Of a stretch of 64,000 bases of DNA, positions 1-64,000 are shown piece after piece. Each line of letters begins with the position of its first letter. The stretch's first letter is position 1. The stretch covers positions 216 through 64,215 of the forward strand of contig CAIJZI010000009.1 of the NCBI GenBank assembly GCA_903825105.1. Direction: 5' to 3'. The translations under genes were made by a program, and so were the position numbers. Source of the DNA: an uncultured bacterium. Lineage in GTDB: Bacteria > Patescibacteriota > Minisyncoccia > Phycocordibacterales > Phycocordibacteraceae. The notes under the pieces were generated by a model, which saw only the letters and a list, made by a program, of their open reading frames with translations, was not told the DNA's origin and did no database searches.

Positions 1-246
1 ATTGACTGGCTCCTAGGCGGGAGTATTCTTGACACTCTTTTATATACGCGCGAGAGAAAAAATATGGATAAGCATTTTTCTGCACACGAATTAACCAACG
101 CCCTTTCTAAAAAAATCACACATCCCTTCTCTCGCAGTCAGCTCGATCACATTCTCGTTCCCTGTTCTTTTTCTATAAAAAACACTGGCGTTATTTCTGA
201 CCGACACGGCTCTGACCACTGCCCGGTGTGGATAGAAATCGGATAA
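1..246 (+). CDS. Partial CDS (5' end outside window): C-terminus of an exonuclease/endonuclease/phosphatase (EEP) family nuclease, ExoIII-like
   Basis: Open frame runs from nt 1; C-terminal motif SDHCPVWIEI matches the EEP-family catalytic SDHxPV motif. Confidence 0.5.
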   Translation: MDWLLGGSILDTLLYTRERKNMDKHFSAHELTNALSKKITHPFSRSQLDHILVPCSFSIKNTGVISDRHGSDHCPVWIEIG

Positions 247-285
247 CTGAACTTGACTATATATAGGTATCCGCGTTATGAGTGA

Positions 286-2715
286 ATGGATAACCTGCAA
301 ATGAAAAAACTTTTAATCGTCGAGTCGCCAACTAAGGCGCGCACTATAGGGAACTACTTAGGTAAGGACTACACCGTTCTCGCTTCGGTTGGTCATGTGC
401 GCGATCTGCCAAAGTCGAATAAAGATGCGGTGGATATCGAAGGCGGATTTATCCCGCGCTATGTTGTTTCTCCCGACAAGCATGAAGTGATAGAAAAAAT
501 AAAAAACGCAGTGGCGAAGGCTGATGAAGTGTATCTCGCGACCGACCCCGACCGCGAGGGCGAAGCGATCGCTTGGCATATTAAAGAGGTCGCACATTTA
601 AAGAATCCAAAGCGTGTCGCCTTTCACGAGATTACCAAGGATGCGATTGAAGAGGCGCTCGCTCACCCGAGACCAATCGACGAACATCTGCGCGCCGCGC
701 AGGAGGCGCGGCGCGTCTTGGATCGCATTGTCGGCTATGATCTCTCCGGGCTCATCTGGAAAAAGGTTCGCTACGGACTCTCAGCTGGGCGCGTACAGTC
801 GCCAGCGCTCCGCATCCTCGCCGAGCGCGAACGCGAGATAAAGGCTTTTATTCCTGAAATATATTTCGTACTCTCCGCACTCTTTAAATCTAAAGGTGGC
901 GAGATCTCTACCACCTGTTCAGAAAAGCCAAAGACAAAAGAAGAAGCCGATCGCATCGTGCGCGAAGGCCGTGGAGCAGTGTGGAGCGTCGCGAATGTGA
1001 CAGAAAAAGCAGAGGATCGTAATCCACGCCCTCCGTTTACCACCTCGACTCTCCAACAAGCGGCTTCGACTCGGCTCGGCTTCGCGCCCTCGCGCGCGAT
1101 GCGCGCTGCACAGAAGCTCTATGAAGCCGGGCACATTACCTATATGCGTACTGATTCGGTTAATCTCTCAAAAGAGGCTGTGGCGAAGATCGCGAGCGCA
1201 GTAGAAAAAGAGTTTGGAAAAGAATATCTCCAGGTACGCGCGTATAAAACAACAAGTAAGAATGCACAGGAGGCGCACGAAGCGATTCGTATCACCGATC
1301 CAAACAAGACCAGCGCGGGCGCAACACCCGATGAAGAAAGTCTGTATGAATTAATTCGTACTCGCACACTCGCTTCACAAATGGCAGCGGCGAAGATTAT
1401 GCGCACAGCGATCTCTGTAGAAGCAGACCCGCCTTCGCATGGCTCCGGCGAGGCAAGGGCAAATATTCCATTATTTACTGCGAATGGCTCGCGCACCCTA
1501 TTCCCCGGATGGCTCGCCCTCGATACAAAAGCTGCGGGCGAAGATGTTGAATTGCCAAAAGTTTTAATCGGCGAGAAACTCTCGCTCATCTCTCTTGGTG
1601 CAGAAGAGAAGCAGACGGAGCCGCCGAATCGCTATACTGAAGCGGGGCTTATTAAAGAATTGGAAAAGAGAGGCATCGGCAGACCATCGACCTATGCATC
1701 GATAATGAAGACGATTCAAGATCGTGGTTATGTTGAAAAACTCGCGCGTGCTTTGAAACCAACAGCGACCGGTATGGTCGTCTCGGGCTGGCTCGAAGAG
1801 CACTTCCCGAAGTATGTGAGCGACACATTCACCGCAGAGATGGAGAACGAGCTCGACGAGATCGCGCTCGGTGAACGCGGCTATACTGAAACACTTTCTG
1901 CATTTTATAAACCATTTGAAAAAGAAATACGCGCGAAAGATTCATTACCAAAAGCGACTTCGCTTGGTGCCGTGCCAAAAGAATTCACCTGTCCTCTGTG
2001 TGGCGGAGAAATGGAGTTTAAGCTCGGACGCGGCGGGATCTTTATGAGTTGTAAAAAATATCCTGACTGTACCGGCGCACGAACCGAAGAAGGCGCGGAA
2101 TTAAAAAATGATGAGCCGATTGGTATTCACCCAGAAACGGGCGCGCCGATTTTTATAAAAACGGGACGATTCGGGCCATATGTGGAGATGCCGACGAGCG
2201 AAGGCGAGGAGGTGCCGAGGTCAGCAGACCGAGGCGCTGAAGAAAAACCAAAGAAAAAAGCTACTCGAGGCAGACCAAAAGTCGCGGCTAAGAGAGCGAG
2301 CATTCCTGTTGGCACTGACCTTTCACAAGTGACGCTCGCTGACGCGGTGAAGTATCTCTCGCTCCCGCGCGAGTTGGGTATGCACCCATCAACCGGTAAA
2401 GCAGTGTTCGCTTCAACCGGTCGCTTCGGGCCATATGTCGGCAGCGATGGCGAATTCAGATCAATAAAGAAAAGTGATCCGTATAAAATTACACTCGATG
2501 AAGCGCTTGCCCTTCTCGCCGAGCCGAAGAAGCAATCGAGAGGCGTTGAGCTGGTAAAAGAAATCGGCGCTCACCCGCGCACCGGTAAAATGCTCTCGCT
2601 CTATAAATCGAAGCAAGGAATGTTTTTGAAAAAAGGATTGCGCCGCATTTATCTCCCCTCCTCCGTCTCTGCCGACACCATTTCTCCCGTCGAAGCCGCT
2701 GAGTATTTGAAGTGA
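286..2715 (+). CDS. topA: DNA topoisomerase I
   Basis: TOPRIM N-terminus LLIVESPTKARTIGNYLG; 809 aa with a C-terminal Zn-ribbon (CPLCGG...C) and repeated GRFGPYV modules. Confidence 0.95.
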   Translation: MDNLQMKKLLIVESPTKARTIGNYLGKDYTVLASVGHVRDLPKSNKDAVDIEGGFIPRYVVSPDKHEVIEKIKNAVAKADEVYLATDPDREGEAIAWHIKEVAHLKNPKRVAFHEITKDAIEEALAHPRPIDEHLRAAQEARRVLDRIVGYDLSGLIWKKVRYGLSAGRVQSPALRILAEREREIKAFIPEIYFVLSALFKSKGGEISTTCSEKPKTKEEADRIVREGRGAVWSVANVTEKAEDRNPRPPFTTSTLQQAASTRLGFAPSRAMRAAQKLYEAGHITYMRTDSVNLSKEAVAKIASAVEKEFGKEYLQVRAYKTTSKNAQEAHEAIRITDPNKTSAGATPDEESLYELIRTRTLASQMAAAKIMRTAISVEADPPSHGSGEARANIPLFTANGSRTLFPGWLALDTKAAGEDVELPKVLIGEKLSLISLGAEEKQTEPPNRYTEAGLIKELEKRGIGRPSTYASIMKTIQDRGYVEKLARALKPTATGMVVSGWLEEHFPKYVSDTFTAEMENELDEIALGERGYTETLSAFYKPFEKEIRAKDSLPKATSLGAVPKEFTCPLCGGEMEFKLGRGGIFMSCKKYPDCTGARTEEGAELKNDEPIGIHPETGAPIFIKTGRFGPYVEMPTSEGEEVPRSADRGAEEKPKKKATRGRPKVAAKRASIPVGTDLSQVTLADAVKYLSLPRELGMHPSTGKAVFASTGRFGPYVGSDGEFRSIKKSDPYKITLDEALALLAEPKKQSRGVELVKEIGAHPRTGKMLSLYKSKQGMFLKKGLRRIYLPSSVSADTISPVEAAEYLK

Positions 2716-2747
2716 ACAATTCCCGACTAGTGGTATAGTATGCTCCT

Positions 2748-4364
2748 ATGGCAACGGCAATCGTGACCACCAAGGAGATTATCGCCTCGATGGATCGTTC
2801 GTCCACTGAAGACGCGGCTTTTGTCGAGAAGGCATACGAATTCTCGAAGAAAGCGCACGAGGGCACGCTTCGCTATTCTGGCGATCCTTATTTCATTCAC
2901 CCAGCCGCGACGGCGAAGACACTCGCAGAATACGGCATGGACGCCGTCACAATAGCGGCAGGGCTCTTACACGACACCGTCGAAGATGGCTGCACCACGC
3001 GCGAAGAAGTTGAAAAAGAATTTGGCACTGAAACCCTTTTCCTCGTCGATGGAGTGACGAAGCTTGGTGAACACAAATATCGTGGCGCCGAACGACATGC
3101 AGAATCACTCCGCCGACTTCTTGTTGCGACTGCGAGCGACATTCGTGCACTGGTTGTGAAGCTCGCGGACAGAAAGCATAATCTCCAAACACTCGGGCAT
3201 GTGCCTGAAGAAAAGCGTCGCCGTATTGCACTCGAGACGCTCGAGATCTACGCGCCGATCGCCGATCGCCTTGGTATGGGGAAAATGAAAAGTCAGCTCG
3301 AGGATCTCGCCTTCCCCTTTGTTGATCCAGACTCTGCTGTACACACACAGGAGATGCGGAAGTTAAAGACACAAGAGTCTGAGGCGGGGCTCGCACAAGT
3401 TCAGAAAAAATTGGGGAAAGAGCTCGCGAGCAAAGGGTTAAAAAAATTCAAAACCGATATCAGAATGAAAGGCTTGTGGAGCCTGCACCAGAAATTAAAA
3501 AGAAAGCATGATGACATAAATCTCATTCACGATATCGCTGCGCTCCGTATTGTCGTTTCGACGGTTGAAGACTGCTACACCACGCTTGGCATCGTGCATT
3601 CGCTCTATAAGCCACTGCCGGGAGAGTTTAAAGACTATATCGCCTTCCCGAAGCCAAACGGTTATCAGTCGCTCCACACAACCGTTGTGACGCCAGAGGC
3701 TGGCATCGTAGAGATACAGATTCGCACCGAAGAGATGCATCTGCACGCACAGTTCGGTATCGCGTCGCATATGTCCTATAAACAACTGGGGAAAGATGTG
3801 AATAAATTGAGCTCCGATGCACAAAAAAGTAAATTCTCTTCGCTCTCCTTTTCATGGATTCGCTCTCTCGTGCCGTCGCTTATGAGAATGTCTAAAAAAG
3901 AAAATCACGATGAAAAAGCGCCCGCCAAAATACCGCCCTGGCTCGCTGAGCTCGCAGACGCGCACGCGGCGGTTACCGGTTCAAAAGAATTCGTCGATGG
4001 ATTAAAAGAGGATTTCTTTTCACACCGCGTTTTCGTCTTCACGCCCAATGGTGATGCGGTCGACCTCCCAACAGCATCAACGCCGATTGATTTTGCCTAT
4101 GCGATACACAGTGACCTCGGCAACCACCTCCAAGGCGTTAAAGTAAATGGGAAGCTCGTTTCTTTTGACACACCCCTTGATAACGGCGATGTGGTTGAAA
4201 TAATTCGTCGCGAGAATGCGCGCCCGTCACAAAAGTGGCTCGATATAGCGAAAACCTCGCTCGCTCGTCGGCACATCCGGGCGACCCTTGGTATGACCGA
4301 ACAGTCAAAAAAGCCTATTAAAATAGCGCGAAAAAGAAAAACGAAAAAGAAAGAAGAAAATTAA
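2748..4364 (+). CDS. relA/spoT: Bifunctional (p)ppGpp synthetase/hydrolase, short RelA/SpoT homolog with HD, synthetase and TGS domains and no ACT domain
   Basis: HD motif (IHPAATA...LLHDTVED), RelA/SpoT synthetase core and a TGS-like C-terminus; only 538 aa. Confidence 0.85.
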   Translation: MATAIVTTKEIIASMDRSSTEDAAFVEKAYEFSKKAHEGTLRYSGDPYFIHPAATAKTLAEYGMDAVTIAAGLLHDTVEDGCTTREEVEKEFGTETLFLVDGVTKLGEHKYRGAERHAESLRRLLVATASDIRALVVKLADRKHNLQTLGHVPEEKRRRIALETLEIYAPIADRLGMGKMKSQLEDLAFPFVDPDSAVHTQEMRKLKTQESEAGLAQVQKKLGKELASKGLKKFKTDIRMKGLWSLHQKLKRKHDDINLIHDIAALRIVVSTVEDCYTTLGIVHSLYKPLPGEFKDYIAFPKPNGYQSLHTTVVTPEAGIVEIQIRTEEMHLHAQFGIASHMSYKQLGKDVNKLSSDAQKSKFSSLSFSWIRSLVPSLMRMSKKENHDEKAPAKIPPWLAELADAHAAVTGSKEFVDGLKEDFFSHRVFVFTPNGDAVDLPTASTPIDFAYAIHSDLGNHLQGVKVNGKLVSFDTPLDNGDVVEIIRRENARPSQKWLDIAKTSLARRHIRATLGMTEQSKKPIKIARKRKTKKKEEN

Positions 4365-5356
4365 ACCGTAAAGTTAGTCACTGAATACATCTCGTCATCA
4401 AAAGGCTCGTCGGGAGCCGCGGGAATAATGGGATCAATTTCAGCTTCTGCCCCCTGTGTGTCAGAAGCTTCTTCTGGGGTGTGCTGTTCTTGTGCTGAAG
4501 CATTTTGTGCATTCGCTGTGCGAGCCGCGAGTGCATCGGCGAGCACGGACAGATCTTCTGGCGAGAAGAAGTCGATAAGGAGACGGCCGCCTTCGGCATT
4601 CGTCTCGATAATCACGCGTGTACCAAGTGTCTCGGTAAGCGACTTTTCAATCTCAACCATCTCCGGTGTCTTTCGGTGATACGAGCGCACGCGCTCCTGC
4701 GAGATCGAGCGTGCGATGCGCTCGACGGCGCGCACCGGCAATTTTTTCAAAACAATTTCTTTAAAAAGAGTTTCTAATTCTTCTGGCTTATCATTGAGCG
4801 CGAGCAGAGCGCGCGCGTGACCCTCGCTGATCTCTTTATTCACGACCGCATTCTGCATATGTTCAGGGAGAGAAAGTAGGCGCAATGAATTCGAAACATA
4901 CTCTCGGCTCTTCCCTATTTTTGCCGCGCATTCGGCGTGTGAGATACCAAATTCCTCAATCAGTTTTTTCAGTGCTTTGGCGCGATCGATCGCGTTTAAA
5001 TCTTCGCGCTGGAGATTCTCGATAATCGCGAGCTCAAGCTTCGTGAGGTTACTATCGCCGTGGCGAATCACCACGGGCACCTGCTTCAGCCCCGCGAGCT
5101 TCGACGCGCGAAGACGGCGCTCTCCGGCGATAAGCTCATACAGGCTCTCGAGACCTCCTTCTGGCTTTTCAACATCGGTACGACTCACCACGAGTGGTTG
5201 GAGCACGCCATATTGCCGGATGCTCTCGGCGAGCGAGGTGAGGCCCTCTTCGCTAAATTCGCGCCGCGGCTGATACGGGTTCGGCTGGATCCGCTCTACA
5301 TCAATCCAAAAAACGGAATCATATTTGGTCGGGACATACTTTGCATCTTCGTTCAT
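4361..5356 (-). CDS. parB: Chromosome partitioning protein ParB/Spo0J
   Basis: ParB box LQPLVV...YELIAGERRLRASKLAGL; start moved to internal Met (MNEDAKYVP) because the longer ORF runs into tRNA-Leu. Confidence 0.85.
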   Translation of the reverse strand: MNEDAKYVPTKYDSVFWIDVERIQPNPYQPRREFSEEGLTSLAESIRQYGVLQPLVVSRTDVEKPEGGLESLYELIAGERRLRASKLAGLKQVPVVIRHGDSNLTKLELAIIENLQREDLNAIDRAKALKKLIEEFGISHAECAAKIGKSREYVSNSLRLLSLPEHMQNAVVNKEISEGHARALLALNDKPEELETLFKEIVLKKLPVRAVERIARSISQERVRSYHRKTPEMVEIEKSLTETLGTRVIIETNAEGGRLLIDFFSPEDLSVLADALAARTANAQNASAQEQHTPEEASDTQGAEAEIDPIIPAAPDEPFDDEMYSVTNFTV

Positions 5357-5426
5357 GTAAAATATTTTAACATATGTTACTCTGCAATAGGCGACGCACG
5401 CTTTCGCTGAGGCTTCAGCGGGCAAG

Positions 5427-5508
5427 GCCGGGATGGCGGAATTGGTAGACGCGATGGATTCAAAACCCATTGTCGCAAGGCATGAGAGTTCGAGTCTCTC
5501 TCCCGGCA
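5427..5508 (+). tRNA. tRNA-Leu(CAA), type II with long variable arm
   Basis: Cloverleaf read by hand: acceptor GCCGGGA/TCCCGGC, anticodon loop TTCAAAA, T-arm GAGAG-TTCGAGT-CTCTC. Confidence 0.8.
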
Positions 5509-5515
5509 CAAAAAA

Positions 5516-6289
5516 TTATTCGATACTGACAAGCTTTTCTTTACCGAGCCCGTGCATTTTGGGAATGTTTATTCCTAACTCTGATTGCCAGAAGTTCTCG
5601 CTCGAGAGCAGTTCTATAATCCACGGCAGATGCCCATCTTGTGAAAAGAGCGCCCCGCCTTTTACCAAAGCGGGATAGAGATATACCAAACAAGTTTTTG
5701 TCGACGAGGCGAGGTCCACATCAATATACCCGACAATCACTGGCGTTTTGAATCCTGGCATCGTCTGATCAAAAAATCCTTTGATAAATTCGCAGTTTTT
5801 TATGCAACCATATTTCTCTACATTTTTCTTAACCTCTTCTAAAGAGCCACAATAACTCCCTTCGGGGAAATACGCGTCGCCTCCGAAGATATTCTTCCCA
5901 TGCGCCTCTTGATGATCGGGTATCCCTTCAAAAGAATCAAAGACGAGAAATTTTCTCCCCGCGATTTCAGCAGCCAAGCTTATTTTAGAAGTGCTCCCGC
6001 CCTTAAAAGAACCCGCTTCTACGATGACGCCATTCTTTTCATGCGGAATGGAAAAAATCTTATGCACGACCTCGAGCATTTCGCCTTCTCGATGCGGACA
6101 ATTTATGAAATATGATATTTTATAAAACCGTAAGATTAAAAATAATTTTTGGCGCAGGCTTATTCGCGTCTCTGGCTTTAATGCGATGAAGGTGATAATT
6201 CTCGGGAAATCATACGGGAGTGCGTTCAGCTTCCGATACAGATACAGCGCCGGCCACGGCATTTTCTTTCTTAAAAAATCTTTCATCAT
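5516..6289 (-). CDS. Class I SAM-dependent O-methyltransferase, TylF/MycF-like
   Basis: FDSFEG motif and overall TylF/MycF-like layout. Confidence 0.55.
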   Translation of the reverse strand: MMKDFLRKKMPWPALYLYRKLNALPYDFPRIITFIALKPETRISLRQKLFLILRFYKISYFINCPHREGEMLEVVHKIFSIPHEKNGVIVEAGSFKGGSTSKISLAAEIAGRKFLVFDSFEGIPDHQEAHGKNIFGGDAYFPEGSYCGSLEEVKKNVEKYGCIKNCEFIKGFFDQTMPGFKTPVIVGYIDVDLASSTKTCLVYLYPALVKGGALFSQDGHLPWIIELLSSENFWQSELGINIPKMHGLGKEKLVSIE

Positions 6290-6957
6290 TTTCGACGGAC
6301 AAGGATAAAAGGCGTCATCTCGTCGTCTTGACCCATCGGATTGTCGAGAAGCACGAGCCGAGCCGTCTTTTTATCAACGGGAGTGCCTTTACTCATCGCT
6401 ATTATTTTTATATTGATATTATTCCCGTCGATAATCACCGCGGGGACACCGAAAGTTTCTTCTATTTTAGAACAGACGACCTCCGGATCTTTGGGGGGCA
6501 AGATGGCGTATTCGGTATACGGGTACATCGCGTCGGGATTAAATCCGTCAATTTCTGAAACGCGATTCCCTGCCACGCGCCAGAAGATGCCTCTGATACC
6601 AATCAATTTTCCCAAAGTGCCCAAGAGTATAGCCGCCACGATTCTCGGAGTACCTGCCATATCGACAGCGACTTGCATCTTTTCTGCGAGTGAAAAGCCG
6701 ATATCGTCGGGATATTTTTTAACAAATTTAACAATGAGTTTCGCCAAAAAGCCCGCTTTAACCGTCGATATGTGGCGCGCATTATTTTGACAAACGGAAA
6801 CCACTTTTTCAGAAATCGCCAGCCAATCACCTTTTTGTATCTGCGGCGCGACCGAGTCGCGTATCGCTTCTAATAAATCATCATTAAAATGGAGCAAACT
6901 GGTCTTAACCGCTTGTCGTTCATAGGTAATGCCGTCGACTTCTTTAAAAGGATTCAT
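6286..6957 (-). CDS. CofE-like (F420-0:gamma-glutamyl ligase family) protein
   Basis: N-terminal GDWLAISEKVVS resembles the CofE GD.VV.SK.VS motif; size and glycine-rich core fit; 4-nt overlap with upstream gene. Confidence 0.4.
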   Translation of the reverse strand: MNPFKEVDGITYERQAVKTSLLHFNDDLLEAIRDSVAPQIQKGDWLAISEKVVSVCQNNARHISTVKAGFLAKLIVKFVKKYPDDIGFSLAEKMQVAVDMAGTPRIVAAILLGTLGKLIGIRGIFWRVAGNRVSEIDGFNPDAMYPYTEYAILPPKDPEVVCSKIEETFGVPAVIIDGNNINIKIIAMSKGTPVDKKTARLVLLDNPMGQDDEMTPFILVRRK

Positions 6958-6995
6958 ATATGAAGCAAATTATTCATCTATGATACCATCGCCTT

Positions 6996-7925
6996 ATGGC
7001 AACACAAATTCTCTGTATAGCCGGTCCCACTGCCTCGGGCAAGTCAGCTCGGGCGGTCGAAGAAGCGCTCATCCGAAGTGGTGAGATTATTTCTGTTGAC
7101 TCGCGACAGGTGTACCGCGGACTCGATATTGGGACAGAAAAAATAACAGCCGAAGAAATGCGTGGGGTGCCGCATCACCTTATCAATATCCGTGAGGTGG
7201 ATGAAAATTATTCTGCTGGCGATTTTGTTAAAGATGCTTCGCGACTGATTGAAGAAATTTATAGTCGCGGTAAATTGCCGATTCTGGTCGGCGGGACACA
7301 TTTTTATTTTGACGCACTCCTTAACGGTTTACCTGACGGCGTCGACGCAAATCCAGAACTCCGCGAAAAATTAGAAAAGGTAACGACAGAAGAATTGTAT
7401 GCGCAGGTCGTCGAACGCGATCCGCGCCGAGCAGAAGAATTGGATCCAAATAATCGCCGTCGACTTATCCGCGCGCTCGAGATTATCGAATCTTTTGGAC
7501 ATGTCCCACCACGTAGCTTACCTACGCCACCGTTTGATCCAAGGTTCAACCTTGGTAAATATAAGCGCTCTTTTAATCCAAGGTTCGACCTTGGAAAATA
7601 TGAGGTGGAATGGACCGTGATTGATCCGCCGAAAGAAGAATTAAGAAAAAGAATTGATGCGCGCCTCGCGGGCGCACTCGATCGCGGACTTATTGAAGAA
7701 GTAAAAAATGTGCGAGAAAAATTTGGCGACGCGCGACTAAACGAGCTCGGTCTCGAATATAAAATCGTCGGCGAATATCTATCCTGCTCCGCCAAGGCTA
7801 CGCAGGACGCAGAAAGTTTTCGGAATGAACTCCTCCGAAAACTTTCTGCGAAGCTCTGGCACTACGCCCGCCGTCAAAAGGCGTGGCTACGCAAATTATC
7901 ACTGAACGCCACGACACCTAAGTAA
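6996..7925 (+). CDS. miaA: tRNA dimethylallyltransferase
   Basis: P-loop ILCIAGPTASGKS and DSRQVYRGLDIGT; carries an internal tandem 13-aa repeat from a palindromic DNA insertion. Confidence 0.9.
   Translation: MATQILCIAGPTASGKSARAVEEALIRSGEIISVDSRQVYRGLDIGTEKITAEEMRGVPHHLINIREVDENYSAGDFVKDASRLIEEIYSRGKLPILVGGTHFYFDALLNGLPDGVDANPELREKLEKVTTEELYAQVVERDPRRAEELDPNNRRRLIRALEIIESFGHVPPRSLPTPPFDPRFNLGKYKRSFNPRFDLGKYEVEWTVIDPPKEELRKRIDARLAGALDRGLIEEVKNVREKFGDARLNELGLEYKIVGEYLSCSAKATQDAESFRNELLRKLSAKLWHYARRQKAWLRKLSLNATTPK
7536..7601. repeat. Tandem 39-nt palindromic repeat (2 copies, CCAAGGTTCRACCTTGG core) inserted in-frame within miaA
   Basis: Seen directly: ccaaggttcaaccttgg (7539-7555) and ccaaggttcgaccttgg (7578-7594); encodes DPRFNLGKYKRSF/NPRFDLGKYEVEW. 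Confidence 0.8.
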
Positions 7926-7928
7926 AAA

Positions 7929-8966
7929 TTAATTTCCGTATTTACCTTGGCAGATTGGCAGATAACGGTCTGTAGCATAAGCAGAAGAAAAACTTTGATG
8001 GCTTAATACACACACCGCGGCGGCGGCACTACAATGCACATCACCTGCAGCTTTTACGCATTTATTGAGAATTGTTGCATCACCACCAGCAGTAAATCCA
8101 CTTCCGTTTGGATTGAATCCTTTTTTACAATTCAGTGCAACACCTGGCGTTCCAACTGCTTCTTCGCATACAGGGATGTTATAGCAGTCGCTGTTACTCT
8201 GTAATAAAACCTGGTAGGCTCCTGCTGCGGTCGAAGCTTTTCCTGCATACTTACCACCAAGATCTTTATTCCAGAACTCATTTTCATTGTAATTGTCCTT
8301 ATTCGTTTTCCCGCAATCGCTCTCTCCTTTTGCTATACAGGCGAGCAAATTCGCAGTTTTTATCGAGACACCGGGCACAGCGTCGACAATAGTTTGAGGA
8401 TTACAAGCGTTGCCAGAAACATTGTTCACAGAAAAATCGAGCGTCTGCCCTGTCGCTGTAATACCCGTGATATCCGCCTCATTTAATTTATCTGTCGGTA
8501 AAGATCCTGCCTGCTTAAGACATAATTTGCCTTCGCCTTTTATAAGTGACGACCATGCGTCCCACCCTGGTACATCTGGGTGATATAAGGTCACCATCAC
8601 CGCATCGACAATAAGCCACGCTGAAACCGCGACGACGAGACCGATAACCGTATCCAAAATCGCTTTACCCTCTTTTGTTCTCACCGCTGGCGCGTCGGGA
8701 TGTGTGACGATATTAAAACCCGCGAAAGCGATGCGTATTGGCACGAGTAAAACAATGCCGAGAGTGAGGAGGAGTTGTATGACATTATTAACAACAGTAA
8801 TCAACATCGCCCAATTACCTGGACACAAATCAGAATCTGCAATACCCGAAGCACTCTCTGGAGGAATAATAGGCCCCCAGAACGGGATAGCAGCGTGTGC
8901 AGCTGCCGGCAATATGAGCGCGGTGGATATTAATAGAAAAAATAAAAGAAATGTGCGAGAACGCAT
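7929..8966 (-). CDS. Secreted/membrane protein with a VirB2/TrbC-like N-terminal module and a Cys-rich C-terminal domain, possibly lysozyme/transglycosylase-like
   Basis: Signal peptide, TM-KEGK-TM module like the 44.9-47.6 kb array, then many Cys and an ES...AYQ motif. Confidence 0.4.
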   Translation of the reverse strand: MRSRTFLLFFLLISTALILPAAAHAAIPFWGPIIPPESASGIADSDLCPGNWAMLITVVNNVIQLLLTLGIVLLVPIRIAFAGFNIVTHPDAPAVRTKEGKAILDTVIGLVVAVSAWLIVDAVMVTLYHPDVPGWDAWSSLIKGEGKLCLKQAGSLPTDKLNEADITGITATGQTLDFSVNNVSGNACNPQTIVDAVPGVSIKTANLLACIAKGESDCGKTNKDNYNENEFWNKDLGGKYAGKASTAAGAYQVLLQSNSDCYNIPVCEEAVGTPGVALNCKKGFNPNGSGFTAGGDATILNKCVKAAGDVHCSAAAAVCVLSHQSFSSAYATDRYLPICQGKYGN

Positions 8967-9041
8967 ATTTGTAGTATACCGCCTGAGGCTACATAGGCGA
9001 CGCCTTTTCCACTCTTTTTTATCGTGTTATCGTTACGCGAA

Positions 9042-9116
9042 GGGTCTATAGTTTCAATGGTAAAATGTCGGTCTCCAAAACCGAAGTTGCTGGTTCGAAT
9101 CCAGCTGGACCCGCCA
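9042..9116 (+). tRNA. tRNA-Trp(CCA), CCA encoded
   Basis: Acceptor GGGTCTA/TGGACCC, anticodon loop CTCCAAA, T-arm GCTGG-TTCGAAT-CCAGC. Confidence 0.85.
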
Positions 9117-9134
9117 AACGAAATAACCGCAGAA

Positions 9135-9683
9135 TTACTGAAACACGCAGAGGCTCGTGACGATCGGCTGCATAATCGCATAAATCCACCCGACGCAGAT
9201 GCCAGCGATAAGAAGATAGGCAGTACTGATAAAAATCTTTTGCACCACTCCCTTTCCTTTCCCAATTGCGACTAAACGCTCTTTCAGTGATTCGTAGAGA
9301 GCGCCAAAAAAGGTGAAAGCGATATAACAGAAGCTCACGAAGAGAAGACTGCGGAGCGCGCTGTCGCTCGAGAATGTCCGCCCTACAGAACTACAATATG
9401 ATTGTGAGAGAAATACGATAAGAGAAAGTTCTGCACTCACGAGGAAAAAAGCTTTAATAACAGTGAAGCCAACGCGAACCATTAAGATAACGAGCAGTGC
9501 GCCAACGGCGAGTAAAACGAGCGGCCACATCCCGTTGACGAACCACGCACGCAAATAACTCGAAGTAGCAATGATAATAGCACCAACAATAATCACCAGA
9601 CTGATCGGCACCACGCGCTCGATCTGATGGAGCGTCTCTCCGCCAAGTGAAATCGAATGATCTTTTTTCTGTTCTTCGTTCAT
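9135..9683 (-). CDS. Hypothetical multi-pass membrane protein
   Basis: Hydrophobic helices; start trimmed to an internal Met to avoid overlap with the ABC-F gene. Confidence 0.4.
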   Translation of the reverse strand: MNEEQKKDHSISLGGETLHQIERVVPISLVIIVGAIIIATSSYLRAWFVNGMWPLVLLAVGALLVILMVRVGFTVIKAFFLVSAELSLIVFLSQSYCSSVGRTFSSDSALRSLLFVSFCYIAFTFFGALYESLKERLVAIGKGKGVVQKIFISTAYLLIAGICVGWIYAIMQPIVTSLCVFQ

Positions 9684-9699
9684 TATTTTATTATCTCGC

Positions 9700-11160
9700 T
9701 TAGACGCCCAAATCCAAAATGTCATCGATGCGAATCTGCTCAACAAATTCTGGCACATGCGAGACGAGAATCATCGCACCGGTATATTGATCAAGCGCTT
9801 TGGCTATAATCGGCAAGTGACGGAAGTTGATATGGTTTGTCGGTTCGTCGAGAATAAGAAGCCCGGGTCGCTCGAGTACGAGCGAAGCGAAGGCGACAAG
9901 CCCTTTCTGCCCTTCTGATAAATTGCCTATTTTTGTCTGCATCACATTCGCCATCAGTAAGAAGCCAGCGGCGGTGGCACGCAATTTTTGTTCATCGGGC
10001 TGACCCATCGCTTTCATCAGTGCATCAAAAACGGTTTGATCGAAATCAAGTGTAGAAAAATCTTGGCGGTAATAACCAACCTTCACGCCCTCAGCTATCC
10101 CCGCGCCTTCGGCTGTGCCACGCGCGATGTGTTCAAGCAGGGTACTTTTCCCGATACCGTTTGGCCCGCGCAGGAGAAGATGATTATTTTTACGCAGAGA
10201 GATATTCACTTTTTTCTTCACCGGTTTTTTACCATTAAAAATACTGCAGGAAGTGAGAGCGAGCACTTCGCCACTTAACTTTTCTTGAGCAGGGATCGTG
10301 AACGGCCGAATCGGTGCATCTTCCTTTCGCACATCAACCTTCGATTCTTCCATTTCTTCAACCTCCGTACGCATCTTCTTCGCGACGAGACGCATCTTAC
10401 CGCCCTTCTGCGCGAAGAAGTTCGCTTTATCTTTATTCTCTTGAATTTTTTTCTCGAGCTGTGCGTTCTTCTTATTTTCTCGATCGATACGCGCGACAAT
10501 ATCGCGCTGTACATCGTTATAGTTCCCCGCATACTGCTCGATCTTGTGCGTGAAGACATCGAGATACAAAACACCCGTCGTAAATTTATTTAAGAAGTGT
10601 GCGTCGTGCGAGATCACGATGCAGGAATGTTGGTAATCGACGAGAAATTTTGTTAAATGCTCGATACCGGCGGTGTCGAGATTGTTCGTCGGTTCATCGA
10701 GAAGAAGAAGATCCGGGTCTTGAATCAGCGCTGAAGCGAGGAGAAGTCGCGCCTGTTGGCCACCAGAGAAGGTGCTCATCAATCGATCGTGCAGCTTCTC
10801 GTGATGTTTTAAATTCACTACTTCGAGCACCGCGTCGATTCTTGGGTCGATGTCATAAACCGGCTTATCAAAACATTTTAAGAAAAATTCGCGAACAGTG
10901 AGCGCGAGATCCGCGCGCGGGATAACCTGTGGAGCTGTCGCCACTCTCACACCACGCGACTGATGTATCTCTCCCGATTCTGGCTTTAAGACTCCTGCCA
11001 TCAAGTTGAAAAGCGTCGACTTCCCGGCACCGTTCTGACCCATTACCGCGAGCTTCATCCCGCTACGCACAGGGAAATCTACTTCGTCGAGTATTGGTTT
11101 ATTGTGCCCGTATCCAAACGAGACCCCTTCAAATCGTAAAATACTTTCTTCTCGACCCAT
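9700..11160 (-). CDS. ABC-F family ATPase (two tandem ABC domains, no TMD)
   Basis: Two Walker A sites (GQNGAGKST, GPNGIGKST), two signature motifs and a charged linker. Confidence 0.8.
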   Translation of the reverse strand: MGREESILRFEGVSFGYGHNKPILDEVDFPVRSGMKLAVMGQNGAGKSTLFNLMAGVLKPESGEIHQSRGVRVATAPQVIPRADLALTVREFFLKCFDKPVYDIDPRIDAVLEVVNLKHHEKLHDRLMSTFSGGQQARLLLASALIQDPDLLLLDEPTNNLDTAGIEHLTKFLVDYQHSCIVISHDAHFLNKFTTGVLYLDVFTHKIEQYAGNYNDVQRDIVARIDRENKKNAQLEKKIQENKDKANFFAQKGGKMRLVAKKMRTEVEEMEESKVDVRKEDAPIRPFTIPAQEKLSGEVLALTSCSIFNGKKPVKKKVNISLRKNNHLLLRGPNGIGKSTLLEHIARGTAEGAGIAEGVKVGYYRQDFSTLDFDQTVFDALMKAMGQPDEQKLRATAAGFLLMANVMQTKIGNLSEGQKGLVAFASLVLERPGLLILDEPTNHINFRHLPIIAKALDQYTGAMILVSHVPEFVEQIRIDDILDLGV

Positions 11161-11314
11161 AATTCTGTTTTATTAAATTTTAAAATAACATATTTTTCCA
11201 AAAAGCGCAACTCTGCCGCATATTCTAGCTGCGACGCCGCCGTAGTTGACAAATACAAGCGACTGTGCTTTTTTAGACTGATCTGAGAAGATCAGCAGAA
11301 AGAGAGTCCAGAAG

Positions 11315-11746
11315 ATGGCTGACACGATCTTTGACTTGGAGAAGTTTATCCTCGGTTCAGGAGAACTGGATCGGATGAAAAAATCAATCAACCTTGCTCT
11401 TGCGCATTTCTATGGATATTTCCGTCAGGTGTATGAGGCAGTTATGTCTGAGAAAGATCCTGGAGTGGAGTCATGTATCATTGTCAATCTCCGCATTCAG
11501 TACCATAAGACAATTGATTTTGTTGCCAAGAATCAGACATACAATATAATAGTTGGCGATAAGGTCATATCCACAGGGACACATGCCCTAGCGGAACACC
11601 TTTCGCCTGAAATTACGCTCCAGTGCTATCTTCGCTTTGGCGATTTCATGGAGAAGATGTTTCAAATCTATCCGCCGCACCAAGAACTTCTCGATCGTCT
11701 GGAGACCTTCTACGCCGCCGCGGAGCGCGCGAAGAAGCAGTCCTGA
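11315..11746 (+). CDS. Hypothetical protein
   Basis: ORF followed by an intrinsic terminator. Confidence 0.4.
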   Translation: MADTIFDLEKFILGSGELDRMKKSINLALAHFYGYFRQVYEAVMSEKDPGVESCIIVNLRIQYHKTIDFVAKNQTYNIIVGDKVISTGTHALAEHLSPEITLQCYLRFGDFMEKMFQIYPPHQELLDRLETFYAAAERAKKQS

Positions 11747-11763
11747 ACCAGCCAATTGTTCCC

Positions 11764-11796
11764 GAGGCCAAGCCCAGCGCTTGGCCTCATTTTTTA
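11764..11796 (+). terminator. Rho-independent terminator
   Basis: gaggccaagc-ccagc-gcttggcctc followed by TTTTTT. Confidence 0.7.
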
Positions 11797-11840
11797 TAAC
11801 AAGTTGAATAAATGTCGATTTTGAAGTATCGTTTGTAGAT

Positions 11841-11911
11841 TGCCAGATCGTCTAACGGTAGGACCTCAGACTCTGAATCTGAGTATCTTGGTTCGAATCC
11901 AAGTCTGGCAG
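11841..11911 (+). tRNA. tRNA-Gln(CTG)
   Basis: U1:A72 acceptor TGCCAGA/TCTGGCA, anticodon loop CTCTGAA, T-arm CTTGG-TTCGAAT-CCAAG. Confidence 0.7.
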
Positions 11912-11958
11912 CCGATTTTTAAGCGTAAAAATCGCGTCGAAATCAGCAGATTTCGACG

Positions 11959-12252
11959 ATGGTTATACTTCTTAAATTTATGTATTTCGTCTACATCCTC
12001 GAATGCGCCGACCAGACGCTTTATGTCGGCTGTACAAACAATTTAGAAAAGCGCTTAAAACAACACAACGATTCAAAATCGGGCGCACATTATACAAAGA
12101 TTCGTCGACCTGTTATTTTAAAATATAGCGAATCATTCCCCACCCTCCTCGAAGCCCGCGGCCGCGAAGCCCTCATAAAACGCTGGCAGCGAGAAAAGAA
12201 ATTGGATTTGATATACAATAAAATTTATGGAAAAGAAAACGATAAAATTTAA
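11959..12252 (+). CDS. GIY-YIG nuclease domain protein (UPF0213-like)
   Basis: FVYILECADQTLYVGCTNNLEKRLKQHN matches the GIY-YIG signature. Confidence 0.8.
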   Translation: MVILLKFMYFVYILECADQTLYVGCTNNLEKRLKQHNDSKSGAHYTKIRRPVILKYSESFPTLLEARGREALIKRWQREKKLDLIYNKIYGKENDKI

Positions 12253-12556
12253 AGACGAACTCGCGAAGCTTATTCTCGCTGGAGAAAAGACTCTTACTTG
12301 GCGACTGTTTGACGATAAAAATTTGTCTCAAGGCGATGATGTTGGTTTTATCAATTCAAATACTAAAGAAAAATTCGGCGAAGCGATTCTGACAAAAGTT
12401 TATGAAAAGAAATTATCTGAAGTTGAAGGCGAAGATTTTGATGGACATGAGAGATATTCAAGTGGAGAAGAAATGTACCAGACTTATCGAACTTATTATG
12501 GCGACAAAGTCGGTCCTGACACCATTGTAAAAATCATTCGTTTCGAGTTGAAATAA
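12227..12556 (+). CDS. ASCH domain protein
   Basis: N-terminal LILAGEKTLTWRL is the ASCH beta-barrel signature. Confidence 0.55.
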   Translation: MEKKTIKFKDELAKLILAGEKTLTWRLFDDKNLSQGDDVGFINSNTKEKFGEAILTKVYEKKLSEVEGEDFDGHERYSSGEEMYQTYRTYYGDKVGPDTIVKIIRFELK

Positions 12557-12574
12557 CCCCGCTAACCAATCAGG

Positions 12575-12976
12575 GTGTATACTTCCCTCATGTCTAAACA
12601 CGAAGGATTTCCAAGTCATTCAGAATCAGAAAAAGAACCGACACGAGGAGAAAAAATAATTGCATTAGCAAAAGAACTTTTTGAAAGCAATGAGACTTTC
12701 GCTTTTTTTGGTATTGACCTAGAGTCATATTTAAAAATGAAAGCGGGCGAAGCAGAAGATCCGGGCTACACGACTCCTATCGATGAGAATATCGAGAGAT
12801 TTGAAAATGAAGGAATGAAAGTCGTTCAAGGGAAAAATCCTCAAAGCGGGAATGTATATATTCTGCCAGCAGGAAGTACTGATATTGAAATGGATAGTAT
12901 TTCTCCCAGACAACTTAAGGTCAAGGAAGGAATGGATCCGAGACTTAAGGAATTAATTTTGCTTAGTAGAGGATAA
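12575..12976 (+). CDS. Hypothetical protein
   Basis: ORF in an AT-rich accessory stretch. Confidence 0.35.
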   Translation: MYTSLMSKHEGFPSHSESEKEPTRGEKIIALAKELFESNETFAFFGIDLESYLKMKAGEAEDPGYTTPIDENIERFENEGMKVVQGKNPQSGNVYILPAGSTDIEMDSISPRQLKVKEGMDPRLKELILLSRG

Positions 12977-13003
12977 AAAACATTTACCTATTCGGCAAAA
13001 AAG

Positions 13004-13207
13004 ATGTATCATACCATCATGAACCTATTCAAACCAACCACCTTTACTTGGAAAGAAATCGCGCTGTTAAAATGGAGCGTGTTACTTATCGGTATCGCGA
13101 TTGGCGCGGAGTGGGCGAACATTTTTTCGAATTATTTTCTCGTGCTCATTATTATTGGCCTTATTCTCTGCATCCCGCCCACCATCGCGTGGATTAAGGG
13201 GCATTAA
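13004..13207 (+). CDS. Small two-TM membrane protein
   Basis: 67 aa and hydrophobic; a second ~53-aa hydrophobic ORF follows at about 13216-13377. Confidence 0.3.
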   Translation: MYHTIMNLFKPTTFTWKEIALLKWSVLLIGIAIGAEWANIFSNYFLVLIIIGLILCIPPTIAWIKGH

Positions 13208-13397
13208 AAAATAATATGATAATAAAAGGAAACTTTATCGGTGCGGCGATTGTAGCGATAATTTATACAATCTACATTTTGTGGCATCCATTTCCGATGA
13301 AATGGCAGATGGCGTCAGCACTCGTGATTCTAAACGCTCTCACGATTATACTTTTATCTTTTGCTTTTAAGATATAAGACTCCAACGGTTTTCTATC

Positions 13398-14882
13398 TTA
13401 CTCAACATGCACCTGAATATCCGTGCGTTCATTTTTTAATTTCAAAAAGAGAATCGTGAACGCGCCAACAAAGACAATAATCGACGAAATTAAGAAAACG
13501 AATGCATACGCATCCACCTGCGCCTTAAGCGTAATGAGACTGACATAGGTTTGGATGTCAGAAGGAATATGGCTTGAGAGTTTACTGAAGCTGTTGATCG
13601 TGAGCACATTCGTCGTGATGCGATTGTTGAGAATCGTCGCGAAGATGGCGATACCGAACGCGCCGGCGATGTTGCGCACGAGCGCGAGAATCGACGAAGC
13701 GATACCGATCTCACTCTCCGGTACGACCGAGGCAACGATGTTGGTGCGTTGTGCCATACCGAGGCCCAGCCCAAACGCCATCACCGAAAGCGGGATAACG
13801 ATATCGAGGGCCGTCGAGCGCGGATCGAGCCCGGTAAAAAGATAAATGCCGACTGAAGCGATGATCGTGCTCCAGAATATGACATATTTTGATTTTACTT
13901 TTCCTGTCAATCTGCCACCGATCGGCGCGCCCACCATCATCATCACTGCCATTGGGATAAAGAGGTAGCCCGATTCAGTCGCGCTGTAGCCGAGAAAGGT
14001 TTGTGCGAAAACGGGAGTGAGAAAAACGCCGCCCATCATCCCCATAAAGACCACGAAGTTGTTCACGAGCGCATTCACGAATGCAGGAATCTTGAAGAAT
14101 TTTAAATCGACAATCGGCTCCGGCGCTTTGTGTTCAATTTTAATAAAGAGACCTAAGAAAATGACAATGGCGAAATAGCAGATAATGCTCGCGACTGACA
14201 ACCAACCCCAATCTGATCCGCGGTCGAGAACGAGTACAAGCGCCGAGAGCATACTGCCGAGCGTAAGTGCGCCCCACCAATCAAAAAATTTCGTTTCTAT
14301 TTTTGAACGCGACTCGTTGATGAATCGCAGTGCCATATAGACACCCAAAAGGCCTATCGGTAAATTAATAAGAAAGACTGATCGCCAACCGAAGTTGTCG
14401 ATGAGTGGTCCACCAAGCAAGGGGCCAAAGACTACTGCGGCGGCAAATGAAGAAGACCAGATACCGAGCGCCTGCGCGCGCTCTTTCCCCTGTTTAAAAG
14501 TAACGGCGATAATCGCCATCGCGGTTGGATAATCGGCAGAACCGGCGATCGCCTGAATAATGCGAAAAACAATCATCGACGAGAGATTCCACGAGAGTCC
14601 TGCGAGAACTGAACCAACGATAAAAATACTAAAACCAAGAATGTACACCTTCTTTCTGCCGATCGTGTCTCCCAATTTCCCCCAAATTGGCACAAAAACG
14701 GCATTTGCGAGAATATACGCCGTCGCGATCCATCCGGCAGCAGAGACCGTGATGCCGAAGTCGTTGATAATCTTCGGCAAAGCGAGATTAACGATCGTCT
14801 GGTCGAGACGGCCAAGGAATGTGCCGATAATAACGGTGAAGAGAATCCACCAGCGCAGATTATTTTTTGGCTCTGGTGACAT
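13398..14882 (-). CDS. emrB-like: MFS transporter, DHA2 (EmrB/QacA) family, 14 TMS
   Basis: N-terminal WILFTVIIGTFLGRLDQTIVNLALP and length are typical of DHA2. Confidence 0.85.
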   Translation of the reverse strand: MSPEPKNNLRWWILFTVIIGTFLGRLDQTIVNLALPKIINDFGITVSAAGWIATAYILANAVFVPIWGKLGDTIGRKKVYILGFSIFIVGSVLAGLSWNLSSMIVFRIIQAIAGSADYPTAMAIIAVTFKQGKERAQALGIWSSSFAAAVVFGPLLGGPLIDNFGWRSVFLINLPIGLLGVYMALRFINESRSKIETKFFDWWGALTLGSMLSALVLVLDRGSDWGWLSVASIICYFAIVIFLGLFIKIEHKAPEPIVDLKFFKIPAFVNALVNNFVVFMGMMGGVFLTPVFAQTFLGYSATESGYLFIPMAVMMMVGAPIGGRLTGKVKSKYVIFWSTIIASVGIYLFTGLDPRSTALDIVIPLSVMAFGLGLGMAQRTNIVASVVPESEIGIASSILALVRNIAGAFGIAIFATILNNRITTNVLTINSFSKLSSHIPSDIQTYVSLITLKAQVDAYAFVFLISSIIVFVGAFTILFLKLKNERTDIQVHVE

Positions 14883-14887
14883 ATTAA

Positions 14888-15529
14888 TTAATTCACATAC
14901 ACCGTGATTTTTGCAGACATACCATTCTTTAATTCTGGATATTTCGTCACATCAAATTTTATTTTCACATCAAATTTTTTCGTCGGTCGTTTATCAGAAA
15001 TAGAGAAGACAACACCTGTGTCGTCTGAAGTTTCGCTGACGCTCTCGACGGTGCCAACATAAGTCTTACTTCCAAATGCATCAACGGTAAAGGTCGCATT
15101 CTGCCCTGCCTTAATCTGATCGAGCCCTTTCGTCTCATCGATCGTTCCGACAACACGCATATCTTCAGGATGAATCATTGATACTACCGCCTGTCCGGGG
15201 GCAAAGAACGCGCCAATGCTATTTTCGATATGCGTAATCACTCCATTCTGTTTCGAAGTGACGGTGTTGGTGCCGACTAACGCAACCGGAGTGTCCGCAG
15301 CAATAACTTCATCTTCAGAAACATAGAGCGCGTTCAGTGTACCGGCAGTGTTTCCAGATAAATTTATAATGGGCGCATTCACATAGGAATTTTCTATAAA
15401 TATCGTACCGTTACTCGATTGCCAGAAGAGAAATCCGCCGAGTGCCAAGATAATAATCGCGATGCCGATACCGCTCTGCACCATCGTGTTTTTAAATATT
15501 TCTTTTTTATTGTTTTTTTCTTCGTTCAT
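14888..15529 (-). CDS. HlyD-family periplasmic adaptor (short: TM, lipoyl and beta-barrel)
   Basis: N-terminal TM, biotin/lipoyl-like and beta-barrel segments. Confidence 0.55.
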   Translation of the reverse strand: MNEEKNNKKEIFKNTMVQSGIGIAIIILALGGFLFWQSSNGTIFIENSYVNAPIINLSGNTAGTLNALYVSEDEVIAADTPVALVGTNTVTSKQNGVITHIENSIGAFFAPGQAVVSMIHPEDMRVVGTIDETKGLDQIKAGQNATFTVDAFGSKTYVGTVESVSETSDDTGVVFSISDKRPTKKFDVKIKFDVTKYPELKNGMSAKITVYVN

Positions 15530-15540
15530 ATGGATTTACA

Positions 15541-16665
15541 TTATTTTGATGACATCTCGATTGCTGTGGTATTCGCCGAGGCGATTTGTCCCGCAGTGAT
15601 AACAACAGAGAGTATTGTGCCGTTTACCGGTGCTGTGATAATCGTATTGTCATACGCGGCTTGTGCAATTTGTAGAGCCCCTTGAGTACTCTCAACTTGT
15701 GCCTTCGCGATGGCGAGATCCTCTGCGCGTGCAGGTGCCTGTTTTAATGCGAGAGCGGCATTTGCCTGATCAAGCGCCGCTTGTGCACTATTTACCATTT
15801 GTACATCGTTGGTAATTGTCGTGTACGCAGCATCAACGGCGGTCTTCGCGCTGATAACAGAATTTTGATACGCCGTTACCGTCGACTGATTTCCACTCGC
15901 AGAGATTTGTGTGTAGGAGGTTAATACACTCAAAATAGACGACAGATACGCTCTGGAGGTCACGATGTAGGAGGTTGTATTTTTTACTGTTTTAATAACC
16001 GTTCCTTGGTCAAGATCCGAGGTTTCGTCGCTCCACATCCTCAAAGCAGTATTCACTTCGACACGCTGATTATTAATATCAGAAACTAATTGCTGACTGG
16101 TTTGCATCGTTCCGGCGATATAAAATTGGGGTGATGCTGTTTCTGGATTTGAGAACATACCGTTCGTATTTGATAAAACGGCGGTATTGACATTGTTATA
16201 GGCGAGCGTGAGATCGCGAAGAAGATTCTGCTTCGCATTCGCGAGCGCGGTTGTCGCACTCGCGACCGCCGCTTGGCTTACCTCTTTATCTGGCGTTGAA
16301 GCGCCATTCACCAGTTTGTCATAGTTCGTTTGTGCGACCGTATACGCAGCTTCCGCTTGGTTGATTGAGCCAAGTGAGCTCCCTGCGTCAAGGCTCGCGA
16401 GAACCTGACCAGCGACTACTTGATCACCAATTTTAACCGAGACATTTTTAATACGCCCTCCGACAGGAAAAGCGAGTGTTAAATATTTTGACGATACCTC
16501 GCCGTTTACAGTGGTTGTCGCGACCGGCAACTGCTGTTGAAAAATATTTTTCAAAGTCTCTGTGTGTATCAAAGTGCTTACTCCGCCAATAGCGAGCGCA
16601 ATGATGCCCACAGCGGTAATTACCAGCTTTGGTTGTGAAAATATTTTTTTAAAAAAGTCAGCCAT
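15541..16665 (-). CDS. emrA-like: HlyD-family membrane-fusion protein with long coiled-coil
   Basis: TM anchor, lipoyl half-motifs (ITAPVNGTI) and an Ala/Gln-rich coiled-coil. Confidence 0.65.
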   Translation of the reverse strand: MADFFKKIFSQPKLVITAVGIIALAIGGVSTLIHTETLKNIFQQQLPVATTTVNGEVSSKYLTLAFPVGGRIKNVSVKIGDQVVAGQVLASLDAGSSLGSINQAEAAYTVAQTNYDKLVNGASTPDKEVSQAAVASATTALANAKQNLLRDLTLAYNNVNTAVLSNTNGMFSNPETASPQFYIAGTMQTSQQLVSDINNQRVEVNTALRMWSDETSDLDQGTVIKTVKNTTSYIVTSRAYLSSILSVLTSYTQISASGNQSTVTAYQNSVISAKTAVDAAYTTITNDVQMVNSAQAALDQANAALALKQAPARAEDLAIAKAQVESTQGALQIAQAAYDNTIITAPVNGTILSVVITAGQIASANTTAIEMSSK

Positions 16666-16666
16666 A

Positions 16667-17107
16667 TTATTCTTTGGTTACTATCGTGAGTATCTTGATA
16701 AGCTGTTTCCGTTCGGTCGCACGCAATTTTGAAAACATCTTTGTGAGAAGCGCGAACTTGCGCTCGTGAAAAGATTTAAGAAGTTTTAATGCGATTGGCG
16801 TGAGCGCGACGCGTATCGTTCTGCGATCGGCAGCATTCCCGGTGCGAGTGATTAGTTTTTTCTTCTGCATCGATTCGATAAGCACGGTCACTGACGGTGG
16901 AGTGATCTTGAGGTGAAGAGCAATATCTTTCATCGACGGATTTCCTTTTTCAGCGATGAATGACAATGCATCAATTTGAGACAGGGGGCAGCGCAGGCTC
17001 GCGGCCTCTTGACGCATCACTTCAACAAATTTCCTGCGAAAGGCAAAGAGCACTTCTTCAAGTGAATGGATATCTTTCTTCTGCGCGGAGGGGCAAGACA
17101 TGTTCAA
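16667..17107 (-). CDS. MarR-family transcriptional regulator
   Basis: Winged-HTH region LSQIDALSFIAEKGNPSMKDIALHL...DRRTIRVALT. Confidence 0.8.
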   Translation of the reverse strand: MNMSCPSAQKKDIHSLEEVLFAFRRKFVEVMRQEAASLRCPLSQIDALSFIAEKGNPSMKDIALHLKITPPSVTVLIESMQKKKLITRTGNAADRRTIRVALTPIALKLLKSFHERKFALLTKMFSKLRATERKQLIKILTIVTKE

Positions 17108-17212
17108 TTATCTAATAGTTAGATAGTCTAATGATATCACTCTATCAAATTTCGCGCAAGTATTTCCCCTTGGCACGCTTCTAGATAGCGAGTATCGCGC
17201 TATACTCATTAT

Positions 17213-17962
17213 ATGATTCGTAGCGTTGCTCGACCACAGGACACTGCTTGGCACCGTTCGCACCTCGCGCGACGCAGACGCACTTGGGTCATTATGACGG
17301 GCGTGATACTCGCCGCAGTGGTGCTCGCGCTCTTTGGCTATTTCGGCTCCGTCGGTTGGGGCGCGCTCGCTGAAGCGATTCTTCGCACCACCTATCGTCT
17401 CGCCTTCGCTTATTTCATCGCGCTCGTTATCGGTGTAATGGTCGCGCTTATCGTCGGTTGGCTCTCGCTCACCGACACACTTTTCCCTGTCTTCGATGTG
17501 CTCCAAAACATTCCTTCATTCGCCCTCATTCCCTTCTTTATTTATTTTCTCGGCTACACCGACCTGATGATTATTTTATTCTCGGTTACTTCTATTGTTT
17601 GGCCGATTCTCTTCGCCGTCCTCACCGCGATTAAGAGCGCACACCGCGATTTAAGCGACGCTGCCACCATTTTCGGCGCGCGAGGATTCCGCAGAGTTCC
17701 ATACTACCTCGCGCCTCTCTCTTACCCTTCAATAATTACGGGTTCTATTGTCGGTATCGCTATCGGCTGGGAGTCGATTATTGGTGCGGAGATTATCGCG
17801 AACACTTCTGGCTTCGGCGCATTTATAAAGACCGCGAGCGTCTCTGGGATAAATCAGGCAGCGATCGCGGGGATGTTCGTGATTCTTATTCTCGTCTTCG
17901 TGATTAATCGCCTTATCTGGGCTCCGCTTCTCGCGGAGAGCAGTCGTCGCTATGCAGAATAA
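17213..17962 (+). CDS. ABC transporter permease (binding-protein-dependent, TauC/SsuC-like)
   Basis: Six-TM permease with an EAA-like loop; start may be the internal Met near 17294. Confidence 0.7.
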   Translation: MIRSVARPQDTAWHRSHLARRRRTWVIMTGVILAAVVLALFGYFGSVGWGALAEAILRTTYRLAFAYFIALVIGVMVALIVGWLSLTDTLFPVFDVLQNIPSFALIPFFIYFLGYTDLMIILFSVTSIVWPILFAVLTAIKSAHRDLSDAATIFGARGFRRVPYYLAPLSYPSIITGSIVGIAIGWESIIGAEIIANTSGFGAFIKTASVSGINQAAIAGMFVILILVFVINRLIWAPLLAESSRRYAE

Positions 17963-18701
17963 CTCTACAAAAATCGCACTCGCCCTCTCGCGCGTTTCTG
18001 CGCGTTTTGAGGATGATAAAATGCGCGAAGTCCCGGTATTAAAAGAAATTTCTTTTTCTATCCCGACAGGAGGATTCGCCTCGATTATCGGCCCGTCGGG
18101 CGCGGGCAAATCGACTTTGATGCGCGTGGTCCTCGGCCTGATGAAAATAGAAAGTGGAACTATCGTTAGAAACTTCTCAAAGCCAGCAATGGTCTTCCAG
18201 AATTATGCGCTCTTCCCGTGGCTTTCTGCACTCGATAATGTCGCCTTTGGTCTTCGTATGAGTGGTGTGCCAAAAAAAGAGCGTGAAAAAATAGCGCGGG
18301 AAAAATTAAAAGAAGTTGGGCTCGAACATTTAGAGAAGCACTACCCAGCGGCGCTCTCGGGCGGTCAGCGTCAGCGCGTCGGGCTCGCACGCGCCCTCGC
18401 GATCTCGCCCGATCTCCTCATTATGGATGAACCATTTTCAAATCTCGACACTATCACCGCCGAAGCACTTAAAAAAGATTTATTAAAAATCTGGCGCGCC
18501 TATGGGATGACGATTTTAATGATTAATCACCTTATTCCCGACGCGATCGAACTCTCTGATCAGATTATAATAATGGGCGCTCGCCCTGGGAGCGTAAGAG
18601 AAATTATTTCTATAGACCTCCCGCGCCCGCGCGACACGCGCAGCGAGCGATTCTTTAAAGAAGTCGATTACTTAACGGGCGTCATCCGCGAGGTTTCCTG
18701 A
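17952..18701 (+). CDS. ABC transporter ATP-binding protein
   Basis: Walker A GPSGAGKST, signature LSGGQRQR, Walker B LLIMDEP. Confidence 0.85.
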   Translation: MQNNSTKIALALSRVSARFEDDKMREVPVLKEISFSIPTGGFASIIGPSGAGKSTLMRVVLGLMKIESGTIVRNFSKPAMVFQNYALFPWLSALDNVAFGLRMSGVPKKEREKIAREKLKEVGLEHLEKHYPAALSGGQRQRVGLARALAISPDLLIMDEPFSNLDTITAEALKKDLLKIWRAYGMTILMINHLIPDAIELSDQIIIMGARPGSVREIISIDLPRPRDTRSERFFKEVDYLTGVIREVS

Positions 18702-18762
18702 AAACAAAACAAGGTTAAACCTTAAATCCGAATTCCCCCAAGGTTTAACCTTGTTTTGTTTT
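18701..18762. terminator. Long inverted repeat between convergent genes, built from two AAGGTTWAACCTT palindromes; bidirectional terminator or REP-like element
   Basis: aaaacaaaacaaggttaaacctt ... aaggtttaaccttgttttgtttt: perfect 23-nt arms. Confidence 0.6.
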
Positions 18763-19542
18763 TTAAATTTCTATTTTAGAAAAGAAGTATGATCCGAGAC
18801 CTAGGAAGATCGCGGAGACCGCTAGGAGCACACCGATATCGAGCGCGAGAGGAAAGGCACTAACGCCAATGAGGAAATAACGCAGTGCGTCGATGCCGTA
18901 TGAAAGCGGGTCAAATCGCGCGACAAGCACCAACGCCGCTGGCGCGCTGTTGAGTGGGAAGAATGCTCCCGAGAGAAAGACGAGCGGCATAATAAGGAAG
19001 TTCATAATGAGCTGGAAGCCCTGCATATCCTTCAAAAGCGAGGCGACCATAATCCCAAGCGAGCTGAAGAGGAGTGCGACAAGAAGCATAATAATAATCG
19101 CCGGCGCGATACCCGCGAGAGAAAGGGGGCGGAATCCGGCGAGCGTCGCGATAAGAAGAACGAGAATACCTTGAGCGCTCGCGACCGTCGCTCCACCAAG
19201 CGTTCGACCAAACATAATCGAGAGGCGCGAAACTGGCACGACCATCGTCTCTTTTAAAAATCCAAATTGGCGATCCCAGATCACCTGCATCCCGTTAAAG
19301 ATGGCACTAAAGATAATCGACATACCGATAATCCCCGGCGCGATAAATTCTAGATAATTCCCCTGCCCCGCCTTCGCGAATACAGGTCCGAGCCCGTAGC
19401 CAAGCGCGACGAGAAAGAGAATCGGTTGGCCCAAAGAGCCGATGATACGACTCTTCGATCTGATAAATCGTTTTACTTCGCGCAGCCACATTTGATAGAT
19501 AACATTCATATATAAAAAAATTAATGACCTCTGCCGCGCCAC
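18763..19542 (-). CDS. ABC-2 family transporter permease
   Basis: Six-TM ABC-2 permease topology, overlapping the upstream ATPase gene. Confidence 0.7.
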   Translation of the reverse strand: MARQRSLIFLYMNVIYQMWLREVKRFIRSKSRIIGSLGQPILFLVALGYGLGPVFAKAGQGNYLEFIAPGIIGMSIIFSAIFNGMQVIWDRQFGFLKETMVVPVSRLSIMFGRTLGGATVASAQGILVLLIATLAGFRPLSLAGIAPAIIIMLLVALLFSSLGIMVASLLKDMQGFQLIMNFLIMPLVFLSGAFFPLNSAPAALVLVARFDPLSYGIDALRYFLIGVSAFPLALDIGVLLAVSAIFLGLGSYFFSKIEI

Positions 19543-20324
19543 ATGCCGCCATTTTGGCGCATACGGTCGACCGAGCTACTCGCCTCTTCACGAATAGTGC
19601 TCCCAGTTAATTTCAAAAACGCTTTTTCGAGTGTGTCGGTTCCTGTTTTCTCCTTCAATTCTTCACTTGTGCCTTCTGCAATAATCACGCCATGGTCGAT
19701 AATCGCGATACGCTTGGCAGTATTCTCCGCCTCCTCCATATAATGCGTCGTGAAGAAAACGGTCACGCCTTCTTCAGCATTTAACTTCTTTACATAATTC
19801 CAGAGGTGATTACGCGTCTGCGGGTCGAGACCGATCGTCGGCTCATCGAGGAAAATAATCTTTGGGTGATGCAATAATCCACGCGCGATTTCGAGGCGGC
19901 GCTTCATCCCGCCAGAAAAGTCGCGAACGAAATCATTTTTCCTATCCGCGAGCTCTACGAGCGCGAGGAGCTCATCGATGCGTGCATCGAGAATATTCTT
20001 CTCCACGCCATAGAGCGCACCGTGAAGTTTTAAATTCTCGAGAGCGGTCAAGTCTTCGTCGAGCGACGGATCTTGGAAGACGATGCCGAAGGAGTGTCGC
20101 GCGCCGTCAGAATTGGTCACCGGATTAAATCCGTTTATAAGAATAGTACCCGCAGTCGGGTGCGAGAGGGTGGTGAGCATCTTAATTGTCGTCGACTTCC
20201 CTGCGCCATTTGGCCCCAGGAATGCGAAAATCTCTCCTGCTTCAACAGAAAAAGAAATATCGTTCACGGCGACAAACTCGCCGAACTTCTTGGTGAGGTT
20301 CTTTACTTCAATAATATTCTGCAT
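19521..20324 (-). CDS. ABC transporter ATP-binding protein (ABC-2/DrrA-like)
   Basis: Walker A GPNGAGKST, signature SGGMKRR, Walker B IFLDEPT. Confidence 0.85.
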   Translation of the reverse strand: MQNIIEVKNLTKKFGEFVAVNDISFSVEAGEIFAFLGPNGAGKSTTIKMLTTLSHPTAGTILINGFNPVTNSDGARHSFGIVFQDPSLDEDLTALENLKLHGALYGVEKNILDARIDELLALVELADRKNDFVRDFSGGMKRRLEIARGLLHHPKIIFLDEPTIGLDPQTRNHLWNYVKKLNAEEGVTVFFTTHYMEEAENTAKRIAIIDHGVIIAEGTSEELKEKTGTDTLEKAFLKLTGSTIREEASSSVDRMRQNGGMWRGRGH

Positions 20325-20410
20325 GATTCACTCTTTAATACGCCCAGTATACCATTTTGTTTTGTGGACTAATAATTTACTGAGATAATCTAATGCTAAA
20401 ATAAGTGAAC

Positions 20411-20477
20411 GCCATCGGCTGGTGCGGAAATGGATTTGTCAACCTATTTTCTGAGGGTTCGATTCCCTCCGGTGGCT
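20411..20477 (+). other. tRNA-like minihelix (acceptor stem plus T-arm, no anticodon arm)
   Basis: gccatcg...gaggg-ttcgatt-ccctc-cggtggc: 7-bp acceptor with one GU and a canonical T-arm, but no anticodon stem and no CCA. Confidence 0.3.
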
Positions 20478-20510
20478 TGAAATGGTTATCCACAGCGTCG
20501 TTATAGATAC

Positions 20511-20538
20511 TTGACACGAATATGTGGTTCGATATACT
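20511..20538 (+). promoter_or_regulatory. Sigma70-like promoter (TTGACA-16-TATACT)
   Basis: Consensus hexamers seen directly. Confidence 0.55.
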
Positions 20539-20544
20539 TTCCAT

Positions 20545-20623
20545 ACGGGTTGACAAGTCCGTTTCCGAAGGTCGAACCTTCATACGCAAACCGCCGCTCG
20601 CAAGAGCGGCGGGTTGCTTTTTG
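20545..20623 (+). ncRNA. Candidate ~80-nt small RNA (promoter, three hairpins, intrinsic terminator)
   Basis: Promoter at 20511; ends in ccgccgctc-gcaa-gagcggcgg plus U-run; no ORF. Confidence 0.4.
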
Positions 20624-20689
20624 CGTGCCCCAAAACACGGCGTACCTATACCCTCTTTTAGGACAAGGTTAAACCTTGTTTAGGCTAAT

Positions 20690-22375
20690 TTATTTCTTCT
20701 TTCTAGTAATCGCTGCTTTGAGGAATTCGGTAAAGAGCGGGTGCGGAGCGAGCGGGCGAGCTTGAAGCTCGGGGTGGAATTGTGTCCCGAGCATAAAAGG
20801 GTGCACCGACTTCGGCAATTCAGCGATCTCCATAAGAATCGAGTCGGGCGAGGTGCCCGAGAAGACGAGCCCAGCGTCTTCGAGCTGTTTAATATATTTT
20901 GGATTTATCTCGTAGCGATGACGATGACGCTCTTCTACCAACTCTTTTTTATACGCCGCGCGCGCGGTCGTTCCCTTTTTTAAATAACACGGATACACGC
21001 CGAGGCGCATCGTGCCGCCATATTTATTATCAGCAATATGCTTTTTCTGTTCGAGCATCACATCAACGACCGGGTCAGCTGCAGTTTTTTTAATTTCTGT
21101 CGTGTGGGCATCTTTAATCCCGAGGACATTGCGCGCGTACTCGACGACCATCAGCTGCATGCCGTAGCAGAGGCCGAAATAGGGGATCTTCTTTTCGCGG
21201 GCTAACTGAATCGCCTTTATTTTCCCTTCGATACCCGTCTCGCCGAAGCCACCAGGGACGATGATGCCGTCGAATTTCGCGAGCGCCGCTGCGGCGCTCG
21301 CGCCTCCCTTTCTTCCGCCAGAGGCGGATCCGCCTTCGGCGGACAAATCCTTCGCATTCACCCACGAGATTTTTGGCTTACGATTTAACTTCGCGGCAGA
21401 GAATTTAATCGCTTCAATCACCGAGAGATAAGCGTCCGAGAGCACGAAGTCGCCGGTGTCAAAATATTTCCCTACGATGGCGATATGTACTTCTTTTGCT
21501 TTTACATTTGTCGCTGCGGTGACAAACTTCTTCCACGCTGCGAGCGTGCTCTTATTCTTTTCTGGCAAGCGAAGCGCGTCGAGCAGAAGCTTGTCGAGGT
21601 GTTCGCGTTCGAAGTTGAGCGGCACTTCATAAATACTCTTGATGTCTGGGGCGGCGATAATTCTGTCTGGACGAACGCTACAGGATATCGCCAATTTTTC
21701 TTTCCGCTTCTCATCAATCTCGTGCGTCGAGCGCGCGACGATAAAGTCTGGCTGAACGCCATACGAATTAAGCGCGCGCACCGCCGACTGTGTCGGTTTC
21801 GTCTTCATCTCGCCAAGCGTCCCTGGCACAGGCAGATATGAGACCATCACGAAGAGGACATCGTCTGGCCTTTGCATCTTCAGCACACGCGCCGCTTCGA
21901 TAAAAAGGGCGTTTTGGAAATCGCCCACCGTACCGCCGATTTCAATAATAGAGACTCGGCTGTCGTTACCGACAGCCGAGGCCTCAATTCTATTTAAAAT
22001 TTCGTCGCGCACATGCGGAATCGTCTCAACGCATTTCCCGCCGTAGCCGAGCGCGCGCTCACGCTCGATCACCGAGCGATACACCATTCCGCTCGTCATA
22101 TAATCCTGATTGCTCAAATCGCGATTCAAAAATCGTTCATAATTCCCCATATCCTGATCGGTCTCGAGCCCACTGCGCAGGACGAAAGTCTCGCCGTGCT
22201 CGGTCGGGTTCATCGTCCCCGCGTCGACATTTAAATACGGATCTATTTTTACCAAGTTTACCGGATACCCTTTTTGTTGAAGCAGGAGCCCGATCGAACT
22301 CGCGACAACACCCTTACCAACGCCACTCATCACGCCTCCAAGGACGAATATATATTTATGATCTTCTCTACCCAT
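20690..22375 (-). CDS. pyrG: CTP synthase
   Basis: N-terminal synthetase motif IFVLGGVMSGVGKG and a C-terminal glutamine amidotransferase domain with catalytic Cys (GLCYGMQ). Confidence 0.95.
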   Translation of the reverse strand: MGREDHKYIFVLGGVMSGVGKGVVASSIGLLLQQKGYPVNLVKIDPYLNVDAGTMNPTEHGETFVLRSGLETDQDMGNYERFLNRDLSNQDYMTSGMVYRSVIERERALGYGGKCVETIPHVRDEILNRIEASAVGNDSRVSIIEIGGTVGDFQNALFIEAARVLKMQRPDDVLFVMVSYLPVPGTLGEMKTKPTQSAVRALNSYGVQPDFIVARSTHEIDEKRKEKLAISCSVRPDRIIAAPDIKSIYEVPLNFEREHLDKLLLDALRLPEKNKSTLAAWKKFVTAATNVKAKEVHIAIVGKYFDTGDFVLSDAYLSVIEAIKFSAAKLNRKPKISWVNAKDLSAEGGSASGGRKGGASAAAALAKFDGIIVPGGFGETGIEGKIKAIQLAREKKIPYFGLCYGMQLMVVEYARNVLGIKDAHTTEIKKTAADPVVDVMLEQKKHIADNKYGGTMRLGVYPCYLKKGTTARAAYKKELVEERHRHRYEINPKYIKQLEDAGLVFSGTSPDSILMEIAELPKSVHPFMLGTQFHPELQARPLAPHPLFTEFLKAAITRKKK

Positions 22376-22376
22376 A

Positions 22377-23306
22377 TCAAATCGTTAAATATTTTCTAAT
22401 CGCTAACAATGACGCCGCCCCGCCGAGCACAATTCCCGAGACAAGCAGAATGATGAATATGAGGAAGAAGTGATCGGTATAATAGTTCGAGACATTAAAG
22501 CCGCCGAGCCAGCCCGATGTTTTCATTCCAGCATACCAGGTCGCTGGCCAGAGGATAAATAAAACAAGAATCGTCGCAATGATGCCATTAATAATACCCG
22601 CGACGATAAACGGCCCGCGGATGTAGGAGTTACTCGCGCCAACGAGCCGCATCACCGCGATTTCATCTTTCGCCGTATAGATAGCGAGGCGAATCGTCGC
22701 GAATGCGATAAGAATCGAAGCGAGTGCGAAGAGGACAACAATCGCGAAGCCAATTTCTTTTGTCGCTTGCATCGCGAGCGAGAGACGATCGATCACTTCT
22801 TTATTTTGTTGATAATTAATACGGTCAATGAGAGAAGAACCGCCTGCTGATAAGGCTGGTGAGGCCTCGAGGAAGCTCACGATACTGTCATATTCTGACG
22901 GATCTTTTGCACGCACTTCAAGAGAAGCATCAAGAGGGTTCCCACCGAGTTCATCGAGCGCCTGAAGCGTTAATTGGTCAGTCGCGTGACGAGCGCGAAA
23001 TGCTGTAAGAGCCTCGTCAGCAGAGGTGTACGAAACATTCTCGACTTGAGGTAATTTCTCGAGTTGGCTCTTTACAGAGAGAATGCCGCTCTCGCTCGCT
23101 GTTGTGACGAAATAAACGGAGACATCAACCTTATCCTTAATCGCATCGAGCGTGAATGACAATAATGCCGAGAGGAAAATGAGCGAACCGATAATCGCGA
23201 GCGTCACCGTCATAATAATGACCGTTGCAGCAGAAACAGCTCCGCCACGAATAAAATTTTTCCCTCCGCTCACGAGCACTCTTTTTATCGCCATCCAGTT
23301 GTTCAT
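22377..23306 (-). CDS. ftsX: Cell division ABC transporter permease FtsX
   Basis: FtsX topology; immediately downstream of ftsE. Confidence 0.8.
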   Translation of the reverse strand: MNNWMAIKRVLVSGGKNFIRGGAVSAATVIIMTVTLAIIGSLIFLSALLSFTLDAIKDKVDVSVYFVTTASESGILSVKSQLEKLPQVENVSYTSADEALTAFRARHATDQLTLQALDELGGNPLDASLEVRAKDPSEYDSIVSFLEASPALSAGGSSLIDRINYQQNKEVIDRLSLAMQATKEIGFAIVVLFALASILIAFATIRLAIYTAKDEIAVMRLVGASNSYIRGPFIVAGIINGIIATILVLFILWPATWYAGMKTSGWLGGFNVSNYYTDHFFLIFIILLVSGIVLGGAASLLAIRKYLTI

Positions 23307-23330
23307 AAGTTTATTGTATCAGACGCCATT

Positions 23331-24008
23331 TCATAAGATATATTTCCCGTCTGCGTCATCACGCACGAGGCGGCCGCGGTCCATCGTGACCACGCGTCTG
23401 CCGATCGCGTCAACGACGCCCTTGTTGTGCGTCGTGATAAGTACCGTCGTGCCGAGCTCGTTAATCTTTTTCAAAATTTCGACGATTTCATAGGTATTGA
23501 TAGGGTCGAGATTGCCAGTTGGCTCGTCGGCGATGATGAGCTCGGGCTGATTAATAATCGCTCTGCCAATCGCCACACGCTGTTTCTCGCCGCCAGAGAG
23601 CTGATCGGGGAAATGCGAGGCTTTATCTGAAAGATTCACGAGTTCGAGGATGTAGGGCACATCGCTCGCGATCTCTGAATCGGTTCTGCCAGCCGCTTCC
23701 ATCGCGAAGGCGATATTCTCATATGCGGTCTTATTTGGAATGAGGCGAAAATCTTGGAAGACCATCCCGATCTTTCGGCGATAGTGGTGAAGCGCCGAAC
23801 TCGGCAAGTCATTAACATTCACGGATTGAAAAAATACTGAGCCTTCAGTTGGGGACTCTTCGGCGAGAAGCAATTTAAGAAGCGTCGTCTTCCCTGCGCC
23901 CGAGTGTCCGACAATCGAGACGAATTCTTTTGGGGCGATAGATAGAGTAACCTCTTCAAGCGCGGCGGCATTCCCATATTTCTTCGTCACCTTGTCGAAG
24001 TAAATCAT
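23331..24008 (-). CDS. ftsE: Cell division ATP-binding protein FtsE
   Basis: GHSGAGKTTLLK and LSGGEKQRVAIGRA. Confidence 0.9.
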   Translation of the reverse strand: MIYFDKVTKKYGNAAALEEVTLSIAPKEFVSIVGHSGAGKTTLLKLLLAEESPTEGSVFFQSVNVNDLPSSALHHYRRKIGMVFQDFRLIPNKTAYENIAFAMEAAGRTDSEIASDVPYILELVNLSDKASHFPDQLSGGEKQRVAIGRAIINQPELIIADEPTGNLDPINTYEIVEILKKINELGTTVLITTHNKGVVDAIGRRVVTMDRGRLVRDDADGKYIL

Positions 24009-24017
24009 TGTCGCCTT

Positions 24018-24914
24018 TTATTGTACCTCATCCGCGCGCGTTCCGTCGAGTGTGGACGCAGCGTCGATAAATTCGTCGAGATCGCCCTCGAGAACTTTGT
24101 CCGGATTACCCGATTCGTGACCGGTACGGTGGTCCTTCACCATTTTATAGGGGTGGAGAACATAGGAACGGATCTGACTGCCCCACTCGTTCGCTGTTGT
24201 CGCCGCGATACTTCTCCCCTTCGCCTCTGCGTCGCGTTCTGCTTCTTCTTTTTTAAATATTTTTGCTTTTAAGAGTTCAAGTGCTTTTTCTTTATTTGCT
24301 AATTGGCTGCGTTCGCTCGAAATATGCACAGAGATATTGGTCGGCTTATGGAGAATGCGTACCGCCGTCTCGCGTTTATTCACATTCTGTCCTCCTGCGC
24401 CGCCACTGCGTGCGAATTGGATTTCTAAATCGTCTGGCTTCAATTCAATTTTGTCAGTCGCGACAAGCGTCGGCAGAACTTCAACCAGTGCAAAAGAAGT
24501 TTGGCGCTTCGCGTTGGCATTAAAGGGCGATTGACGCACGAGCCTGTGCACGCCCGATTCGTGCTTGAGCCGACCATAAACGCCAGCACCCGAAATTTCT
24601 AATAAAAAGTTTCTATACCCACCGTGATCATTCTCGTTCGCGTGGAGCTCGTGTACACGCCAACCTTTTTTACTCGCATAGCCTTCATACATTCTGCGCA
24701 GCATCCGCGCGAAGTCTTCAGCGTCGTCGCCGCCAGCGCCAGCGAGAATCGCGAGGGTCGCATTACCAGAATCGTGCCCGTCGCCAGAATTATTCTCTTT
24801 TAACGACTGGTATTCCTGCACGAGCGCCTGTGCCTTCTCTTTATCCAACCAGAAGTCGGGCGATGACATCATCGCTTCAAGTTCTCGCATTCGTTCTTCT
24901 CTTTCTTTCTCCAT
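24018..24914 (-). CDS. prfB: Peptide chain release factor 2 (short, no programmed frameshift detected)
   Basis: GGQ motif ([13 protein letters not shown]) and SPF tripeptide (RQSPFNA); no CTT TGA C site upstream. Confidence 0.9.
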
Positions 24915-24945
24915 AAGCTTTAGTATATCAAATTTTCAAGGGTAC

Positions 24946-24973
24946 TTGACAGGATAGCCAAGAGGTGTATAAT
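24946..24973 (+). promoter_or_regulatory. Sigma70 consensus promoter (TTGACA-16-TATAAT)
   Basis: Perfect hexamers, then GAAGGAGGT RBS and ATG at 24995. Confidence 0.7.
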
Positions 24974-24994
24974 AGAGGGCAGAAGGAGGTGCTT

Positions 24995-25432
24995 ATGAGC
25001 ACCCAAGGAGTTCTTGTTGACCTGGGGGCGGTAATGACTTATATCGTGTCCCCGACGCGGACTGTTCTCGTAAAGGACATGTCCAAAAAAAATCCGCTGT
25101 TCAAACTCCCAGGCGGAGGAATCGAGGAGGGAGAAGATGTCGTAGCGACCGCCATCCGCGAAGTCGCTGAGGAAACAGGGATCAAACTCTCGCCCTCTGA
25201 AATCGAGTGGTGGTATCCGGAAGAGCGGGAAAACGGTCGCTATCTTCCCCACTTCTGCGTGGCGAGAATCTCGGAAGAGAAACTCGACACCTACACAAAA
25301 ATCGGTGACGAGGATGGGGTGCCGATAAAGGTGGAAGTCTTCGACCGCGCCGAAGTATCCGAGCTCGGAAATGACTCGGTGCTCTCGAAACACCTGCGTC
25401 TCATTCTAGACGCAGAAAGCAAGATTAACTAA
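24995..25432 (+). CDS. NUDIX hydrolase
   Basis: Nudix box GGIEEGEDVVATAIREVAEETGI; start set at the Met with a strong GGAGG RBS. Confidence 0.8.
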   Translation: MSTQGVLVDLGAVMTYIVSPTRTVLVKDMSKKNPLFKLPGGGIEEGEDVVATAIREVAEETGIKLSPSEIEWWYPEERENGRYLPHFCVARISEEKLDTYTKIGDEDGVPIKVEVFDRAEVSELGNDSVLSKHLRLILDAESKIN

Positions 25433-25434
25433 CA

Positions 25435-25485
25435 CAGGCTCGGAATCACCTTAAGTTTAGGTGGCTCCGAGCCTGTTTTCTTTTT
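25435..25485 (+). terminator. Rho-independent terminator
   Basis: 10-bp stem caggctcgga/tccgagcctg followed by TTTTCTTTTT. Confidence 0.75.
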
Positions 25486-25510
25486 CTATTTTTTCTTTTT
25501 CTATTTTCTG

Positions 25511-25583
25511 AGCCACCCCGGAGAATCGGACTCCGGACCTTCGCGTTACGAATGCGATGCTCTACCAACTGAGCTAGGGTGGC
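25511..25583 (-). tRNA. tRNA-Thr(CGT), atypical T-loop TCCGATT
   Basis: Acceptor GCCACCC/GGGTGGC, D-arm GCTCAGTTGGTAGAGC, anticodon loop TTCGTAA; A31:C39 mismatch and C at position 55. Confidence 0.7.
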
Positions 25584-25629
25584 ACAAGAAGAGAATAACA
25601 CACGCTTTCACGAACGAGAATCTTTTTTG

Positions 25630-25882
25630 AGCCGAGAGTCGGGATTGAACCGACGACCTCATCCTTCGCTTATACCTCATCTTCTAAGCCACATAATGAG
25701 GGCTAGACTGTATCTTTTCGCTTTTGAGCGAACCCTTGTCAGTCGTTCGGGCGCTTGGGCGCCACGGTCTTGGCTTGTGGAGCTATTAACCGTTATTCGG
25801 GATTCACGATCCTCTCTCGAGAACCGTGGGCAGGATTTTGCGACCCACCATGGATGTGCTCTACCAACTGAGCTATCTCGGC
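25630..25882 (-). tRNA. tRNA-Thr(GGT) interrupted by a ~180-nt intron in the anticodon loop
   Basis: 5' half GCCGAGA-TA-GCTCAGTTGGTAGAGC-A-CATCC-ATGGT and 3' half AA-GGATG-AGGTC-GTCGG-TTCAATC-CCGAC-TCTCGGC are 180 nt apart; spliced loop is ATGGTAA. Confidence 0.6.
25667..25846 (-). ncRNA. Group I-like self-splicing intron (candidate) inside tRNA-Thr(GGT)
   Basis: 5' exon ends in U and intron ends in G; AAGATACAGTCT resembles the group I S element (AAGATATAGTCC), pairing with an upstream GACTG (R/P7-like). Confidence 0.5.
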
Positions 25883-26063
25883 GAAGTGAGGAAGAAAGCG
25901 TGTATGTCTGCATATACACTTTCTTTCCGAACGAGCCGAGGAAAACTTTTTCGAGTCTTCGAGAAACAAGTTTATCGCGGCAATCATCCTCCTATCGCAC
26001 CATTTGAGTCTACGCTATTTCTCTTCCCTTTTCAAAGCCGACGCTTCGGTCGGCTCTCCGCCT

Positions 26064-26303
26064 TCATACGGCGGAGTACACTAATATACCAATCACTAAT
26101 ATCAAATCGAAGATCACGACGAGGGTGTTGGCGAAGAATAGTTGTTTATCTTTATGAATCGCGCCATAGATCATCCACAAAATGTTGAAGAAGGTAATGA
26201 GCACCCAAGTCATCAGCGAGACGCCAGCAGTGTTTTTTGTAATATAAATATCTCTAATCTGCGGGAAGAGCGACACCGGCCCGATAAAGCCAGCGACATA
26301 CAT
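26064..26303 (-). CDS. SemiSWEET / PQ-loop family small sugar transporter (3 TM)
   Basis: PQ motif (SLFPQIRDI) in TM1 and ~80 aa; start trimmed to the internal Met. Confidence 0.5.
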   Translation of the reverse strand: MYVAGFIGPVSLFPQIRDIYITKNTAGVSLMTWVLITFFNILWMIYGAIHKDKQLFFANTLVVIFDLILVIGILVYSAV

Positions 26304-26410
26304 CAGGTAGTCAAAGTATCTCTCGAGCGTCTTTTCTGATGGAAATGGTTTTAGATTATTTCGCATGCGCGCGCGGATATGGTGGAAACCAGTCATGCTA
26401 TAGTTATAGC

Positions 26411-26764
26411 ATGGAAGGACTCACTAATTATGAAAAAACAGAGCGCCCGTGGGGAAACTTCGAGCGCTTCACGCTCAATGAATCGTCAACGGTAAAAATA
26501 ATTTCTGTAAAAGGTGGCGAGGAGTTAAGCCTGCAAATGCATTTTCACCGCGACGAGTTTGGAAAAATATTAAAAGGTAATGGCACTCTGCAAGTTGGAG
26601 AAAGTGAACGAGAAGTAAAAGAGGGCGACTCATTTTTTATCCCGCGAGAAACAAAGCACCGGGTGACCGCGGGCGCGAGCGGTATCGATTATCTCGAAAT
26701 CGCCTTTGGCGAATTCGATGAGGAGGACGAGACGCGCATCGAAGACGATTACGGGAGGATTTAG
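26411..26764 (+). CDS. Cupin-domain protein (mannose-6-phosphate isomerase type II C-terminal-like)
   Basis: ERPWG...H.H...E cupin metal-site pattern; start at internal Met. Confidence 0.5.
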   Translation: MEGLTNYEKTERPWGNFERFTLNESSTVKIISVKGGEELSLQMHFHRDEFGKILKGNGTLQVGESEREVKEGDSFFIPRETKHRVTAGASGIDYLEIAFGEFDEEDETRIEDDYGRI

Positions 26765-26825
26765 ACAAAAAGAACCCCGCACACCTCTCGCTTAAAAAGC
26801 GATTGATATGCGGGATCCGTGCCCA

Positions 26826-27299
26826 CTAGTTAAGCTGCTGGAATCCCATCAGAGAATAAACCCGTTGATGGACCCCGTTGTATACAACCGGACACAACCT
26901 CGTGCCTTTTGTCGGACAATTCAAGAGACACACTCGTGCATCCCACCCATTGGCAATTACTCTCGAACCGAGCGCTATGACGGCAGCCCTCCCATCCTCC
27001 GAAGGAAAAACGTCCTTATGGAAAGAGAAGGCGAGATGCCAAGCGGTCGGAAGATTCCAACCAGCAGACACGATGGCGTCCTGCTCTTCTTCCCAATCGG
27101 GAGAGAACAGGTGGCCATTTGTCTTATGAAAGAGGATCCCTTCGAACTTGAAGGTTTTTCTAATTCCGCAATCAGTCTTGACCTGGTCAGCGATGTCATC
27201 GCAGACACCCAAAGGGCGGCCAGTTTTCTTCTCGATAAGCGACCGAAACTTTGAGTGATATGTACCTTCGAAACGGAAAGGCTTTCCTTTTGTGAACAT
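26826..27299 (-). CDS. Hypothetical protein
   Basis: Minus ORF with a GGGGAG RBS before Met 27299; a competing plus-strand ORF exists. Confidence 0.3.
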   Translation of the reverse strand: MFTKGKPFRFEGTYHSKFRSLIEKKTGRPLGVCDDIADQVKTDCGIRKTFKFEGILFHKTNGHLFSPDWEEEQDAIVSAGWNLPTAWHLAFSFHKDVFPSEDGRAAVIALGSRVIANGWDARVCLLNCPTKGTRLCPVVYNGVHQRVYSLMGFQQLN

Positions 27300-27387
27300 T
27301 GTTCTCCCCGATTTACAAGATTTTGAAAAAGAGCAGATACGCTCCACGGGCAGTATATACCGCCTTGATTTATTAGCAATGCTTCGC

Positions 27388-27420
27388 ATAAAAACGGGCG
27401 CCCACTGAGGTGAGCGCCCG
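27388..27420 (-). terminator. Rho-independent terminator
   Basis: cgggcgc...gcgcccg hairpin followed on the minus strand by UUUUU. Confidence 0.65.
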
Positions 27421-27429
27421 ATCAAACGA

Positions 27430-27654
27430 TCAACCTGCTTCATCAAAACCGATTTTGAGCTGACCGTACAATTCAAGCTGTTTGTGTTTCGGGATTTCTC
27501 CGATCAAGAGCTCCAAGGAGGTGAGAAAATCCTCAATGTCACTCTTGAGATCTTGGCTCGTTGAACATTTTGTCCTGAACAAGGCGACGAGAAGTTTCAT
27601 TCTCGTTGAAAGACTTTTGTCGAGAGTCAGTGCCTCTTGCGCTGCGATCGTCAT
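27430..27654 (-). CDS. Small acidic protein (74 aa) co-transcribed downstream of the radical SAM gene
   Basis: Start at internal Met MTIAAQEAL with a GAGG RBS; the longer annotated ORF overlaps the rSAM gene. Confidence 0.4.
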   Translation of the reverse strand: MTIAAQEALTLDKSLSTRMKLLVALFRTKCSTSQDLKSDIEDFLTSLELLIGEIPKHKQLELYGQLKIGFDEAG

Positions 27655-27761
27655 TTTAATACCTCGCTCGAATCCGTTTGAACTGTACTCCTCAACAAAA
27701 TAGAAAGCAATATTTAGAAAAACCCGCCGGCGGAGCCGGCGGGGATCGATTAGAGAAAGAA

Positions 27762-28634
27762 CTATTTCATACAGAGTGCACCTTCTTTGATCCACGAATA
27801 CGCGACCGTCCCGTTCTGAAAGACGACGAGCTGACGCACGAAGTCTTTGTGCGGGTCGTGCTTCGTCACATAGTCGGTGAGACGCAGGATCGCGCCGTTG
27901 TAGTCGTAGACGCCGCCACCCCACACATGTCCGTGGCAGAGCTTCGTATTCTTGCGAAGCCACCAGCGAATAGAGAGAATGCCGAGCCGCGATGGGGTGA
28001 ATTCACTGCGCGATCCGTCCGGATTCCCGACCGGCCACGAAGTGATGTTATCGACGCCGTAGTCGTTGATGAGTCTGCTCACCGCTGATTCGTATGATTC
28101 TGCGTTATCGACGCCGCCACGCCGCAGAAGGAGCGTGCCGCGCACACCGACACCAAACTTCCTGATGTCCTCGAATATTTTTCGAAACTCAGGATATCTG
28201 GGAAGTCGGTATGCAGCAGCCTGTTCGGCCTGATCAACTGAATGAATTGAGATGGCGATGTTCGTGAGTCCAAGTTCCCTCCAGCGAGGCAGCCACCGTT
28301 CGCAGAATGATTCATTCGCGAAGAGTATGCCGTTTGTAAAGAGATTCACATTTGGGAAGTACGCGCCCTGATCCGCACATTTTTTGTACACTTCGAGCGC
28401 TTTGGTCACCGCAGACGGGCTACAGGTTGGCTCGCCGCTGCTCGTTAAAGAGAGCGACCAGCCGCCATAGCGAGCACAAAGCTTAATCGCCGCCTCATAA
28501 TTCTTCCAATAAAGCGGGTTGTCTATCTCCGCATCCGGGCGAAGATATTTGCCAGCGCAGAATGCACAATTGCCATTACACGCGCCACTCCCGACAAGCG
28601 CCGAAACGCTGTAGATTTTTTCAATGCACGCCAT
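27762..28634 (-). CDS. Radical SAM enzyme (activase-like, single 4Fe-4S cluster; family unresolved)
   Basis: CNGNCAFC (CX3CX2C) at residues 19-26, glycine-rich SAM motif LTSSGEP, TNG and AISxxS motifs; no SPASM or second cluster. Confidence 0.75.
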   Translation of the reverse strand: MACIEKIYSVSALVGSGACNGNCAFCAGKYLRPDAEIDNPLYWKNYEAAIKLCARYGGWSLSLTSSGEPTCSPSAVTKALEVYKKCADQGAYFPNVNLFTNGILFANESFCERWLPRWRELGLTNIAISIHSVDQAEQAAAYRLPRYPEFRKIFEDIRKFGVGVRGTLLLRRGGVDNAESYESAVSRLINDYGVDNITSWPVGNPDGSRSEFTPSRLGILSIRWWLRKNTKLCHGHVWGGGVYDYNGAILRLTDYVTKHDPHKDFVRQLVVFQNGTVAYSWIKEGALCMK

Positions 28635-28701
28635 AGTTCCTCCTTATCAAAAAACCGCTCTCCGTTTATGAGTATGCGGGTGATAGAAAAGATTAAAATG
28701 G

Positions 28702-28756
28702 CTATATGTTGTGCTTTTTTAATATAAATATGCTTGCTTATGACTATATATTGTCG
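28702..28756. promoter_or_regulatory. Divergent promoter region with NrdR-box-like AT palindromes
   Basis: gACTATATATTGTc (28742-28755) is one mismatch from the NrdR box core ACTATATATAGT; a weaker copy gCTATATGTTGTG lies at 28701-28713. Confidence 0.35.
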
Positions 28757-28768
28757 TATGATGTGCTT

Positions 28769-29224
28769 ATGAAATGCATTTACTGTCAGCAGAGCGGGAC
28801 CGAGGTGGCGAACTCGCGTTCGGTAGCGCGCGATACGAGCATCTGGCGACGCAGGCACTGTTCTTCTTGTGGAAAGACATTTACCACACGCGAAACATCG
28901 GTTGGCGATAATTTATTTGTGATAAAAAGAAATGGATCACGACAACGATTTGTATATGAAAAGTTTTTTGCTTCGATTTATTTCGTCTTACATACCGGCA
29001 AAAAGAGCGACAGCGGCGATTCTGCAAAGATGGCAAAAGAGGTCACCCTCGCGGTACTCGAACAAGTGTTTTTGAATAATAAAGGAAAGGAGGTGCGGAC
29101 AAGTAAGCTTATAGAGCTCACTTATAAAGAATTACGAAAGATTAATCGTTCGGTCGCCTTCGCCTACGGCACCTATTCTGAATATCGCTCTAAAAAGCTC
29201 ATACAAATGGGCTTTATGGTGTAG
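28769..29224 (+). CDS. nrdR: Transcriptional repressor NrdR
   Basis: MKCIYCQ...CSSCGKTFTTRE zinc ribbon and an ATP-cone. Confidence 0.9.
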   Translation: MKCIYCQQSGTEVANSRSVARDTSIWRRRHCSSCGKTFTTRETSVGDNLFVIKRNGSRQRFVYEKFFASIYFVLHTGKKSDSGDSAKMAKEVTLAVLEQVFLNNKGKEVRTSKLIELTYKELRKINRSVAFAYGTYSEYRSKKLIQMGFMV

Positions 29225-29292
29225 AATCGCCAGTACTTGCATTTATTATTATATGGGTTAGGATACTCGCACGGGAAATTGGAGCCCGTAAG

Positions 29293-29640
29293 ATGAAGAG
29301 ACTGCTCTTTCTGCTCAGTTTTGCGGCCATTTTGGCCACTATTACCGCCCTGCCGGCCAACGCAGCCATCCCGGCCAATACCGTCACTTCCACCATCTCG
29401 ACCTCGACGACCACCGCCTTTGTCCCGACCCCGCCGCCGGCAACGGCACGGCCCAGCGATGCGCTGATGCTGCCAGGATTGACGGCCACGGACAAGCCGC
29501 AGCCAGCGCAGCGACTCACGGCATTCTTGCCGATGCCGCCGCCTCCTCCTCCGGACCTTCCGCCGCCACCGCCGGACCCGAACGCGCCTCCTCCGAGGTG
29601 TGAGTATCTCATCGACCTTCTGAACCCTGCGTGCTGGTAG
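29293..29640 (+). CDS. Secreted proline-rich protein
   Basis: Signal peptide, PPPPPPDLPPPPPDPNAPPP, C-terminal Cys pair. Confidence 0.5.
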   Translation: MKRLLFLLSFAAILATITALPANAAIPANTVTSTISTSTTTAFVPTPPPATARPSDALMLPGLTATDKPQPAQRLTAFLPMPPPPPPDLPPPPPDPNAPPPRCEYLIDLLNPACW

Positions 29641-29646
29641 CACCGC

Positions 29647-29685
29647 CCCCGAAGCGAGTTTCTCGCTTCGGGGATTCTTTTTTTA
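29647..29685 (+). terminator. Rho-independent terminator
   Basis: ccccgaagcgag-ttt-ctcgcttcgggg followed by T8. Confidence 0.8.
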
Positions 29686-29710
29686 TAAACAATCGTCTGT
29701 TCCCCACGCG

Positions 29711-29750
29711 CAAAACAAAAAACGCCTTTGGGAGGGCGTTTTTTGTTTTG
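29711..29750. terminator. Bidirectional terminator (A-run, hairpin, T-run) serving tRNA-Asp
   Basis: aaaacaaaaaacgcc-tttgggag-ggcgttttttgtttt. Confidence 0.7.
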
Positions 29751-29824
29751 CGCGGTCGACCGGACTTGAACCGGCAACCTTCCGCGTGACAGGCGGATGC
29801 TCTAACCAGTTGAGCTACGACCGC
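29751..29824 (-). tRNA. tRNA-Asp(GTC)
   Basis: Acceptor GCGGTCG/CGACCGC, anticodon loop CTGTCAC, T-arm GCCGG-TTCAAGT-CCGGT. Confidence 0.85.
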
Positions 29825-30106
29825 AAATGAGAAGCAATATGACTGTCCTTAGTTATATTCTTCGAATTTGCGAGGCGTATGAGTTTTGCTCATACGACCG
29901 CAGAGCGAAGAACCAAAGTGAAAATGAATTTTCACTTTTTCTGAGCGATGCGGTCGAAAGCCCGTAGGGCTTACAACCGCATTTCCATACTACCAAATTT
30001 CTTAAAATTTTGTTAGTGTTGAGATACAGCTGGTGTATGATTACATACATTCAGCTCGTTCGGAGAACACAAATGTTCGAAGACGCACATTTGTGTTTCT
30101 TCACTC

Positions 30107-30180
30107 GCTGGTGTAGCTCAGGTAGTTAGAGCATGGCACTCATAAAGCCAAGGTCGAAGGTGCAAGTCCTTCCACCAGCA
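30107..30180 (+). tRNA. tRNA-Met(CAT) (could be Ile-lysidine), atypical D- and T-loops
   Basis: Acceptor GCTGGTG/CACCAGC, anticodon loop CTCATAA; D-loop AGGTAGTTAG lacks GG and T-loop is TGCAAGT (G55). Confidence 0.65.
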
Positions 30181-30185
30181 CAAAA

Positions 30186-31979
30186 TTAGTCGTTTGATAT
30201 AAACCCTCCCGCCTGAATCTCCCAGAGTTTTTTATAGAGATTACTTTCTTTCGCGAGGAGCTCGCTGTGCGTACCCGAGACCGCGACTTTCCCCTCTTCC
30301 ATAATAATCAGGCGATCCATATGCATCACCGTCGAGAGGCGGTGCGCGATCACGATAACCGTCTTCCCTTCCATCAAGACTTTCAGCGAATCTTGAATAA
30401 ACTTTTCTGATTCAGAATCGAGACTTGAGGTCGCTTCGTCGAGGACAAGTATCGGCGCATCTTTTAAAATCGCGCGCGCAATCGCGACGCGCTGACGCTC
30501 GCCGCCCGAGAGCTTCACGCCGCGCTCGCCAACCATCGTATTAAACTTTTCTGGATAGCGATCGATAAATTCGTAGCAGTGTGCCTCCTTCGCTGCTTCA
30601 ATCACCTCTTCGTCGGTCGCGCTTTGGCGGCCATAACGAATATTCTCCATAAGCGAGCGGTGAAAGAGTATCGGCTCCTGCGAGACGAAGGCGATCGAGG
30701 TGCGTAAGCTCTCTTGTGTCACTTTTGAAATATCCTGGCTGTCTATCTCTATCGCGCCACTATTTATATTGTACAAACGAAGAAGGAGTTTAACGAGTGT
30801 CGACTTCCCTGCGCCTGAAGAGCCAACAATCGCGACCTTTTCGCGCGGCGCGATATCGAGAGAGAAATGTTCAAGCACTTCGCGATTTTTTTCATCATAA
30901 TGAAAGTTCACTTCGCTAAATGAAATCGCGCCTTCGGTAACCTGAAGAGGCGGAGCATTTGGAACATCCTGAATCCCGTGTGGCAGCTCCATAATGTCGA
31001 ACATCTCGGTTGCATCGGCGAATGCACTGTAGAGCTGATTCATACTTCTCCCAATACCCCAGACGCGATCGATAATGCCAAGAATATAGACCTGAATAAG
31101 CACAATGTCTCCCACTGTCACGACTCCCTTTCCCCACAAGACTACTGCGCCACCAAGAAGGGCTAATTCTATAAAAATAGCCATCAGTCCTTGTATGCTC
31201 GTAATACGCATACTTGCATTCCACGCGCGTCTCGTCGCCACATACCACTGATTAATCAATTTCCCAAACTGCGAACTTTCATACTGAGCTGAAGCAAATG
31301 CGGTTATGGTGGTGTGATTACTTATCGAATCTGAAATGTGCCCAGTGAGCGCGCTGTCTTCTGCTGTCCGAGCTGCGCGCAATACCTGGAACGAGCGCAT
31401 CATGCGAAACTGAATATAGATAAAAACAACTGCCCAGATAAAAAGACCGGCACCAAGCCACACGCTACGAAGCGAAAGTATCCAGACAACACCAACCACA
31501 AAGAGGAGTGTCGGCAGGAAATTGTAAGTAGCAATATCAAACACTTGTTCAAAAGAAGTCGAGTAGCGTGTCGCCCGGCGCGTTAAGGTGCCGGTAAAAT
31601 TGGAGATGAAAAATTCGTGCGCGTGACCAAGCAGCTTATCGTACGCATTTTTATAGAGATCGGTCATTACTTTTGATTCGACCTGTTGACTTGCCAGCGT
31701 ACCCACTCTATCGCCAATCCAGCTCACGAGATTCATCACACCAAACAAAATAAGCGCTACGAAAATTGCTGTCACGACAGTAGCAGAAGGTGTACCTGTC
31801 GAGAGGAGGTTCACGAATTGGCGGAGATAAAGTGGAGCGAATATTCCGGCCACTTGCGCGATTATTATTCCAACAACAGTGGCGGTTAATGCCCACGGGT
31901 AGACAAAAGTCGCTTTGCCATAAGCACGAAGCACGGGCCAAACACGCGCTGGTTTTTTATCTTTTGGAGCTGATTCCAT
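30186..31979 (-). CDS. ABC exporter, fused permease-ATPase (MsbA-like)
   Basis: Six-TM N-terminal domain then a C-terminal NBD (GSSGAGKST, LSGGERQR, LVLDEATS). Confidence 0.9.
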   Translation of the reverse strand: MESAPKDKKPARVWPVLRAYGKATFVYPWALTATVVGIIIAQVAGIFAPLYLRQFVNLLSTGTPSATVVTAIFVALILFGVMNLVSWIGDRVGTLASQQVESKVMTDLYKNAYDKLLGHAHEFFISNFTGTLTRRATRYSTSFEQVFDIATYNFLPTLLFVVGVVWILSLRSVWLGAGLFIWAVVFIYIQFRMMRSFQVLRAARTAEDSALTGHISDSISNHTTITAFASAQYESSQFGKLINQWYVATRRAWNASMRITSIQGLMAIFIELALLGGAVVLWGKGVVTVGDIVLIQVYILGIIDRVWGIGRSMNQLYSAFADATEMFDIMELPHGIQDVPNAPPLQVTEGAISFSEVNFHYDEKNREVLEHFSLDIAPREKVAIVGSSGAGKSTLVKLLLRLYNINSGAIEIDSQDISKVTQESLRTSIAFVSQEPILFHRSLMENIRYGRQSATDEEVIEAAKEAHCYEFIDRYPEKFNTMVGERGVKLSGGERQRVAIARAILKDAPILVLDEATSSLDSESEKFIQDSLKVLMEGKTVIVIAHRLSTVMHMDRLIIMEEGKVAVSGTHSELLAKESNLYKKLWEIQAGGFISND

Positions 31980-32014
31980 AAAATTATTCTAACATTTTTT
32001 GTTATACTGGCTCT

Positions 32015-33313
32015 ATGAATAGAACGATACAGAACTTTGAGGAGTTGGCTAAAAATGATTTGCGAAATGACGCGCTTTTAATCGCTGAAGCTGGATATGA
32101 AGCGATACAGGTCGGCAATGCATTAAAAAATAAATTACATATTGAAAACGGCGAGCTGACGGTCGGCGACAAAAAATATGCGCTTCTGAACCGGCGCATA
32201 TTTTTTGTCGGTGTTGGTAAGTGTGCGTTTGTCGCCGCTCACGCGGCGGAGGAATTATTTGAAGATTTTCTTACCAGCGGCATCGCACTCGATGTTTCAG
32301 ATGATGAAAAAAATTCTCTGAAAAAAATAGAAAAAAGTGTCGGCACCCACCCCCTCCCTAGCGAAGAAAATGTACAAGCAACAAGGAAAATTCTTGAACT
32401 TCTTTCGAATCTCACCCCTGATGATCTGGTTATTATGATCATTTCTGGCGGTGGTTCTACCCTCCTCTGCCAGCCGCCCGAAAAAATGACTTATGAAGAC
32501 GAGATCGCGATTTTTAAAGCACTCACCGCGCAGGGCGCGCCGATTCAAGAATTAAATGTCGTGCGTAAGCATTTGTCGCTCGCGCGCGGCGGCAATCTAG
32601 CAAAAGCTGCGTATCCGGCTGAAGTGCTTTCGCTCGTCGTCTCTGATGTGCCGGGAAATGATATTGAGTTTATTTCTTCAGGGCCGACCGTACTCGACTC
32701 GTCGACCATAGACGATGCAAAAAAGATTTTAGAAAAATATGCGGTCAATTCTGAAAAAATAGTTCTCCTCGAAACGCCCAAAGAAGAAAAGTATTTTGAA
32801 CGCGTATCGACACTTTTATTTTTATCGAGTCGCGACGCGCTTCTCTCGATGCTCCGGGAAGCGATTAAGCGAGGCTACGCTGCGCAGATAATTGATGAGA
32901 AATTTAAAGGTGAGGCGCGCGAGATTGGTAGATTGGTAACAGAAAAACTTCACGAGGCGACGCCTCGTGGTGTGATGCTTTACGCAGGCGAGAGCACCGT
33001 CACTTTTACTGAGGTTCAACCTCCGGAAAGTAAAGGTGGCAGAAATCAAGAAATAGCACTTTCTGCACTCGAGCATATAAAAGAAGACGAGATCGTCATC
33101 CCCTTTGCATCAGACGGGCACGACAACACCGACCACGCGGGCGCGATCGCAGATTCTACGACGCTTTTACATGCACAAGAAAAAAATCTTTCTCTTTCTG
33201 ACTATCTCGAGGCACACAATTCATATGAATTCTTTTCCACAACGAATGATGCGCTTATTACAGGCTATACTGGAAGCAATGTGGCAGATCTTATTATCGC
33301 GATTAAAAAATAA
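32015..33313 (+). CDS. Glycerate 2-kinase, MOFRL family (TtuD-like)
   Basis: DUF4147 plus MOFRL architecture (FVGVGKCA...ISGGGSTLL...ASDGHDNTDHAGA). Confidence 0.75.
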   Translation: MNRTIQNFEELAKNDLRNDALLIAEAGYEAIQVGNALKNKLHIENGELTVGDKKYALLNRRIFFVGVGKCAFVAAHAAEELFEDFLTSGIALDVSDDEKNSLKKIEKSVGTHPLPSEENVQATRKILELLSNLTPDDLVIMIISGGGSTLLCQPPEKMTYEDEIAIFKALTAQGAPIQELNVVRKHLSLARGGNLAKAAYPAEVLSLVVSDVPGNDIEFISSGPTVLDSSTIDDAKKILEKYAVNSEKIVLLETPKEEKYFERVSTLLFLSSRDALLSMLREAIKRGYAAQIIDEKFKGEAREIGRLVTEKLHEATPRGVMLYAGESTVTFTEVQPPESKGGRNQEIALSALEHIKEDEIVIPFASDGHDNTDHAGAIADSTTLLHAQEKNLSLSDYLEAHNSYEFFSTTNDALITGYTGSNVADLIIAIKK

Positions 33314-33325
33314 TTAAAAAATAAT

Positions 33326-35746
33326 ATGGCAAAACCATTTATTCTTTGGTTCGAAGAAATCAGTATGAAGGATGTCGGCCAAGTCGGCGGGAAGAACGCT
33401 TCGCTTGGCGAGATGGTACGCGACCTCGAGCCAAAGGGCGTGAAGATTCCGCACGGCTTCGCGATTACTGCTGAAGCCTATTATTACTTTTTAAAACAAA
33501 CCGGTCTCGATGATTTTATAGAGAAGACGCTGAATAAATTGAATACAAAAAATCTAAAAGAGCTCTCGCGCTGTGCGAAGCTAGTGCGCGATGCGATTCG
33601 CTCGACGCCACTCCCCGAGGGTCTCGCCAAAGAAATTAAAGAAGCGTACGCAAAGATGGAAAAAGAATACGGCAGAAATGTCGATGTCGCTGTGCGTTCA
33701 AGCGCGACTGCTGAAGACTTGCCTGGCGCGTCGTTCGCGGGCGAACAAGAGACCTATCTGAACATTCGTGGCGGCGACGCAGTCGTGCACGCTGCTATTT
33801 GGACGATGGCGTCCCTCTTCACCGACCGCGCGATCTCCTATCGCGCCGACAAAGGATTCGATCATATGAAGGTCGCTCTCTCGGTTGGAGTACAGAAGAT
33901 GGTGCGGAGCGACAAGGGCGCGTCAGGCGTTATGTTCACCGTCGATACTGAAAGTGGTTTTAAAGATCTGGTGCTTATTAACGCAGTTTGGGGCTTGGGC
34001 GAGATGATTGTGCAGGGGCATGTCACGCCAGATGAGTATTTGGTGATGAAATCGAAAATTGGAAAAGTAAAAAACCCTATCATTGCGAAAAAGCTCGGGG
34101 TGAAAAACTTGAAGATGCTCTACGCGCTCGGTAAGACAGGGATTAAACAAACAAAAGTGGTAAAAACTTCTCCTACGGAGCAATCGCATTTCGTTTTAGA
34201 AGAACGCGAGGTGCAGAAGCTCGCCGTATGGGCAGCGCTTATCGAAGAACATTATTCGACACGAGCAAAGGTCTGGACACCGATGGATATGGAATGGGCG
34301 AAGGATGGTGCGAGTGGCGAACTCTTTATCGTGCAGGCGCGCCCAGAAACGGTGCAGGCAGAACGCGACTTCTCAAAAATTGTTGAATACAAAGTCTCTG
34401 GTCAAGGTAAGGTGCTCGCTGAAGGAATCTCAGTTGGTTCGAAGGTCGCTTCGGGCGCTGTGCATGTGATTATGAGCACGAAACAGATTAAAGAATTTAA
34501 GAAGGGTGAAATACTCGTGACAACTATGACCGACCCCGACTGGGAGCCGATTATGAAAATGGCATCGGCGATTATTACTGACAAGGGTGGGCGCACGAGT
34601 CACGCCGCAATTGTCTCACGAGAGCTCGGGCTACCGGCGATCGTTGGCGCAGGGAACGCCACAAAAGTTTTGAAAACGGGAACGCTCGTGACCGTTGATG
34701 CGTCGGGAAGCGTCGGGATGATTACTGCGGGCAAAGCGAAGATCACGATGCGCGAGCATATCTTAAAGTCATTGCCAAAAACGAAGACAAAAATAATGGT
34801 GAATATCGCATCGCCAGATATTGCATTTGAAAATTCGTTTTTGCCGGTCTCGGGCGTCGGACTCGCGCGAGAAGAATTTATTATCGCGTCGAACATCGGC
34901 GTACACCCGCTCGCGATTCTTAATTATAAAAGGCTCACACCAAAATTGCGCAAAGCAATTTCTAAAAAGATGGCTGGCTGGAAAGATCCGGTTGATTATT
35001 ATGTCGACAATCTCGCCTACGGCATCGCTAAAATCGCCGCAGCCTTTTCTCCACGACCAGTCGTTGTTCGATTCTCTGACTTCAAGACCAATGAATACGC
35101 GACGCTGCTCGGCGGAGAAGCCTATGAACCAAAAGAAGAAAACCCGATGCTCGGTTGGCGCGGTGCTTCTCGCTACTACGATCCAAAGTTTAAAAATGCG
35201 TTCGCACTCGAATGCCGCGCCTTCGTCAAAGCGCGCGAAGAAATGGGGCTCGACAACATTATCCCGATGATTCCCTTCTGTCGTACTATTGGCGAAGCAG
35301 AACAAGTCTTAAAAGTGATGGCAGAGAACGGCCTCGTCGCGAATTCGCTCGCGAAGAATGGGCGAAAAGGCGTACCGGTGTATGTGATGTGCGAGATCCC
35401 ATCGAACATTCTTCTCGCCGAAGAATTCTTGGATCTCTTTGACGGTATGTCGATTGGCTCAAACGATTTGACTCAACTCACCCTCGGCCTCGACCGCGAT
35501 TCTGGAATCGTGACGCATATCAGTAATGAAAATGATGAAGCGGTGCGCGCGCTTATTAGTACGATTATTCGAAAGTGTAAAGCGCGCGGGAAATATCTCG
35601 GCATCTGCGGTCAAGGGCCTTCTGACCTTCCCGACTTCGCCGAGTTCTTGGTCAAAGAAGGCATCCCGAGCATGTCGCTCAACCCTGACTCCGTTATCAA
35701 AACGCTCGAGAATATTGCTGAGATTGAGGAAAAACACGAGCGTTGA
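33326..35746 (+). CDS. ppsA: Phosphoenolpyruvate synthase (pyruvate, water dikinase)
   Basis: N-terminal ATP-grasp (VGGKNASLGEM), phosphohistidine domain (GGRTSHAAIVSRELG) and a PEP-utilising TIM barrel. Confidence 0.9.
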   Translation: MAKPFILWFEEISMKDVGQVGGKNASLGEMVRDLEPKGVKIPHGFAITAEAYYYFLKQTGLDDFIEKTLNKLNTKNLKELSRCAKLVRDAIRSTPLPEGLAKEIKEAYAKMEKEYGRNVDVAVRSSATAEDLPGASFAGEQETYLNIRGGDAVVHAAIWTMASLFTDRAISYRADKGFDHMKVALSVGVQKMVRSDKGASGVMFTVDTESGFKDLVLINAVWGLGEMIVQGHVTPDEYLVMKSKIGKVKNPIIAKKLGVKNLKMLYALGKTGIKQTKVVKTSPTEQSHFVLEEREVQKLAVWAALIEEHYSTRAKVWTPMDMEWAKDGASGELFIVQARPETVQAERDFSKIVEYKVSGQGKVLAEGISVGSKVASGAVHVIMSTKQIKEFKKGEILVTTMTDPDWEPIMKMASAIITDKGGRTSHAAIVSRELGLPAIVGAGNATKVLKTGTLVTVDASGSVGMITAGKAKITMREHILKSLPKTKTKIMVNIASPDIAFENSFLPVSGVGLAREEFIIASNIGVHPLAILNYKRLTPKLRKAISKKMAGWKDPVDYYVDNLAYGIAKIAAAFSPRPVVVRFSDFKTNEYATLLGGEAYEPKEENPMLGWRGASRYYDPKFKNAFALECRAFVKAREEMGLDNIIPMIPFCRTIGEAEQVLKVMAENGLVANSLAKNGRKGVPVYVMCEIPSNILLAEEFLDLFDGMSIGSNDLTQLTLGLDRDSGIVTHISNENDEAVRALISTIIRKCKARGKYLGICGQGPSDLPDFAEFLVKEGIPSMSLNPDSVIKTLENIAEIEEKHER

Positions 35747-36132
35747 TTATGAATAAGGATTTCGACAAGTGGAACGAGATCAAAAAGAAGACAGAGACTG
35801 AAAGACCTCGTTTTTACACTGTGCGCGAAATCTGGTGGTGTCGAATTGGAGTAAATGTTGGCACGGAACAAGATGGCAATTCAGAAAATTTCGTCCGCCC
35901 AGCCCTTATTATTCTTGGGCTTGGAAGAAATGCGTGTGTCATTGTTCCACTTACCACTTCGAAACGAGAACACCCGCTCCGCATACCAGTCGGCATAATT
36001 GAAGGCCGCGAGGCGCGAGCAAATATCTCGCAATTGCGCGTTATCGATACGCGTCGACTAGGAGAAAAAATCTGTTTCCTCGATAAGGAGCATTTTACCA
36101 ATATACGAAAAGCCGTCAGGGATATGTTCTGA
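35743..36132 (+). CDS. mazF-like: MazF/PemK-family endoribonuclease toxin (no cognate antitoxin seen)
   Basis: REIWWCRIGVNVGTEQDG...RPALII...VIVPLTTS...QLRVIDTRR is the PemK/MazF fold signature; ATG overlaps the ppsA stop (ATGA). Confidence 0.7.
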   Translation: MIMNKDFDKWNEIKKKTETERPRFYTVREIWWCRIGVNVGTEQDGNSENFVRPALIILGLGRNACVIVPLTTSKREHPLRIPVGIIEGREARANISQLRVIDTRRLGEKICFLDKEHFTNIRKAVRDMF

Positions 36133-36141
36133 CGGCTTTTC
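36112..36141 (+). terminator. Rho-independent terminator overlapping the mazF stop
   Basis: gccgtcag-ggatatgtt-ctgacggc followed by TTTT. Confidence 0.65.
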
Positions 36142-36451
36142 GAACTTATTTCCCTCTCGCGAGGGTGAGGCCGAAGCCAACTGTTCTAACAGTGTATATC
36201 CGACGAGATCTGTGTCAATAGCTAATAGTGGATAACGCATTATTCCTTCGCGCGCCAGTTTATTTCGAAAGAAATTGAATATTTGCCTGCAATCTTCCAT
36301 TTAGAAAATCTGAGGAAAAATAACTGAAATTTGTTTTCAGAAATCTTCCCGAATCCAAACCTGTTAAGTGTTAATTCTATGTCTATGACCATATCTGAGA
36401 TTATACACCCCTAAAATTTCTGTTGTATACTTAAATTTAAGTAATCTAATT

Positions 36452-37654
36452 ATGCGCATTGATCACCTTGAAGCCAGAGCGATTCTTGATACACGCAAGA
36501 AGCCGACCTTAGAGACGACGATTTCTGCGAACACTTTTACCGCCACAGCGTCGGTGCCATCGGGGAAAAGCACCGGCAGTCATGAAGCATGTGAACTGCG
36601 CGATAGTGACGGGAGCGTCGCGAGTGCGATTAAAAATGTAAATGAAGAAATCGCAGAAGCGATTATCGGCAAGCGTTTTGAATCGCTCGACGAGCTCGAT
36701 TCATTTCTTATCGAACTCGACGGCACGCCGAACAAGTCGCGCCTCGGCGCGAATGCGATTCTTTCTGTTTCTATTGCCGCAATGCGCCTCTCGGCGATGT
36801 TAAAAGATGTGCCACTCTGGAAAGCTATTTCAGAGCGAGCCGGAACGAAACCTCAGGCCCCGCGATTGTTTGTAAATGTAATGAATGGTGGAGTCCACGC
36901 AGATTTTAAATTGCCTTTCCAAGAATATATGCTCGTCGTTGAAGGAAAGACGAGCGAAGCACTGCCTATTGTCCAAGAAATTTTCGCGAAACTCGGCGAA
37001 CGACTTGGCGATGTGCCAATGGGCGACGAAGGCGGCTACGCGCCGACATTCGACACGATAGAAAAGCCATTTGAAATTCTCACTGATCTTATAAAAGAGT
37101 ATCCGAGCGTATCGATCGCGATCGACGCCGCCGCGAGTGAATTATTTCACAACGGTTCGTACGAATTGCTTAATAAAACATATGCGCCAGAAGAACTCAC
37201 TTCCATATATGGAAGTATCGTAAGTCAGTTCCCTATCCACTCGATCGAAGATCCTTTTTCTGAAAACTCTGGCGAAGATTTTGCGAAGTTAATGGCACAA
37301 TTAAACAGCCCCTCGACCAGACTCGGGGCGACCACGATTCTCGTGGTCGGCGACGATCTCACTGTGACAAATCCTGCCCGTATTAAAACAGCGACAGAAA
37401 ATAAAGAACTAAATGCAGTTTTAATTAAGCCGAATCAAATCGGCACGGTGAAAGAAGCGATTGAAGCTGTCCAGGCGACATATGCCGCAGGGTTCCAAGC
37501 TATCGCGTCGCATCGCTCGGGCGAAACGATGGACACTTTCATAGCTGACTTCGCCTACGGCGTCGGCGCGCACGGCATCAAAGCCGGTGGCTTGGGCCAA
37601 AAGGAGCGTCTCGAGAAATATAAACGCCTGCTCGAAATAGAGAAAGAAGCATAA
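36452..37654 (+). CDS. eno: Enolase
   Basis: Enolase N- and C-domains (SVPSGKSTGSHEA...; catalytic loop residues conserved). Confidence 0.95.
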   Translation: MRIDHLEARAILDTRKKPTLETTISANTFTATASVPSGKSTGSHEACELRDSDGSVASAIKNVNEEIAEAIIGKRFESLDELDSFLIELDGTPNKSRLGANAILSVSIAAMRLSAMLKDVPLWKAISERAGTKPQAPRLFVNVMNGGVHADFKLPFQEYMLVVEGKTSEALPIVQEIFAKLGERLGDVPMGDEGGYAPTFDTIEKPFEILTDLIKEYPSVSIAIDAAASELFHNGSYELLNKTYAPEELTSIYGSIVSQFPIHSIEDPFSENSGEDFAKLMAQLNSPSTRLGATTILVVGDDLTVTNPARIKTATENKELNAVLIKPNQIGTVKEAIEAVQATYAAGFQAIASHRSGETMDTFIADFAYGVGAHGIKAGGLGQKERLEKYKRLLEIEKEA

Positions 37655-37672
37655 ACAATGTAAAATAAACAC

Positions 37673-38677
37673 ATGAAAATTCATTACTTTTCGAGCGAGG
37701 GGTGGGAGGAGGACTTTATAAAAAATAAATTACCAAATGATGAAATTATTTTTCATCTTGGCTCTATTGCTGATTTCCAAGATGTGAGCGACTCTGAAGC
37801 AGAAGCCATTTGTACTTTTGTGGAAACAAAAATTGGCGAGATAGAAATGTCACGCTTCCCTGCTCTGAAACTTATCGCGACGCGTTCGACCGGCTTCGAT
37901 CACATTGATCTCGCTGCAGCGAAAGCGCGCGGAATCGCCGTCGTGAATGTTCCTTTTTATGGCGAGAACACCGTCGCAGAATTCGCCTTCGCGCTTCTGC
38001 TCGCATTGTCGCGTCGAATCGTTGAGGCGGACGAGCGCGTTAAAGAAACGGGAACATTTTCTACAAAAGATCTTCGCGGTTTTGACTTGGCTGGGAAAAC
38101 ACTCGGTGTCATCGGCACCGGCCACATCGGCGCGCACATTATTGCGATGGCGAACGGATTCGGCATGAAGGTGGTCGGCTTCGACGCGTACCCTAATAGC
38201 GAGCTCGCCGAGAAACTTGATTTCAACTATATCTCACTAGAAGAATTGCTCGCCACTTCAGACATCATCACGATTCACACGCCGTATAATCCACAAACGC
38301 ATCATCTGATTAATAAAGAAAATATAAATAAAATTAAAAAAGGTGCGTACCTGATCAACACCGCGCGTGGCGCTATCGTTGAAACCGAGGCGCTCGTCGA
38401 AGCATTAAAAAATGGCACTCTCACGGGCGCCGGCCTCGATGTTCTCGAAGAAGAGGGCGATATGAATGACGAGCTCGCACTTCTCACTGCCTCACATCCA
38501 AAAGAAGATGAATTAAAAATCGCGCTCGAGAACCATTACCTCATTAATCACCCGCGAGTCATCGTCACGCCGCACAATGCCTTCAATACGAGCGAAGCGG
38601 TCGAGCGAATCCTCACTACAACCATCGAAAATATAAAAGCATTTTCTGCTGGCTCTGCGACAAATGTCGTTTCTTAA
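37673..38677 (+). CDS. D-isomer-specific 2-hydroxyacid dehydrogenase (D-lactate/glycerate DH-like)
   Basis: NAD-binding GVIGTGHIGAHIIAMANGFGMKVVGFD and the catalytic R/E/H triad region. Confidence 0.85.
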   Translation: MKIHYFSSEGWEEDFIKNKLPNDEIIFHLGSIADFQDVSDSEAEAICTFVETKIGEIEMSRFPALKLIATRSTGFDHIDLAAAKARGIAVVNVPFYGENTVAEFAFALLLALSRRIVEADERVKETGTFSTKDLRGFDLAGKTLGVIGTGHIGAHIIAMANGFGMKVVGFDAYPNSELAEKLDFNYISLEELLATSDIITIHTPYNPQTHHLINKENINKIKKGAYLINTARGAIVETEALVEALKNGTLTGAGLDVLEEEGDMNDELALLTASHPKEDELKIALENHYLINHPRVIVTPHNAFNTSEAVERILTTTIENIKAFSAGSATNVVS

Positions 38678-38764
38678 CACAAAATAGCTATCCACAGAAC
38701 TCAAAACTACTTATTGACTTATCAGTCTTCCTGGCATAAGATATGACTGTATTTCTATGGAGGG

Positions 38765-38806
38765 GCACTGCTTAGGGTTTCGTCCTTAAGCGGTGCTTTT
38801 CTTTTT
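38765..38806 (+). terminator. Rho-independent terminator (overlaps the 3' end of the convergent NYN gene)
   Basis: gcactgcttagg-gtttcgt-ccttaagcggtgc followed by TTTTCTTTTT. Confidence 0.6.
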
Positions 38807-39289
38807 ATATGCTAACTTATCTTGGAGTTCGTTCATAAACCATATCTTTTCTTTAGAGGTTTGTCTGAGCAGACTTGAACAATTTTCAATATCCGGACTT
38901 AATACTATCTTTAGTTTGTTATTTTCGTATAGATACTGTACAAGCGAATAAAAATCGCCATCGCTCGAAACAATAACTGCCTTATCGTACTCGCTTAATT
39001 CAAGCGCGGCTTTTAATACAAGATCCGCATCAATGTTTCCTTTAATTTTGCCGTCAGCATCTGGTATTGTTGGCTTGAATTTCAAAATAAAACCTGATTC
39101 TTGAAGATTGTCGTAGAGCGACTGGTTGAGCGCTACAAAACCAATAAACAAATATGCTTTTTTGACTCCGTATTTTTCTGCGAGATACACTCTGAATTTT
39201 TTATAATCCAACTTCCAGCCCAATTTCTGGATTCCCAGATTCAGATTTTGACTATCAATAAAAGCATAATTATTTTCTTTCTTCTTCAT
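38786..39289 (-). CDS. NYN-domain (LabA/PIN-like) predicted RNase
   Basis: AFIDSQNL, acidic D...D and VIVSSDGDF motifs typical of NYN/LabA; lies in an AT-rich island. Confidence 0.65.
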   Translation of the reverse strand: MKKKENNYAFIDSQNLNLGIQKLGWKLDYKKFRVYLAEKYGVKKAYLFIGFVALNQSLYDNLQESGFILKFKPTIPDADGKIKGNIDADLVLKAALELSEYDKAVIVSSDGDFYSLVQYLYENNKLKIVLSPDIENCSSLLRQTSKEKIWFMNELQDKLAYKKKSTA

Positions 39290-39392
39290 ACCTTTTGCAG
39301 GTATATCTTACACCATATTCAACACCAAAAATATCCGACGATTTTTCATCGATTCACCGAAAAATATTATTCCTCGAAATTTTTATCAGCTA

Positions 39393-40232
39393 CTATCCGT
39401 TTAGAACACTTACGAGTAATCTGTCTGAAAAATTAGAAGTGATTATTGTCAGTTCTTTATCCTCCTTCTTTGCAAAAAGACCAAAGAAAAGATCGCCGGT
39501 CACTTCAAAACCCAATTCTCCGTAATACGAGACGATGATTGCTTCTAATTCTTCATTACTCACACGCTCTTTTCCACGCATATCAATAGAGAAATCCTCT
39601 AAATTACCAGAGTTAAATGTTGCTAGTGTAGCCAACATCTGTGCTTCAGGAGATTGTAGTGCTGTGTCGAAACTATAAGGATATGTGGCTTCTAGACCCA
39701 ATTTCTCGCATACACACTGCTCTAGAGTTTTGCCAACTGGCTTTTCAATTTTAGCTTCAAGGAAATCCTCTATATCTTTCTTTTGACTATCATCTAATTT
39801 TTGGAAGAGTGTTGCTGCCTTCATAGTTTCATTGAGATAGACGGACATATCGGGCATATCAAGTTTTATCCTTTCGCCGAGTTTGTGCGTCAATGTTAGT
39901 ACTTCTGACATATAAGCATCGCTCTCGAGTTCACTACTTAATTTCAATAGAGCTTTTAGAGTTCTCGCCACTCTTTGCTGTAGTTCTGGCTGAAAAGAAA
40001 GGTCGCTTTCAATATGTTTTTTGATATATCCAACAGTACCTCCTTCTCTCTCGCCCACAACCAATCCGGCTTCCATTGCTTTTTGCAGGTGCTCATATTG
40101 TTCAGAGGTAATTTTGAGTTCTCCATAAACTACCTCTGCCCCTCCTTCTACGAGTTCTTTATCACTTACTTTTCTTTGTTCCTGCATATCGACTATTTCC
40201 TCTGGCGAATATCTATCTGGTGATTTTGGCAT
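39393..40232 (-). CDS. Hypothetical 279-aa protein (AT-rich island, partner of the NYN gene)
   Basis: No recognisable motif; composition differs from neighbours. Confidence 0.4.
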   Translation of the reverse strand: MPKSPDRYSPEEIVDMQEQRKVSDKELVEGGAEVVYGELKITSEQYEHLQKAMEAGLVVGEREGGTVGYIKKHIESDLSFQPELQQRVARTLKALLKLSSELESDAYMSEVLTLTHKLGERIKLDMPDMSVYLNETMKAATLFQKLDDSQKKDIEDFLEAKIEKPVGKTLEQCVCEKLGLEATYPYSFDTALQSPEAQMLATLATFNSGNLEDFSIDMRGKERVSNEELEAIIVSYYGELGFEVTGDLFFGLFAKKEDKELTIITSNFSDRLLVSVLNG

Positions 40233-40283
40233 AATTTTATGGTTAATTTATTTACTCTTAAATAATAACAAACCTGCTTATGA

Positions 40284-40312
40284 TTGCAATTTCTCGGTTT
40301 TTGTGATGAAAT
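40284..40312 (+). promoter_or_regulatory. Putative promoter (TTGCAA-17-TGAAAT) giving a near-leaderless infB mRNA
   Basis: Hexamers read directly; ATG is 9 nt after the -10. Confidence 0.35.
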
Positions 40313-40320
40313 AGAGATAT

Positions 40321-41790
40321 ATGGCAAAGGGAGCACGACCGCCCATCATCGCGGTGATGGGTCACATAGACCACGGAAAGTCGTCACTATTGGATTATAT
40401 CCGCAAGGCGAATGTGGTCGCTGGCGAAGCAGGTGGCATCACCCAGCATGTTTCTGCATACATCGCTCTCCACAATGACCGCGCGATCACCTTCCTCGAT
40501 ACACCTGGTCACGAAGCGTTTAAAGCGCTCCGCACACGCGGCGCTGCTGCTGCTGACATCGCTATTCTTGTTGTCGCTGCCGACGAAGGCGTGATGCCAC
40601 AGACGCTCGATGCACTTAACGCGATTAAAGAGGCGAGCATTCCTTTTATTGTCGCCATCACGAAGATTGATAAAAATAATGCCGACATCGAACGCACGAA
40701 GATATCACTTCTCGAACACGGTATTTTCCTCGAGGGCATGGGCGGAGAAATCGCCTTTATGCCTATTTCTTCAAAATCGGGTAGCGGCATTCCGGAACTG
40801 CTCGATCTTGTTGTGCTCGCTACAGATCTTTCAGAAATTACTGCCGACCCAGACGCTCCTGCAGAAGGATTCGTCCTCGAATCGACTCAAGACCCGAAGC
40901 GCGGCGCTTCTGCGACGCTGATTATTAAAAATGGCTCACTCGAGACCGGTTGCTTCGTCGTCGCTGGAGACGCCTACGCGCCTGTTCGTTTTATCGAAGA
41001 CTTCAGAGGTTCTCGTATAGAGAAGGCATTACCTTCAGAGCCAGTGCGTATCTCTGGATTTAATTCCCTTCCACCTTCTGGAGCACTTTTTAGTGTTGTG
41101 GGGAGTAAAAAGGAGGCAGAAAAACTCACTAAAGAAAACGCTGCAAAATCTGTAATCCCTTCTTCTCAATCTGTCTCGACAGAAGGAATTACCGAGCTCC
41201 CACTCGTGATAAAAGCAGATGTCGCCGGTTCTCTCGATGCGATTATCCACGAATTGTCGAAGATAACGCACGAGCGCGGGTGTCTGCGCATTATTTCAAC
41301 TGGCGTCGGTACCGTCTCAGAAAACGATGTGAAGACGGCGATTGCTTCAGGCGGGATTATTGTCTCATTTAATGTGGGCACCGACGGCGTCGCTTCAGAA
41401 CTCGCCGACCGTAACAATATTTCTATTCTTAATTTCTCAATTATTTACGAACTTTCTGAAAAGATTACCGAGCGCCTCACCTCTCATGTCCCCGTGGTCA
41501 CAGTCGAAAAAGAGACGGGCAAAGCGCTCGTTTTAAAGTCGTTTTCTTCAAGTGGTAAGAAACAGGTACTCGGCGCGCGATTTATCTCAGGAACTTTTTC
41601 TGTCGGGAATAAAATAAAAATAATACGAGGCACAGAAGAGATCTCCCGTGGAAAGATAATCAATCTCCAACAAGCGCGCGCTGACATAAAAGAGATAAAA
41701 ACAGAAGGAGACTTCGGTATCGAGATAGAAGCGAAGACTCCGCTTATTTATGGCGACACTCTTATTGAATTTACTACGACCGAATCATGA
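40321..41790 (+). CDS. infB: Translation initiation factor IF-2 (short form, no N-terminal extension)
   Basis: G-domain AVMGHIDHGKSSLLD, DTPGHEAF, domain II and the C-terminal beta-barrels. Confidence 0.9.
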   Translation: MAKGARPPIIAVMGHIDHGKSSLLDYIRKANVVAGEAGGITQHVSAYIALHNDRAITFLDTPGHEAFKALRTRGAAAADIAILVVAADEGVMPQTLDALNAIKEASIPFIVAITKIDKNNADIERTKISLLEHGIFLEGMGGEIAFMPISSKSGSGIPELLDLVVLATDLSEITADPDAPAEGFVLESTQDPKRGASATLIIKNGSLETGCFVVAGDAYAPVRFIEDFRGSRIEKALPSEPVRISGFNSLPPSGALFSVVGSKKEAEKLTKENAAKSVIPSSQSVSTEGITELPLVIKADVAGSLDAIIHELSKITHERGCLRIISTGVGTVSENDVKTAIASGGIIVSFNVGTDGVASELADRNNISILNFSIIYELSEKITERLTSHVPVVTVEKETGKALVLKSFSSSGKKQVLGARFISGTFSVGNKIKIIRGTEEISRGKIINLQQARADIKEIKTEGDFGIEIEAKTPLIYGDTLIEFTTTES

Positions 41791-42098
41791 AAACCGAAAA
41801 AAGACCTGATGCAAAAAGGCACGGCGATCGTGTGATCGAACTCATCGCGCACGAAGCCGCGAACTTTATCGGGCGCGAAGCGAGTACAGAATCATTTATC
41901 ACCGTCATTCGCGCTGTGCCACTCTCGCACGGCGAACGGGTCGCTGTTTTTGTGAGCATCTTCCCTGAAGAGAAGATCCGTCCTGCACTCGCCTTTCTCG
42001 AGCGACAGCGTGAGGCCTTTTCAGATTATTTAAAAAAGAAAACGCGGCTCTCGCCGCTCCCGAGAATCGACTTTCTTCTCGATAACGGAGAAGCTTGA
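41787..42098 (+). CDS. rbfA: Ribosome-binding factor A
   Basis: KH-like RbfA pattern (RVIELIAHEAANFI...ITVIRAV); canonical position after infB with a 4-nt overlap. Confidence 0.65.
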   Translation: MKTEKRPDAKRHGDRVIELIAHEAANFIGREASTESFITVIRAVPLSHGERVAVFVSIFPEEKIRPALAFLERQREAFSDYLKKKTRLSPLPRIDFLLDNGEA

Positions 42099-42163
42099 CA
42101 GAAATCGCGTTTCGTGTATACTTATATTTATCCAAGGGCGTAAAGCCTTTGAGGGGAGGATTC

Positions 42164-42364
42164 GTGAGAAACTCGATTGCACTTTTTTTCGTTCTTTCGG
42201 CTTCGGTGGCATTCGCGCAGCCCGCCGCCGTGAAGCCGGTACTTCCGCCGGTGCAGACGGTGACGCCGCCGATAATCAACAGCACGGTCAAACCGGCACT
42301 TCCGCCGGTGCAGACAGCGACCTTGTCAAAGGCCGCTGGGGCCGTCAAGCCGGCGCTGAAGTAG
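42164..42364 (+). CDS. Small secreted repeat protein (KPxLPPVQT repeats)
   Basis: GTG start with a GGGGAGG RBS, signal peptide, two VKPxLPPVQTxT repeats. Confidence 0.4.
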   Translation: MRNSIALFFVLSASVAFAQPAAVKPVLPPVQTVTPPIINSTVKPALPPVQTATLSKAAGAVKPALK

Positions 42365-42404
42365 CGCCATAAACAAAATCAAAAGGAGCCCTAACCGGCT
42401 CCTT

Positions 42405-42476
42405 TAACCTTTTGAGGCCAGGGCGGGAATTGAACCCGCGCATGTCGCTTTTGCAGAGCGATGTGTTACCACTTCA
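42405..42476 (-). tRNA. tRNA-Cys(GCA)
   Basis: Acceptor GGCCAGG/CCTGGCC, anticodon loop CTGCAAA, T-arm GCGGG-TTCAATT-CCCGC. Confidence 0.85.
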
Positions 42477-42535
42477 CCACCTGGCCGTTTATTAAGAATA
42501 GCAGAAGTGATAGGATAATACAGTGCTTTGTTATA

Positions 42536-42624
42536 GCCGAGGTGGCGGAATGGTAGACGCACAGGGCTTAAAACCCTGAGAGGTCCTAAAAATCCTCGTG
42601 TGGGTTCGAGTCCCACCCTCGGTA
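42536..42624 (+). tRNA. tRNA-Leu(TAA), type II
   Basis: Anticodon arm CAGGG-CTTAAAA-CCCTG, long variable arm, T-arm GTGGG-TTCGAGT-CCCAC. Confidence 0.85.
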
Positions 42625-42666
42625 CAAGGAAAACAGATATGCCGCGGGCCTGGAGGCTCGCGGCGT

Positions 42667-42849
42667 TTATTTGTATTTGAGTAAGTTCTTTAAAAAATCT
42701 GGAATGTAAATAAACCAGAAAATTATTGTGGGAACACCGAGAAGAATTATAGTTTCCCAATTTTTCTTTTTTGGGAAGAAAATAAAACCTGCTAGCACGG
42801 CGGACAAGATAATGCCGGCGCAGCCGAATAGAATCATTCTTAACGGCAT
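42667..42849 (-). CDS. Small membrane protein (60 aa)
   Basis: Two hydrophobic helices. Confidence 0.3.
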   Translation of the reverse strand: MPLRMILFGCAGIILSAVLAGFIFFPKKKNWETIILLGVPTIIFWFIYIPDFLKNLLKYK

Positions 42850-42898
42850 ATCAGTCCTCCCTCTCTCACATCCAAAAGCAGAATACCAGATTCGGTGA

Positions 42899-43819
42899 TT
42901 ATTTCAAAACCGTTAGGAGACGCGTATATTTAGGATCTCTGCCGTGCAGAATCTCTTGATACTTTTTCTGAAGTGACTTTGTTATTTTACCTGTTTCGCC
43001 ATTTTTAATAATTCGTTTATCTATCTCTCGCACCGGCGTCGCGAGGGCTGAAGTGCCCGAGGCGAAGACTTCGTCAGCGATGTAGAGCTCGGTGAGATCA
43101 ACCTTCCGTTCAACAACAGGGATCTTCATACCGCGCGCGAGCTCGATAATCGTCCTGCGCGTTATCCCTTCGAGAATATCGCTCGCGGTGTCGGGAGTGA
43201 TAAGCACGCCATCGCGCACGAAGAAAATATTCGCCGCGCTGAGTTCACAGACATGTCCGTCAGCATCTAAAAAAATACAGTCATCGTAGCCGCTATCGAG
43301 AGCATCCTGCTTCGCGAGGACAGAATTCACATACGCGCCATTCACCTTCGCCCTCGAAGGTATCGCATAGTCGGGCACACGCCGCCACACACTCGTCTTC
43401 AAGCTCGCGCCGCCTTCGGGCAGGACTTTATAATCGCCATAGGCGAACATACTCACCGTCGTGTGGAGCCCGCGCGACCGCGTCCCTGGCAGGAGCTCGT
43501 CGACATGCACCGTCGCACGCACGAGCACATCTTCTTTTATCTTATTCGCTTTTATTAATTCTGTAATCGCTTTGGTAAATTTATTTTCATTCCATTCTTT
43601 TTCAAAAGTATCGATGCCGATAATTTTAGCTGAGTCGATTAACCTTTTAAAATGATCTTTTAATCTAAAAGCGACGATTCCCTTTTTTGTTATACATACC
43701 GGGAAGACCGTGTAGACGCTCAGGCCGTAGAGAACCGCCGAACTCGCGATACTTAAAGAAGCTTCTTTTACCGGTACTATTTTTGAACCAAAAAATGCTT
43801 TGTTATAAATGCGTGCCAT
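42899..43819 (-). CDS. ilvE-like: Branched-chain amino acid / class IV aminotransferase
   Basis: Fold-type IV PLP enzyme pattern (YGLSVYTVFPV...lysine region...EVFASGTSA); start trimmed to avoid tRNA-Lys. Confidence 0.8.
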   Translation of the reverse strand: MARIYNKAFFGSKIVPVKEASLSIASSAVLYGLSVYTVFPVCITKKGIVAFRLKDHFKRLIDSAKIIGIDTFEKEWNENKFTKAITELIKANKIKEDVLVRATVHVDELLPGTRSRGLHTTVSMFAYGDYKVLPEGGASLKTSVWRRVPDYAIPSRAKVNGAYVNSVLAKQDALDSGYDDCIFLDADGHVCELSAANIFFVRDGVLITPDTASDILEGITRRTIIELARGMKIPVVERKVDLTELYIADEVFASGTSALATPVREIDKRIIKNGETGKITKSLQKKYQEILHGRDPKYTRLLTVLK

Positions 43820-43821
43820 TG

Positions 43822-43894
43822 TGCGCCCACCAGGGCTCGAACCTGGGACCCACTGCTTAAGAGGCAGTTGCTCTACCAACTGAGCTATGGGCGC
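43822..43894 (-). tRNA. tRNA-Lys(CTT)
   Basis: Acceptor GCGCCCA/TGGGCGC, anticodon arm ACTGC-CTCTTAA-GCAGT, T-arm CCAGG-TTCGAGC-CCTGG. Confidence 0.85.
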
Positions 43895-44013
43895 TGAGTG
43901 AGGAAGAAACGAATGATTGTCCTCAATTATTCTTTCTCTCCGAACGAGCGTTCATATGCCTACATATGGGCGCTGAGTGAGGAAGAACCCAAAAAGATAT
44001 GGGCGCTTCACTT
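43862..44013. repeat. Three tandem copies of the tRNA-Lys 5' end plus leader (atatgggcgctgagtgaggaagaa / atatgggcgcttcac)
   Basis: Direct repeats at 43881-43914, 43962-43990 and 43998-44013. Confidence 0.6.
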
Positions 44014-44080
44014 TAGAATATAGCAGAATGTAGTATGATTTGGAAATCGCCCTACTTCGCGTAAAGCTACGAGGGGCAAA

Positions 44081-44166
44081 GCTGGGGTGGCGAAATTGGT
44101 AGACGCATTAGCCTTAGGAGCTAACGGAGCAATCCATTGGAGGTTCGAGTCCTCTCCCCAGCACCA
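44081..44166 (+). tRNA. tRNA-Leu(TAG), type II, CCA encoded
   Basis: Acceptor GCTGGGG/CCCCAGC, anticodon arm TTAGC-CTTAGGA-GCTAA, long variable arm. Confidence 0.85.
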
Positions 44167-44263
44167 CTTCACTAAAGCTACACAGTGCACAGAACTTGAC
44201 TTTATAGCCGTTTCGTGTATTATAGATAGCGGAGAGCCGATTCTTCGGCTTAAGGAGCTTGAA

Positions 44264-44893
44264 ATGGCATTTTGGAATTGGGTAAGAAATAACCAGAGAA
44301 CGGTTTGGAATATCGTCCTCGGGTTCGTGTGGATCGTTCTCCTCTTCAACGCCTGCTCCGCGGTTTCCGTCGTTAATGTCGGGCAAATCGGAAGTTGGAG
44401 TTGGGCGAACGCGATCCCGTTCGCGGCATTCTTCGTGATCGGGTTCATCCTGATCGCTGTGAACGCTAGAACCATCGGCGCGCCGACTGCGCGAGTCCTC
44501 CGTATCGCACTCGGGACGGTTATTGTCATCCTCTTTTTGGCAATGCCGTTCGAGGAGCGTGTCCGCGGGGTGTTTAACCCGCAGCAGTCTCACAACTCGC
44601 TGCAAGCGCCGGCGACATCACAGCCGGCACTTGCTATCGGGGTCTGCCCCGACGCGAGCAAGAACGAGACACGGCAGTGCCTCGTCGGGTCTGACTGGTC
44701 CAACTGGATCGGTCTGGCAGAAGGTACTGCTGACAACGGCCTCCACTTCTGCTCCAACGCTGGCGGAGAGCGCGAGCAGTCCCCAGACGAGAGCGAAACA
44801 ATGTTTCGCTTTAAGTCAAAAGACGGCGGGAATCTCGTAAAAAAGTACCGCCTCTTCGCGACTAGCGAAGAATGCGAGGAAGCAACTATCTGA
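44264..44893 (+). CDS. Hypothetical membrane protein with a Cys-containing extracytoplasmic tail
   Basis: Start set at internal Met (MAFWNW) downstream of tRNA-Leu; four TM helices. Confidence 0.4.
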   Translation: MAFWNWVRNNQRTVWNIVLGFVWIVLLFNACSAVSVVNVGQIGSWSWANAIPFAAFFVIGFILIAVNARTIGAPTARVLRIALGTVIVILFLAMPFEERVRGVFNPQQSHNSLQAPATSQPALAIGVCPDASKNETRQCLVGSDWSNWIGLAEGTADNGLHFCSNAGGEREQSPDESETMFRFKSKDGGNLVKKYRLFATSEECEEATI

Positions 44894-44946
44894 AGCTCTT
44901 TCAAAAAGGCCGCGCCAACAAGCGCGGCCTTTCATTTTTTTATTCT

Positions 44947-45237
44947 CTATTTAGAAGCAGGAACGAAAGTGTTGTTCACATAATTCCCCACCCCGGGGAA
45001 AATGCCAAGCACTGTATTCATAATCCCATACGCGCCGAAGATGACGACGAGCCCTACAATGCCCCACATAATCGCTTGCCTCCCTTCCTTTCTCTTCGTT
45101 TCATTACCCGCATTGCGCACAAACTCGAACACACCCCAGAGAAATACGACAAAGGCACAGGCAGAGAGCAGCAGAATAATCGGATTAACGATCTGCACGA
45201 GTACCTTGCCGAGGAATTGGTTTAGAACTTCGGTCAT
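44947..45237 (-). CDS. VirB2/TrbC-like small membrane protein (array member 6)
   Basis: TM1, ETKRKEGRQAIMWGIVGL, TM2; paralogous to neighbours. Confidence 0.5.
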   Translation of the reverse strand: MTEVLNQFLGKVLVQIVNPIILLLSACAFVVFLWGVFEFVRNAGNETKRKEGRQAIMWGIVGLVVIFGAYGIMNTVLGIFPGVGNYVNNTFVPASK

Positions 45238-45244
45238 CTAGCGA

Positions 45245-45622
45245 TTAATGAATCTGTAGTCCGGATGTTGGCGCACCGCCTGCTGGGCCAGAATTATTAC
45301 CGAAACTGAAGGTGCCGGTGAGAATATTCACGAGTCCCCAGACCGAGACCATCACGAAGAAGCCGACAAGCCCCCAGAGCATCAGGTTCTTACCCTTCTC
45401 TTTTACATCATCTCCACCGGACGCCCCGAGAATGAAGGTGTTAAAAGCGCCCCAAAGGAATACGATAAAGGCGATCGCGAAGATAATCGGAACGAGAATA
45501 TTATTAATCGTGCTGATGATAAACGAACCGACATCATTAAGATTGTTAATAGCAGCAGCTGATGAGACGAGCGGTAGCGCGAGCAGAGTGACAAGTGAGG
45601 AAATGGTAAGGGCTTTTTTCAT
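45245..45622 (-). CDS. VirB2/TrbC-like small membrane protein (array member 5)
   Basis: Signal peptide, ILVPIIFAIAFIVFLWGAF, DVKEKGKNLMLWGLVGF, then a Gly-rich tail. Confidence 0.5.
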   Translation of the reverse strand: MKKALTISSLVTLLALPLVSSAAAINNLNDVGSFIISTINNILVPIIFAIAFIVFLWGAFNTFILGASGGDDVKEKGKNLMLWGLVGFFVMVSVWGLVNILTGTFSFGNNSGPAGGAPTSGLQIH

Positions 45623-45704
45623 AAAATAAGTAATCTAATAACAGGTTAATTGTAGCTTTTATAAGAGACTGGTCAATGCGGTTTTTATCTATTTGTGGAT
45701 ATTA

Positions 45705-46253
45705 CTAGTTTGTACAACTGTCCGTACTTACACCGTCTGGACAAGTTCTACCATTGGGACAATAACAATCATTGTTCAGTATTATCCCGCGAGGAGTCTC
45801 AGTCACCGGCGGCTCAGCACAGGTATCTGTACTTGGATCACAGTATCCGCTACTGCACAAAATGTCATTGTAATTACACTTCACCCCATTCTGCAGATTG
45901 CCTGAAGCGCTCGAGGCAGGGCTGCCAGCAGCAGGAGTTTGGGTATTAGAATTTGTTGCCCCAGTATTAATAGTTGGGAACGCGGGGACATTGGTCGAGG
46001 TGAGCCCAAGCGTGCCCATAAATATCTGCACGATGCCCCAGACAGAGAAGAGAAGGACGAAGCCGACGATACCGTAAATGGCGAAGGTCTTCCCTTCTTT
46101 TTCTGCTTTATCTGAATCGTGAATAAAATACTTGTAAATCCCCCAGACGAATACTAAGAATGCGACCGAGATCAGAGCCGGTATTAAAATGCCGTTGATA
46201 ACCCCGACGACACTGCTCGCATATCCTTGAATATAAGTCGCATTTATTCCCAT
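45705..46253 (-). CDS. VirB2/TrbC-like membrane protein with Cys-rich C-terminal domain (array member 4)
   Basis: Conserved TM-KAEKEGK-TM core, then a Thr/Ser-rich linker and eight Cys. Confidence 0.5.
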   Translation of the reverse strand: MGINATYIQGYASSVVGVINGILIPALISVAFLVFVWGIYKYFIHDSDKAEKEGKTFAIYGIVGFVLLFSVWGIVQIFMGTLGLTSTNVPAFPTINTGATNSNTQTPAAGSPASSASGNLQNGVKCNYNDILCSSGYCDPSTDTCAEPPVTETPRGIILNNDCYCPNGRTCPDGVSTDSCTN

Positions 46254-46268
46254 AGAATGTTGTTATTT

Positions 46269-46619
46269 TTAAAATCTAAGCTGAATACTCGTGCCAGGTA
46301 TCGCGCTCGGCATCATCGGAGCTCCGTAGCCAGCGAGACCGAAGGTGTTCGCGACGACATTCACGAGCCCCCAAAGCGAGAGCATAATAGCGAAGCCAAC
46401 AATGCCCCAGAGCACGAGCTTATGGCCAGCTGCAACTGCTTTTTCATCGCCATTTGAATAAATGTATGCTTTATACACACCATAAATAAAAACGATAAAA
46501 GCGAGCGCGAAGATAACGGGAACTAAAATATAATTAATGACATATAAAATCTGATTGCCGAGATAACAGATATACCCGGTGCAGCCGTTCCCGATCGAGA
46601 CGCCAAAAGAAATGTTCAT
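46269..46619 (-). CDS. VirB2/TrbC-like small membrane protein (array member 3)
   Basis: ILVPVIFALAFIVFIYGVY...KLVLWGIVGF core. Confidence 0.5.
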   Translation of the reverse strand: MNISFGVSIGNGCTGYICYLGNQILYVINYILVPVIFALAFIVFIYGVYKAYIYSNGDEKAVAAGHKLVLWGIVGFAIMLSLWGLVNVVANTFGLAGYGAPMMPSAIPGTSIQLRF

Positions 46620-46638
46620 AAAATTAAGTATAGCCGAA

Positions 46639-46899
46639 TTAAGAGCCCGGGTTGATGCCGAGCGTGGATAACAAGAGATTCACGAAGCCCCAGACCGAGA
46701 AGAGTACGACCATGCCGAGAATGCCCCAGAAGGCGAAATCCTTCCCTTCTTTCATTTTTCCCTCATCGCCTTTATTGTTGAAGAAAAAATATTTTAAAAT
46801 CCCGTATAAGAACGAGAAGAATGCGAGTGTAGCGATAAAAGGTACGACAATCGTGTTCACGATCACGATGAGCTGATTAACGGTTTCAGCAAAGGTCAT
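46639..46899 (-). CDS. VirB2/TrbC-like small membrane protein (array member 2)
   Basis: Start at internal Met MTFAETV; core TIVVPFIATLAFF...KMKEGKDFAFWGILGM. Confidence 0.45.
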   Translation of the reverse strand: MTFAETVNQLIVIVNTIVVPFIATLAFFSFLYGILKYFFFNNKGDEGKMKEGKDFAFWGILGMVVLFSVWGFVNLLLSTLGINPGS

Positions 46900-46901
46900 A
46901 A

Positions 46902-47654
46902 TTATTGTTGTACCGTACTCGCGCCTGGGAAATAAGGGTTCGTGCCGCTTGGCACAGACGAGGTAGTGTCCCCGCCGGTCGAGAGCGAATTCACCGTCGC
47001 TTGGATCCCTATCGAGATCACCTGCGCGCCGAGGAGAATAAGCCCGCCGATGACGGTCCAGAGCAGAGCTTGACGAGCCTTTGTGATGTCTCCGGGAACA
47101 CCTTGTGCCTTCACGAACATCCACCCGACCCAGATCAACATAAAGACAACAACCATCGCGCCGATCTTCACGACGAATCCAAGAACTTCACTCACGAGTT
47201 TCGGGAGATCTGTTTTTGAACCAAGGGGATTGATGAGGGTGATTTTATCTCCAGACGGAACTGAAGCAGCATCAGTAGATTGATTGCCTTTAGTACCCAC
47301 AGCGTCGCTTGATTGATTGCCGCTCGTATTGGTAGCCCCAGATTTGACACAAACATTTTTGACGCAAGAAAGGCCGTTCGAGCAGGTGTCCTCGCACGCA
47401 TTTCCTTCATAAGCAGCTATACTACAAGCGCCTTTCACACACTGTGCACAACCAGAGATGCTTCCTTTGTTAGCAGAGGTGCACGCTATCCCGCAAGAAG
47501 AATTGTTTACACAAGTAAGGTCGTGGCCATTATACTGACCGGTACAAGGTTTACTCGCCGAACAGGCATCGCCTGGTTTTGAATCCGCAAATGCTATTGG
47601 CAGAAAAGAAAAGAATCCGACGATGATTACTAATGCGATAAAATATTTTTTCAT
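46902..47654 (-). CDS. Secreted Cys-rich protein with a C-terminal VirB2/TrbC-like TM module (array member 1)
   Basis: Signal peptide, ~20-Cys domain, Ser/Thr linker, then VVVFMLIWVGW...DITKARQALLWTVIGG and a Ser/Thr tail. Confidence 0.5.
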   Translation of the reverse strand: MKKYFIALVIIVGFFSFLPIAFADSKPGDACSASKPCTGQYNGHDLTCVNNSSCGIACTSANKGSISGCAQCVKGACSIAAYEGNACEDTCSNGLSCVKNVCVKSGATNTSGNQSSDAVGTKGNQSTDAASVPSGDKITLINPLGSKTDLPKLVSEVLGFVVKIGAMVVVFMLIWVGWMFVKAQGVPGDITKARQALLWTVIGGLILLGAQVISIGIQATVNSLSTGGDTTSSVPSGTNPYFPGASTVQQ

Positions 47655-48949
47655 TGTAAGAGGGCGCGAAGGGCGCTTTCGGCGCTCGAGAGCGCCATGG
47701 TTACCGAATATTTCCCGCTCACCACGCTGTTAATCATACTCGAGAAAACAGAATCAACATTTGTTCCTGATGGAGACAGCCAACCTTTGGTGTAGAGGGC
47801 TTCTGAATATGCCACTGCCAAGATAGGGTCAGAGGGCGTCTTCGCGAGCTGGCCTAGATTCGCGGGAGCGAGACCGGTCAGAGACGCTGAAGGGCCCTGC
47901 GCGTCGCTACTCGCGAAGAGCGTCGCGACTTGATATGCCCCAGAAGGGTTCTTCGCGCCGCGCGAAATCATAAATGAATAAAGTAGCCCATACGCGTTTT
48001 TAGTAGACCCCGTGAGCGGCTGCGGGAGTGGCGAGACCGCGAAGTCGAGATTTGGATTCGCTTTTTTAAAGTACACAGCTTCTGAAGCATATCCGATATA
48101 AAGCGCAAGATCGCCCGACAAAAACGATTGTTGCGAATCGGGGAGTGATGTATTCCAGGTGTAAGAAACCTTCGACGGGTCAGCGAATTGTGTGTAGAAA
48201 TTAAGCACTGCCTGCCCCGGCGGAGTTCCGCTCGAAGAATTCATACCGAGATCTGCGGTCATCAGTCCATTTGAAGCGTACGAAGAAATCGGCACGCCCG
48301 TTTGTAGAAATAACGACGAGACAATCGCGCGCGCGTTGCGCACATTGTCGTAGGCTCCAAGAGCGATAAGTCCGCGCGAGATCTGGCGAGAAGAAGTGAG
48401 AAGAGCGACATTCGGTACGAGGCCGGTTAGCGCTTCCCAAGAAGCGGGTGGTCGCGCGATACCATCTGATGAGAGGATTGCGCGATTCGAGAAGAGAACG
48501 AGTGGGTCAACGAGAAATGGCACACCATAATAACCGTCAGAAGCGGCAAGAAGACTTCCCTCATTCACAAAAGCGCTCGAGAAGGTTGACGCAGGGAGCG
48601 TCGCAGACGGTATTGGGGTAATAAACTTCGCGAGAGAAAATAAGTTTTCCTGCGAATCGAGAATGAGGTCTGGCGAATTCCCGGTCGCTATTGCTGATGC
48701 GAGCTCTGCGGGGAGTGTCGCTGGGTCTTTTTGTACATACGAAACATTCTTCAATTCTTTATTTGACTGCGTGGTAGTGGCGAGAACGGCGTCCATACTA
48801 CTACTCGGCAAGGTTCCCCAGATAACCACCGTCCCTATCGCATTACTGCTCGTACTTTTCCCCGAATAAGTAGCGAATACGAAGAGACCGATAAGTGCAC
48901 AGAGTCCGAACACACCGAGTAAAATACCTTGGAAGAGGGAAATTTTCAT
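47651..48949 (-). CDS. Extracellular solute-binding protein, family 1 (ABC-type sugar SBP-like)
   Basis: Signal anchor; VVIWGT and YYGVPF motifs resemble MalE-type SBPs; 4-nt overlap with the first array gene. Confidence 0.55.
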   Translation of the reverse strand: MKISLFQGILLGVFGLCALIGLFVFATYSGKSTSSNAIGTVVIWGTLPSSSMDAVLATTTQSNKELKNVSYVQKDPATLPAELASAIATGNSPDLILDSQENLFSLAKFITPIPSATLPASTFSSAFVNEGSLLAASDGYYGVPFLVDPLVLFSNRAILSSDGIARPPASWEALTGLVPNVALLTSSRQISRGLIALGAYDNVRNARAIVSSLFLQTGVPISSYASNGLMTADLGMNSSSGTPPGQAVLNFYTQFADPSKVSYTWNTSLPDSQQSFLSGDLALYIGYASEAVYFKKANPNLDFAVSPLPQPLTGSTKNAYGLLYSFMISRGAKNPSGAYQVATLFASSDAQGPSASLTGLAPANLGQLAKTPSDPILAVAYSEALYTKGWLSPSGTNVDSVFSSMINSVVSGKYSVTMALSSAESALRALLQ

Positions 48950-48953
48950 AAAA

Positions 48954-49490
48954 TCATGGTGCGTTAAATAATATACCGTAATGATGCGGGCCCGCGCGGA
49001 ATGACTTCACCTTATGAAATCCTCCATTTATAAAGAGCGCTTCTGCTTCGTGCTCGGTCACAACCTTTTTAGCATCAGGGCCCATACCGCTATAGCTCCC
49101 CGCCCAATCGATCATTATGAATTTTCCTTCGGGCTTTAACACGCGGCGAATCTCTGCGAGAAGTCCATAGCGATTCTCGATTTGGAAAAGAGTGTTGGAC
49201 AAGATAACTGCGTCGAGTGAGGCGTCGCGCAGGTGTGTCCCGCCAAGTTTCTCGATGTCACCCCAAACCGTGTCGATGGTGCTCTGATGCTTCGCGTGTG
49301 TATTTAATTTTAAATGTTTCAAGACATCTTCTTGAATATCGATCGCGTAGACCTTCCCCGTGTCGCCGACAATCGCTGCAGCCGCGCGCGCGTAGTGGCC
49401 ACTCCCGGTGCCGAAGTCGCCGACCTTCATCCCCTCGCGTAATCCTAAATGCAAGATGTTTTCTCGCGGCTCGCTAAATGTTCCTGCCAT
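48954..49490 (-). CDS. Class I SAM-dependent methyltransferase
   Basis: Motif I VGDFGTGSGHY and motif post-I AIDI; start chosen at the Met just after an upstream terminator. Confidence 0.7.
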   Translation of the reverse strand: MAGTFSEPRENILHLGLREGMKVGDFGTGSGHYARAAAAIVGDTGKVYAIDIQEDVLKHLKLNTHAKHQSTIDTVWGDIEKLGGTHLRDASLDAVILSNTLFQIENRYGLLAEIRRVLKPEGKFIMIDWAGSYSGMGPDAKKVVTEHEAEALFINGGFHKVKSFRAGPHHYGILFNAP

Positions 49491-49690
49491 ATATATAAAA
49501 ATAGCACGCCAAGAAGGCGTGCGGTGTGCAATCAACAGAAATTAGAGCCGTAGGGAGAGAATGATGGAATGACCAGCAATCTCTCCCTTTTTGCAGTCCT
49601 CGGCGCCAGGACTTACATACGGCACCCGCTTTCGGAAAATTGAGCAATTAGTGCCCAAGCGGTGATGCCCGATATGGGCTGGTACCCATG
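49491..49690 (-). promoter_or_regulatory. Structured ~200-nt 5' leader ending in an intrinsic terminator abutting the MTase start codon (riboswitch/attenuator-like)
   Basis: Putative promoter TTGCAT-16-TATTCT (49724-49697), several hairpins, terminator gcacgcc-ttctt-ggcgtgc plus U-run at 49493-49522. Confidence 0.35.
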
Positions 49691-49809
49691 ATGGGCAGAA
49701 TATCACACAACAAAAAATATGCAACCTTTAAACGAGGTTATAGTAAAAAGGTTTAACCTTACTTTTACTGAGGTTCAACCTTGTTAAAATTCCTTGTTAA
49801 CATGACTAA

Positions 49810-49918
49810 AAATAAAAACCGCGAGGGGTTGATTCCTCGCGGTGGCTCGTATTTCTCCACATGTCCCGTTCCCTCGCCTTTATCGCGTGAGAAAAGCAGA
49901 AGTCAGCCACTCTCCTGC
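49810..49918 (-). ncRNA. Candidate ~110-nt small RNA downstream of gyrA
   Basis: Own promoter TTGTACA-17-TATTATAAT (49957-49925); ends ccgcgagg-aatcaacc-cctcgcgg plus U11; no ORF. Confidence 0.45.
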
Positions 49919-49988
49919 TCGTTCATTATAATAACCACAGATCTGCCTAATGTACAAGATTAAACCTTTTTTAACAGCGGCGGGAAAT

Positions 49989-50040
49989 AAAAAATCGCGA
50001 GGAGAGAAGCGGGCCTCGGGGAGGGGCGGGGGCTTCTCTC
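49989..50040 (-). terminator. Rho-independent terminator of gyrA
   Basis: gagagaagc...gcttctctc stem with a GC-rich inner hairpin, followed by UUUUUU. Confidence 0.65.
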
Positions 50041-50161
50041 GCACGCGATCGGGGTCGGCTGTCGTCAATAGAGGGAGAACAGGCAAATGTTTCCTCGGTG
50101 ACGGATATCCAAACCCGTCTGAGTATCATAGCACAACCCCCTAAAAAATGCAAGCCCTAAA

Positions 50162-52630
50162 TTACAAAGCCACCATTGAGGCAATAGAGTCGCCCGGGTA
50201 GAGACGCATCACGCGGACGCCCTGCGTCGCGCGCGAGAGCGAAGGAATTTCTGCCACGCCAGTGCGAATCACCTGCCCTTTTTTAGAAATGACGACGAGC
50301 TCTTCTTCTTCGAGATTGCCCGCAACAATCTTCGCACCGATAATCTCACCCGTCTTCGGCGTCACTGCCGCTGTTTTAATCCCCGAGCCGCCGCGACCCT
50401 GCACTTTGTATTCAGAAATTTTTGTTCTCTTGCCGTATCCCTTACTCATCACGACAAGAAGCGACGCGTCTTTAGCGGCGGCAGAGATCACTTCTGCCGA
50501 GACAACCTTGTCGCCTTTTTTCACGCTCATACCGCGCACGCCGCCAGCGGTGCGACCCATCTCGCGTACATCCTCGGCGTCAAATCGAATCGACTGCCCT
50601 TTTGAAGTGACAATCGAGACGGTGTCGCCTTCTCCGGCGTGATTGGCAGAAACGAGTCGGTCTCCTGATTTCAAATTAATCGCGATGATGCCCGAGCGGC
50701 GCACATCGGAGAATGACTTCGCCGCAACACGCTTCACTACACCCTCTTCAGTAACAAATACGATTGACGAAGCGTCGAGGGCAGCACCCTTCGGCACCGG
50801 CAATATCGAAGTCACCTTTTCATCACCCGCGAGCGCGAGGAAGTTCATAATGCTCTTCCCCTTCGTCGCGCGCTTGCCTTCTGGGATTTCATACATCTTC
50901 AGTTGATATGCTTTGCCGAAGTCGGTGAAGAAGAGGAGGTCACTGTGTGCATTCGTCACGAGGAAATTTGTCACAATGTCTTCTTCTTTTGTCGCGATAT
51001 CAACAACGCCGACGCCGCCGCGCTTCTGCTTTTTATATTCAGTCGGATTTGTTCTCTTCACATACCCGCCTTGGGTCAAAACGAGCATCGACTCTTCGTC
51101 CGGTACCATATCTTCAACAGAAATATTCTGCACGCCGCCTCTCACGATACGCGTGCGACGATCATCGCCATACTTCTCTGCCAATTCTTCTAATTCCCTT
51201 TTCACAACAGCGAGAATCTTCTTCGGCGAGGAGAGAATATCTTTCAACTTCGCGATAATAGCCTGCACTTCAGCGAGTTCATCCTCAAGTTTCTTTCTTT
51301 CAAGCCCCGCGAGTTTCGAGAGGCGCATCTCGAGAATCGCCGTCGCTTGGAGAATTGAAAAGCCAAATTTCTTTTGAAGCGCAAGTGATGCAGAAGGAAT
51401 ATCCACCGCCTTTTTAATAATCGCGATAACTTCGTCGATGTGATCAAGCGCTTTACAGAGCCCGAAGAGAATGTGCTCACGCGCTTCTGCTTGGCGGAGA
51501 TCAAACTCCGTTCGACGCTTCACCACCTCCTGACGATGCGAAACAAAGTGCCCGAGCATCCCGACAAGCGAGAGCATTTCTGGCACACCATCGACGAGGG
51601 CGAGCATATTGTAGTGGAAGGTGCTCTCGAGCTCGGTGTGTTTATAGAGTGCATTCAAAACAGCCTGAGGATGTGCCGAACCTTTAAGCTCAACCACGAC
51701 ACGGATATCGGTCGTCGACTCATCGCGCAAGTCGCGAATGCCTTCGAGCTTTTTTTCTTGTACTAAATCGGCAATGCGAGAAATAAGTTCGCTCTTATTC
51801 ACACGATACGGAATCGAGGTGATAATAATGCTCGAATCTTTTTTCCCATCATCAACAATCTCGGCTTCGCCGCGCACCACGACCGGCCCTTTGCCCGAGC
51901 TGTACGCGTGTTTAATATCTGCCTGATTAAAGGCGACACCACCAAGTGGGAAATCTGGGCCTTTCACAAATTGGAGAAGGTCGTCGGTCGTCGCGTCAGG
52001 ATTTTCGATAAGATGCACAGCGGCGGTAACCACTTCGCGCAAGTTGTGTGGCGGGATATTCGTCGCCATACCGACCGCGATGCCGAGCGTTCCGTTTAAA
52101 AGAAGGTTCGGGAGAGCTGACGGAAGAACATGTGGCTCTTCGCGCGTCGCGTCATAGTTCGGATTCCATTTCACCGTCTCTTTTTCAAGATCATTTAACA
52201 GTGATTCGCCGATACGCGACATCTTCGCTTCGGTATAACGCATCGCGGCTGGAGAATCGCCGTCGATCGAACCGAAGTTACCTTGACCGATTACGAGCGG
52301 ATAGCGATAGGAGAACTCCTGCGCCATCTTCGCCATCGAGTCGTACACCGCGGTATCGCCGTGCGGATGATATTTACCGAGCACTTCGCCGACGACCGTT
52401 GCCGACTTTCGGAACTTCCCTCCCGGCACAAGCCCCATATCCTTCATCGCGTAGAGAATTCTGCGATGTACCGGCTTCAACCCGTCGCGCACATCAGGCA
52501 AAGCGCGTGCAGTAATAACGGTCATCGCGTAGTCGATATACGACTTCCGCATCTCAGCGACAATCGGCTGATTAATCACATTCGCCGCTATCGCAGTCAC
52601 TACTTCAGGATTTTTATCTTTCGAAGCCAT
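50162..52630 (-). CDS. gyrA: DNA gyrase subunit A
   Basis: Active-site region AMRYTEAKM (Tyr) and QRDR-like [13 protein letters not shown]; 822 aa with C-terminal beta-pinwheel repeats. Confidence 0.95.
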
Positions 52631-52645
52631 ATCAAATTATCAAAA

Positions 52646-52990
52646 CTAAAACGGAATGACGGTTGGCTCCGCCTTTTTCTTTGTGCTTGTTGCTGGCGAT
52701 GAGTCGATTATCTCGATATGTGCAGGAGCATTTTTATCTGATTCAAGCGCCGCTCCTGCTCCAGCAATACCGGTATTTGATGCTCCACCCGTCACAACTG
52801 AAGACTCTGCTCCGGTACTCTCAGCAAAGTTACTCCCCTGAATAGCGAAAGTCCCCGATGAAAGTGTCCCCGCAAACCAAATTAGAGCAACAACAGCGGT
52901 GAGACATCCGGCAGTCGCGAAGACAATTTTTTTACGGATATGATGCGGCTTTCCTTTTATATATTCGATATGATCAAAAATAGTTTTCAT
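52646..52990 (-). CDS. Membrane-anchored hypothetical protein (Gly/Ala/Ser-rich)
   Basis: N-terminal TM helix then a low-complexity tail. Confidence 0.35.
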   Translation of the reverse strand: MKTIFDHIEYIKGKPHHIRKKIVFATAGCLTAVVALIWFAGTLSSGTFAIQGSNFAESTGAESSVVTGGASNTGIAGAGAALESDKNAPAHIEIIDSSPATSTKKKAEPTVIPF

Positions 52991-52991
52991 A

Positions 52992-53627
52992 TTATTTACC
53001 AGCGGGCGTTATCACTAGTATACTCCCGTCGCGACCAATAAGATCCTTTTTCTTCAGAGTAAGTTTATCAACACTCTCGCTCCCATTGCCCGATTCTTTT
53101 AAGAAAAGCCCGAGCGACTTGTCGTCATAATGCATCGGGACAATAATCTTCGGCTCGAGCGAGACCGCGAGCTCGTGCGCTTTAGCTGGAGAGAGAACAC
53201 CGTCGCCACCAATCGGCACAAAGAGCACATCGATCTCTCCGATATTTTCTCTCGCGTCTTTTGAAAGTTCGGTATCAGAAAGTGCACCGAGATGCACAAG
53301 AATCATATCTTCTAATTGAACGGAGTAGATAGTATTAACTGCTTCTTCTTCACCTTTAACACCGTATTTACTCTTCGACAAAAATCCTTGAATCACGACG
53401 CCTTGTCGCTCGTATTCTCCCGGGCCCGTTATCGCGAATGGCTCCTTATCGCCATAAGTCACTTCTTCGACGCCGTTCATATCAGCGTGATCGCGCGAGA
53501 CGAGCGCGACATCAGCGCCGAAGCGTACAGCCGGTAGTGACGAGCCTTTTGAAATAGGGTCGAAGACGAGCGTGAGGTCGCCGAAAGTGACTTTAAAACA
53601 TTGCCCGCCGTGGTGAGTGATAACCAT
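52992..53627 (-). CDS. MBL-fold metallo-hydrolase (UPF0173-like)
   Basis: ITHHGGQCF...HADMNG...GDG pattern of the metallo-beta-lactamase fold. Confidence 0.7.
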   Translation of the reverse strand: MVITHHGGQCFKVTFGDLTLVFDPISKGSSLPAVRFGADVALVSRDHADMNGVEEVTYGDKEPFAITGPGEYERQGVVIQGFLSKSKYGVKGEEEAVNTIYSVQLEDMILVHLGALSDTELSKDARENIGEIDVLFVPIGGDGVLSPAKAHELAVSLEPKIIVPMHYDDKSLGLFLKESGNGSESVDKLTLKKKDLIGRDGSILVITPAGK

Positions 53628-53685
53628 ATTAAGTACTTATATTCTATCATAAAATCTGTCGCGGCGATAGCTGTTTATGAGCCAC

Positions 53686-53905
53686 TTGACAATAAAATAG
53701 GGCTGTGATAACTTACCAATAAGCCTGTTGTTTGGGCAAATTCAAACCGTCAGGAGAACATTTGAAAAAAATGAAATTTTCGGATAATTTGAACTAACCC
53801 GGCGGCGGCCAGCTCGAGGTGTTGCGACATTTCGAGCCCTGGTGCAAAGAAGCCGTTCGTCACCCATCAGCGGGTACGAGCGGCTTTTTCTTTTTCGCCC
53901 ATTTC
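53686..53905 (+). ncRNA. Noncoding module 1: promoter (TTGACA...TGTGATAAC), ~190-nt RNA, bipartite intrinsic terminator
   Basis: Only an 8-codon ORF (MKFSDNLN); terminator gccgttcg-tcACCCATCAGCGGGTAc-gagcggc plus T-run. Confidence 0.45.
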
Positions 53906-53978
53906 ATTTCGTGCCTTGATTTTATGGCTTATTTGCTTGATTTTTTGTACTTCACCACGCGCCATTTTGTAAAAGTGC

Positions 53979-54445
53979 TTGACAAATAAAATCGAGTGTG
54001 ATAGGTTTAAGTCAGATCAGCCTGTACATTTCCAACAAAGGTTGGCCCACCCTCGGCAACTTCGCCGGCGGCTAGCCCTTCGGCCTGGGCGTTGCGCGTC
54101 GGGCCCGGCGCGAGCGGCTGACCACTTTTTTGGTTAGCATCGCTCGCCGCCAATGGCCACGCGCACGAAGGGCGATTGCATCAAGTGATGCAGTCGCCCT
54201 GTATGGGGGACGGCAGCGAGCAACTCCGTGAGTTGCCGTCGCGCGGGACCTTCCCACCGTTCCCCAGTCAACGGGCGGGCGCGCTCTAGGCGCGCCCGGC
54301 CCAATCGGCCCACCTCCGAGTCAGGCGACTCGGCGCACCTCCTCAGTGGCATGGTGCCACAGGAGCTCTTAGATCTTTTTCAAAAAAAGGCCGCTTGCCT
54401 TCTCTACCCGTCAGCGGGTACTGAGGACAAGCGGCTTTTCTATTT
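53979..54445 (+). ncRNA. Noncoding module 2: paralogous promoter, ~125-nt module-1-like segment, ~300-nt GC-rich (~70% GC) structured core, homologous terminator
   Basis: Promoter identical over TTGACA.aTAAAAT.G.G.TGTGATA; shares CCGGCGGC..AGC and GTTGCG..CGAGCGGCT..TTTTT with module 1; terminator loop ACCCGTCAGCGGGTAC; no credible ORF. Confidence 0.45.
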
Positions 54446-54570
54446 CCCTTCTCATTTTTTATACCCTGTGATAGAATGCCCGAGTTGCGTGAGGAGAAGT
54501 ATAGATCAGCTAACCCTCGATGCCGAAAGGCATGAGTACTGATTTTGAAAATCTGCACGACTTTTAAAGT

Positions 54571-55641
54571 ATGAATGAAGAGAACCCGATGTTTTCTCTG
54601 CTTGAAACAATCCCGACACCGCCCGGAGCTGGCGACATTGTTGAAGGGACGATTATCGCCATCGAGAGAGGGCGTGTTTATATTGACCTCCCGCCATTTG
54701 GTACAGGGATTATTTATGGTCGCGAATACCTCAACGCCGCTGATGTATTGCGCAAGGCGAATAAAGGCGACATTATAAGTGCGAAGGTTGTCGACCCAGC
54801 TGGTCGCGATGGCTATATCGAACTCTCGCTTAAAGAAGCTCGACAAGCAGCGATCTGGGGCGAAGCCGAAGCGGCCATTCTCTCGGGAACGCCGTATTCA
54901 CTCAATGTTGAAGATGCGAACAAAGGCGGACTCATCCTCTCGTGGCAGGGTATCCCTGGCTTCTTGCCAGCGTCACAACTCTCGAAGGAGCATTATCCGC
55001 GCGTACCAGAGGGAGACAAAGATCGCATTCTTGGAGAACTGATGGCATTTGTCGGACACCCGATTTCTGTCCGCATCATTACTGCTGATGCAAAGGAAGG
55101 AAAATTAATTTTCTCTGAACGAACCGGCAATGAGGCTGAAGAGAAGGCGTCGCTTATCGATAAGTATCAGGTGGGTGATGTCGCAGAAGGCGAAGTGACG
55201 GGCATCGTCGACTTCGGTGTCTTCGTGAAGATTGAACAAGGGCTCGAAGGATTGGTGCATATCAGCGAGCTCGATTGGGGCCTCGTCGAAGATCCTCACA
55301 CACTCTTTAATGTTGGTGACCGTGTGAAAGTAAAGATTATCGAGATCAAAGATGGGAAGGTCTCCCTCTCGATTAAAGCGTTGAAAGAAAATCCTTGGCA
55401 CTCTGCCTCTGCGCGCTACACCAAGGGAATGGAAGTGCCGGGCGTTGTGATCAAATATAACAAGCACGGTGCGCTCGCTTCGATCGAAGAAGGCGTCGCG
55501 GGGCTTGTGCATGTGAGCGACTTCGCTTCGCCTCTCGAACTACGCGAGAAGCTCGAACTTGGGAAGACCTATCCGTTTACCATTTCTCTCTTTGAACCAA
55601 AGGACCAGCGAATGACGCTCGTCTTGGTTGGGAAGAAATAA
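54571..55641 (+). CDS. rpsA: 30S ribosomal protein S1 (short, four S1 domains)
   Basis: Repeated S1 OB-fold modules (GDIVEGTI..., VGDVAEGEVTGIVDFGVFVK..., GMEVPGVVIKYN...). Confidence 0.9.
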   Translation: MNEENPMFSLLETIPTPPGAGDIVEGTIIAIERGRVYIDLPPFGTGIIYGREYLNAADVLRKANKGDIISAKVVDPAGRDGYIELSLKEARQAAIWGEAEAAILSGTPYSLNVEDANKGGLILSWQGIPGFLPASQLSKEHYPRVPEGDKDRILGELMAFVGHPISVRIITADAKEGKLIFSERTGNEAEEKASLIDKYQVGDVAEGEVTGIVDFGVFVKIEQGLEGLVHISELDWGLVEDPHTLFNVGDRVKVKIIEIKDGKVSLSIKALKENPWHSASARYTKGMEVPGVVIKYNKHGALASIEEGVAGLVHVSDFASPLELREKLELGKTYPFTISLFEPKDQRMTLVLVGKK

Positions 55642-55670
55642 TCGGTAGAAATTCAAAAAACAAAACACCA

Positions 55671-55710
55671 AAAACACGCGGCGCCAAGGGCGCCGCGTGT
55701 TTTGTTTTTT
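55671..55710. terminator. Bidirectional Rho-independent terminator between rpsA and pth
   Basis: aaaacacgcggcgcc-aag-ggcgccgcgtgtttt flanked by A- and T-runs. Confidence 0.8.
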
Positions 55711-55745
55711 AGAATTCACCAATCCCCGGTTTCCATAAAAATAAA

Positions 55746-56348
55746 TTAGCGGGTGTTGGCGAACTGGGTCGCGACTTCGATTCCTTCAGCCGCGTAGAGG
55801 CGTACTGCCTCTGCAGCTTTTTTCAAAACTTTTTTTACCGCAATTTCTTCTGCTGGCTTCCACTTCCCTATGACTTGTTTAATTACTTTTTCTTCTCCAA
55901 CCACTTTCTTCGCTCTGTTTTTCTTACCAAGCGCGCTAATGCCGATGCGCAGTCGCGCGAAATCTTGTGTCTTCACGGCACGCATCACGCTCTCGACGCC
56001 TTTGTGTCCGCCGCTCCCGCGCGCGAAGACCATTTTCATCGTGCCGAGCGGCAGGTCGAGGTCGTCGTGAATCACGAGCAAGTTTTTTGCCGCTTTTACT
56101 GATTTTACGAGTTGGCAAACAGCCTTGCCAGAATTATTCATCATCGTTTCTGGCAAGACGAGTGTGACACCCTCCTTCCCTATCTCGCCTTTAGTGATAA
56201 GGGCATTTACTTTTTTATTAAAAATAAAATCTTCGAATTTTTCATTCTTTGCGACAAGCTCGACAGCATTTCTGCCAGCATTGTGACGCGTCTTTTCATA
56301 CTCCTTTCCCGGATTCCCGAGCCCAACAATTATGGTGGTCATATACAA
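55746..56348 (-). CDS. pth: Peptidyl-tRNA hydrolase
   Basis: IVGLGNPGKEY...RHNAG and the catalytic His region. Confidence 0.9.
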   Translation of the reverse strand: MYMTTIIVGLGNPGKEYEKTRHNAGRNAVELVAKNEKFEDFIFNKKVNALITKGEIGKEGVTLVLPETMMNNSGKAVCQLVKSVKAAKNLLVIHDDLDLPLGTMKMVFARGSGGHKGVESVMRAVKTQDFARLRIGISALGKKNRAKKVVGEEKVIKQVIGKWKPAEEIAVKKVLKKAAEAVRLYAAEGIEVATQFANTR

Positions 56349-56445
56349 ATAATATCACAACCGCATACCGCTCGAAGACTCGCGGTACCTTCGGCGATTA
56401 CGCCTACGGCTTGCATCGAAAAAAATAGGCGCGTACAATACTGTT

Positions 56446-57027
56446 ATGAATGAAACTTGGAAAGGTCTTCTGAAGGATCTTTTCACTCTTGCGCTCCTCA
56501 TTGTTGTTGTCGTTATTCCTATTCGCATCTTTGTCATCTCGCCGTTCATTGTTGATGGCGAATCGATGCATCCGACCTTCGAAAATCTCGATTATCTCGT
56601 TGTTGACGAGATTGTTTACGACTTCCACGCCCCAGCGCGTGGCGATGTTATCGTATTCCGCTATCCAAACGATCCTTCACTCTTTTATATCAAGCGTATT
56701 ATCGGTCTCCCGGGCGAAACAGTCTCTATAAATAAAGGAGTGGTCACCATTACGACGGTGGGTGGAAATAAAATAACCCTTTCAGAGCCATACACAGTAA
56801 ATGAAGATGCGACCTATACAAAAAATGTGACATTGAGCGCGAACGATTATTTCGTTATGGGTGACAATCGCCCAAACAGTTCTGATAGTCGCGTGTGGGG
56901 ACCATTACCAAAGAGCGATATTGTCGGTCGTGTTGACCTACGCCTATTGCCAGCCAGCGAAATGGGATTCTTCCCTGGCGGAGCCTCTTATTCGAAAAAA
57001 ACTTCTTCAACAACAGTAAATATATGA
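56446..57027 (+). CDS. lepB: Signal peptidase I
   Basis: GESMHPTF (Ser box), RGDVIVF, GLPGETV, VMGDNRPNSSDSR. Confidence 0.9.
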   Translation: MNETWKGLLKDLFTLALLIVVVVIPIRIFVISPFIVDGESMHPTFENLDYLVVDEIVYDFHAPARGDVIVFRYPNDPSLFYIKRIIGLPGETVSINKGVVTITTVGGNKITLSEPYTVNEDATYTKNVTLSANDYFVMGDNRPNSSDSRVWGPLPKSDIVGRVDLRLLPASEMGFFPGGASYSKKTSSTTVNI

Positions 57028-58184
57028 TTCGCGACAGGATAAAAGGGGAAGAAATTTTACAAAAAGCGTCGACAATTGGACAGTATTATGGATTTACTCC
57101 ACTCTCGCTCCTTACTGCCGCGCCACGCCTAGCGGGCGCGAAGTCTAAAGCGGAGCCACCGAAACTCGATTTTAAAAATGATCCAAACGCTGAGACGATC
57201 TTCGGTTTTTTAAAACAATTTAAAAGTACTGGCTTGCCGCCCTCTTCACGACAACCTATGTTTGTCTGGCATACCAACATCGCTCCGGGTCGCCCGTTAC
57301 AAAAAAAAGTTACGGTACAATTCCACGCGCTCGGCACCGATCGCGCGATCGCGGACACAATTGTTATACGCGCGCTCGTTGCACTCGCGCGCGACCTCTT
57401 CCACGAAGAACCGACCGTTCGCATCAATTCAATGGGGGATAAAGAAACCCGCGCGCGCTACGCGCGCGAGCTCGGCGTCTTCTTTAGAAAGCGCGCCTGC
57501 GCACTCTCTGAAGAATGTCTTAATTTCGCTAAAAGTGATGTATTCCTCGCGGCAGAACACGCCATCAACAACGGCTACGCCGAAGAACTCCCTTCGCCAA
57601 CAGAACATCTCTCTGATGCGAGCCGAAAGCGTTTTGAAGACTTGCTCGAATATCTCGAAATGACCGAGACGCCCTACGAGCTCGCCCGACACCTGATGAG
57701 CCGCGGTGGCGTCTGGAGCGATATTTGTTTTGAAATAGTCGTTGGCGACAAACGCGTCGCGTGGGGCTCGCGTTATACCGATCTGGTCAAAACTTTTTTT
57801 AACAGTGGATCATTCCCTGCGACCGGCGCCGTCTTCCAGATCTCTGGATTGTCGACAGAAGAGAATAAAGAGATCGTGGTGAAGAAAGTGCCCCAATCGC
57901 GCTTACGATTTTCGTTTGTACATATCGGCGACGAAGCGAAACGCCTCTCGATACAACTCGCCGAGAACTTTAGAAAAGAGCGTGTGCCTTTAATGCAACA
58001 TATCGGCATCGAGTCTCTCACCGAGCAGCTCCATCTCGCTGAAAAACAGAATAGCCCGTACCTTCTCATAATGGGGCGCAAGGAGGCGTTAGAAAAAACG
58101 GCGATCGTGCGCAACTGCCAAACGCGCGAAGAAACCGTCATTCCGCTCGAAGGCATCATCGAGCGCCTACGCGCGTTTGTGTAG
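57024..58184 (+). CDS. hisS-like: Histidine--tRNA ligase-like protein (class II aaRS fold, divergent motif 2)
   Basis: Layout matches HisRS/HisZ (motif 3 GSRYTDL, C-terminal anticodon-binding LLIMGRKE), but motif 2 reads QPMFVWHTN...QFHALG instead of GPMFRYERPQ...QFHQFG. Confidence 0.55.
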   Translation: MIRDRIKGEEILQKASTIGQYYGFTPLSLLTAAPRLAGAKSKAEPPKLDFKNDPNAETIFGFLKQFKSTGLPPSSRQPMFVWHTNIAPGRPLQKKVTVQFHALGTDRAIADTIVIRALVALARDLFHEEPTVRINSMGDKETRARYARELGVFFRKRACALSEECLNFAKSDVFLAAEHAINNGYAEELPSPTEHLSDASRKRFEDLLEYLEMTETPYELARHLMSRGGVWSDICFEIVVGDKRVAWGSRYTDLVKTFFNSGSFPATGAVFQISGLSTEENKEIVVKKVPQSRLRFSFVHIGDEAKRLSIQLAENFRKERVPLMQHIGIESLTEQLHLAEKQNSPYLLIMGRKEALEKTAIVRNCQTREETVIPLEGIIERLRAFV

Positions 58185-58220
58185 ACAACTAATGCCTCGG
58201 TGTGCTAGAGTGCTTTCATT

Positions 58221-58484
58221 ATGACAGCAGGAACAAGAATAGAAGTCGCGCGCGGAAAGAACGAGAGTTCGACTGCGCTTATTCGCCGATTTACCCGCCG
58301 TGCGCAGGGTCTCGGCCTCGTGCGCGAGATTCGTAACAATCGCTACTGGCAGCGCACCGTATCGAAGAATGTTGAGCACAAGCGCGCCCTTATCACCAAG
58401 TCCCGCCGCGAGAATTACAACGAGCTCGTCAAACTCGGTAAGATAGACCCCGCAGCCAAGAAGAATGCCCGCGGCAAAAAATAA
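58221..58484 (+). CDS. rpsU: 30S ribosomal protein S21
   Basis: ALIRRFTRRAQGLGLVREIRNNRYWQR matches the S21 ALRRFKR...G...E.RRR.YE.P pattern. Confidence 0.65.
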   Translation: MTAGTRIEVARGKNESSTALIRRFTRRAQGLGLVREIRNNRYWQRTVSKNVEHKRALITKSRRENYNELVKLGKIDPAAKKNARGKK

Positions 58485-58881
58485 AGAAGCGCGTCTTTCG
58501 ATTAAGAATCTCACTCGTCACGATGTGACGAGTTTGCCGTTTAAAAAAATCGCTCGCGATATCGCTCTGGGATGGGAAATTTCTCTTGTTTTTGTGGGGC
58601 CAAAAAAAGCGCGAGAATTAAATAAAAAGTTGCGCAATAAAGAGTACATTCCAAATGTGCTTTCTTATACTGTTGGTAAAAAGTCAGGCGAGATTTTCAT
58701 CTGCCCAAGTGAGGCAAAAAAGCAGGCTGCCAACTTTAACCTTACACCTTCCACCTTTACCCTTCTGCTATTTATTCACGGTGTATTACACATACAAGGA
58801 TGGGATCATGGTGTTAAAATGGAACAATGCGAGAAAAAAATTCTAAAACGCTATGTCGCGAAGGATAGCGACCGGCATTGA
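58465..58881 (+). CDS. ybeY: rRNA maturation endoribonuclease YbeY
   Basis: HGVLHIQGWDH zinc-binding H3xH5xH motif. Confidence 0.85.
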   Translation: MPAAKNKEARLSIKNLTRHDVTSLPFKKIARDIALGWEISLVFVGPKKARELNKKLRNKEYIPNVLSYTVGKKSGEIFICPSEAKKQAANFNLTPSTFTLLLFIHGVLHIQGWDHGVKMEQCEKKILKRYVAKDSDRH

Positions 58882-60013
58882 TATCGGCACCTACCAGATA
58901 AAGGTAGTCGTCGTCGAAGAAATTATAGATAAACCGAGTGGCGCTCGGCGGTTGCGTATTATTGGTACGGGCCTCGCCGAGTCAAAAGGCTTGCGCCACG
59001 GCTACATTGTTAATAAAGAAGAGGTCACTTCATGTATTCTTAAAGCGAAGCAGCAGGCAGAAACATCTGCACATATCCAGATCCGCACAGGATTCCTCGC
59101 TGTGGGAGGCATCTCTCTCGACGAGTCACGCGCGACCGGCTTCGCGATTATCTCTCGCGCTGATCAAGAAATAACCGCCATCGATCTAGAAAAAGCCGGT
59201 AAAACAGCGCGAGAAGCCGCAGCCCCTGGATTTATAAATCGCCATGTTCTGCACAGCATTCCGCTCGAATACCGCATCGACGGCACCAAGGTCTTGGGGT
59301 ATCCACTCGGTATGAAAGGTATTCGTCTTGAAGCTGATTACCTTTTTGTCACCTGTCTATCACAACACGAGGAGACGCTTCTTAAAGCAGTCGAGGACGC
59401 CGATATCGAGATTGTCGACCAGATGGCTTCCCCACTCGCCGGCTCCTATGTCCTCCTCGATGGCGACCAGAAGATGAAAGGCTGCGTGCTCGCCAACATT
59501 GGCGCGGAGACTATTTCTATAGTTGTCTATGATGAGGGCATTCCTGTTTCGGTAAAAGTATTCCCGATGGGTTCGAGCCATGTAACAGACGACATCGCGC
59601 TCGGCCTTCGTATTTCTCTTGAAGAAGCGGAGAGGATAAAAATCGGCAGACTATCGGGGCAGATGTATCCGCGTAAAAAAATCGACGACATTATCGGCAG
59701 CCGGTTGTCTCTTATGTTCGCTCTTATTGACAAACATTTGAAATCACTCGGACGACGCGGCCCATTGCCTGCAGGCATAATTATTTCTGGAGGCGGAGCT
59801 GGTATCGGGACGATTAGTGATGTGGCGAAGGGCTCACTTAAACTCCCTGCGCGACTCGCAGAGTCTAAGATCTCTACTGATACAAAAATCCGCGACGCCA
59901 CCTGGGCAGTCGCTTACGGTCTCGCTCTTTGGGGTCTCACCGGTGATACCACTATTCAGAAAAAAAGCATCACTTCTCAAATCGGAAAGTTTTTCCACCA
60001 GTTTTTACCGTAG
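58853..60013 (+). CDS. ftsA-like: Actin-like ATPase, FtsA-like cell division protein (PilM not excluded)
   Basis: N-terminal phosphate-1 motif GIDIGTYQIKVVVVE and ASKHA-fold layout; near ftsZ. Confidence 0.55.
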   Translation: MSRRIATGIDIGTYQIKVVVVEEIIDKPSGARRLRIIGTGLAESKGLRHGYIVNKEEVTSCILKAKQQAETSAHIQIRTGFLAVGGISLDESRATGFAIISRADQEITAIDLEKAGKTAREAAAPGFINRHVLHSIPLEYRIDGTKVLGYPLGMKGIRLEADYLFVTCLSQHEETLLKAVEDADIEIVDQMASPLAGSYVLLDGDQKMKGCVLANIGAETISIVVYDEGIPVSVKVFPMGSSHVTDDIALGLRISLEEAERIKIGRLSGQMYPRKKIDDIIGSRLSLMFALIDKHLKSLGRRGPLPAGIIISGGGAGIGTISDVAKGSLKLPARLAESKISTDTKIRDATWAVAYGLALWGLTGDTTIQKKSITSQIGKFFHQFLP

Positions 60014-60015
60014 GC

Positions 60016-60375
60016 ATGAGCTCAATCAAGCATATAGAATTTTGGGTTTCAAATTTAAAAATTTCTTTGGATTTTTATACAGAATTATTTTCAATAATCG
60101 GTTGGTCTCATGTGGATGAGAATGGTTTTTCTTGTGACGGTACAAAAATCTATTTTTATGAAAAACAAGAATTGGACATACATACAAAAGTTCCTGGCCC
60201 GCGACACATTTGTTTTCAAGTCGGCGGTAAAGATATTGTTGATTTAGTTTCAAATTCGCCAATTATAAAAAATGGAATTTTACACGGACCAGATGTACTT
60301 CACGAGAACGGTAGTTATATGCTTGTGTTTAAAGATCCTGATAATTATATTTTAGAGGTGGCATATAAATCTTAA
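60016..60375 (+). CDS. VOC-family (glyoxalase/bleomycin-resistance fold) protein
   Basis: IKHIEFWVSNLKISLDFY beta-alpha-beta-beta-beta module. Confidence 0.65.
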   Translation: MSSIKHIEFWVSNLKISLDFYTELFSIIGWSHVDENGFSCDGTKIYFYEKQELDIHTKVPGPRHICFQVGGKDIVDLVSNSPIIKNGILHGPDVLHENGSYMLVFKDPDNYILEVAYKS

Positions 60376-60409
60376 TTTAAGAAAGAAAATCGAGTAATCC
60401 ACAGCTCCA

Positions 60410-60437
60410 TTGAAAATTAATATTGATTTGATATAGT
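60410..60437 (+). promoter_or_regulatory. Sigma70-like promoter (TTGAAA-16-TATAGT) for the 60444 small RNA
   Basis: Hexamers and spacing read directly; the predicted TSS coincides with the first base of the RNA P1 helix. Confidence 0.6.
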
Positions 60438-60443
60438 GATCTT

Positions 60444-60535
60444 GTGCCTGCGGGCGCAAGCCCCTTATCGGCTAAGGATTACCTAAGCTGAAGGCAGGCA
60501 CATCAGAGGAACCGCCTTTATTGGCGGTTTTTCTG
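60444..60535 (+). ncRNA. Candidate 92-nt small RNA: three-way junction plus intrinsic terminator
   Basis: P1 GUGCCUGC/GCAGGCAC encloses GGGC-GCAA-GCCC and GCUAAGG-AUUA-CCUAAGC; terminator aaccgcc-tttatt-ggcggtt plus U5; no ORF; next gene is on the opposite strand. Confidence 0.5.
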
Positions 60536-60538
60536 ATT

Positions 60539-61021
60539 TTAATCTTCTGCCTCATTTCTATAAAGTTTCTGCTTCCCTATTTTCCCAATCGGCATAACAC
60601 TCCAAAAATGTAATTTTCCATCCCCGATTTTTCTTACAATTACTCGTACCAAAATCATTGACTCTTCACCGACAATGTCGTGGAAGCCCCAATACTCAAC
60701 TTGTTTGGTTTTACTAAATCCATCTTTCCCAGGCTCTCCCCATTTTTCGAGAGTATTTCTATATTCCTGAACCGTCCCAGCATTACGGAGAATATGCAGT
60801 GCTGGTTTTAACAATCTGAGTTTCAGTCGTTGTTCTTGAATATTTCTTGGTTGTCTGTTTGGTTTATTCAACAAATGATTAAAACCGTCAGAAGTAAGGG
60901 AGATATTTAATTTGAAATACGGACAGAAAATTTCTGGGGTCGATTCATACAACTCTCGCGATGTTTCTATAAGTTTATGATAGTCGCGAATAGTTCTTTC
61001 TATATCAATCTTCTGTTCCAT
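60539..61021 (-). CDS. Hypothetical protein (160 aa)
   Basis: ORF with AT-rich codon usage; no recognisable motif. Confidence 0.35.
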   Translation of the reverse strand: MEQKIDIERTIRDYHKLIETSRELYESTPEIFCPYFKLNISLTSDGFNHLLNKPNRQPRNIQEQRLKLRLLKPALHILRNAGTVQEYRNTLEKWGEPGKDGFSKTKQVEYWGFHDIVGEESMILVRVIVRKIGDGKLHFWSVMPIGKIGKQKLYRNEAED

Positions 61022-61113
61022 TCGTCAATTTTAGCATCTCATATCTCTCTATTGTCAATATTTGCATTCGTCACCGTTCTGCTATCATAACGGGAGCCAT
61101 TATTTATACATAT

Positions 61114-62370
61114 ATGTCAAAAAGAATTGAACCTGAAATTGAGACATTCGCGCGGATTCGTGTCGTCGGTGTTGGTGGTTCTGGGAAAAATGCGATTAAT
61201 CACATGATTAATTCGAAGGTGCGCGGTGTTGAATTCGTGGCAGTTAATTCTGACGCCCAAGATCTCCACCGTTCTCTCGCGAAGCGTAAGATTCATATTG
61301 GAAAAAATTTGACGCGCGGTCTCGGCACTGGGATGAACCCAGAGCTCGGTCGCAGAGCGGCTGAAGAGACGCGTCAAGAAATCCAAGAGGCTCTTTCAGG
61401 GAGCGATATGGTCTTTATCACCTGCGGACTTGGCGGAGGTACCGGTACAGGAGCGTCATCCGTTGTCGCTAAGATAGCCAAAGAAGTTGGGGCGCTCGTG
61501 ATCGCTGTCGTGACCAAGCCATTTTCATTTGAGGGAGCACAGCGACGCGATATTGCTGAACAAGGACTCGTCGAACTTAAAAAAGAAGTCGACGCTTTTA
61601 TTATCATTCCAAATGATAAACTGCTCGCGATAGTCGATACAAAGACTTCTGCGAAGAACGCATTCGCGATGTGCGACGAGATCCTGCGACAAGCGGTTGA
61701 GGGCGTCTCTGACATCATCACCACTCCGGGAGAAATCAACACCGACTTCAACGATATTAAAGCGATTATGGAAGGCGCGGGCCCTGCTCTTATGGGCATT
61801 GGTATCGCCGAGGGCGACGAGCGCGCGAAAGAGGCTGCACATCAGGCAGTCAATTCCCCTCTCCTCGATGTCTCGATTAGTGGTGCGAGAGGCATTCTCT
61901 TCGTTGTTGCTGGTAGCGAAGATTTGAGTCTTATCGAAGTTCAGGAAGCCGCGAAGGTTATCAACGAATCGGTTGATAAGAACGCGAAGGTTATCTTCGG
62001 TATTATGCGCGATGAGAAATTGAAGAAGGGTCAGGTACGCATTATCGTTATCGCGACCGGGTTCCCTGACGCATTAAATTCTGGACACTCTGGCTCGATA
62101 CTCGAGCGATCACTCTTCTCTATGCCAGCAGAAAAGCGTGTTGAAGAGCGTGGGCATATCTATCATGAAGTTTTAAAACGCGATGATAAAGTTGAAGAAA
62201 AAGTGAAAGCTACAGAGATAAAAGATGAGCCGATTATTACTCCAGTTGAGAAGGATGAACCAATCGTGACGGCGAAGCCGCACAAGCGCGAAGAGGCTCC
62301 AGCAGTCGTCCCAGAAGATGATGAATCGTGGGGCGCGATCCCGGCGTTTTTGCGTCGCCATAAGAAATGA
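61114..62370 (+). CDS. ftsZ: Cell division protein FtsZ
   Basis: Tubulin signature GGGTGTG (CGLGGGTGTGASSV) and a C-terminal variable tail. Confidence 0.95.
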   Translation: MSKRIEPEIETFARIRVVGVGGSGKNAINHMINSKVRGVEFVAVNSDAQDLHRSLAKRKIHIGKNLTRGLGTGMNPELGRRAAEETRQEIQEALSGSDMVFITCGLGGGTGTGASSVVAKIAKEVGALVIAVVTKPFSFEGAQRRDIAEQGLVELKKEVDAFIIIPNDKLLAIVDTKTSAKNAFAMCDEILRQAVEGVSDIITTPGEINTDFNDIKAIMEGAGPALMGIGIAEGDERAKEAAHQAVNSPLLDVSISGARGILFVVAGSEDLSLIEVQEAAKVINESVDKNAKVIFGIMRDEKLKKGQVRIIVIATGFPDALNSGHSGSILERSLFSMPAEKRVEERGHIYHEVLKRDDKVEEKVKATEIKDEPIITPVEKDEPIVTAKPHKREEAPAVVPEDDESWGAIPAFLRRHKK

Positions 62371-62480
62371 TTCTTCGAATCATTTCTTTCTCCCTGCACT
62401 CGTTCGAAAGAATAAAATAAGAATTTCATTCTTTACTCACTCGTTTGGTAGTAAGAAGTAGGTTGTAGAAAAACAGAAAA

Positions 62481-62509
62481 ACGCGGCGACCTTCGGTCAC
62501 CGCGTTTTG
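62481..62509 (+). terminator. Rho-independent terminator of ftsZ
   Basis: acgcggcgacc-ttcg-ggtcaccgcgt followed by TTTT. Confidence 0.7.
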
Positions 62510-62529
62510 ATTGATGAAGTAATGAACAA

Positions 62530-62763
62530 TTATTGCACAAGGGTTCTGATTTCTGATTTTTCTAACAATTTCGATGGACACATCGTGTATGCCAAATACT
62601 GGCGAGCTCCCGTGTACAAGCCTTTACAACTCGGGCATTTCGCAGGGCTGTATTTAATGGGAAATGAAACATTTGTGATGAACCTAATGAGTAGGACACC
62701 GCAATAAATACATTTACCATTTGGAGGAACGGCATTACCGTCGGTCTGGCTGAACACTGGCAT
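62530..62763 (-). CDS. Small zinc-ribbon-like protein (CxxC...CxxC, 77 aa)
   Basis: CIYCG ... CPSC pairs; strong GGGGAGG RBS 5 nt upstream of the ATG. Confidence 0.4.
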   Translation of the reverse strand: MPVFSQTDGNAVPPNGKCIYCGVLLIRFITNVSFPIKYSPAKCPSCKGLYTGARQYLAYTMCPSKLLEKSEIRTLVQ

Positions 62764-62856
62764 GAAGACCTCCCCGCATCCTTCTTAAGCATAATCTTAT
62801 CTGCACAATGGTCAACTGCAGATTTTACTGAAGTATTTTGTTATACTATTCGCACT

Positions 62857-63801
62857 ATGCACGACCTTATAATCATCGGTGGAGGGCCAGCGGGAGTGGC
62901 AGCAGGTATTTATGCCGCACGAAAGAAATTAAAAACGGTTTTAATCGCTGAAGAGATCGGTGGGCAATCTGTTGTTTCTGATGGTATTGAAAATTGGATC
63001 GGCACGCCCAAAATTAGTGGAGCCGACCTCGCGAAGTCGCTTCGCGCGCATCTTGATGCGGTCAAAAATGACATGGTCGAACTCGCCCTCGGCGAACGCG
63101 TCGTCTCGCTCGAAACCGCTAGCGGCGAAACACCTAAGCTGCTTAGGTATTTCGCCGCTAAGTTAGCATCAGGGAAGCTTTTTGAAGCGAAGGCGGTGCT
63201 TGTCGCCTCGGGCGCCGGCCGTAGAAAGCTCGCGATCCTTGGCGCAGAAAAATTCGAGAACAAAGGCATCAGCTACTGTGCTTCCTGCGACGGACTCCTC
63301 TTCGCGGGTCAAGATGTCGCTGTTATCGGCGGAGGAAATGCCGGTTTCGAGACAGCGCTCCAGCTCCTCGCCTACGCGAAGTCAGTCACGCTCATTCATC
63401 GTCACGCCGAATTTAAGGCTGACGCAACGACCGTAGAAAAGGCGCTCGCGCACCCAAATATGCGCGTGATAAAAAACGCCGAGCCAATTGAAATTGTTGG
63501 CGATAAGTTTGTGAGTGGATTGAAATATAAAGATAAAGATTCTGGCGAAGTAGCGGAAATCGCTGTAACGGGCATATTCGTCGAGGCAGGCGTTTTGCCG
63601 AACACTGATTTTATAGAAAAAATTGTCGCCTGCGACGAGACAAAGAGAGTTAAAATTAATCCTCACAATCAGCGCACGAGTGTTGACGGGATCTGGGCTG
63701 CAGGCGACTGTACCGACGAGCTCTACCACCAGAACAATATCGCCGCCGGCGACGCTGTCAAAGCGCTTGAGGATATTTATTTTTGGATTAAGAAACAGTA
63801 A
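62857..63801 (+). CDS. trxB: Thioredoxin reductase
   Basis: FAD motif IIIGGGPAGVAAGIYAARK, redox-active CASCDG, NADPH motif AVIGGGNAGFETA. Confidence 0.9.
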   Translation: MHDLIIIGGGPAGVAAGIYAARKKLKTVLIAEEIGGQSVVSDGIENWIGTPKISGADLAKSLRAHLDAVKNDMVELALGERVVSLETASGETPKLLRYFAAKLASGKLFEAKAVLVASGAGRRKLAILGAEKFENKGISYCASCDGLLFAGQDVAVIGGGNAGFETALQLLAYAKSVTLIHRHAEFKADATTVEKALAHPNMRVIKNAEPIEIVGDKFVSGLKYKDKDSGEVAEIAVTGIFVEAGVLPNTDFIEKIVACDETKRVKINPHNQRTSVDGIWAAGDCTDELYHQNNIAAGDAVKALEDIYFWIKKQ

Positions 63802-64000
63802 TTAACTGTCGCGAACATCGGTATATTCTTTGGTAAATGGCTTACCGCGCAGAAGCGTGTGGAAATGATTTATCATATAGCGCCAGCCTGTTTTTATCAC
63901 ACCTTCTTTTTTTAATCGTCTGCCCGAGGTGTACATCGGCAATTTAAAAGTCCACTTCACCCTCCCCACCTTACTAATCCGCTTCGCGATGTCGGTGTCT
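63802..64000 (-). CDS. Partial CDS (3' end only; gene continues beyond the window), unknown function
   Basis: Open frame on the minus strand from the window edge to a stop at 63802-63804. Confidence 0.3.
   Translation of the reverse strand, partial: DTDIAKRISKVGRVKWTFKLPMYTSGRRLKKEGVIKTGWRYMINHFHTLLRGKPFTKEYTDVRDS

Follow-up and report, generated by a model that had tools for sequence, protein, structure and literature searches.

The window, by which we mean the whole 64-kb stretch of DNA that was analysed (64,000 nt), carries on its minus strand a tRNA-Thr(GGU) gene that lies in two pieces between positions 25882 and 25630. The interruption falls in the anticodon loop, between nucleotides 36 and 37 (Table 1). 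The 5′ exon reads GCCGAGA/TA/GCTC/AGTTGGTA/GAGC/A/CATCC/ATGGT and ends in U36, which abuts the 5′ splice site; the 3′ exon reads AA/GGATG/AGGTC/GTCGG/TTCAATC/CCGAC/TCTCGGC/T, its discriminator is U, and CCA is not encoded. The insert between them (GGGTCG...TAAGCG, 25846–25667) measures exactly 180 nt, the distance that a preliminary description of this DNA had given for the two halves. When U36 is joined to A37, the result is a 73-nt RNA with a perfect cloverleaf (−29.4 kcal/mol), which ARAGORN names tRNA-Thr(GGT) and in which the anticodon loop is AUGGUAA. The preliminary description had proposed a split tRNA-Thr(GGU) on this strand, with just this loop once the insert is removed, and both points hold: besides the cloverleaf, ARAGORN in intron mode (ARAGORN -i) reports a single split tRNA on the window, c[25629,25882], with a 180-nt intron. 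The fold of the pre-tRNA is more stable than those of its shuffles (z = −4.2). The split gene is absent from the default ARAGORN output and from the Rfam tRNA-model matches on the window.

An intact tRNA-Thr(CGU), whose presence next to the split gene had also been noted earlier, lies 46 nt downstream on the same strand, and the two genes probably share one transcript. The spliced tRNA is 74% identical to this neighbour, a non-discriminating value since some other tRNAs are equally close. Within the 64-kb window, the split gene is the only tRNA-Thr(GGU) gene seen. A promoter and terminator scan of positions 25350–26150 returned no terminator and one weak promoter-like site (26035–26007, minus strand) that was no better than those in shuffles. 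The genes flanking the locus encode a NUDIX hydrolase, PrfB, FtsE, FtsX and CTP synthase, and the homologues that share 85–90% identity with the flanking PrfB belong to Paceibacterota, Kaiserbacteria and Parcubacteria. The window therefore derives from a bacterium of the Patescibacteria (CPR), Paceibacteria/Kaiserbacteria-like.

Table 1. Features of the split tRNA-Thr(GGU) gene, its intron and other tRNA genes of the window.
Feature	Position	Strand	Description
tRNA-Leu(UAA)	42536–42625	–	uninterrupted in the window
5′ exon	25847–25882	minus	acceptor 5′ strand, D arm, anticodon stem CAUCC, loop AUGGU
Intron, very probably group I	25667–25846	minus	180 nt; ARAGORN -i, family covariance model, covariation in 117 relatives
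P1 5′ strand	25844–25849	minus	exon G34 G35 U36 and intron G+1 G+2 G+3; partner 25829–25834
P1 3′ strand / internal guide	25829–25834	minus	CCU, then GCC
P2 hairpin	25805–25828	minus	10 bp; GNRA tetraloop GAGA at 25818–25815
P3 5′ strand	25799–25801	minus	CCC; partner 25733–25735
P4–P5	25764–25793	minus	P4 ACGGUU/GACCGU enclosing J4/5 AAUA, P5 GCU/AGC and J5/4
P6 hairpin	25750–25763	minus	GGCGC CCAA GCGCC
J6/7 and P7 5′ strand	25740–25749	minus	CCGAAC segment; GACUG at 25744–25740
J7/3 and P3 3′ strand	25733–25739	minus	ACAA and GGG
P8 hairpin	25717–25732	minus	short, plain: UUCGC UCAAAA GCGAA
J8/7 and P7 3′ strand (‘S element’)	25705–25716	minus	AAGAUA, CAGUC and U; AAGATACAGTCT
P9 hairpin	25675–25701	minus	CCCUCAU ... 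AUGAGG
Terminal (omega) G	25667	minus	last intron nucleotide, abutting the 3′ splice site
3′ exon	25630–25666	minus	A37 A38, stem GGAUG, variable loop, T arm, acceptor 3′ strand
Intact tRNA-Thr(CGU)	25510–25583	minus	46 nt downstream of the split gene

Relatives of the split gene were sought by synteny and by motif scans. Synteny yielded one homologue only (L006/L007), because two syntenic loci (L004 and L005) have the tRNA-Thr(CGU) and no split tRNA at this place; the contigs of three further loci with an identical 290-aa PrfB (L001–L003) end short of the position of the split tRNA. An exact-protein search with the PrfB of the window had no match. In the one homologue, from Kaiserbacteria genome L006, the split tRNA is the same and the intron measures 235 nt, its extra length lying within P5 and P8; the anticodon stem has gone from A-U to G-C, changed on both sides of the intron. 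When one genome of each species was scanned for 23 core bases that do not vary (ACGACTGACAA...AAGATACAGTCT), at least 120 new loci were found. Among the matches listed, 120 of 122 (the 120 new loci plus L006/L007) lie inside a split tRNA, and 119 genome pre-tRNAs were extracted, 118 relatives and the window copy. A second probe, anchored in P4 and J6/7 with P7 and J8/7 left free, was run on metagenomes and found at least 120 loci, of which 111 of the 120 among the matches listed are in the same tRNA and at the same site, with introns of 160–254 nt. Counting 117 unique genome sequences and 111 metagenome loci, there are at least 228 relatives with the same tRNA and site; at least 120 species genomes have a member of the family, as have at least 111 contigs from metagenomes. 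Intron length in the family is 158–266 nt, with a median of 193–195 nt, among the matches listed. Of 80 host titles shown, again among the matches listed, 63 name CPR lineages and 8 name other lineages, the latter being six MAGs titled ‘uncultured Gammaproteobacteria’, a single MAG of Pedobacter, and Niastella populi CCTCC AB 208238 (L061), a cultured Bacteroidota isolate whose intron is 181 nt long.

The boundaries of the insert are uniform across these sets. All 119 extracted pre-tRNAs, among the matches listed, are tRNA-Thr(GGU) genes interrupted at 36/37 with anticodon GGT and a U before the intron, and TGGT closes the 5′ exon in 119 of 119 genome and 111 of 111 metagenome members among the matches listed. 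The intron ends in G in 116 of the 119 genome members listed and in 108 of the 111 metagenome relatives among the matches listed, about 97% across both sets, while exon 2 begins with AA in 117 of 119 genome members. A U ending the 5′ exon and a G ending the intron had been proposed for the window from the start, and the genome members listed bear this out.

The label that ARAGORN -i attaches to the window gene is a different one. It calls a tRNA-Arg(GCG) with an intron at 34/35, so that one exon would end in ...CCAUG and the next start with CGAAGG, and makes the same call in 37 genome relatives. We regard an arginine tRNA as highly improbable. Its junction would leave the 5′ splice site preceded by G instead of U and would break a U·G pair that is kept in 116 of 117 relatives; GGT at positions 34–36 is universal among the relatives listed; and in 59 + 53 relatives ARAGORN can only call Thr(GGT). 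The pairs G1–C72 and C2–G71 are invariant, and position 20, typically A in tRNAs of arginine identity, is U. The identical miscall, Arg(GCG) at 34/35, has been documented and corrected for two of three published cases (Nakagawa et al. 2026, PMC13011429, Table 1).

Next, 117 distinct precursors were aligned with MAFFT (A2) and their base pairing was examined. Run unguided on A2, RNAalifold recovered the four tRNA stems together with P1, P2, P4, P5, P6, P7, P8 and P9, and three P3 pairs were added to this structure as a pseudoknot before counting. Standard pairs occupy 97.2% of cells, against 35–44% when the 3′ partners are slid by 1–3 columns. Compensatory changes occur in 45 of the 66 pairs, and none of 500 shuffles matched any of five pairing measures. 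In the anticodon stem, which pairs across the intron, all five pairs change on both sides (in 51, 62, 14, 7 and 22 of the 117 sequences) and 99.8% of cells are paired; the acceptor and T stems also show compensatory changes across the insert. If the gene were dead, its insertion never removed, it would be a pseudogene or two unrelated tRNA fragments. The compensatory changes in these three stems argue against this reading, as does the conservation of both halves and insert together in hundreds of genomes, and the published intron-bearing genomes otherwise have no third Thr isoacceptor; we consider a dead gene very unlikely. In the three published genomes, tRNAscan-SE finds two Thr genes only (PMC13011429, Table S2), and a split gene as the sole GGU isoacceptor therefore fits.

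The helices of the insert are supported one by one. In P1, U36 forms a U·G wobble with G25831, and the pairs made by intron nucleotides +1 to +3 covary (GGG/CCU, AAA/UUU, UAA/.UA). Compensatory changes were found in all nine alignment pairs of P2, where most relatives have a GNRA loop, and in every pair of P5 (3/3), P6 (4/4), P8 (4/4) and P9 (5/5). The window copy of P6 is slipped in register by one relative to the consensus, and P9 is missing from a 158-nt relative (L044). All three pairs of P3 change on both sides (CCU/AGG, CUC/GAG, UCC/GGA), with 99.7% of cells paired, and P4 is 100% paired and near invariant, with one compensatory pair; overall, P3, P4, P5, P6 and P8 pair at 94–100%. P3 crosses P7 to give the group I pseudoknot. 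Little or no variation is seen in the joining segments J3/4, J4/5, J6/7 and J8/7. The periphery is minimal: just ACAA separates P7 from the P3 3′ strand, and P8 follows directly after the latter.

The preliminary description had singled out an S-element-like AAGATACAGTCT and a GACTG that could pair with it as P7. The former is located at 25716–25705, is invariant in the genome set among the matches listed, and, as the J8/7–P7 region AAGAUACAGUC, carries an R/S element resembling the RF00028 consensus AAGAUAUAGUC at the equivalent place. The latter (25744–25740) forms five perfect pairs with CAGUC (25706–25710), an invariant helix found in 117 of 117 sequences of A2 and in 118 of 120 among the matches listed for the probe that left P7 free. 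A metagenome scan for a variant last P7 pair (GACTH...DAGTC) gave 0 matches. Since P7 never varies, the case for it lies in complementarity, conservation and position, not in covariation. Such invariance fits a catalytic site, of which G25744 is presumed to be the G-binding-pair nucleotide.

A tertiary contact between the P2 loop (L2) and P8 is visible in the relatives. When L2 is GAAA, P8 resembles an 11-nt receptor (GCUAAG...UAUGC) in 66 of 74 introns; when it is GUAA, GCAA or GCGA, a receptor-like P8 occurs in 5 of 81 (Fisher p = 3e-28, a value that ignores the kinship of the sequences). The window copy has a GAGA L2 and a plain P8 without the 11-nt receptor, and its tertiary brace may therefore not be as strong as that of relatives which combine GAAA with a receptor. 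A P10 of 5 bp is possible in the window and compatible with about 75–80% of sequences; covariation of P10 was looked for among the relatives and none was found.

These features, namely P1 with its U·G pair, the omega G, J8/7, and the P4–P6 and P3–P8 domains with the P3/P7 pseudoknot, are those of a group I intron. Were the insert instead an archaeal-type bulge-helix-bulge intron, a group II intron, a self-cleaving ribozyme or a small transposon, other signs would be expected: its site is 36/37 and not 37/38, its folds show group I helices and no bulge-helix-bulge, its 180 nt are far below group II size, no Rfam ribozyme family matches in the window, and terminal repeats and an ORF are lacking. 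The chance that it belongs to any of these other kinds is minute.

We then asked how covariance models treat the locus. Model R1, for which 45 other members were used and the window was excluded, gave one match on the 64-kb window, at 25665–25851 on the minus strand, full length, with 170 bits and an E-value of 3e-50. The preliminary description had looked to the Rfam group I model RF00028 (Intron_gpI) for a match, and this expectation failed: there was none in the whole window at the gathering score (50 bits). Likewise, an Rfam cmscan of positions 25560–25960 (401 nt, E ≤ 10) gave no group I or other ribozyme match. The failure extends to the family, as only 1 of 16 relatives matched RF00028, below threshold; in this relative (L074, 22.8 bits), P1, P2, P3, P8, J8/7 and P9 were aligned in order. 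RF00028 is a known false negative for the Thr class (PMC13011429, Table 1). Because the same model misses published members, which the tFind model gpI_bact_tRNA detects (PMC13011429; Williams 2020), we did not take the miss as evidence against a group I intron. Williams 2020 (bioRxiv 10.1101/2020.01.27.920355) gives the RF00028 seed as 12 sequences, of which 0 are bacterial.

Introns at 36/37 of tRNA-Thr(GGU) have been described in three complete Patescibacteria genomes (Nakagawa et al. 2026, PMC13011429, Table 1), in a survey that found 3 Thr-intron cases among 95 complete genomes. One of our relatives, in a complete Wolfebacteria genome (L058, CP011209.1), is probably from one of these three. 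That paper identifies the Thr introns with those that Castelle et al. 2018 termed ‘divergent group I introns’ (PMC13011429), and its tree places the Thr introns on a long branch beside Patescibacteria IA introns, not IC. The window intron shares with them the host tRNA-Thr(GGU), the 36/37 insertion and homology in sequence and structure. We are therefore highly confident that what interrupts the window’s tRNA-Thr(GGU) is a compact group I intron, belonging to these divergent group I introns of Patescibacteria at 36/37.

Given a split gene with U|...G| boundaries, P1–P9 with the P3/P7 pseudoknot, the joining segments and the L2–P8 contact, the chemistry of splicing may be proposed by analogy with known group I introns. 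The precursor, which probably shares its transcript with the tRNA-Thr(CGU) that follows, would form P1 by pairing of exon G34-G35-U36 with the internal guide GCC, leaving U36 in a wobble with G. P4–P6 and P3–P8, joined via the P3/P7 pseudoknot, would make up the core, with the GNRA loop of P2 docking on P8. Free guanosine would bind at the P7 pair G25744–C25706 and attack after U36; the terminal G25667 would then replace the guanosine, and U36 would attack the G|A37 bond. Splicing is predicted to set the 180-nt intron free and to leave the 73-nt tRNA, whose loop is AUGGUAA. It would presumably be obligatory for decoding ACC and ACU. The Thr class as a whole is inferred to be self-splicing.

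Whether the intron acts unaided is a separate matter. A reduced, group I-derived element could be non-autonomous, needing a protein helper (an RNA chaperone or a maturase-like factor) or special conditions. Its size of 180 nt is very small, and relatives go down to 158 nt without P9; the window P8 has no 11-nt receptor; and the core is divergent enough to evade RF00028. Against this, every element of the catalytic core and every joining segment is present and near invariant, the L2–P8 contact covaries, and lengths of 158–266 nt leave no space for a maturase. The 205-nt Azoarcus intron, moreover, self-splices well. The introns assayed for self-splicing in PMC13011429 were other Patescibacteria tRNA introns, a set to which the Thr class does not belong, and these do self-splice in vitro. 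In sum, dependence on a helper appears unlikely to us, and a group I intron capable of removing itself from tRNA-Thr(GGU) is the reading that we prefer.

The intron had also been put forward as a compact ribozyme candidate, among the smallest group I introns. It is indeed compact, shorter than the 205-nt Azoarcus intron and below the family median, but it is not extreme, since the smallest relatives reach 158–160 nt, and its class is already published. The idea of a compact ribozyme applies to the known class and not to the window locus in particular. A literature search for the smallest group I intron returned no usable figure. For RNA biology, the class as a whole is a source of numerous very small group I cores that occur naturally and come with ample comparative data, and its introns could serve as minimal-ribozyme models once self-splicing is demonstrated.

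In three of the P4-anchored metagenome matches and in 37 of 37 viral-contig matches, the ribozyme lies outside any tRNA. These copies score 53–138 bits with the family model, and ARAGORN called a split tRNA in none of them. In phage genes for the major head protein, as many as three copies of the ribozyme family interrupt a single gene. On contig L135 (the contig of L268, with the gene also present in L282), three copies lie within 1.5 kb, and a single reading frame of 440 aa is regained when all three are excised at U|...G|. Its homologue L252 has none of these three introns and reads straight through where they would lie; an intron interrupts it elsewhere, at a fourth site. In these phage homologues of the ribozyme, exact U|...G| excision that restores ORFs, together with the intron-less allele in L252, shows intron status. 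The 440-aa ORF of L135 had no match in PHROGs, Pfam or PDB sequences; PHROG 9953 (‘major head protein’) is matched by the spliced L256 ORF over the whole profile (E 6e-39), by L250 exon 1 (E 5e-48) and by L252 (E 4e-5). Multi-intron phage genes have a precedent in orf142 of Staphylococcus phage Twort, which reportedly holds three group I introns; the Twort introns belong to subgroup IA2 and are unrelated in sequence to the Thr-type family.

In the relatives outside tRNAs, the guide changes with the exon (GGU/GCC, GCU/GGC, CCGU/GCGG). A rough neighbour-joining tree of 172 model-aligned columns places 49 tRNA copies in one clade of 50, and the phage copies in it are more diverse than the tRNA copies. 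These findings suggest a wider lineage associated with phages, in which the tRNA-Thr introns form one branch. A more far-reaching version, which we offer tentatively and think rather doubtful, is that of a larger unclassified lineage of compact ribozymes (158–210 nt) with most of its diversity in phage major-head-protein genes, spreading without endonucleases by reverse splicing into guide sites of 3–4 nt (GGU, GCU, CCGU) and including the smallest natural self-splicing group I introns. The data behind it are the shared ribozyme, the phage hosts, the covariation of guide and exon, and the near-monophyly of the tRNA copies.

For genome annotation, the consequence is practical. Default ARAGORN and the Rfam tRNA model miss the split gene, as does tRNAscan-SE according to the literature. 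Uncorrected, the genome seems to have no tRNA-Thr(GGU), which skews completeness estimates and inferences on codon usage. This point has already been made in the literature.

Among known systems, the intron in tRNA-Ile(CAU) of Azoarcus sp. BH72, reportedly of subgroup IC3 and 205 nt long, resembles the window intron in many respects. Both sit at 36/37 of a bacterial tRNA, take three exon nucleotides into P1, dock a GNRA L2 on P8, and have a minimal P1–P9 with no P5abc and no P7.1/7.2. Compared with IC3, the Thr family has the minimal periphery and the L2–P8 covariation, whereas its L9 is mostly not GNRA. Unlike the Azoarcus intron, it also has P7 as GACUG/CAGUC in place of the usual ..GACUA/UAGUC, escapes RF00028, and includes many members of 158–200 nt.

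The Patescibacteria tRNA introns at 35/36 come from the same phylum, are likewise group I introns of the anticodon loop, are mostly without homing endonuclease genes, and are grouped with the Thr introns, which stand on a long branch, in the tree of PMC13011429. They differ in being detectable by RF00028, in their AGACUA.../..AUAGUCC core, in their length of about 230–570 nt, and in that their self-splicing has been demonstrated experimentally. The cyanobacterial and plastid introns in tRNA-Leu(UAA) (34/35) and the alpha-proteobacterial introns in tRNA-Arg(CCU) (36/37) occupy other host tRNAs, are IC3, and are readily detected by standard models; in the Anabaena intron, splicing needs exon pairing in the anticodon stem. 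The closest counterparts are the divergent Thr introns already published, which share with the window intron the tRNA, the site, the phylum, the size range, the failure of RF00028 and the ARAGORN miscall. There is no essential difference from them, and nothing at the locus is qualitatively new. In conclusion, as its kind is already published, the window intron is one more member of that family, an extra copy in a Kaiserbacteria-like genome.

Members of the tRNA-Thr intron ribozyme family are common in predicted phages outside tRNAs. The non-tRNA sample, comprised of 37 IMG/VR contigs (L249-L285), L223 (52-242, +) and L248 (2002-2207, -), yielded 38 full-length matches to the family's covariance model, and a split tRNA surrounded none of the 38. 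In the phage copies, the end of the exon and the internal guide sequence co-vary (GGU/GCC, GCU/GGC and CCGU/GCGG). A rough tree places the tRNA copies in one clade, nested within the diversity of the phage copies.

The predicted viral contig L135, which is the same contig as L268, holds three full-length copies within 1.5 kb. When they are excised after the U of the 5' boundary and the G of the 3' boundary, a single 440-aa ORF is regained; the same gene in L282 also carries three copies. For the homologue in viral contig L252, PHROG 9953 (“major head protein”) is a weak match (E 4e-5). Clear major head proteins are the spliced ORF of L256 (E 6e-39) and exon 1 of L250 (E 5e-48), both viral contigs. 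In L252 the three L135 insertion sites are all free of introns, this allele of the L135 gene reading ...FMKDLVYAKNPTFALLPK..., and a copy occupies a fourth site. The presence/absence polymorphism between L252 and L135 fixes the exact splice boundaries, and shows that L135 intron 1 is preceded by GCU, not GGU.

A tRNA-borne member (L061; 181 nt, 178.5 bits) lies in a tRNA-Thr(GGU) gene of Niastella populi CCTCC AB 208238, recorded as a cultured Bacteroidota isolate, which would be a tractable organism for studying splicing in vivo. The tRNA is adjoined by a tyrosine-recombinase-like ORF (4264-5331) and a TraG/VirD4-like ORF, as at an integrated island.

In the Kaiserbacteria homologue (L006), a pair of rve-family transposases separates the split tRNA-Thr(GGU) from tRNA-Thr(CGU), and tRNA-Met and tRNA-Asp flank a LAGLIDADG_3 ORF; both insertions are absent from the corresponding positions of the window. 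Between 5427 and 44166, the 64-kb window carries eleven tRNA genes, the split one included. Its tRNA-Leu(UAA) gene (42536-42625) is uninterrupted; tRNA-Leu(UAA) is the gene that classically hosts group I introns in bacteria.

Size differences in the family are hairpin extensions of peripheral loops: the P1 loop in L040, P5 and P6 in L017, P9 in L126, and P5 and P8 in L006. Among the matches listed, no member of the family is long enough to leave coding room for a homing endonuclease. In the smallest of these members, L044, P9 is wholly absent (CAGUCUAGCC-A-AAAGCG) and the remaining helices are all minimal; the metagenome set includes members of 160-172 nt. On the minus strand of the window, the 3' part of the intron, GAAGAUGAGGU (25675-25690), is nearly repeated at the start of exon 2, GAAGGAUGAGGU (25653-25669). 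The minimum-energy fold of the precursor pairs the P9 5' strand with exon 2 rather than with its P9 partner; covariation backs the P9 pairing.

Coordinates of ribozyme copies, host genes and structural elements
Feature	Position	Strand	Remark
Window intron, L2	25815-25818	-	
Window intron, P8	25717-25732	-	
L044 member	5890-6121	+	158 nt
L061 tRNA-Thr(GGU) with intron	5196-5450	-	NZ_LWBP01000002.1
L006 insertions	4035-4911 and 1238-1924		
L135 copies	6275-6467, 6734-6937, 7564-7750	+	116-138 bits
L282 copies	7459-7651, 7918-8121, 8748-8934		
L252 intron	2276-2471	+	after ...IAFEG

Among 219 unique introns from L009-L248, the type of the P2 tetraloop co-varies with the type of P8. P8 resembles the 11-nt receptor in 66 of the 74 introns with a GAAA tetraloop, and is a plain helix where the tetraloop is GYAA or GYGA (76/81). 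This covariation indicates an L2-P8 tertiary contact in the tRNA-Thr intron family, of which no mention was found for this family. The contact is of the type of the Azoarcus intron, in which L2 likewise contacts P8.

Follow-up and report, generated by a model that had tools for sequence, protein, structure and literature searches.

Bacterial pre-tRNA leaders are usually short and unconserved, and they are regarded as throw-away sequence. A preliminary description of the DNA studied here, a stretch of 64,000 nucleotides from an uncultured member of the Patescibacteriota (hereafter the window), reported a conserved hairpin module in front of some of its tRNA genes, which raises the question of what such a leader is and what it might do. 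All elements named in that description were found at their places in the window. The flagged motif is the 3' two-thirds of a larger repeated cassette of 80-100 nt that contains no ORF, and it is best explained as the 5' leader of the first tRNA in a transcription unit in Paceibacteria-type Patescibacteria (CPR).

Organization of the cassette

The sequence CTCGTTCGGARA has three exact matches in the window, at 25924-25935 (minus strand), 30055-30066 (plus strand) and 43937-43948 (minus strand), each located about 45 nt 5' of a tRNA gene (Thr-GGU, Met and Lys, respectively); by our estimate, a 12-mer would have about 0.015 exact matches in 128 kb by chance. With two mismatches, the 16 matches observed are at chance level (17.6 expected). 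The sequence TTCTTCCTCACT was likewise identified three times as an exact match, and with up to two mismatches it was found 18 times as compared to 5.8 expected, a count that none of 100 shuffles reached.

The cassette consists, in this order, of a first hairpin (H1), a UCGUUC linker, a second hairpin (H2), a UCACUUC tail and the tRNA +1 position. The 5' strand of H1 copies nucleotides 1-8 of the tRNA and continues with AU and a loop, while its 3' strand is the complement. H2, of about 18 bp, has a conserved base (GGAGA/UCUUCC), a covarying middle and a tip of the form G-NRGA-C. The linker is invariant in 18 of the 18 aligned units and is unpaired in both the MFE and the consensus folds. The orientation and register of the cassette relative to the tRNA are constant, and the full copies in the window, at tRNA-Thr(GGU), tRNA-Met and tRNA-Lys, end exactly at tRNA +1, which bears out their reported position directly 5' of these genes. 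The segments on either side of the hairpin had been described as nearly identical flanks. They are indeed conserved, but not all of them are flanks: the first C of CTCGTTCGG is the closing base of the upstream hairpin H1, TCGTTC is the single-stranded linker of 6 nt, GGA(G/A)A and TTTCTTCC form the paired base of H2, and only TCACTTC is an unpaired tail. H1 (25935-25981 at the threonine locus), which is the most unusual part of the cassette, was absent from the earlier description.

Copies in the window

At the threonine locus, on the minus strand, covariance model alignment places H1 at 25935..25981, with an acceptor-like helix GCCGCGA...CCUCGGC (as compared to GCCGAGA at the tRNA 5' end), an inner stem AACUU/AAGUU and a tip UCGA-AGAC-UCGA. 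It is followed by the single-stranded UCGUUC linker (25929..25934; unpaired in MFE and consensus folds), by H2 (25890..25928; from folds and covariation) with the base GGAAAG/CUUUCUUCC, a covarying middle and the tip G-CAGA-C, and by the unpaired UCACUUC tail (25883..25889; from sequence and covariance model), which ends at tRNA +1. The whole unit has a folding z-score of -4.1. H1 is identical to its counterpart in the genome L070 at 47 of 47 nt, although H2 differs. A consensus scan identified a promoter-like site (TTGAAA-17 nt-TAGACT) upstream of the cassette at 26007..26035 (minus strand), with a predicted start about 19 nt before H1, in a region that is about 80% conserved in L070. The tRNA-Thr(GGU) gene (25630..25882, minus strand) is missed by ARAGORN because it is split by a 180-nt insert (25667-25846) into exon 1 (25847-25882) and exon 2 (25630-25666); the spliced sequence folds into a cloverleaf and aligns to insert-free orthologs in L070, L074 and L067. 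The module proposed for the spacer between tRNA-Thr(GGU) and tRNA-Thr(CGU) (25584..25629, minus strand) is present in part. The spacer, which contains CTCGTTCGTG, half of H2 and a tail-like TCTCTTCTTGT, retains the linker and the tail, but it is a collapsed copy that scores only 7.2 bits and has no H1, the place of which is taken by the upstream tRNA.

The methionine unit (30029..30106, plus strand; 71.6 bits, z = -5.65) comprises H1 at 30029-30055, with a 5' strand GCUGGUGUAU that equals nucleotides 1-9 of tRNA-Met, the linker at 30056-30061, H2 at 30062-30102 with the tip G-AAGA-C and the tail at 30103-30106. An extended -10-like sequence, TGtTAGTGT (30014..30019, plus strand; from sequence), ends 9 nt before H1, and TGgTAGTGT is likewise located 5' of the tRNA-Met leaders in L067, L070 and L074. 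In the lysine unit (43895..43973, minus strand; 77.3 bits and folding), H1 at 43948-43973 has the form GCGCCCAUAUG-UAGG-CAUAUGAACGC with two C·A mismatches, followed by the linker at 43942-43947, H2 at 43902-43941 with the tip G-AGGA-C and the tail at 43895-43901. It is preceded at 43974..44006 (minus strand) by the remnant of an older lysine unit, GCGCCCATATCTT...TTCTTCCTCACTCA, recognized from sequence, in which the linker and H2 have been deleted and which contains the third exact TTCTTCCTCACT (43976-43987). A promoter scan identified TTTCCA-18 nt-TATATT, with TG upstream, at 44017..44046 (minus strand); the -10 hexamer of this promoter-like site ends 10 nt before G1 of the older unit.

A covariance model of the cassette gave 77 bits for Lys, 72 for Met, 63 for Thr and 22 for Asp. 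At tRNA-Asp, where a looser resemblance had been noted, this model found two units on the minus strand, in tandem. The proximal, degenerate unit (29825..29901; 22.4 bits, z = -4.9) has an H1 5' strand GCGGUCGUAU that matches nucleotides 1-9 of tRNA-Asp, the linker AAAUUC, the H2 tip AAGGAC and the tail CAUUU, and the distal unit (29902..29981; 18.7 bits, z = -6.2) consists of H1 GCGGUUGU..UCGACCGC, the linker UCGCUC and H2 AAGUGAAAAUUCAUUUUCACUU. The window thus contains tandem units at Asp (two units) and Lys (one unit and the remnant), and in these tandems the tRNA-distal unit is the more decayed one. An orphan partial cassette (62396..62443, plus strand; 21.2 bits and sequence) has a linker, H2 and tail, but neither an acceptor-copy H1 nor a tRNA, and is located in the 3' region of the ORF at 61114-62370. 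The model gave no match at tRNA-Trp, tRNA-Leu(CAA) and tRNA-Gln, in agreement with the earlier observation that these genes lack the module, and none in the window before tRNA-Cys, tRNA-Leu(TAA) and tRNA-Leu(TAG).

The first hairpin copies the tRNA acceptor strand

Thirteen different acceptor sequences were identified in H1, across units at Lys, Arg, Trp, Ala, Met, Thr and Asp tRNAs. Of 7 positions, the H1 5' strand shares 6.4 with its own tRNA and 3.9 with other tRNAs. The tRNA-Lys(CUU) orthologs of the window and L052 differ at nucleotide 6, and both strands of H1 follow this difference. Nucleotides 1-8 of the tRNA are repeated on both sides of every unit, and the complement that adjoins the upstream copy is target-specific as well, which a simple target-site duplication does not explain. 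A C·A mismatch recurs at H1 position 5 in 12 of 21 units. With 7 acceptor-like pairs and 3-6 further pairs, H1 has the size of a minihelix substrate of RNase P or of a t-element. In every unit H1 is followed by U, whereas A73 is found in the tRNAs that belong to the Lys and Ala units. A deleted tRNA copy (pseudogene) was rejected as the source of H1, as the G3·U70 pair of tRNA-Ala appears as G3-C in H1 and the discriminator base is not reproduced; a mimic for aminoacyl-tRNA synthetases was rejected on the same two features. The likeness of GCUCGUUCGGAGAG to a D-arm is a coincidence, since its GC belongs to the H1 3' strand and varies with the tRNA.

According to folding predictions, the tRNA 3' strand is trapped by the copied acceptor strand if H1 does not sequester the copy. 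When the H1 3' strand was shuffled, the predicted probability of the native acceptor stem dropped from 0.82-0.96 to at most 0.09 in 5 of 7 precursors, and the orphaned copy paired with the tRNA 3' strand with a probability of 0.87-0.99. For the remaining two precursors, the lysine precursor of the window and L049, a strand-swapped fold is predicted even with the wild-type H1, so sequestration would have to be kinetic there.

Covariation and mismatch spectrum

The hairpin between the conserved segments differs in sequence from locus to locus, and its pairing is retained in folds and alignments, as had been claimed. Both H1 and H2 covary. Of 27 pairs in the aligned units, 22 change on both sides, and 90% of the cells are paired as compared to 39-54% when the partner column is slid, a value reached in none of 500 shuffles. 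RNAalifold recovered the same two hairpins from an independent MAFFT alignment. The proposed selection on RNA structure is supported by the conserved structure and the double-sided changes, but it is weakened by the mismatches on the tRNA strand (18 G·U versus 30 A·C), because the reverse ratio would be expected if that RNA strand were under selection. The covariation could partly reflect maintenance of a palindrome in DNA or repeated re-creation of the hairpins. Pseudoknots that would join the H2 tip to either the tail or the H1 loop were rejected as they show no covariation; GAAG/CUUC and GAGGA/UCCUC could pair in some units, while the tips GCAGAC and GGGGAC have no partner. Also rejected was the H2 tip as an anticodon-like identity mark, as the tip is uncorrelated with tRNA type.

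Distribution in other genomes

Confinement of the motif to the window would have spoken against a link to tRNA genes, but 16 near-consensus copies were found in other Patescibacteria genomes and metagenome contigs, and these, together with the three in the window, end at tRNA +1 or 5 nt from it. In other phyla, all 45 pattern matches fail the covariance model, and the same holds for all 9 matches in IMG/VR viral contigs, none of which is near a tRNA. A phage origin was therefore rejected. Among the 26 aligned model matches, 21 are tRNA-proximal units or tandem units directly upstream of one; the exceptions are three units in L061 that are not followed by a tRNA, one in L057 with a promoter between the unit and the tRNA, and a distal unit in L037 that falls below the threshold, to which the orphan at 62396 in the window can be added. 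With 21 of 26 model matches linked to tRNA genes, the context-independent dispersal expected of MITE or REP elements was not found.

Tandem units are present in the window (Asp, Lys), L037, L058 and L061. The cassette is absent from the Met, Asp and Thr loci of L067, present at Met and Thr in L070 and present only at Thr in L074, and collapsed copies are found at Asp in L070 and in the Thr(CGU) spacer of the window. Tandem arrays, decayed distal copies and presence or absence at orthologous loci show turnover by duplication. The linker, the H2 base, the tip and the tail are near-invariant, whereas a neighbouring ABC transporter is only 62-68% identical between those genomes, and the H2 stems of the Thr and Met orthologs in the window and L070 differ by compensatory changes. 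A private variant, AACGATTG...CATTC, is common to tRNA-Arg(GCG) in L057 and tRNA-Arg(UCU) in L063. In L067, an ORF of the LAGLIDADG type, another mobile gene at a tRNA 5' end, abuts tRNA-Asp. An exact-sequence search with the PEP synthase of the window gave no match.

Promoters, terminators and known families

The module had been suggested to be a promoter-associated element or an attenuator. The sigma-70-like hexamers are, however, located upstream of the whole cassette and none inside it: in 12 of 19 loci a TAnnnT hexamer ends 8-10 nt before G1 of the first unit, and 8 of these loci also have TGn. A and U predominate at the base of H2, after which comes UCACUUC-G rather than the U-tract of an intrinsic terminator, and a terminator scan flagged neither H1 nor H2. 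The third suggestion, a processing determinant, is compatible with the exact abutment of the cassette to tRNA +1, as judged from the sequence.

Searches against Rfam 15 gave only tRNA matches in the window, both at the gathering threshold and at E <= 0.05, only noise over the Thr unit at E <= 10, and a single chance match to a miRNA hairpin (E 0.27) over the L061 units. Known RNA families, ribozymes, T-boxes and leaders were rejected on this basis. The acceptor-copy hairpin matches no Rfam family and no paper found in our search; a full-text search of the literature gave no description of such a leader. Terminal inverted repeats were not found, since the left ends (AUG-UAGG... or AUC-UUCGCAGAC...) show no complementarity to the right end (...CCUCACUUC). 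An IS200/IS605-derived PATE was rejected, as the H1 stem varies with the tRNA (13 versions) and a direct repeat is present, and so was a group I intron (P1/IGS), given that H1 is followed by no more than about 55 nt, that C is the last base of the unit and that no Intron_gpI match was obtained. A Shine-Dalgarno-like consensus, GGAGAG-N5-AUG, reads through to a stop at U8-A9-G10 of the tRNA; the AUG is AUA, ACG or absent in the lysine unit of the window and in L046, L052, L057 and L063, and other units have a broken frame. A small ORF or leader peptide was accordingly rejected, neither start codon nor frame being conserved.

Interpretation

Our preferred reading, tentative at a probability of roughly 0.4, is that the cassette is a tolerated, self-renewing leader module that its hairpins render harmless and allow to be removed cleanly. 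Transcription would start from a sigma-70-type promoter located a few nt 5' of H1, and given the promoter-like sites upstream of the cassette, the latter should be transcribed as a pre-tRNA leader. H1 and H2 would fold while emerging from the polymerase, RNase P would cut after the single-stranded tail of 7 nt, and the cassette would be discarded, so that the tRNA would be left unharmed. New units would arise through duplication at the 5' end of the tRNA, with nucleotides 1-8 left behind as a second copy upstream; this copy could pair with the tRNA 3' acceptor strand and misfold the precursor, a hazard that the adjacent complement would neutralize by locking the copy in H1. We know of no mechanism for creating a hairpin matched to each target tRNA. 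The strong sequence conservation suggests a specific binding partner and argues against mere tolerance, the recurrent C·A at position 5 weakens H1, and the excess of A·C over G·U means that the constraint may act on DNA. The conserved linker, H2 tip and tail may in addition confer some advantage, for example as a uniform landing site for RNase P or as a site bound by a protein. A role as promoter or attenuator is less likely than a tolerated leader module. CPR genomes encode RNase P RNA, though diverged, and the CCA-binding UGG is missing from two-thirds of the CPR RNase P RNAs (PMC8172020).

The near-invariant sequence across genomes, the fixed spacing of 7 nt between the H2 base and the predicted cleavage site, the compensatory H2 changes between the window and L070 (Thr, Met) and the 100% conserved Thr H1 would all fit a cis-acting signal dedicated to pre-tRNA processing or stability, with turnover as incidental. 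The linker, the H2 tip G-NRGA-C and the 7-nt tail would then be a docking site for CPR RNase P, another RNase or a protein, and H1 a 5'-terminal minihelix resembling an acceptor/T-arm, which shields the 5' end or recruits an enzyme; the UGG-less RNase P RNAs of two-thirds of CPR make extra leader contacts conceivable (PMC8172020). Yet most tRNAs in those genomes have leaders of about 1-15 nt and no cassette, the orthologous tRNAs in L067 manage without it, and there is no G·U excess. The acceptor sequence is not read by RNase P, which leaves the tRNA-specific H1 unexplained, and we regard this signal as unlikely. Another, rather unlikely alternative is an ORF-less mobile or homing DNA element directed at the first 8 bp of tRNA genes, the RNA effects being by-products. 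A target-site duplication or a guide-matched site would then account for the direct repeat of nucleotides 1-8, and the hairpins would serve mobilization in single-stranded DNA by a transposase, recombinase or endonuclease acting in trans. Such an element would account for the flanking repeat, the layering of young proximal and old distal units with tandem copies that are 100% identical, the orphan away from tRNA genes, presence or absence at orthologous sites, the private Arg variant shared by L057 and L063 and the strand-symmetric mismatch spectrum, and the LAGLIDADG ORF in L067 marks a tRNA 5' end as a site of another mobile gene. It is less easily reconciled with the absence of terminal inverted repeats, of a linked transposase at any locus examined and of copies in the IMG/VR viral contigs, or with the old and mutually divergent units of the window that nevertheless keep their hairpins; moreover, the complement half of H1 is target-specific, so a generic element cannot carry it.

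If RNase P cuts before each H1 and before the tRNA, the released leader would be the product, a stable RNA of about 80 nt that acts in trans, perhaps as a sponge or by presenting an acceptor-stem decoy to a tRNA-binding enzyme or toxin. The minihelix size of H1 (10-14 bp), the L061 array that is followed by a terminator and not by a tRNA, and the conserved single-stranded linker and tail as potential interaction sites are in its favour. We consider it improbable, as H1 lacks acceptor identity features (G3·U70 of Ala replaced by G3-C, U always at the discriminator position) and a decoy need not sit exactly at tRNA +1. Still less probable is a leader-encoded RNA switch for tRNA maturation, in which the 5' and 3' strands of H1 and of the tRNA have two nearly isoenergetic pairings, native and strand-swapped, with some factor or condition determining whether processing of the precursor can take place. 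This four-segment logic is found in every unit, and with different mismatches in H1 the ensembles predicted vary from largely native to largely swapped ones. However, there is no evident ligand or factor, tRNA would be wasted in the swapped fold, equilibrium predictions take no account of folding during transcription, and the orthologous loci show that the cassette is dispensable. A more far-reaching reading, which we also think rather unlikely, is a self-renewing, ORF-less selfish cassette at tRNA 5' ends, or an array of acceptor-mimic small RNAs punctuated by RNase P. If selfish, the cassette would employ its segment complementary to tRNA nucleotides 1-8 as a guide or within the insertion mechanism, would survive through its removal by RNase P from every transcript and would represent a new kind of tRNA-directed selfish element.

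Comparison to known systems

Like REP/BIME, Correia, RUP and the IS200/IS605-related PATE repeats, the cassette is a short hairpin repeat without an ORF in several copies per genome. Like REP/MITE elements, it varies in presence between relatives and would lie inside transcripts, where REP/MITEs affect RNA ends. REP/MITE copies have a fixed sequence and no single gene class, however, whereas nearly every cassette abuts tRNA +1 in one orientation with H1 rewritten for each tRNA, and the terminal inverted repeats of a MITE were not found. Linkage to tRNA genes that are left intact is shared with Ty3, the Dictyostelium TRE5 and tRNA integrases, but these elements are kilobase-sized with enzymes of their own, as compared to about 80 nt. 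Ty3 and TRE5 insert upstream of Pol III genes, and bacterial integrases keep the tRNA by duplicating that part of it which lies at the junction, its 3' part, and rebuilding the 3' end at attL/attR, while here the 5' part is duplicated.

As an acceptor-like helix of 10-14 bp, H1 resembles t-elements, mascRNA-type tRNA-like structures and RNase P minihelices. Plant mitochondrial t-elements and mascRNA-type structures mark RNA ends of non-tRNA transcripts and copy no neighbouring tRNA; H1, in contrast, is located upstream of a complete tRNA and has no T-loop consensus, and its cleavage is putative. The alternative pairings among four complementary segments recall the trp leader, and the match of the leader to one particular tRNA recalls T-box leaders, but the cassette has no terminator, leader peptide, specifier loop, T-box sequence or Rfam match, and it precedes a tRNA gene, whereas T-box leaders precede genes for aminoacyl-tRNA synthetases or biosynthesis. 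In the P1/IGS of group I introns, as in H1, the 5' strand of a hairpin equals the exon (here the tRNA) and the 3' strand is a complementary guide a few nt downstream. Unlike these introns, the cassette has no catalytic core in the 55 nt or so after H1 and ends in C, not G, and a second full copy of the "exon" follows, so no splicing is needed.

The leader described here is conserved in a large lineage of uncultured organisms, where it is remade to mirror the acceptor stem of each tRNA. As a processing or quality-control device, it would illustrate tRNA maturation in reduced CPR cells with a diverged RNase P; as a tRNA-targeted selfish element, it would represent a new safe-haven strategy and possibly a new mechanism for making target-matched hairpins. 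The covariance model marks the starts of tRNA transcription units in CPR genomes, and it draws attention to tRNA genes overlooked by gene finders, the intron-split tRNA-Thr being one case.

Architecture of the leader cassette

The preliminary description reported a module of two conserved flanks enclosing a hairpin before a subset of the tRNA genes. The described part is present, but the true element is larger, and its upstream hairpin had been overlooked. In the window, the motif CTCGTTCGGARA occurs in three exact copies, each about 45 nt upstream of a tRNA, and TTCTTCCTCACT also has three exact copies, with 18 copies observed at up to two mismatches as compared to 5.8 expected (0 of 100 shuffles). 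As claimed, the stretch between the two motifs varies in sequence by locus and keeps its self-complementarity.

A further hairpin, H1, is seen directly 5' of CTCGTTCGG in the window copies as well as in those from other genomes. Its 5' strand repeats nt 1-8 of the downstream tRNA and continues with AU, its loop is either UAGG inside CAUAUG-UAGG-CAUAUG (type a) or CUUCGCAGACUCG (type b), and its 3' strand is complementary to the 5' strand, with the last base, which is the first C of the previously described motif, pairing with G1. The 6-nt linker UCGUUC connects H1 to the second hairpin, H2, which comprises about 18 bp with the base GGAGAG...CUUUCUUCC, a variable middle and the tip G-NRGA-C, and is followed by the 7-nt tail UCACUUC, whose 3' boundary is tRNA +1. 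All five window units fold into this layout, with z-scores of -1.9 to -6.2.

A covariance model of the cassette, R1 (85 positions, 27 pairs), scored window units at 77, 72 and 63 bits. The looser copy noted before tRNA-Asp was recovered as a degenerate unit of 22 bits, in which tRNA-Asp nt 1-9 recur exactly as the H1 5' strand (GCGGUCGUAU); farther upstream lies a second unit in tandem (19 bits). R1 identified nothing before the Trp, Gln, Cys and three Leu genes, in line with the reported absence from Trp, Leu(CAA) and Gln. The module assigned to the Thr(CGU) spacer is incomplete: the linker, half of H2 and the tail follow straight after tRNA-Thr(GGU), which occupies the place of H1.

R1 also identified an orphan linker-H2-tail with no tRNA at 62396-62443 (+). 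This copy (region 62361-62505, +) sits in the 3' region of an ORF at 61114-62370; it is preceded by a perfect unrelated hairpin, GAAATGATTC-TTCG-GAATCATTTC, that overlaps the ORF stop codon, and followed by about 35 nt and a terminator-like hairpin. The orphan copy may represent a small RNA or a structured 3' UTR element.

Base pairing and correspondence to the tRNA

In an alignment of 26 units, which was fitted to R1 itself, standard pairs accounted for 90.4% of the cells, as compared to 39-54% with partners slid by 1-3 columns, and two-sided changes were found in 22 of the 27 pairs; 0 of 500 shuffles reached the observed values. RNAalifold recovered the same two hairpins from an independent MAFFT alignment, with 14 of 24 pairs compensated. 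The covariation cited previously as a sign of selection on RNA is thus present, but its attribution to RNA is less clear: the non-Watson-Crick cells on the tRNA strand comprise 18 G·U and 30 A·C, counts that are not phylogenetically independent, whereas G·U is normally far commoner than A·C in RNA selected on a given strand. Since a C·A recurs at H1 pair 5 (12 of 21 units, at different tRNAs) and the counts are not independent, this comparison is not decisive, and it leaves room for palindrome maintenance at the DNA level or repeated re-creation. A U·C near the H2 tip (pair 90:105 in alignment A2) was likewise seen in 13 of 26 units at different tRNAs. Both recurrent mismatches may go back to a shared source copy or represent recognition features.

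H1 tracks its tRNA. Across 13 different acceptor sequences, 6.4 of 7 positions in the H1 5' strand match its own tRNA, as compared to 3.9 of 7 for other tRNAs. The identity ends at nt 8, as tRNA-Trp and tRNA-Arg(GCG) have C9 where H1 retains A9. The H1 3' strand does not reproduce the 3' strand of the tRNA: in tRNA-Ala, G3·U70 in the tRNA corresponds to G3-C in H1, and the base following H1 is always U.

We folded seven full precursors in silico, with the H1 3' strand alone shuffled in the variants. In five of the seven, the wild-type precursor was predicted to form the native acceptor stem with a probability of 0.82-0.96. Shuffling reduced this to at most 0.09 in those five, and the orphan copy of nt 1-8 paired with the tRNA 3' acceptor strand (0.87-0.99). 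The prediction is therefore that an acceptor-strand duplicate left free would cause the precursor to misfold, and that its complement in H1 neutralises it. For the window tRNA-Lys and one locus from another contig (L049), in which H1 contains C·A mismatches, the swapped fold was predicted even for the wild type; here, protection would have to depend on kinetics, H1 being the first to form as the RNA is transcribed.

Distribution, tandem units and turnover

The pattern CTCGTTCGGARA-N15-45-TTTCTTCMYY gave 55 matches in 185,579 species genomes. In all 10 from Patescibacteria MAGs, a tRNA (Arg, Lys, Trp or Ala) lies 5 nt beyond the end of the match, so the motif is neither confined to the window nor detached from tRNAs elsewhere; the other 45, from many phyla, did not pass the covariance model. 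A stricter pattern yielded 11 matches in metagenome contigs, of which six adjoin tRNAs; L061, another of the 11, is a tandem array. Nine matches in viral contigs had no model match and no nearby tRNA, and are due to chance.

Tandem units occur in the window at Asp (two) and Lys (one plus a remnant at 43974-44006), and in other contigs at L037 (two), L058 (two) and L061. The L061 array (1978-2203, -) consists of a 67-nt variant repeated 2.8 times at 100% identity and one consensus unit, followed by GCGCCTGTA, which equals tRNA-Lys nt 1-9, and an unrelated stretch of about 150 nt with a terminator at its end; it contains no tRNA, and Rfam finds nothing in the region. The more decayed unit is always the tRNA-distal one, and at the window Lys locus and L058 a type a unit lies next to the tRNA, with a type b unit beyond it.

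Syntenic loci were recovered via the window ABC transporter (30186-31979), which shares 62-68% identity with proteins labelled Kaiserbacteria, Paceibacterota or Parcubacteria. The cassette is absent at Met, Asp and Thr in L067, present at Met and Thr with a collapsed copy at Asp in L070, and present only at Thr in L074. Between the window and L070, Thr H1 is identical at 47 of 47 positions and the promoter region at about 80%, and the H2 middle is wholly different with pairing kept; Met H2 has a G-C to A-U compensation.

The window is bacterial DNA. Its genes include those for PEP synthase, enolase, CTP synthase and a short IF-2, and the order Cys/Leu(TAA)/Lys(CTT)/Leu(TAG) at 42.4-44.2 kb is the same in L052, a Paceibacterota MAG. 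ARAGORN identified ten tRNA genes and missed an eleventh, tRNA-Thr(GGU) (25630-25882, -), because a 180-nt insert (25667-25846) splits it between nt 36 and 37; the Rfam tRNA and Intron_gpI models also missed it. Without the insert, the gene folds into a perfect cloverleaf and aligns to the uninterrupted orthologs in L067, L070 and L074. Exon 1 has a terminal U and the insert a terminal G, which is also the case in group I introns.

Transcription and interpretation

At Thr (TTGAAA-17-TAGACT) and Lys (TTTCCA-18-TATATT), sigma-70-like sites are situated 5' of the entire cassette, which speaks against the suggested promoter-associated element and gives no support to a promoter inside the cassette. 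A TAnnnT hexamer ends 8-10 nt before G1 of the first unit in 12 of 19 loci, and eight of these have an upstream TGn. The cassette should thus be the first-transcribed part of the pre-tRNA. Where tRNA genes in these genomes lack the cassette, -10-like hexamers are found 8-23 nt before +1, and the leaders would therefore be only about 1-15 nt long. CPR genomes encode RNase P RNA, often without the CCA-binding UGG (PMC8172020), and it is natural to infer that RNase P would take the cassette off at +1.

We tentatively interpret the cassette as a self-renewing, ORF-less leader module, with a probability of about 0.4. The cassette would arise through duplication at the 5' end of a tRNA, be transcribed together with that tRNA, fold into two hairpins and be cut off by RNase P, the duplicated acceptor strand being held out of the way by H1. 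The register, the match of H1 to its tRNA, the layering of tandem units, the presence/absence pattern and the outcome of the folding test are explained by this reading. Left unexplained are the near invariance of linker, H2 tip and tail and the perfect conservation of Thr H1, both of which argue for a specific partner. Among the main alternatives, a dedicated signal for processing or stability is rather doubtful, and a mobile or homing element that targets tRNA nt 1-8 at the DNA level, for which the mismatch counts leave room, is unlikely. We consider a trans-acting small RNA derived from the leader very improbable, and a four-segment RNA switch controlling tRNA maturation more improbable still.

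The attenuator proposed in the preliminary description was tested and found no support, and neither did a small ORF, a tRNA pseudogene, a synthetase mimic or a known ribozyme. No family in Rfam 15 matches the cassette, and a full-text literature search gave no description of such a leader. Bacterial transcripts are known to contain structured repeats, and RNase P substrates of the minihelix type are also known; a hairpin in the leader that duplicates the acceptor strand of the tRNA downstream, across tRNA families and genomes, has no match in Rfam or in the papers searched. We file the cassette with known kinds, as a hairpin repeat or a structured pre-tRNA leader, with a small but real chance that it is a new class of tRNA-directed element.

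Other leaders and tRNA 5' ends

Structured tRNA leaders seem to be common in this lineage. A second hairpin type, GCCCTACTTCGCGTAAAGCT(A/T)CGA(G/A)GGGC, is located 3-4 nt before the window tRNA-Leu(TAG) (44046-44077, +) and before tRNA-Met in L067 (4822-4840), where it replaces the two-hairpin cassette. The leaders of tRNA-Leu(CAA) and tRNA-Trp (window ~5385-5400 and ~8995-9010, +) share the 11-mer ATAGGCGACGC, near which GCTGAGGC/GCCTGAGGC are found, as a third leader motif. Conserved hairpins were also observed in the leaders of tRNA-Ser(TGA) in L020, L057 and L063 (ACGCCTGC...GCAGGCGT) and of tRNA-Gly(CCC) in L012 and L065 (GCCACCAC...GTGGTGGC).

A free-standing LAGLIDADG-type ORF lies immediately 5' of tRNA-Asp in L067 (5015-5674; also in L068 and L069), and its stop codon in L067 is tRNA-Asp nt 8-10 (UAG); in this relative of the window organism, the 5' end of a tRNA likewise harbours a mobile-type gene. 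In L020 (7531-7760), tRNA-Arg, tRNA-Leu and tRNA-Val adjoin with zero spacer and no encoded CCA, and one RNase P cut would therefore generate both a tRNA 5' end and the 3' end of the previous tRNA.

Follow-up and report, generated by a model that had tools for sequence, protein, structure and literature searches.

A radical SAM enzyme gene conserved beside nrdR in CPR bacteria, with predicted NrdR boxes in the shared intergenic region

We examined a radical SAM gene, here called rSAM-A, in a 64-kb stretch of DNA (the window, by which we mean the whole stretch analysed). The gene lies at 27762-28634 on the minus strand and encodes 290 aa. As an initial annotation had described, the ORF carries a CX3CX2C cluster at residues 19-26 (C19-x3-C23-x2-C26, all three cysteines invariant) and a TSSGEP motif at residues 64-69. 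Pfam Radical_SAM (PF04055) matched the product at 42.7 bits (E = 9e-11; GA 29.5), which places it in the superfamily. PF04055 was the only Pfam domain detected, and the reported absence of a SPASM domain held. The companion claim that there is no second cluster is left in doubt by further invariant residues in the alignment, namely C3, C233-HGH-x-WGGG and C288.

A Shine-Dalgarno sequence, AAGGAGG, can be read 4 nt before the rSAM-A ATG (28639-28645, minus strand), and its GGAG was conserved in the aligned orthologous leaders. A strong intrinsic terminator follows the gene at 27723-27743 on the same strand. It lies 19 nt past the stop codon and has a 9-bp stem of G-C pairs only, closed by a loop of 3 nt and followed by the tail TTTTTCT; an equivalent hairpin was likewise present after rSAM-A in one ortholog (L055). 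Because this terminator lies between rSAM-A and the 74-aa ORF downstream, rSAM-A is monocistronic and set apart from that ORF, and the proposal that the two are co-transcribed was not supported. An Rfam scan of 26700-29400 gave a sub-threshold sroD match over the terminator and nothing else, so the locus holds no riboswitch.

The 74-aa ORF (27430-27654, minus strand) has its own ribosome binding site (GAGG about 9 nt before the ATG) and a terminator of its own at 27420-27395, as had been noted, so that terminators stand on both sides. Its codon usage is gene-like (codon LLR 0.25). The description of its product as acidic applies weakly, with a pI of 5.2 and 11 D+E vs 9 K+R. The 157-aa ORF further downstream was found as annotated, at 26826-27299 on the minus strand. 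An exhaustive HMMER phmmer search of 1.84 billion representatives returned only the identical self-match for the 74-aa protein, and the 157-aa protein likewise matched only itself. Neither ORF gave a tblastn match in any related locus or a family match in Pfam, NCBIfam, PADLOC or PHROGs. The 74-aa ORF occurred in 9 contigs, all of the same population. The closest relative has unrelated ORFs in its place, and other lineages have either unrelated genes or a paralog, rSAM-B, downstream of rSAM-A. Both ORFs are lineage-specific passengers outside the conserved unit. Since the 74-aa ORF has no homologs anywhere, we rejected the suggestion that its product is a small-protein partner of the enzyme.

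On the other side of rSAM-A lies a divergent nrdR-like repressor gene (28769-29224, plus strand, 151 aa). Its presence agreed with the annotation, with a start at 28769 and not 28770. The product exceeded the GA of two Pfam domains, Zn_ribbon_NrdR at 52.9 bits and ATP-cone at 30.2 bits, and the four Zn-ribbon cysteines and the KR of the cone were invariant in 12 CPR NrdR copies. Its score against TIGR00244 was only 61 bits, below the cutoff of 124.65, and the regulator therefore appears to belong to a divergent NrdR subfamily.

The intergenic region contains the two NrdR-box-like palindromes that had been reported upstream of nrdR. Box A, ACTATATATTGT at 28743-28754, is the one place in the 64 kb that matches ACWANATNTWGT exactly, and box B, GCTATATGTTGT at 28701-28712, has one mismatch and lies 42 bp away on the rSAM-A side. 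Matches to ACWANATNTWGT with at most one mismatch numbered 9 in the window vs 4.7 expected. Orthologous intergenic DNA held 6 copies of the core CWANATNTWG in 1.9 kb vs 13 copies in 125.6 kb elsewhere, an enrichment of about 30-fold. In an otherwise divergent alignment of orthologous intergenic regions both boxes stood out as footprints, box B as a conserved GCACAACATATAGCTCTTTTAAT block, together with the adjacent TTTTAAT (28691-28697, minus strand). This heptamer abuts box B and is a putative -10 element of rSAM-A; no clear -35 element was visible there, and a generic promoter scan called no promoter at that position. For nrdR, the hexamers TTGCTT (28734-39) and TATGAT (28757-62) can be read as a putative leaderless promoter, and box A sits within its 17-bp spacer.

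The positions of the boxes were similar among the nine loci scanned. A box proximal to nrdR, with an exact or 1-mismatch core, lay at about -25 relative to the nrdR ATG in eight of them. In seven its position was between -23 and -26, and five of these seven had a partner box as well, some 42 bp further upstream (-64 to -67). At a further locus (L069) the 42-bp pair was shifted to -12/-54. The two-box layout was also present where the neighbour of nrdR is another gene. Judged by motif and position, these palindromes are predicted NrdR boxes. The tandem boxes, a whole number of helical turns apart and conserved in orthologous promoters, are what is expected of a member of the NrdR regulon, and binding of NrdR in front of rSAM-A is predicted on this basis.

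The searches of curated families placed rSAM-A no further than its superfamily. Pfam, NCBIfam, PADLOC and PHROGs gave generic superfamily matches only, with no curated model near its cutoff, which bears out the earlier view that sequence does not suffice to assign the family. The best match of an rSAM-A profile in a PDB sequence search had E = 0.05. No member of the family was found in BFVD, where the maximum identity was 20%, and tblastn against GenBank phages gave no match at 1e-10. Homologs numbered 599, and the best 120 of the 599 were 71-86% identical to rSAM-A. Orthologs from CPR bacteria, DPANN archaea and IMG/VR viral contigs were 59-86% identical; bacterial and archaeal copies shared 59-81% (median 70%). 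No paper describing the family was found in the literature searched, including that on CYTH and AAA_28. rSAM-A represents an uncharacterised, unusually conserved enzyme family common to the ultra-small CPR bacteria, DPANN archaea and uncultivated viruses, and the cross-domain identities indicate strong constraint. Its carriers include a 749-kb Dojkabacteria contig (JBMNHB010000001), a 998-kb contig (Ga0074195_1000003) and two Nanoarchaeia contigs of 536 and 766 kb.

The synteny sample comprised about 20 bacterial loci, most of them on fragments of MAGs. The annotation had asked whether homologs always pair with the small protein or with nrdD; neither was the case, and the recurrent bacterial partner was nrdR. 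Every cellular bacterial rSAM-A locus examined had nrdR adjacent. The adjacency, recorded individually at 11 loci, extends over at least four CPR lineages (Paceibacterota, Moranii-, Dojka- and Collierbacteria) in divergent and co-directional layouts, while the flanking genes vary. The only bacterial-labelled rSAM-A locus without nrdR (L023) is flanked by two large phage-like ORFs, which we read as a putative terminase and a putative portal. A search that started from NrdR, with loci scanned for a 7-sequence subset as the full 12-sequence NrdR alignment was too diverse, showed rSAM-A as the divergent neighbour in 6 of 10 metagenome loci. Two loci with NrdR of the same type and no rSAM-A (L068 and L069) have as divergent neighbour a small ORF that appears to be MazG-like. 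The CPR rSAM-A loci adjoin housekeeping genes, not defence islands. The conserved unit is the divergent nrdR and rSAM-A pair, and its conservation across several CPR lineages makes the link between the two genes meaningful.

In DPANN archaea, rSAM-A lies in operons with an AAA_28 kinase, a CYTH protein and rSAM-B, with a convergent metallophosphoesterase. The most recurrent archaeal partners (AAA_28, CYTH and Metallophos) are small-molecule phosphate enzymes, and the AAA_28 and CYTH genes may form a unit of their own that happens to stand next to rSAM-A. The archaeal operon is under a dedicated wHTH regulator, which had no match in Pfam, NCBIfam or PDB. The promoter element of the archaeal operons was also sought elsewhere as a clue to a regulon, and partial extra copies were found in one locus only (L014), beside unrelated genes.

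Many viral contigs also carry rSAM-A, within replication and nucleotide modules. Its viral neighbours include PolB, PolA, DnaB and SNF2 helicases, PurZ/adenylosuccinate synthetase, IMPDH/GMP reductase and, in one locus, GTP cyclohydrolase I. Other viral neighbours are Tpt1, a SpoU methylase, NADAR, PTH2 and an Rv2179c-like exoribonuclease. At one locus (L026) Elp3 is near rSAM-A, and the flanks hold what we read as a putative PP-loop tRNA thiolase and a ThiF-like E1. Tpt1, SpoU, NADAR, PTH2 and the L026 neighbours point towards RNA or tRNA chemistry.

In many loci rSAM-A is followed by rSAM-B, a translationally overlapping paralog about 33% identical to it. The co-located rSAM-B copies of a CPR contig (L067) and an archaeal one (L019) were only about 33% identical to each other. 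No rSAM-B, nor a degraded remnant of it downstream of rSAM-A, was found in the window, and it was absent from the flanks (up to 10 kb on each side) at most bacterial loci; rSAM-B is therefore not obligatory. Pairing with a paralog recalls the archaeal LipS1/LipS2 and the HxsB/HxsC systems. The HMM matches to HxsC and LipS1 were faint and near noise (12.7-21.8 bits vs cutoffs of 230-268), however, and neither a lipoate nor a His-Xaa-Ser context was found at rSAM-A loci.

An AF2 model of rSAM-A (pLDDT 84) showed a partial TIM barrel that matched radical SAM structures. The closest PDB folds by Foldseek were MoaA and viperin, at 14-19% identity and TM 0.55-0.63. MoaA (1tv7 and 2fb2) was the best match, with E of 1e-11, TM of about 0.6 and 16% identity over a full-length alignment. 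That alignment takes in the C-terminal 120 aa, which had been called unique to this protein. Viperin (6q2p, 6q2q and 9dfn, with bound CTP/UTP) came second, with E of about 1e-9 and 15-19% identity. As the core barrel is common to all radical SAM enzymes, these top matches are weak evidence for the substrate class.

MoaA, which acts on a nucleoside triphosphate, resembles rSAM-A in its N-terminal CX3CX2C, its length (about 290-330 aa) and the presence of three extra conserved cysteines outside the SAM cluster, and it was also the best, though weak, HMM match. However, TIGR02666 scored 23.7 bits against a cutoff of 284, and Mob_synth_C was not detected by Pfam. The C-terminal CX2CX13C of MoaA is missing from rSAM-A, which instead has cysteines at 3, 233 and 288 and the CHGHxWGGG motif. 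No MoaA/MoaC-like family was present among the recurrent neighbour clusters, and the linkage to NrdR also sets rSAM-A apart. QueE models (NCBIfam) gave no match, and QueC/QueD/FolE-like genes were not among the recurrent neighbours in the neighbour clustering or in the Pfam-annotated CPR flanks. As candidate identities for rSAM-A, NrdG, QueE, MoaA, viperin and RiPP maturases were all set aside on sequence and context.

On balance we consider it somewhat probable that rSAM-A is an NrdR-repressed, nucleotide-acting, free-standing monocistronic radical SAM enzyme paired with nrdR. The adjacency to nrdR and the operators in the shared promoter region suggest that it probably works in nucleotide or DNA-precursor metabolism. 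The nucleotide context seen in three independent settings (the DPANN operons, the viral contigs and the apparently MazG-like neighbour of NrdR where rSAM-A is missing) is consistent with this reading, as are the nearest folds, both of NTP-acting enzymes, and the strong constraint on the sequence. The enzyme would have a MoaA/viperin-like fold and one canonical [4Fe-4S]/SAM site, and the invariant Cys3, Cys233-His-Gly-His and Cys288 may together provide an auxiliary site for a metal or for redox chemistry. It would abstract a hydrogen from a nucleotide, most likely from the ribose of a nucleoside triphosphate. NrdR would repress it when bound at a pair of operators separated by 42 bp, or four helical turns; the first lies within the spacer of the nrdR promoter and the second beside the putative rSAM-A -10. 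The enzyme would then be made when the dATP/ATP signal reports scarce DNA precursors, as part of a deoxyribonucleotide or nucleotide-supply regulon.

The alternative that survives best, although we regard it as unlikely, is that the adjacency to nrdR is inherited or hitch-hiking synteny and the boxes serve nrdR autoregulation only, with rSAM-A acting on a macromolecule (tRNA, rRNA or DNA modification) or a cofactor. The annotation had likewise allowed that the boxes simply autoregulate nrdR. Box A, which is the better box, sits in the promoter spacer of nrdR itself, and the same two-box layout persists with other neighbours, so that co-regulation of rSAM-A could be a by-product of nrdR autoregulation. 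Simple autoregulation accounts less well for box B, which abuts the TTTTAAT conserved on the rSAM-A side, or for an adjacency that recurs in at least four CPR lineages, in both layouts and among unrelated flanks. As to a macromolecular substrate, the RNA-related viral neighbours (Tpt1, SpoU methylase, NADAR, PTH2 and the exoribonuclease) and the L026 set of Elp3 with the putative PP-loop thiolase and ThiF-like E1 would fit it, and enzymes whose target is a conserved macromolecule are typically very highly conserved. Against it, Pfam detected no RNA-binding or tRNA-recognition domain (PUA, THUMP or TRAM) in rSAM-A, and the archaeal partners AAA_28, CYTH and Metallophos are small-molecule phosphate enzymes.

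It is very unlikely, in our view, that rSAM-A is an atypical activase, an NrdG analogue for a class III RNR or another glycyl-radical enzyme encoded elsewhere, as the annotation had in part suggested. nrdDG operons are said to be typical NrdR targets, and nrdD and nrdG are normally adjacent. The spacing of NrdR boxes is reportedly 31-32 bp as a rule, in contrast to the 42 bp found here. A review also names nrdDG operons as typical NrdR targets (PMC4009431). rSAM-A resembles such operons in being a radical SAM gene behind tandem NrdR boxes separated by integral helical turns, and its N-terminal CX3CX2C and single-domain layout are activase-like. In addition, JGI annotates one rSAM-B homolog as 'pyruvate-formate lyase-activating enzyme', and the paralogs C and viral B weakly matched NrdG/NrdG2 (1.5e-7 to 6e-3). 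However, rSAM-A itself is about twice the size of NrdG and matched no NrdG/PflA model of NCBIfam (TIGR02491, TIGR02495 and TIGR02826 included) at E<=0.1. E. coli NrdG gave no phmmer match to rSAM-A or rSAM-B at E<=1e-2 among stop-to-stop ORFs of at least 80 aa from the window and 35 loci (L001-L035). A phmmer search with E. coli NrdD found no nrdD in the window or within 10 kb on either side at about 51-60 genome and viral rSAM-A loci, although the two genes normally adjoin. The sole RNR-like ORF nearby was an NrdA-like fragment, of class I/II, at 15215-16402 of L026. In the window, in agreement with the annotation, no RNR gene was found among the ten ORFs of at least 432 aa scanned, and E. 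coli NrdA, NrdB, NrdD and NrdG queries gave no match. A cross-domain identity of 70% is also atypical for activases.

We judge it highly improbable that rSAM-A is a viperin-like nucleotide dehydratase making chain-terminating analogues of the ddhNTP type for defence or inter-organism conflict. Viperin and the pVips (CTP/UTP/GTP 3'-deoxy-3',4'-didehydro synthases) are of similar size, viperin was among the top structural matches, and the nucleotide-kinase-like AAA_28 gene that adjoins rSAM-A in archaeal operons recalls kinase-associated pVips. The pVip and viperin HMM matches were weak (1.5e-4 to 3e-3): NF038283 scored 21.1 bits vs 180, and the PADLOC matches (E of 2e-4 and 3e-3) covered only the N-terminal core. 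The conserved C-terminal motif differs, and rSAM-A is itself carried by many viral contigs in replication modules and stands elsewhere among housekeeping genes, not in defence islands. The predicted NrdR control suits supply rather than defence, and the conservation is far above that usual for defence genes.

Finally, a RiPP-like peptide-modification system of rSAM-A and the 74-aa protein, suggested by a small same-strand ORF downstream with a ribosome binding site and gene-like codon usage, is almost certainly wrong, since that ORF lies beyond a strong terminator, has no homologs, is absent from all related loci and is replaced by unrelated ORFs in the closest relative, elsewhere rSAM-A is followed by other genes or by rSAM-B, and, in contrast to rSAM/SPASM maturases, Pfam detected neither a SPASM/twitch domain nor a RiPP recognition element. 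Absence of the small ORF from relatives is among the findings that the annotation itself had listed as refuting its proposal.

The preferred reading, a nucleotide-acting enzyme under NrdR control, has a bolder form, which we hold to be an outside chance: rSAM-A, alone or with rSAM-B, would carry out radical-SAM DNA-precursor synthesis outside the three known RNR classes. A 5'-dA radical would initiate 2'-deoxygenation of a ribonucleotide, with Cys3, Cys233 and Cys288 delivering reducing equivalents, or the enzyme would catalyse another RNR- or folate-independent step of dNTP synthesis. Such a role would account for the NrdR control in CPR bacteria, the dedicated regulator in DPANN archaea, the viral replication modules and the extreme purifying selection.

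The nucleotide economy of CPR bacteria and DPANN archaea, both of them reduced symbionts, is still little understood. rSAM-A is shared between the two domains, mobilised by diverse uncultivated viruses and linked to the dATP/ATP-sensing repressor NrdR, and the small-protein partner can be removed as a false lead. If the NrdR control is true, a new class of enzyme joins the NrdR regulon, and rSAM-A, being small (290 aa), monocistronic and easily expressed, is a candidate for new nucleotide radical chemistry. It would then be at minimum a new MoaA/viperin-like NTP-transforming enzyme, and at most an RNR-independent step of DNA-precursor supply.

rSAM-A, the 290-aa radical SAM enzyme of the window (27762-28634, minus strand), has AAGGAGG ahead of its ATG as read from the sequence and is divergent from the plus-strand gene nrdR (start 28769). 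The NrdR protein carries Zn_ribbon_NrdR and ATP-cone domains above threshold and scored 61 bits against the TIGR00244 equivalog cutoff of 124.65, and is therefore a divergent NrdR. A synteny survey of the 33 genome loci with rSAM-A showed nrdR directly adjoining it in eight (L003, L004, L010, L017, L029, L030, L031 and L034; L-numbers denote other contigs or loci with rSAM-A or this NrdR type), labelled Paceibacterota, Moraniibacteriota, Dojkabacteria and Collierbacteria, with one each labelled 'Parvarchaeota', 'Pseudomonadales' and 'bacterium'. The same divergent pair was present on three further contigs, for which Pfam annotation was precomputed, and their remaining neighbours differed (e.g. 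SecA; GGACT/HSP20/LeuRS). The sole bacterial-labelled locus without nrdR was a GC-rich contig (L023, 29-5681), on which rSAM-A was flanked by two large phage-like ORFs, terminase and portal by sequence reading alone. Sampling from the NrdR side, by searching metagenome contigs with an NrdR alignment, yielded 10 loci. rSAM-A was the divergent neighbour of NrdR in six of these, a small MazG-like ORF (~100 aa, divergent from NrdR) and a 190-aa class-II-aaRS-like gene were assigned by eye in two (L068 139-1108; L069 48-1027), and the neighbours in the last two were other or unassigned. The MazG-like and class-II-aaRS-like genes are candidate further regulon members of this NrdR type.

The initial annotation had described an NrdR-box-like palindrome and a second copy in the shared promoter region, and both were recovered. 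The nrdR-proximal box A, ACTATATATTGT (28743-54), was the one exact match in the window to ACWANATNTWGT, and box B, GCTATATGTTGT (28701-12), lies 42 bp from it. Matches with at most one mismatch numbered 9 in the window against 4.7 expected, and the core CWANATNTWG was ~30-fold enriched in orthologous nrdR-rSAM intergenic DNA (6 in 1.9 kb vs 13 in 125.6 kb). Alignment of seven Paceibacteria-type intergenic regions showed two conserved islands, ATCAATATATTGT adjoining the nrdR start and GCACAACATATAGCTCTTTTAAT, with the rest divergent. Of nine further loci, eight had a box (exact or 1-mismatch core) near -25 relative to the nrdR ATG and five had one near -67, 42 bp apart.

TTGCTT and TATGAT make up a putative nrdR promoter whose 17-bp spacer is occupied by box A. 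Box B adjoins a conserved TTTTAAT, which is on the rSAM strand and precedes the rSAM ATG by ~55 nt; both promoter assignments are based on sequence and conservation only. Because the nrdR ATG lies ~7 nt past the putative -10, its position suggests a leaderless transcript. An NrdR oligomer on both boxes, four helical turns apart, would repress both divergent promoters. The same two boxes also accompany this NrdR type beside other neighbour genes, and therefore nrdR autoregulation alone could also explain them. L068 and L069 carried the two boxes 42 bp apart, and in L069 the pair stood at -12/-54 from the nrdR ATG. Elsewhere in the window, a single NrdR-box-like ACTATATATAGG (256-267) precedes the topA start (286) by 19 nt, with no second box at the usual spacings, and may be due to chance.

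In the archaeal DPANN rSAM-A loci nrdR was absent. A conserved 276-aa wHTH-like protein, with no Pfam, NCBIfam or PDB match, was divergent from the rSAM-A operon in 23 DPANN loci. This operon held AAA_28 (NadR-type kinase-like), CYTH (triphosphate tunnel), an unknown 169-aa protein, rSAM-A and its paralog rSAM-B, with a YfcE-like metallophosphoesterase convergent; type IA topoisomerase was also frequent near these loci, often beyond the regulator. Between the wHTH-like gene and the AAA_28/CYTH/rSAM-A operon, the divergent promoter held a conserved ~55-bp element, TACAACAC, with a GACAAA..TTTGTaC palindrome, a TATA-like GTATATA and then TACAAsTC (L001 7111-7225; L007 4134-4230; L019 8642-9004; L026 9920-10000; about 12 other archaeal loci). 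The gene and element look like a dedicated archaeal regulator and operator in place of the nrdR of CPR bacteria. In L026 (7414-16402), ORFs read from sequence alone as PP-loop tRNA-thiolase-like and ThiF-like E1 lie upstream of rSAM-A/B, and an NCBIfam-confirmed Elp3 lies downstream.

Sixteen IMG/VR viral contigs (L038-L053; 37-501 kb, GC 27-49%) encoded rSAM-A at 60-73% identity, 10 of them with rSAM-B, and no counterpart was found in GenBank phages or BFVD. Viral rSAM-A was usually located within replication/nucleotide modules, next to PolA-type polymerase, DnaB and SNF2 helicases, a PurZ-like enzyme, adenylosuccinate synthetase, IMPDH/GMP reductase and GTP cyclohydrolase I; other neighbours were Tpt1, NADAR, SpoU, DNA methylases and homing endonucleases. 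In L050 (8328-13414), rSAM-A, rSAM-B and an unknown 222-aa protein lie between the halves of an apparently split family-B DNA polymerase (ORFs 8328-10001 and 12308-13414). In L053 (10001-16183), rSAM-A is truncated past residue 100 and directly followed by a LAGLIDADG homing-endonuclease-like ORF (10348-11241), and a PurZ-like gene (phrog_1211, described as 2-aminooxy adenylosuccinate synthetase) follows ~4.6 kb downstream; this contig may be a Z-genome phage with a disrupted rSAM-A copy. Three contexts independent of one another thus place rSAM-A among nucleotide/replication functions, with a minority signal of RNA repair/modification. That signal (Tpt1, NADAR, SpoU) counts for a reading in which rSAM-A modifies a macromolecule (tRNA, rRNA or DNA) and its NrdR linkage is merely incidental, which we consider unlikely.

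The radical SAM motifs C19-x3-C23-x2-C26 and TSSGEP were confirmed, with a Pfam Radical_SAM match above threshold (42.7 bits, residues 16-165) and no other Pfam domain; SPASM was absent, as the initial annotation had stated. Homology searching showed the family to be large, with 599 matches; the top 120 ranged only from 288 to 290 aa, with 71-86% identity, and came from Patescibacteria/Parcubacteria and Woese-/Nanoarchaeota under generic names only. Across 58 full-length copies, identity was a median of 70% (minimum 59%) between bacteria and archaea and a median of 65% between cells and viruses; by comparison, the co-located rSAM-B copies of L067 (CPR) and L019 (archaeal) were only ~33% identical. 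A few loci (L012 8595-9332; L014 8754-9473; L038 8812-9633) have, upstream of rSAM-A, a third and shorter radical SAM paralog of about 240-270 aa, rSAM-C; the one copy scanned (L012) gave MoaA, viperin, QueE and NrdG2 as best weak matches. Beyond the SAM-cluster cysteines, Cys3, C233-H-G-H-x-W-G-G-G and Cys288 are invariant in rSAM-A, as are numerous Arg, Lys, His and aromatic positions over its full length. Cys3, Cys233 and Cys288 could serve as a redox relay or auxiliary-cluster ligands in a radical-SAM route to deoxyribonucleotides or another RNR-/folate-independent step, a proposal we regard as quite doubtful. No RNR was found among the ten scanned window ORFs of at least 432 aa (including topA, relA/spoT, pyrG, PPDK, infB and gyrA), in agreement with the first reading. 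The only RNR-like ORF near any rSAM-A copy was in L026, where an NrdA-like fragment (15215-16402, contig end) lies 4.3 kb downstream, and therefore at least one rSAM-A carrier also has a conventional RNR.

The suggestion of a class III RNR accessory found no support: E. coli NrdD matched nothing across the window or within +/-10 kb at about 51 loci, and E. coli NrdG matched neither rSAM-A nor rSAM-B. Both results argue against an atypical glycyl-radical activase, which is very unlikely. Classification against Pfam, NCBIfam, PADLOC and PHROGs matched no specific model, bearing out the view that the family was unassignable. NCBIfam gave no QueE match, so QueE was rejected, as was MoaA (23.7 bits vs cutoff 284; C-terminal cluster motif absent); HxsC and viperin (21 bits, cutoff 180) were the other best matches, also below cutoff. 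PADLOC pVip matched at 2e-4, PHROGs had no match, and no PDB sequence matched the family profile better than E=0.05. The AlphaFold2 model (pLDDT 84, pTM 0.85) was closest in fold to MoaA (E 1e-11, TM about 0.6, full length), followed by CTP/UTP-bound viperins from mouse and fungi (E about 1e-9), all at 14-19% identity. A viperin-like conflict enzyme is highly improbable. MoaA and viperin both act on nucleoside triphosphates; because the core barrel is common to all radical SAM enzymes, this likeness is a lead to the rSAM-A substrate and not a test of it.

The rSAM-A gene had been paired with a co-transcribed 74-aa ORF (27430-27654, minus strand), and neither co-transcription nor partnership was supported. 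A terminator (nine G-C pairs, T-tail; 27743-27723, minus strand) lies 19 nt past the rSAM stop and ~70 nt ahead of the 74-aa ORF, and rSAM-A is therefore monocistronic; a second (27420-27395, minus strand) follows the 74-aa ORF. Exhaustive HMMER against 1.84 billion representatives matched the 74-aa ORF only to an identical sequence, apart from repeat-like noise matches to long proteins. Gene order was the same on all 9 contigs with the identical sequence, pointing to repeated sampling of a single population. The 157-aa ORF (26826-27299, minus strand) gave a self-match only. By tblastn, neither ORF was found in any related locus, and in the closest relative with context (L055, rSAM 83% identical) the terminator is followed by two unrelated ORFs of 65 and 137 aa. 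Judged by these comparisons, the 74-aa ORF is not a conserved partner of rSAM-A; its codon usage is gene-like (LLR 0.25), its pI is 5.2, and it may be a real orphan gene. With a terminator between the genes and no homologs in relatives, the peptide-modification reading was rejected, and a RiPP system with the 74-aa ORF has a negligible chance.

Shortly downstream of nrdR is a 115-aa proline-rich ORF (29293-29640) whose N-terminus looks like a signal sequence, PPPPPPDLPPPPPDPNAPPP, and the region is flanked by tRNA-Thr(CGT) (25510-25583), tRNA-Asp(GTC) (29750-29824) and tRNA-Met(CAT) (30107-30181). Codon-usage log-likelihoods within 26826-29224 were 0.16 for rSAM, 0.07 for nrdR and 0.04 for the 157-aa ORF, compared with a median of 0.295 and a 5th percentile of 0.185 for long housekeeping genes of the window. 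These low scores would fit the block having been acquired horizontally.

The literature searched contained no description of the rSAM-A family, nor of an NrdR-radical SAM link beyond NrdG. The best-supported reading, which we rate slightly above an even chance, is that rSAM-A is an NrdR-repressed radical SAM enzyme of MoaA/viperin-like fold that would act on nucleotides within a DNA-precursor/nucleotide-supply regulon.
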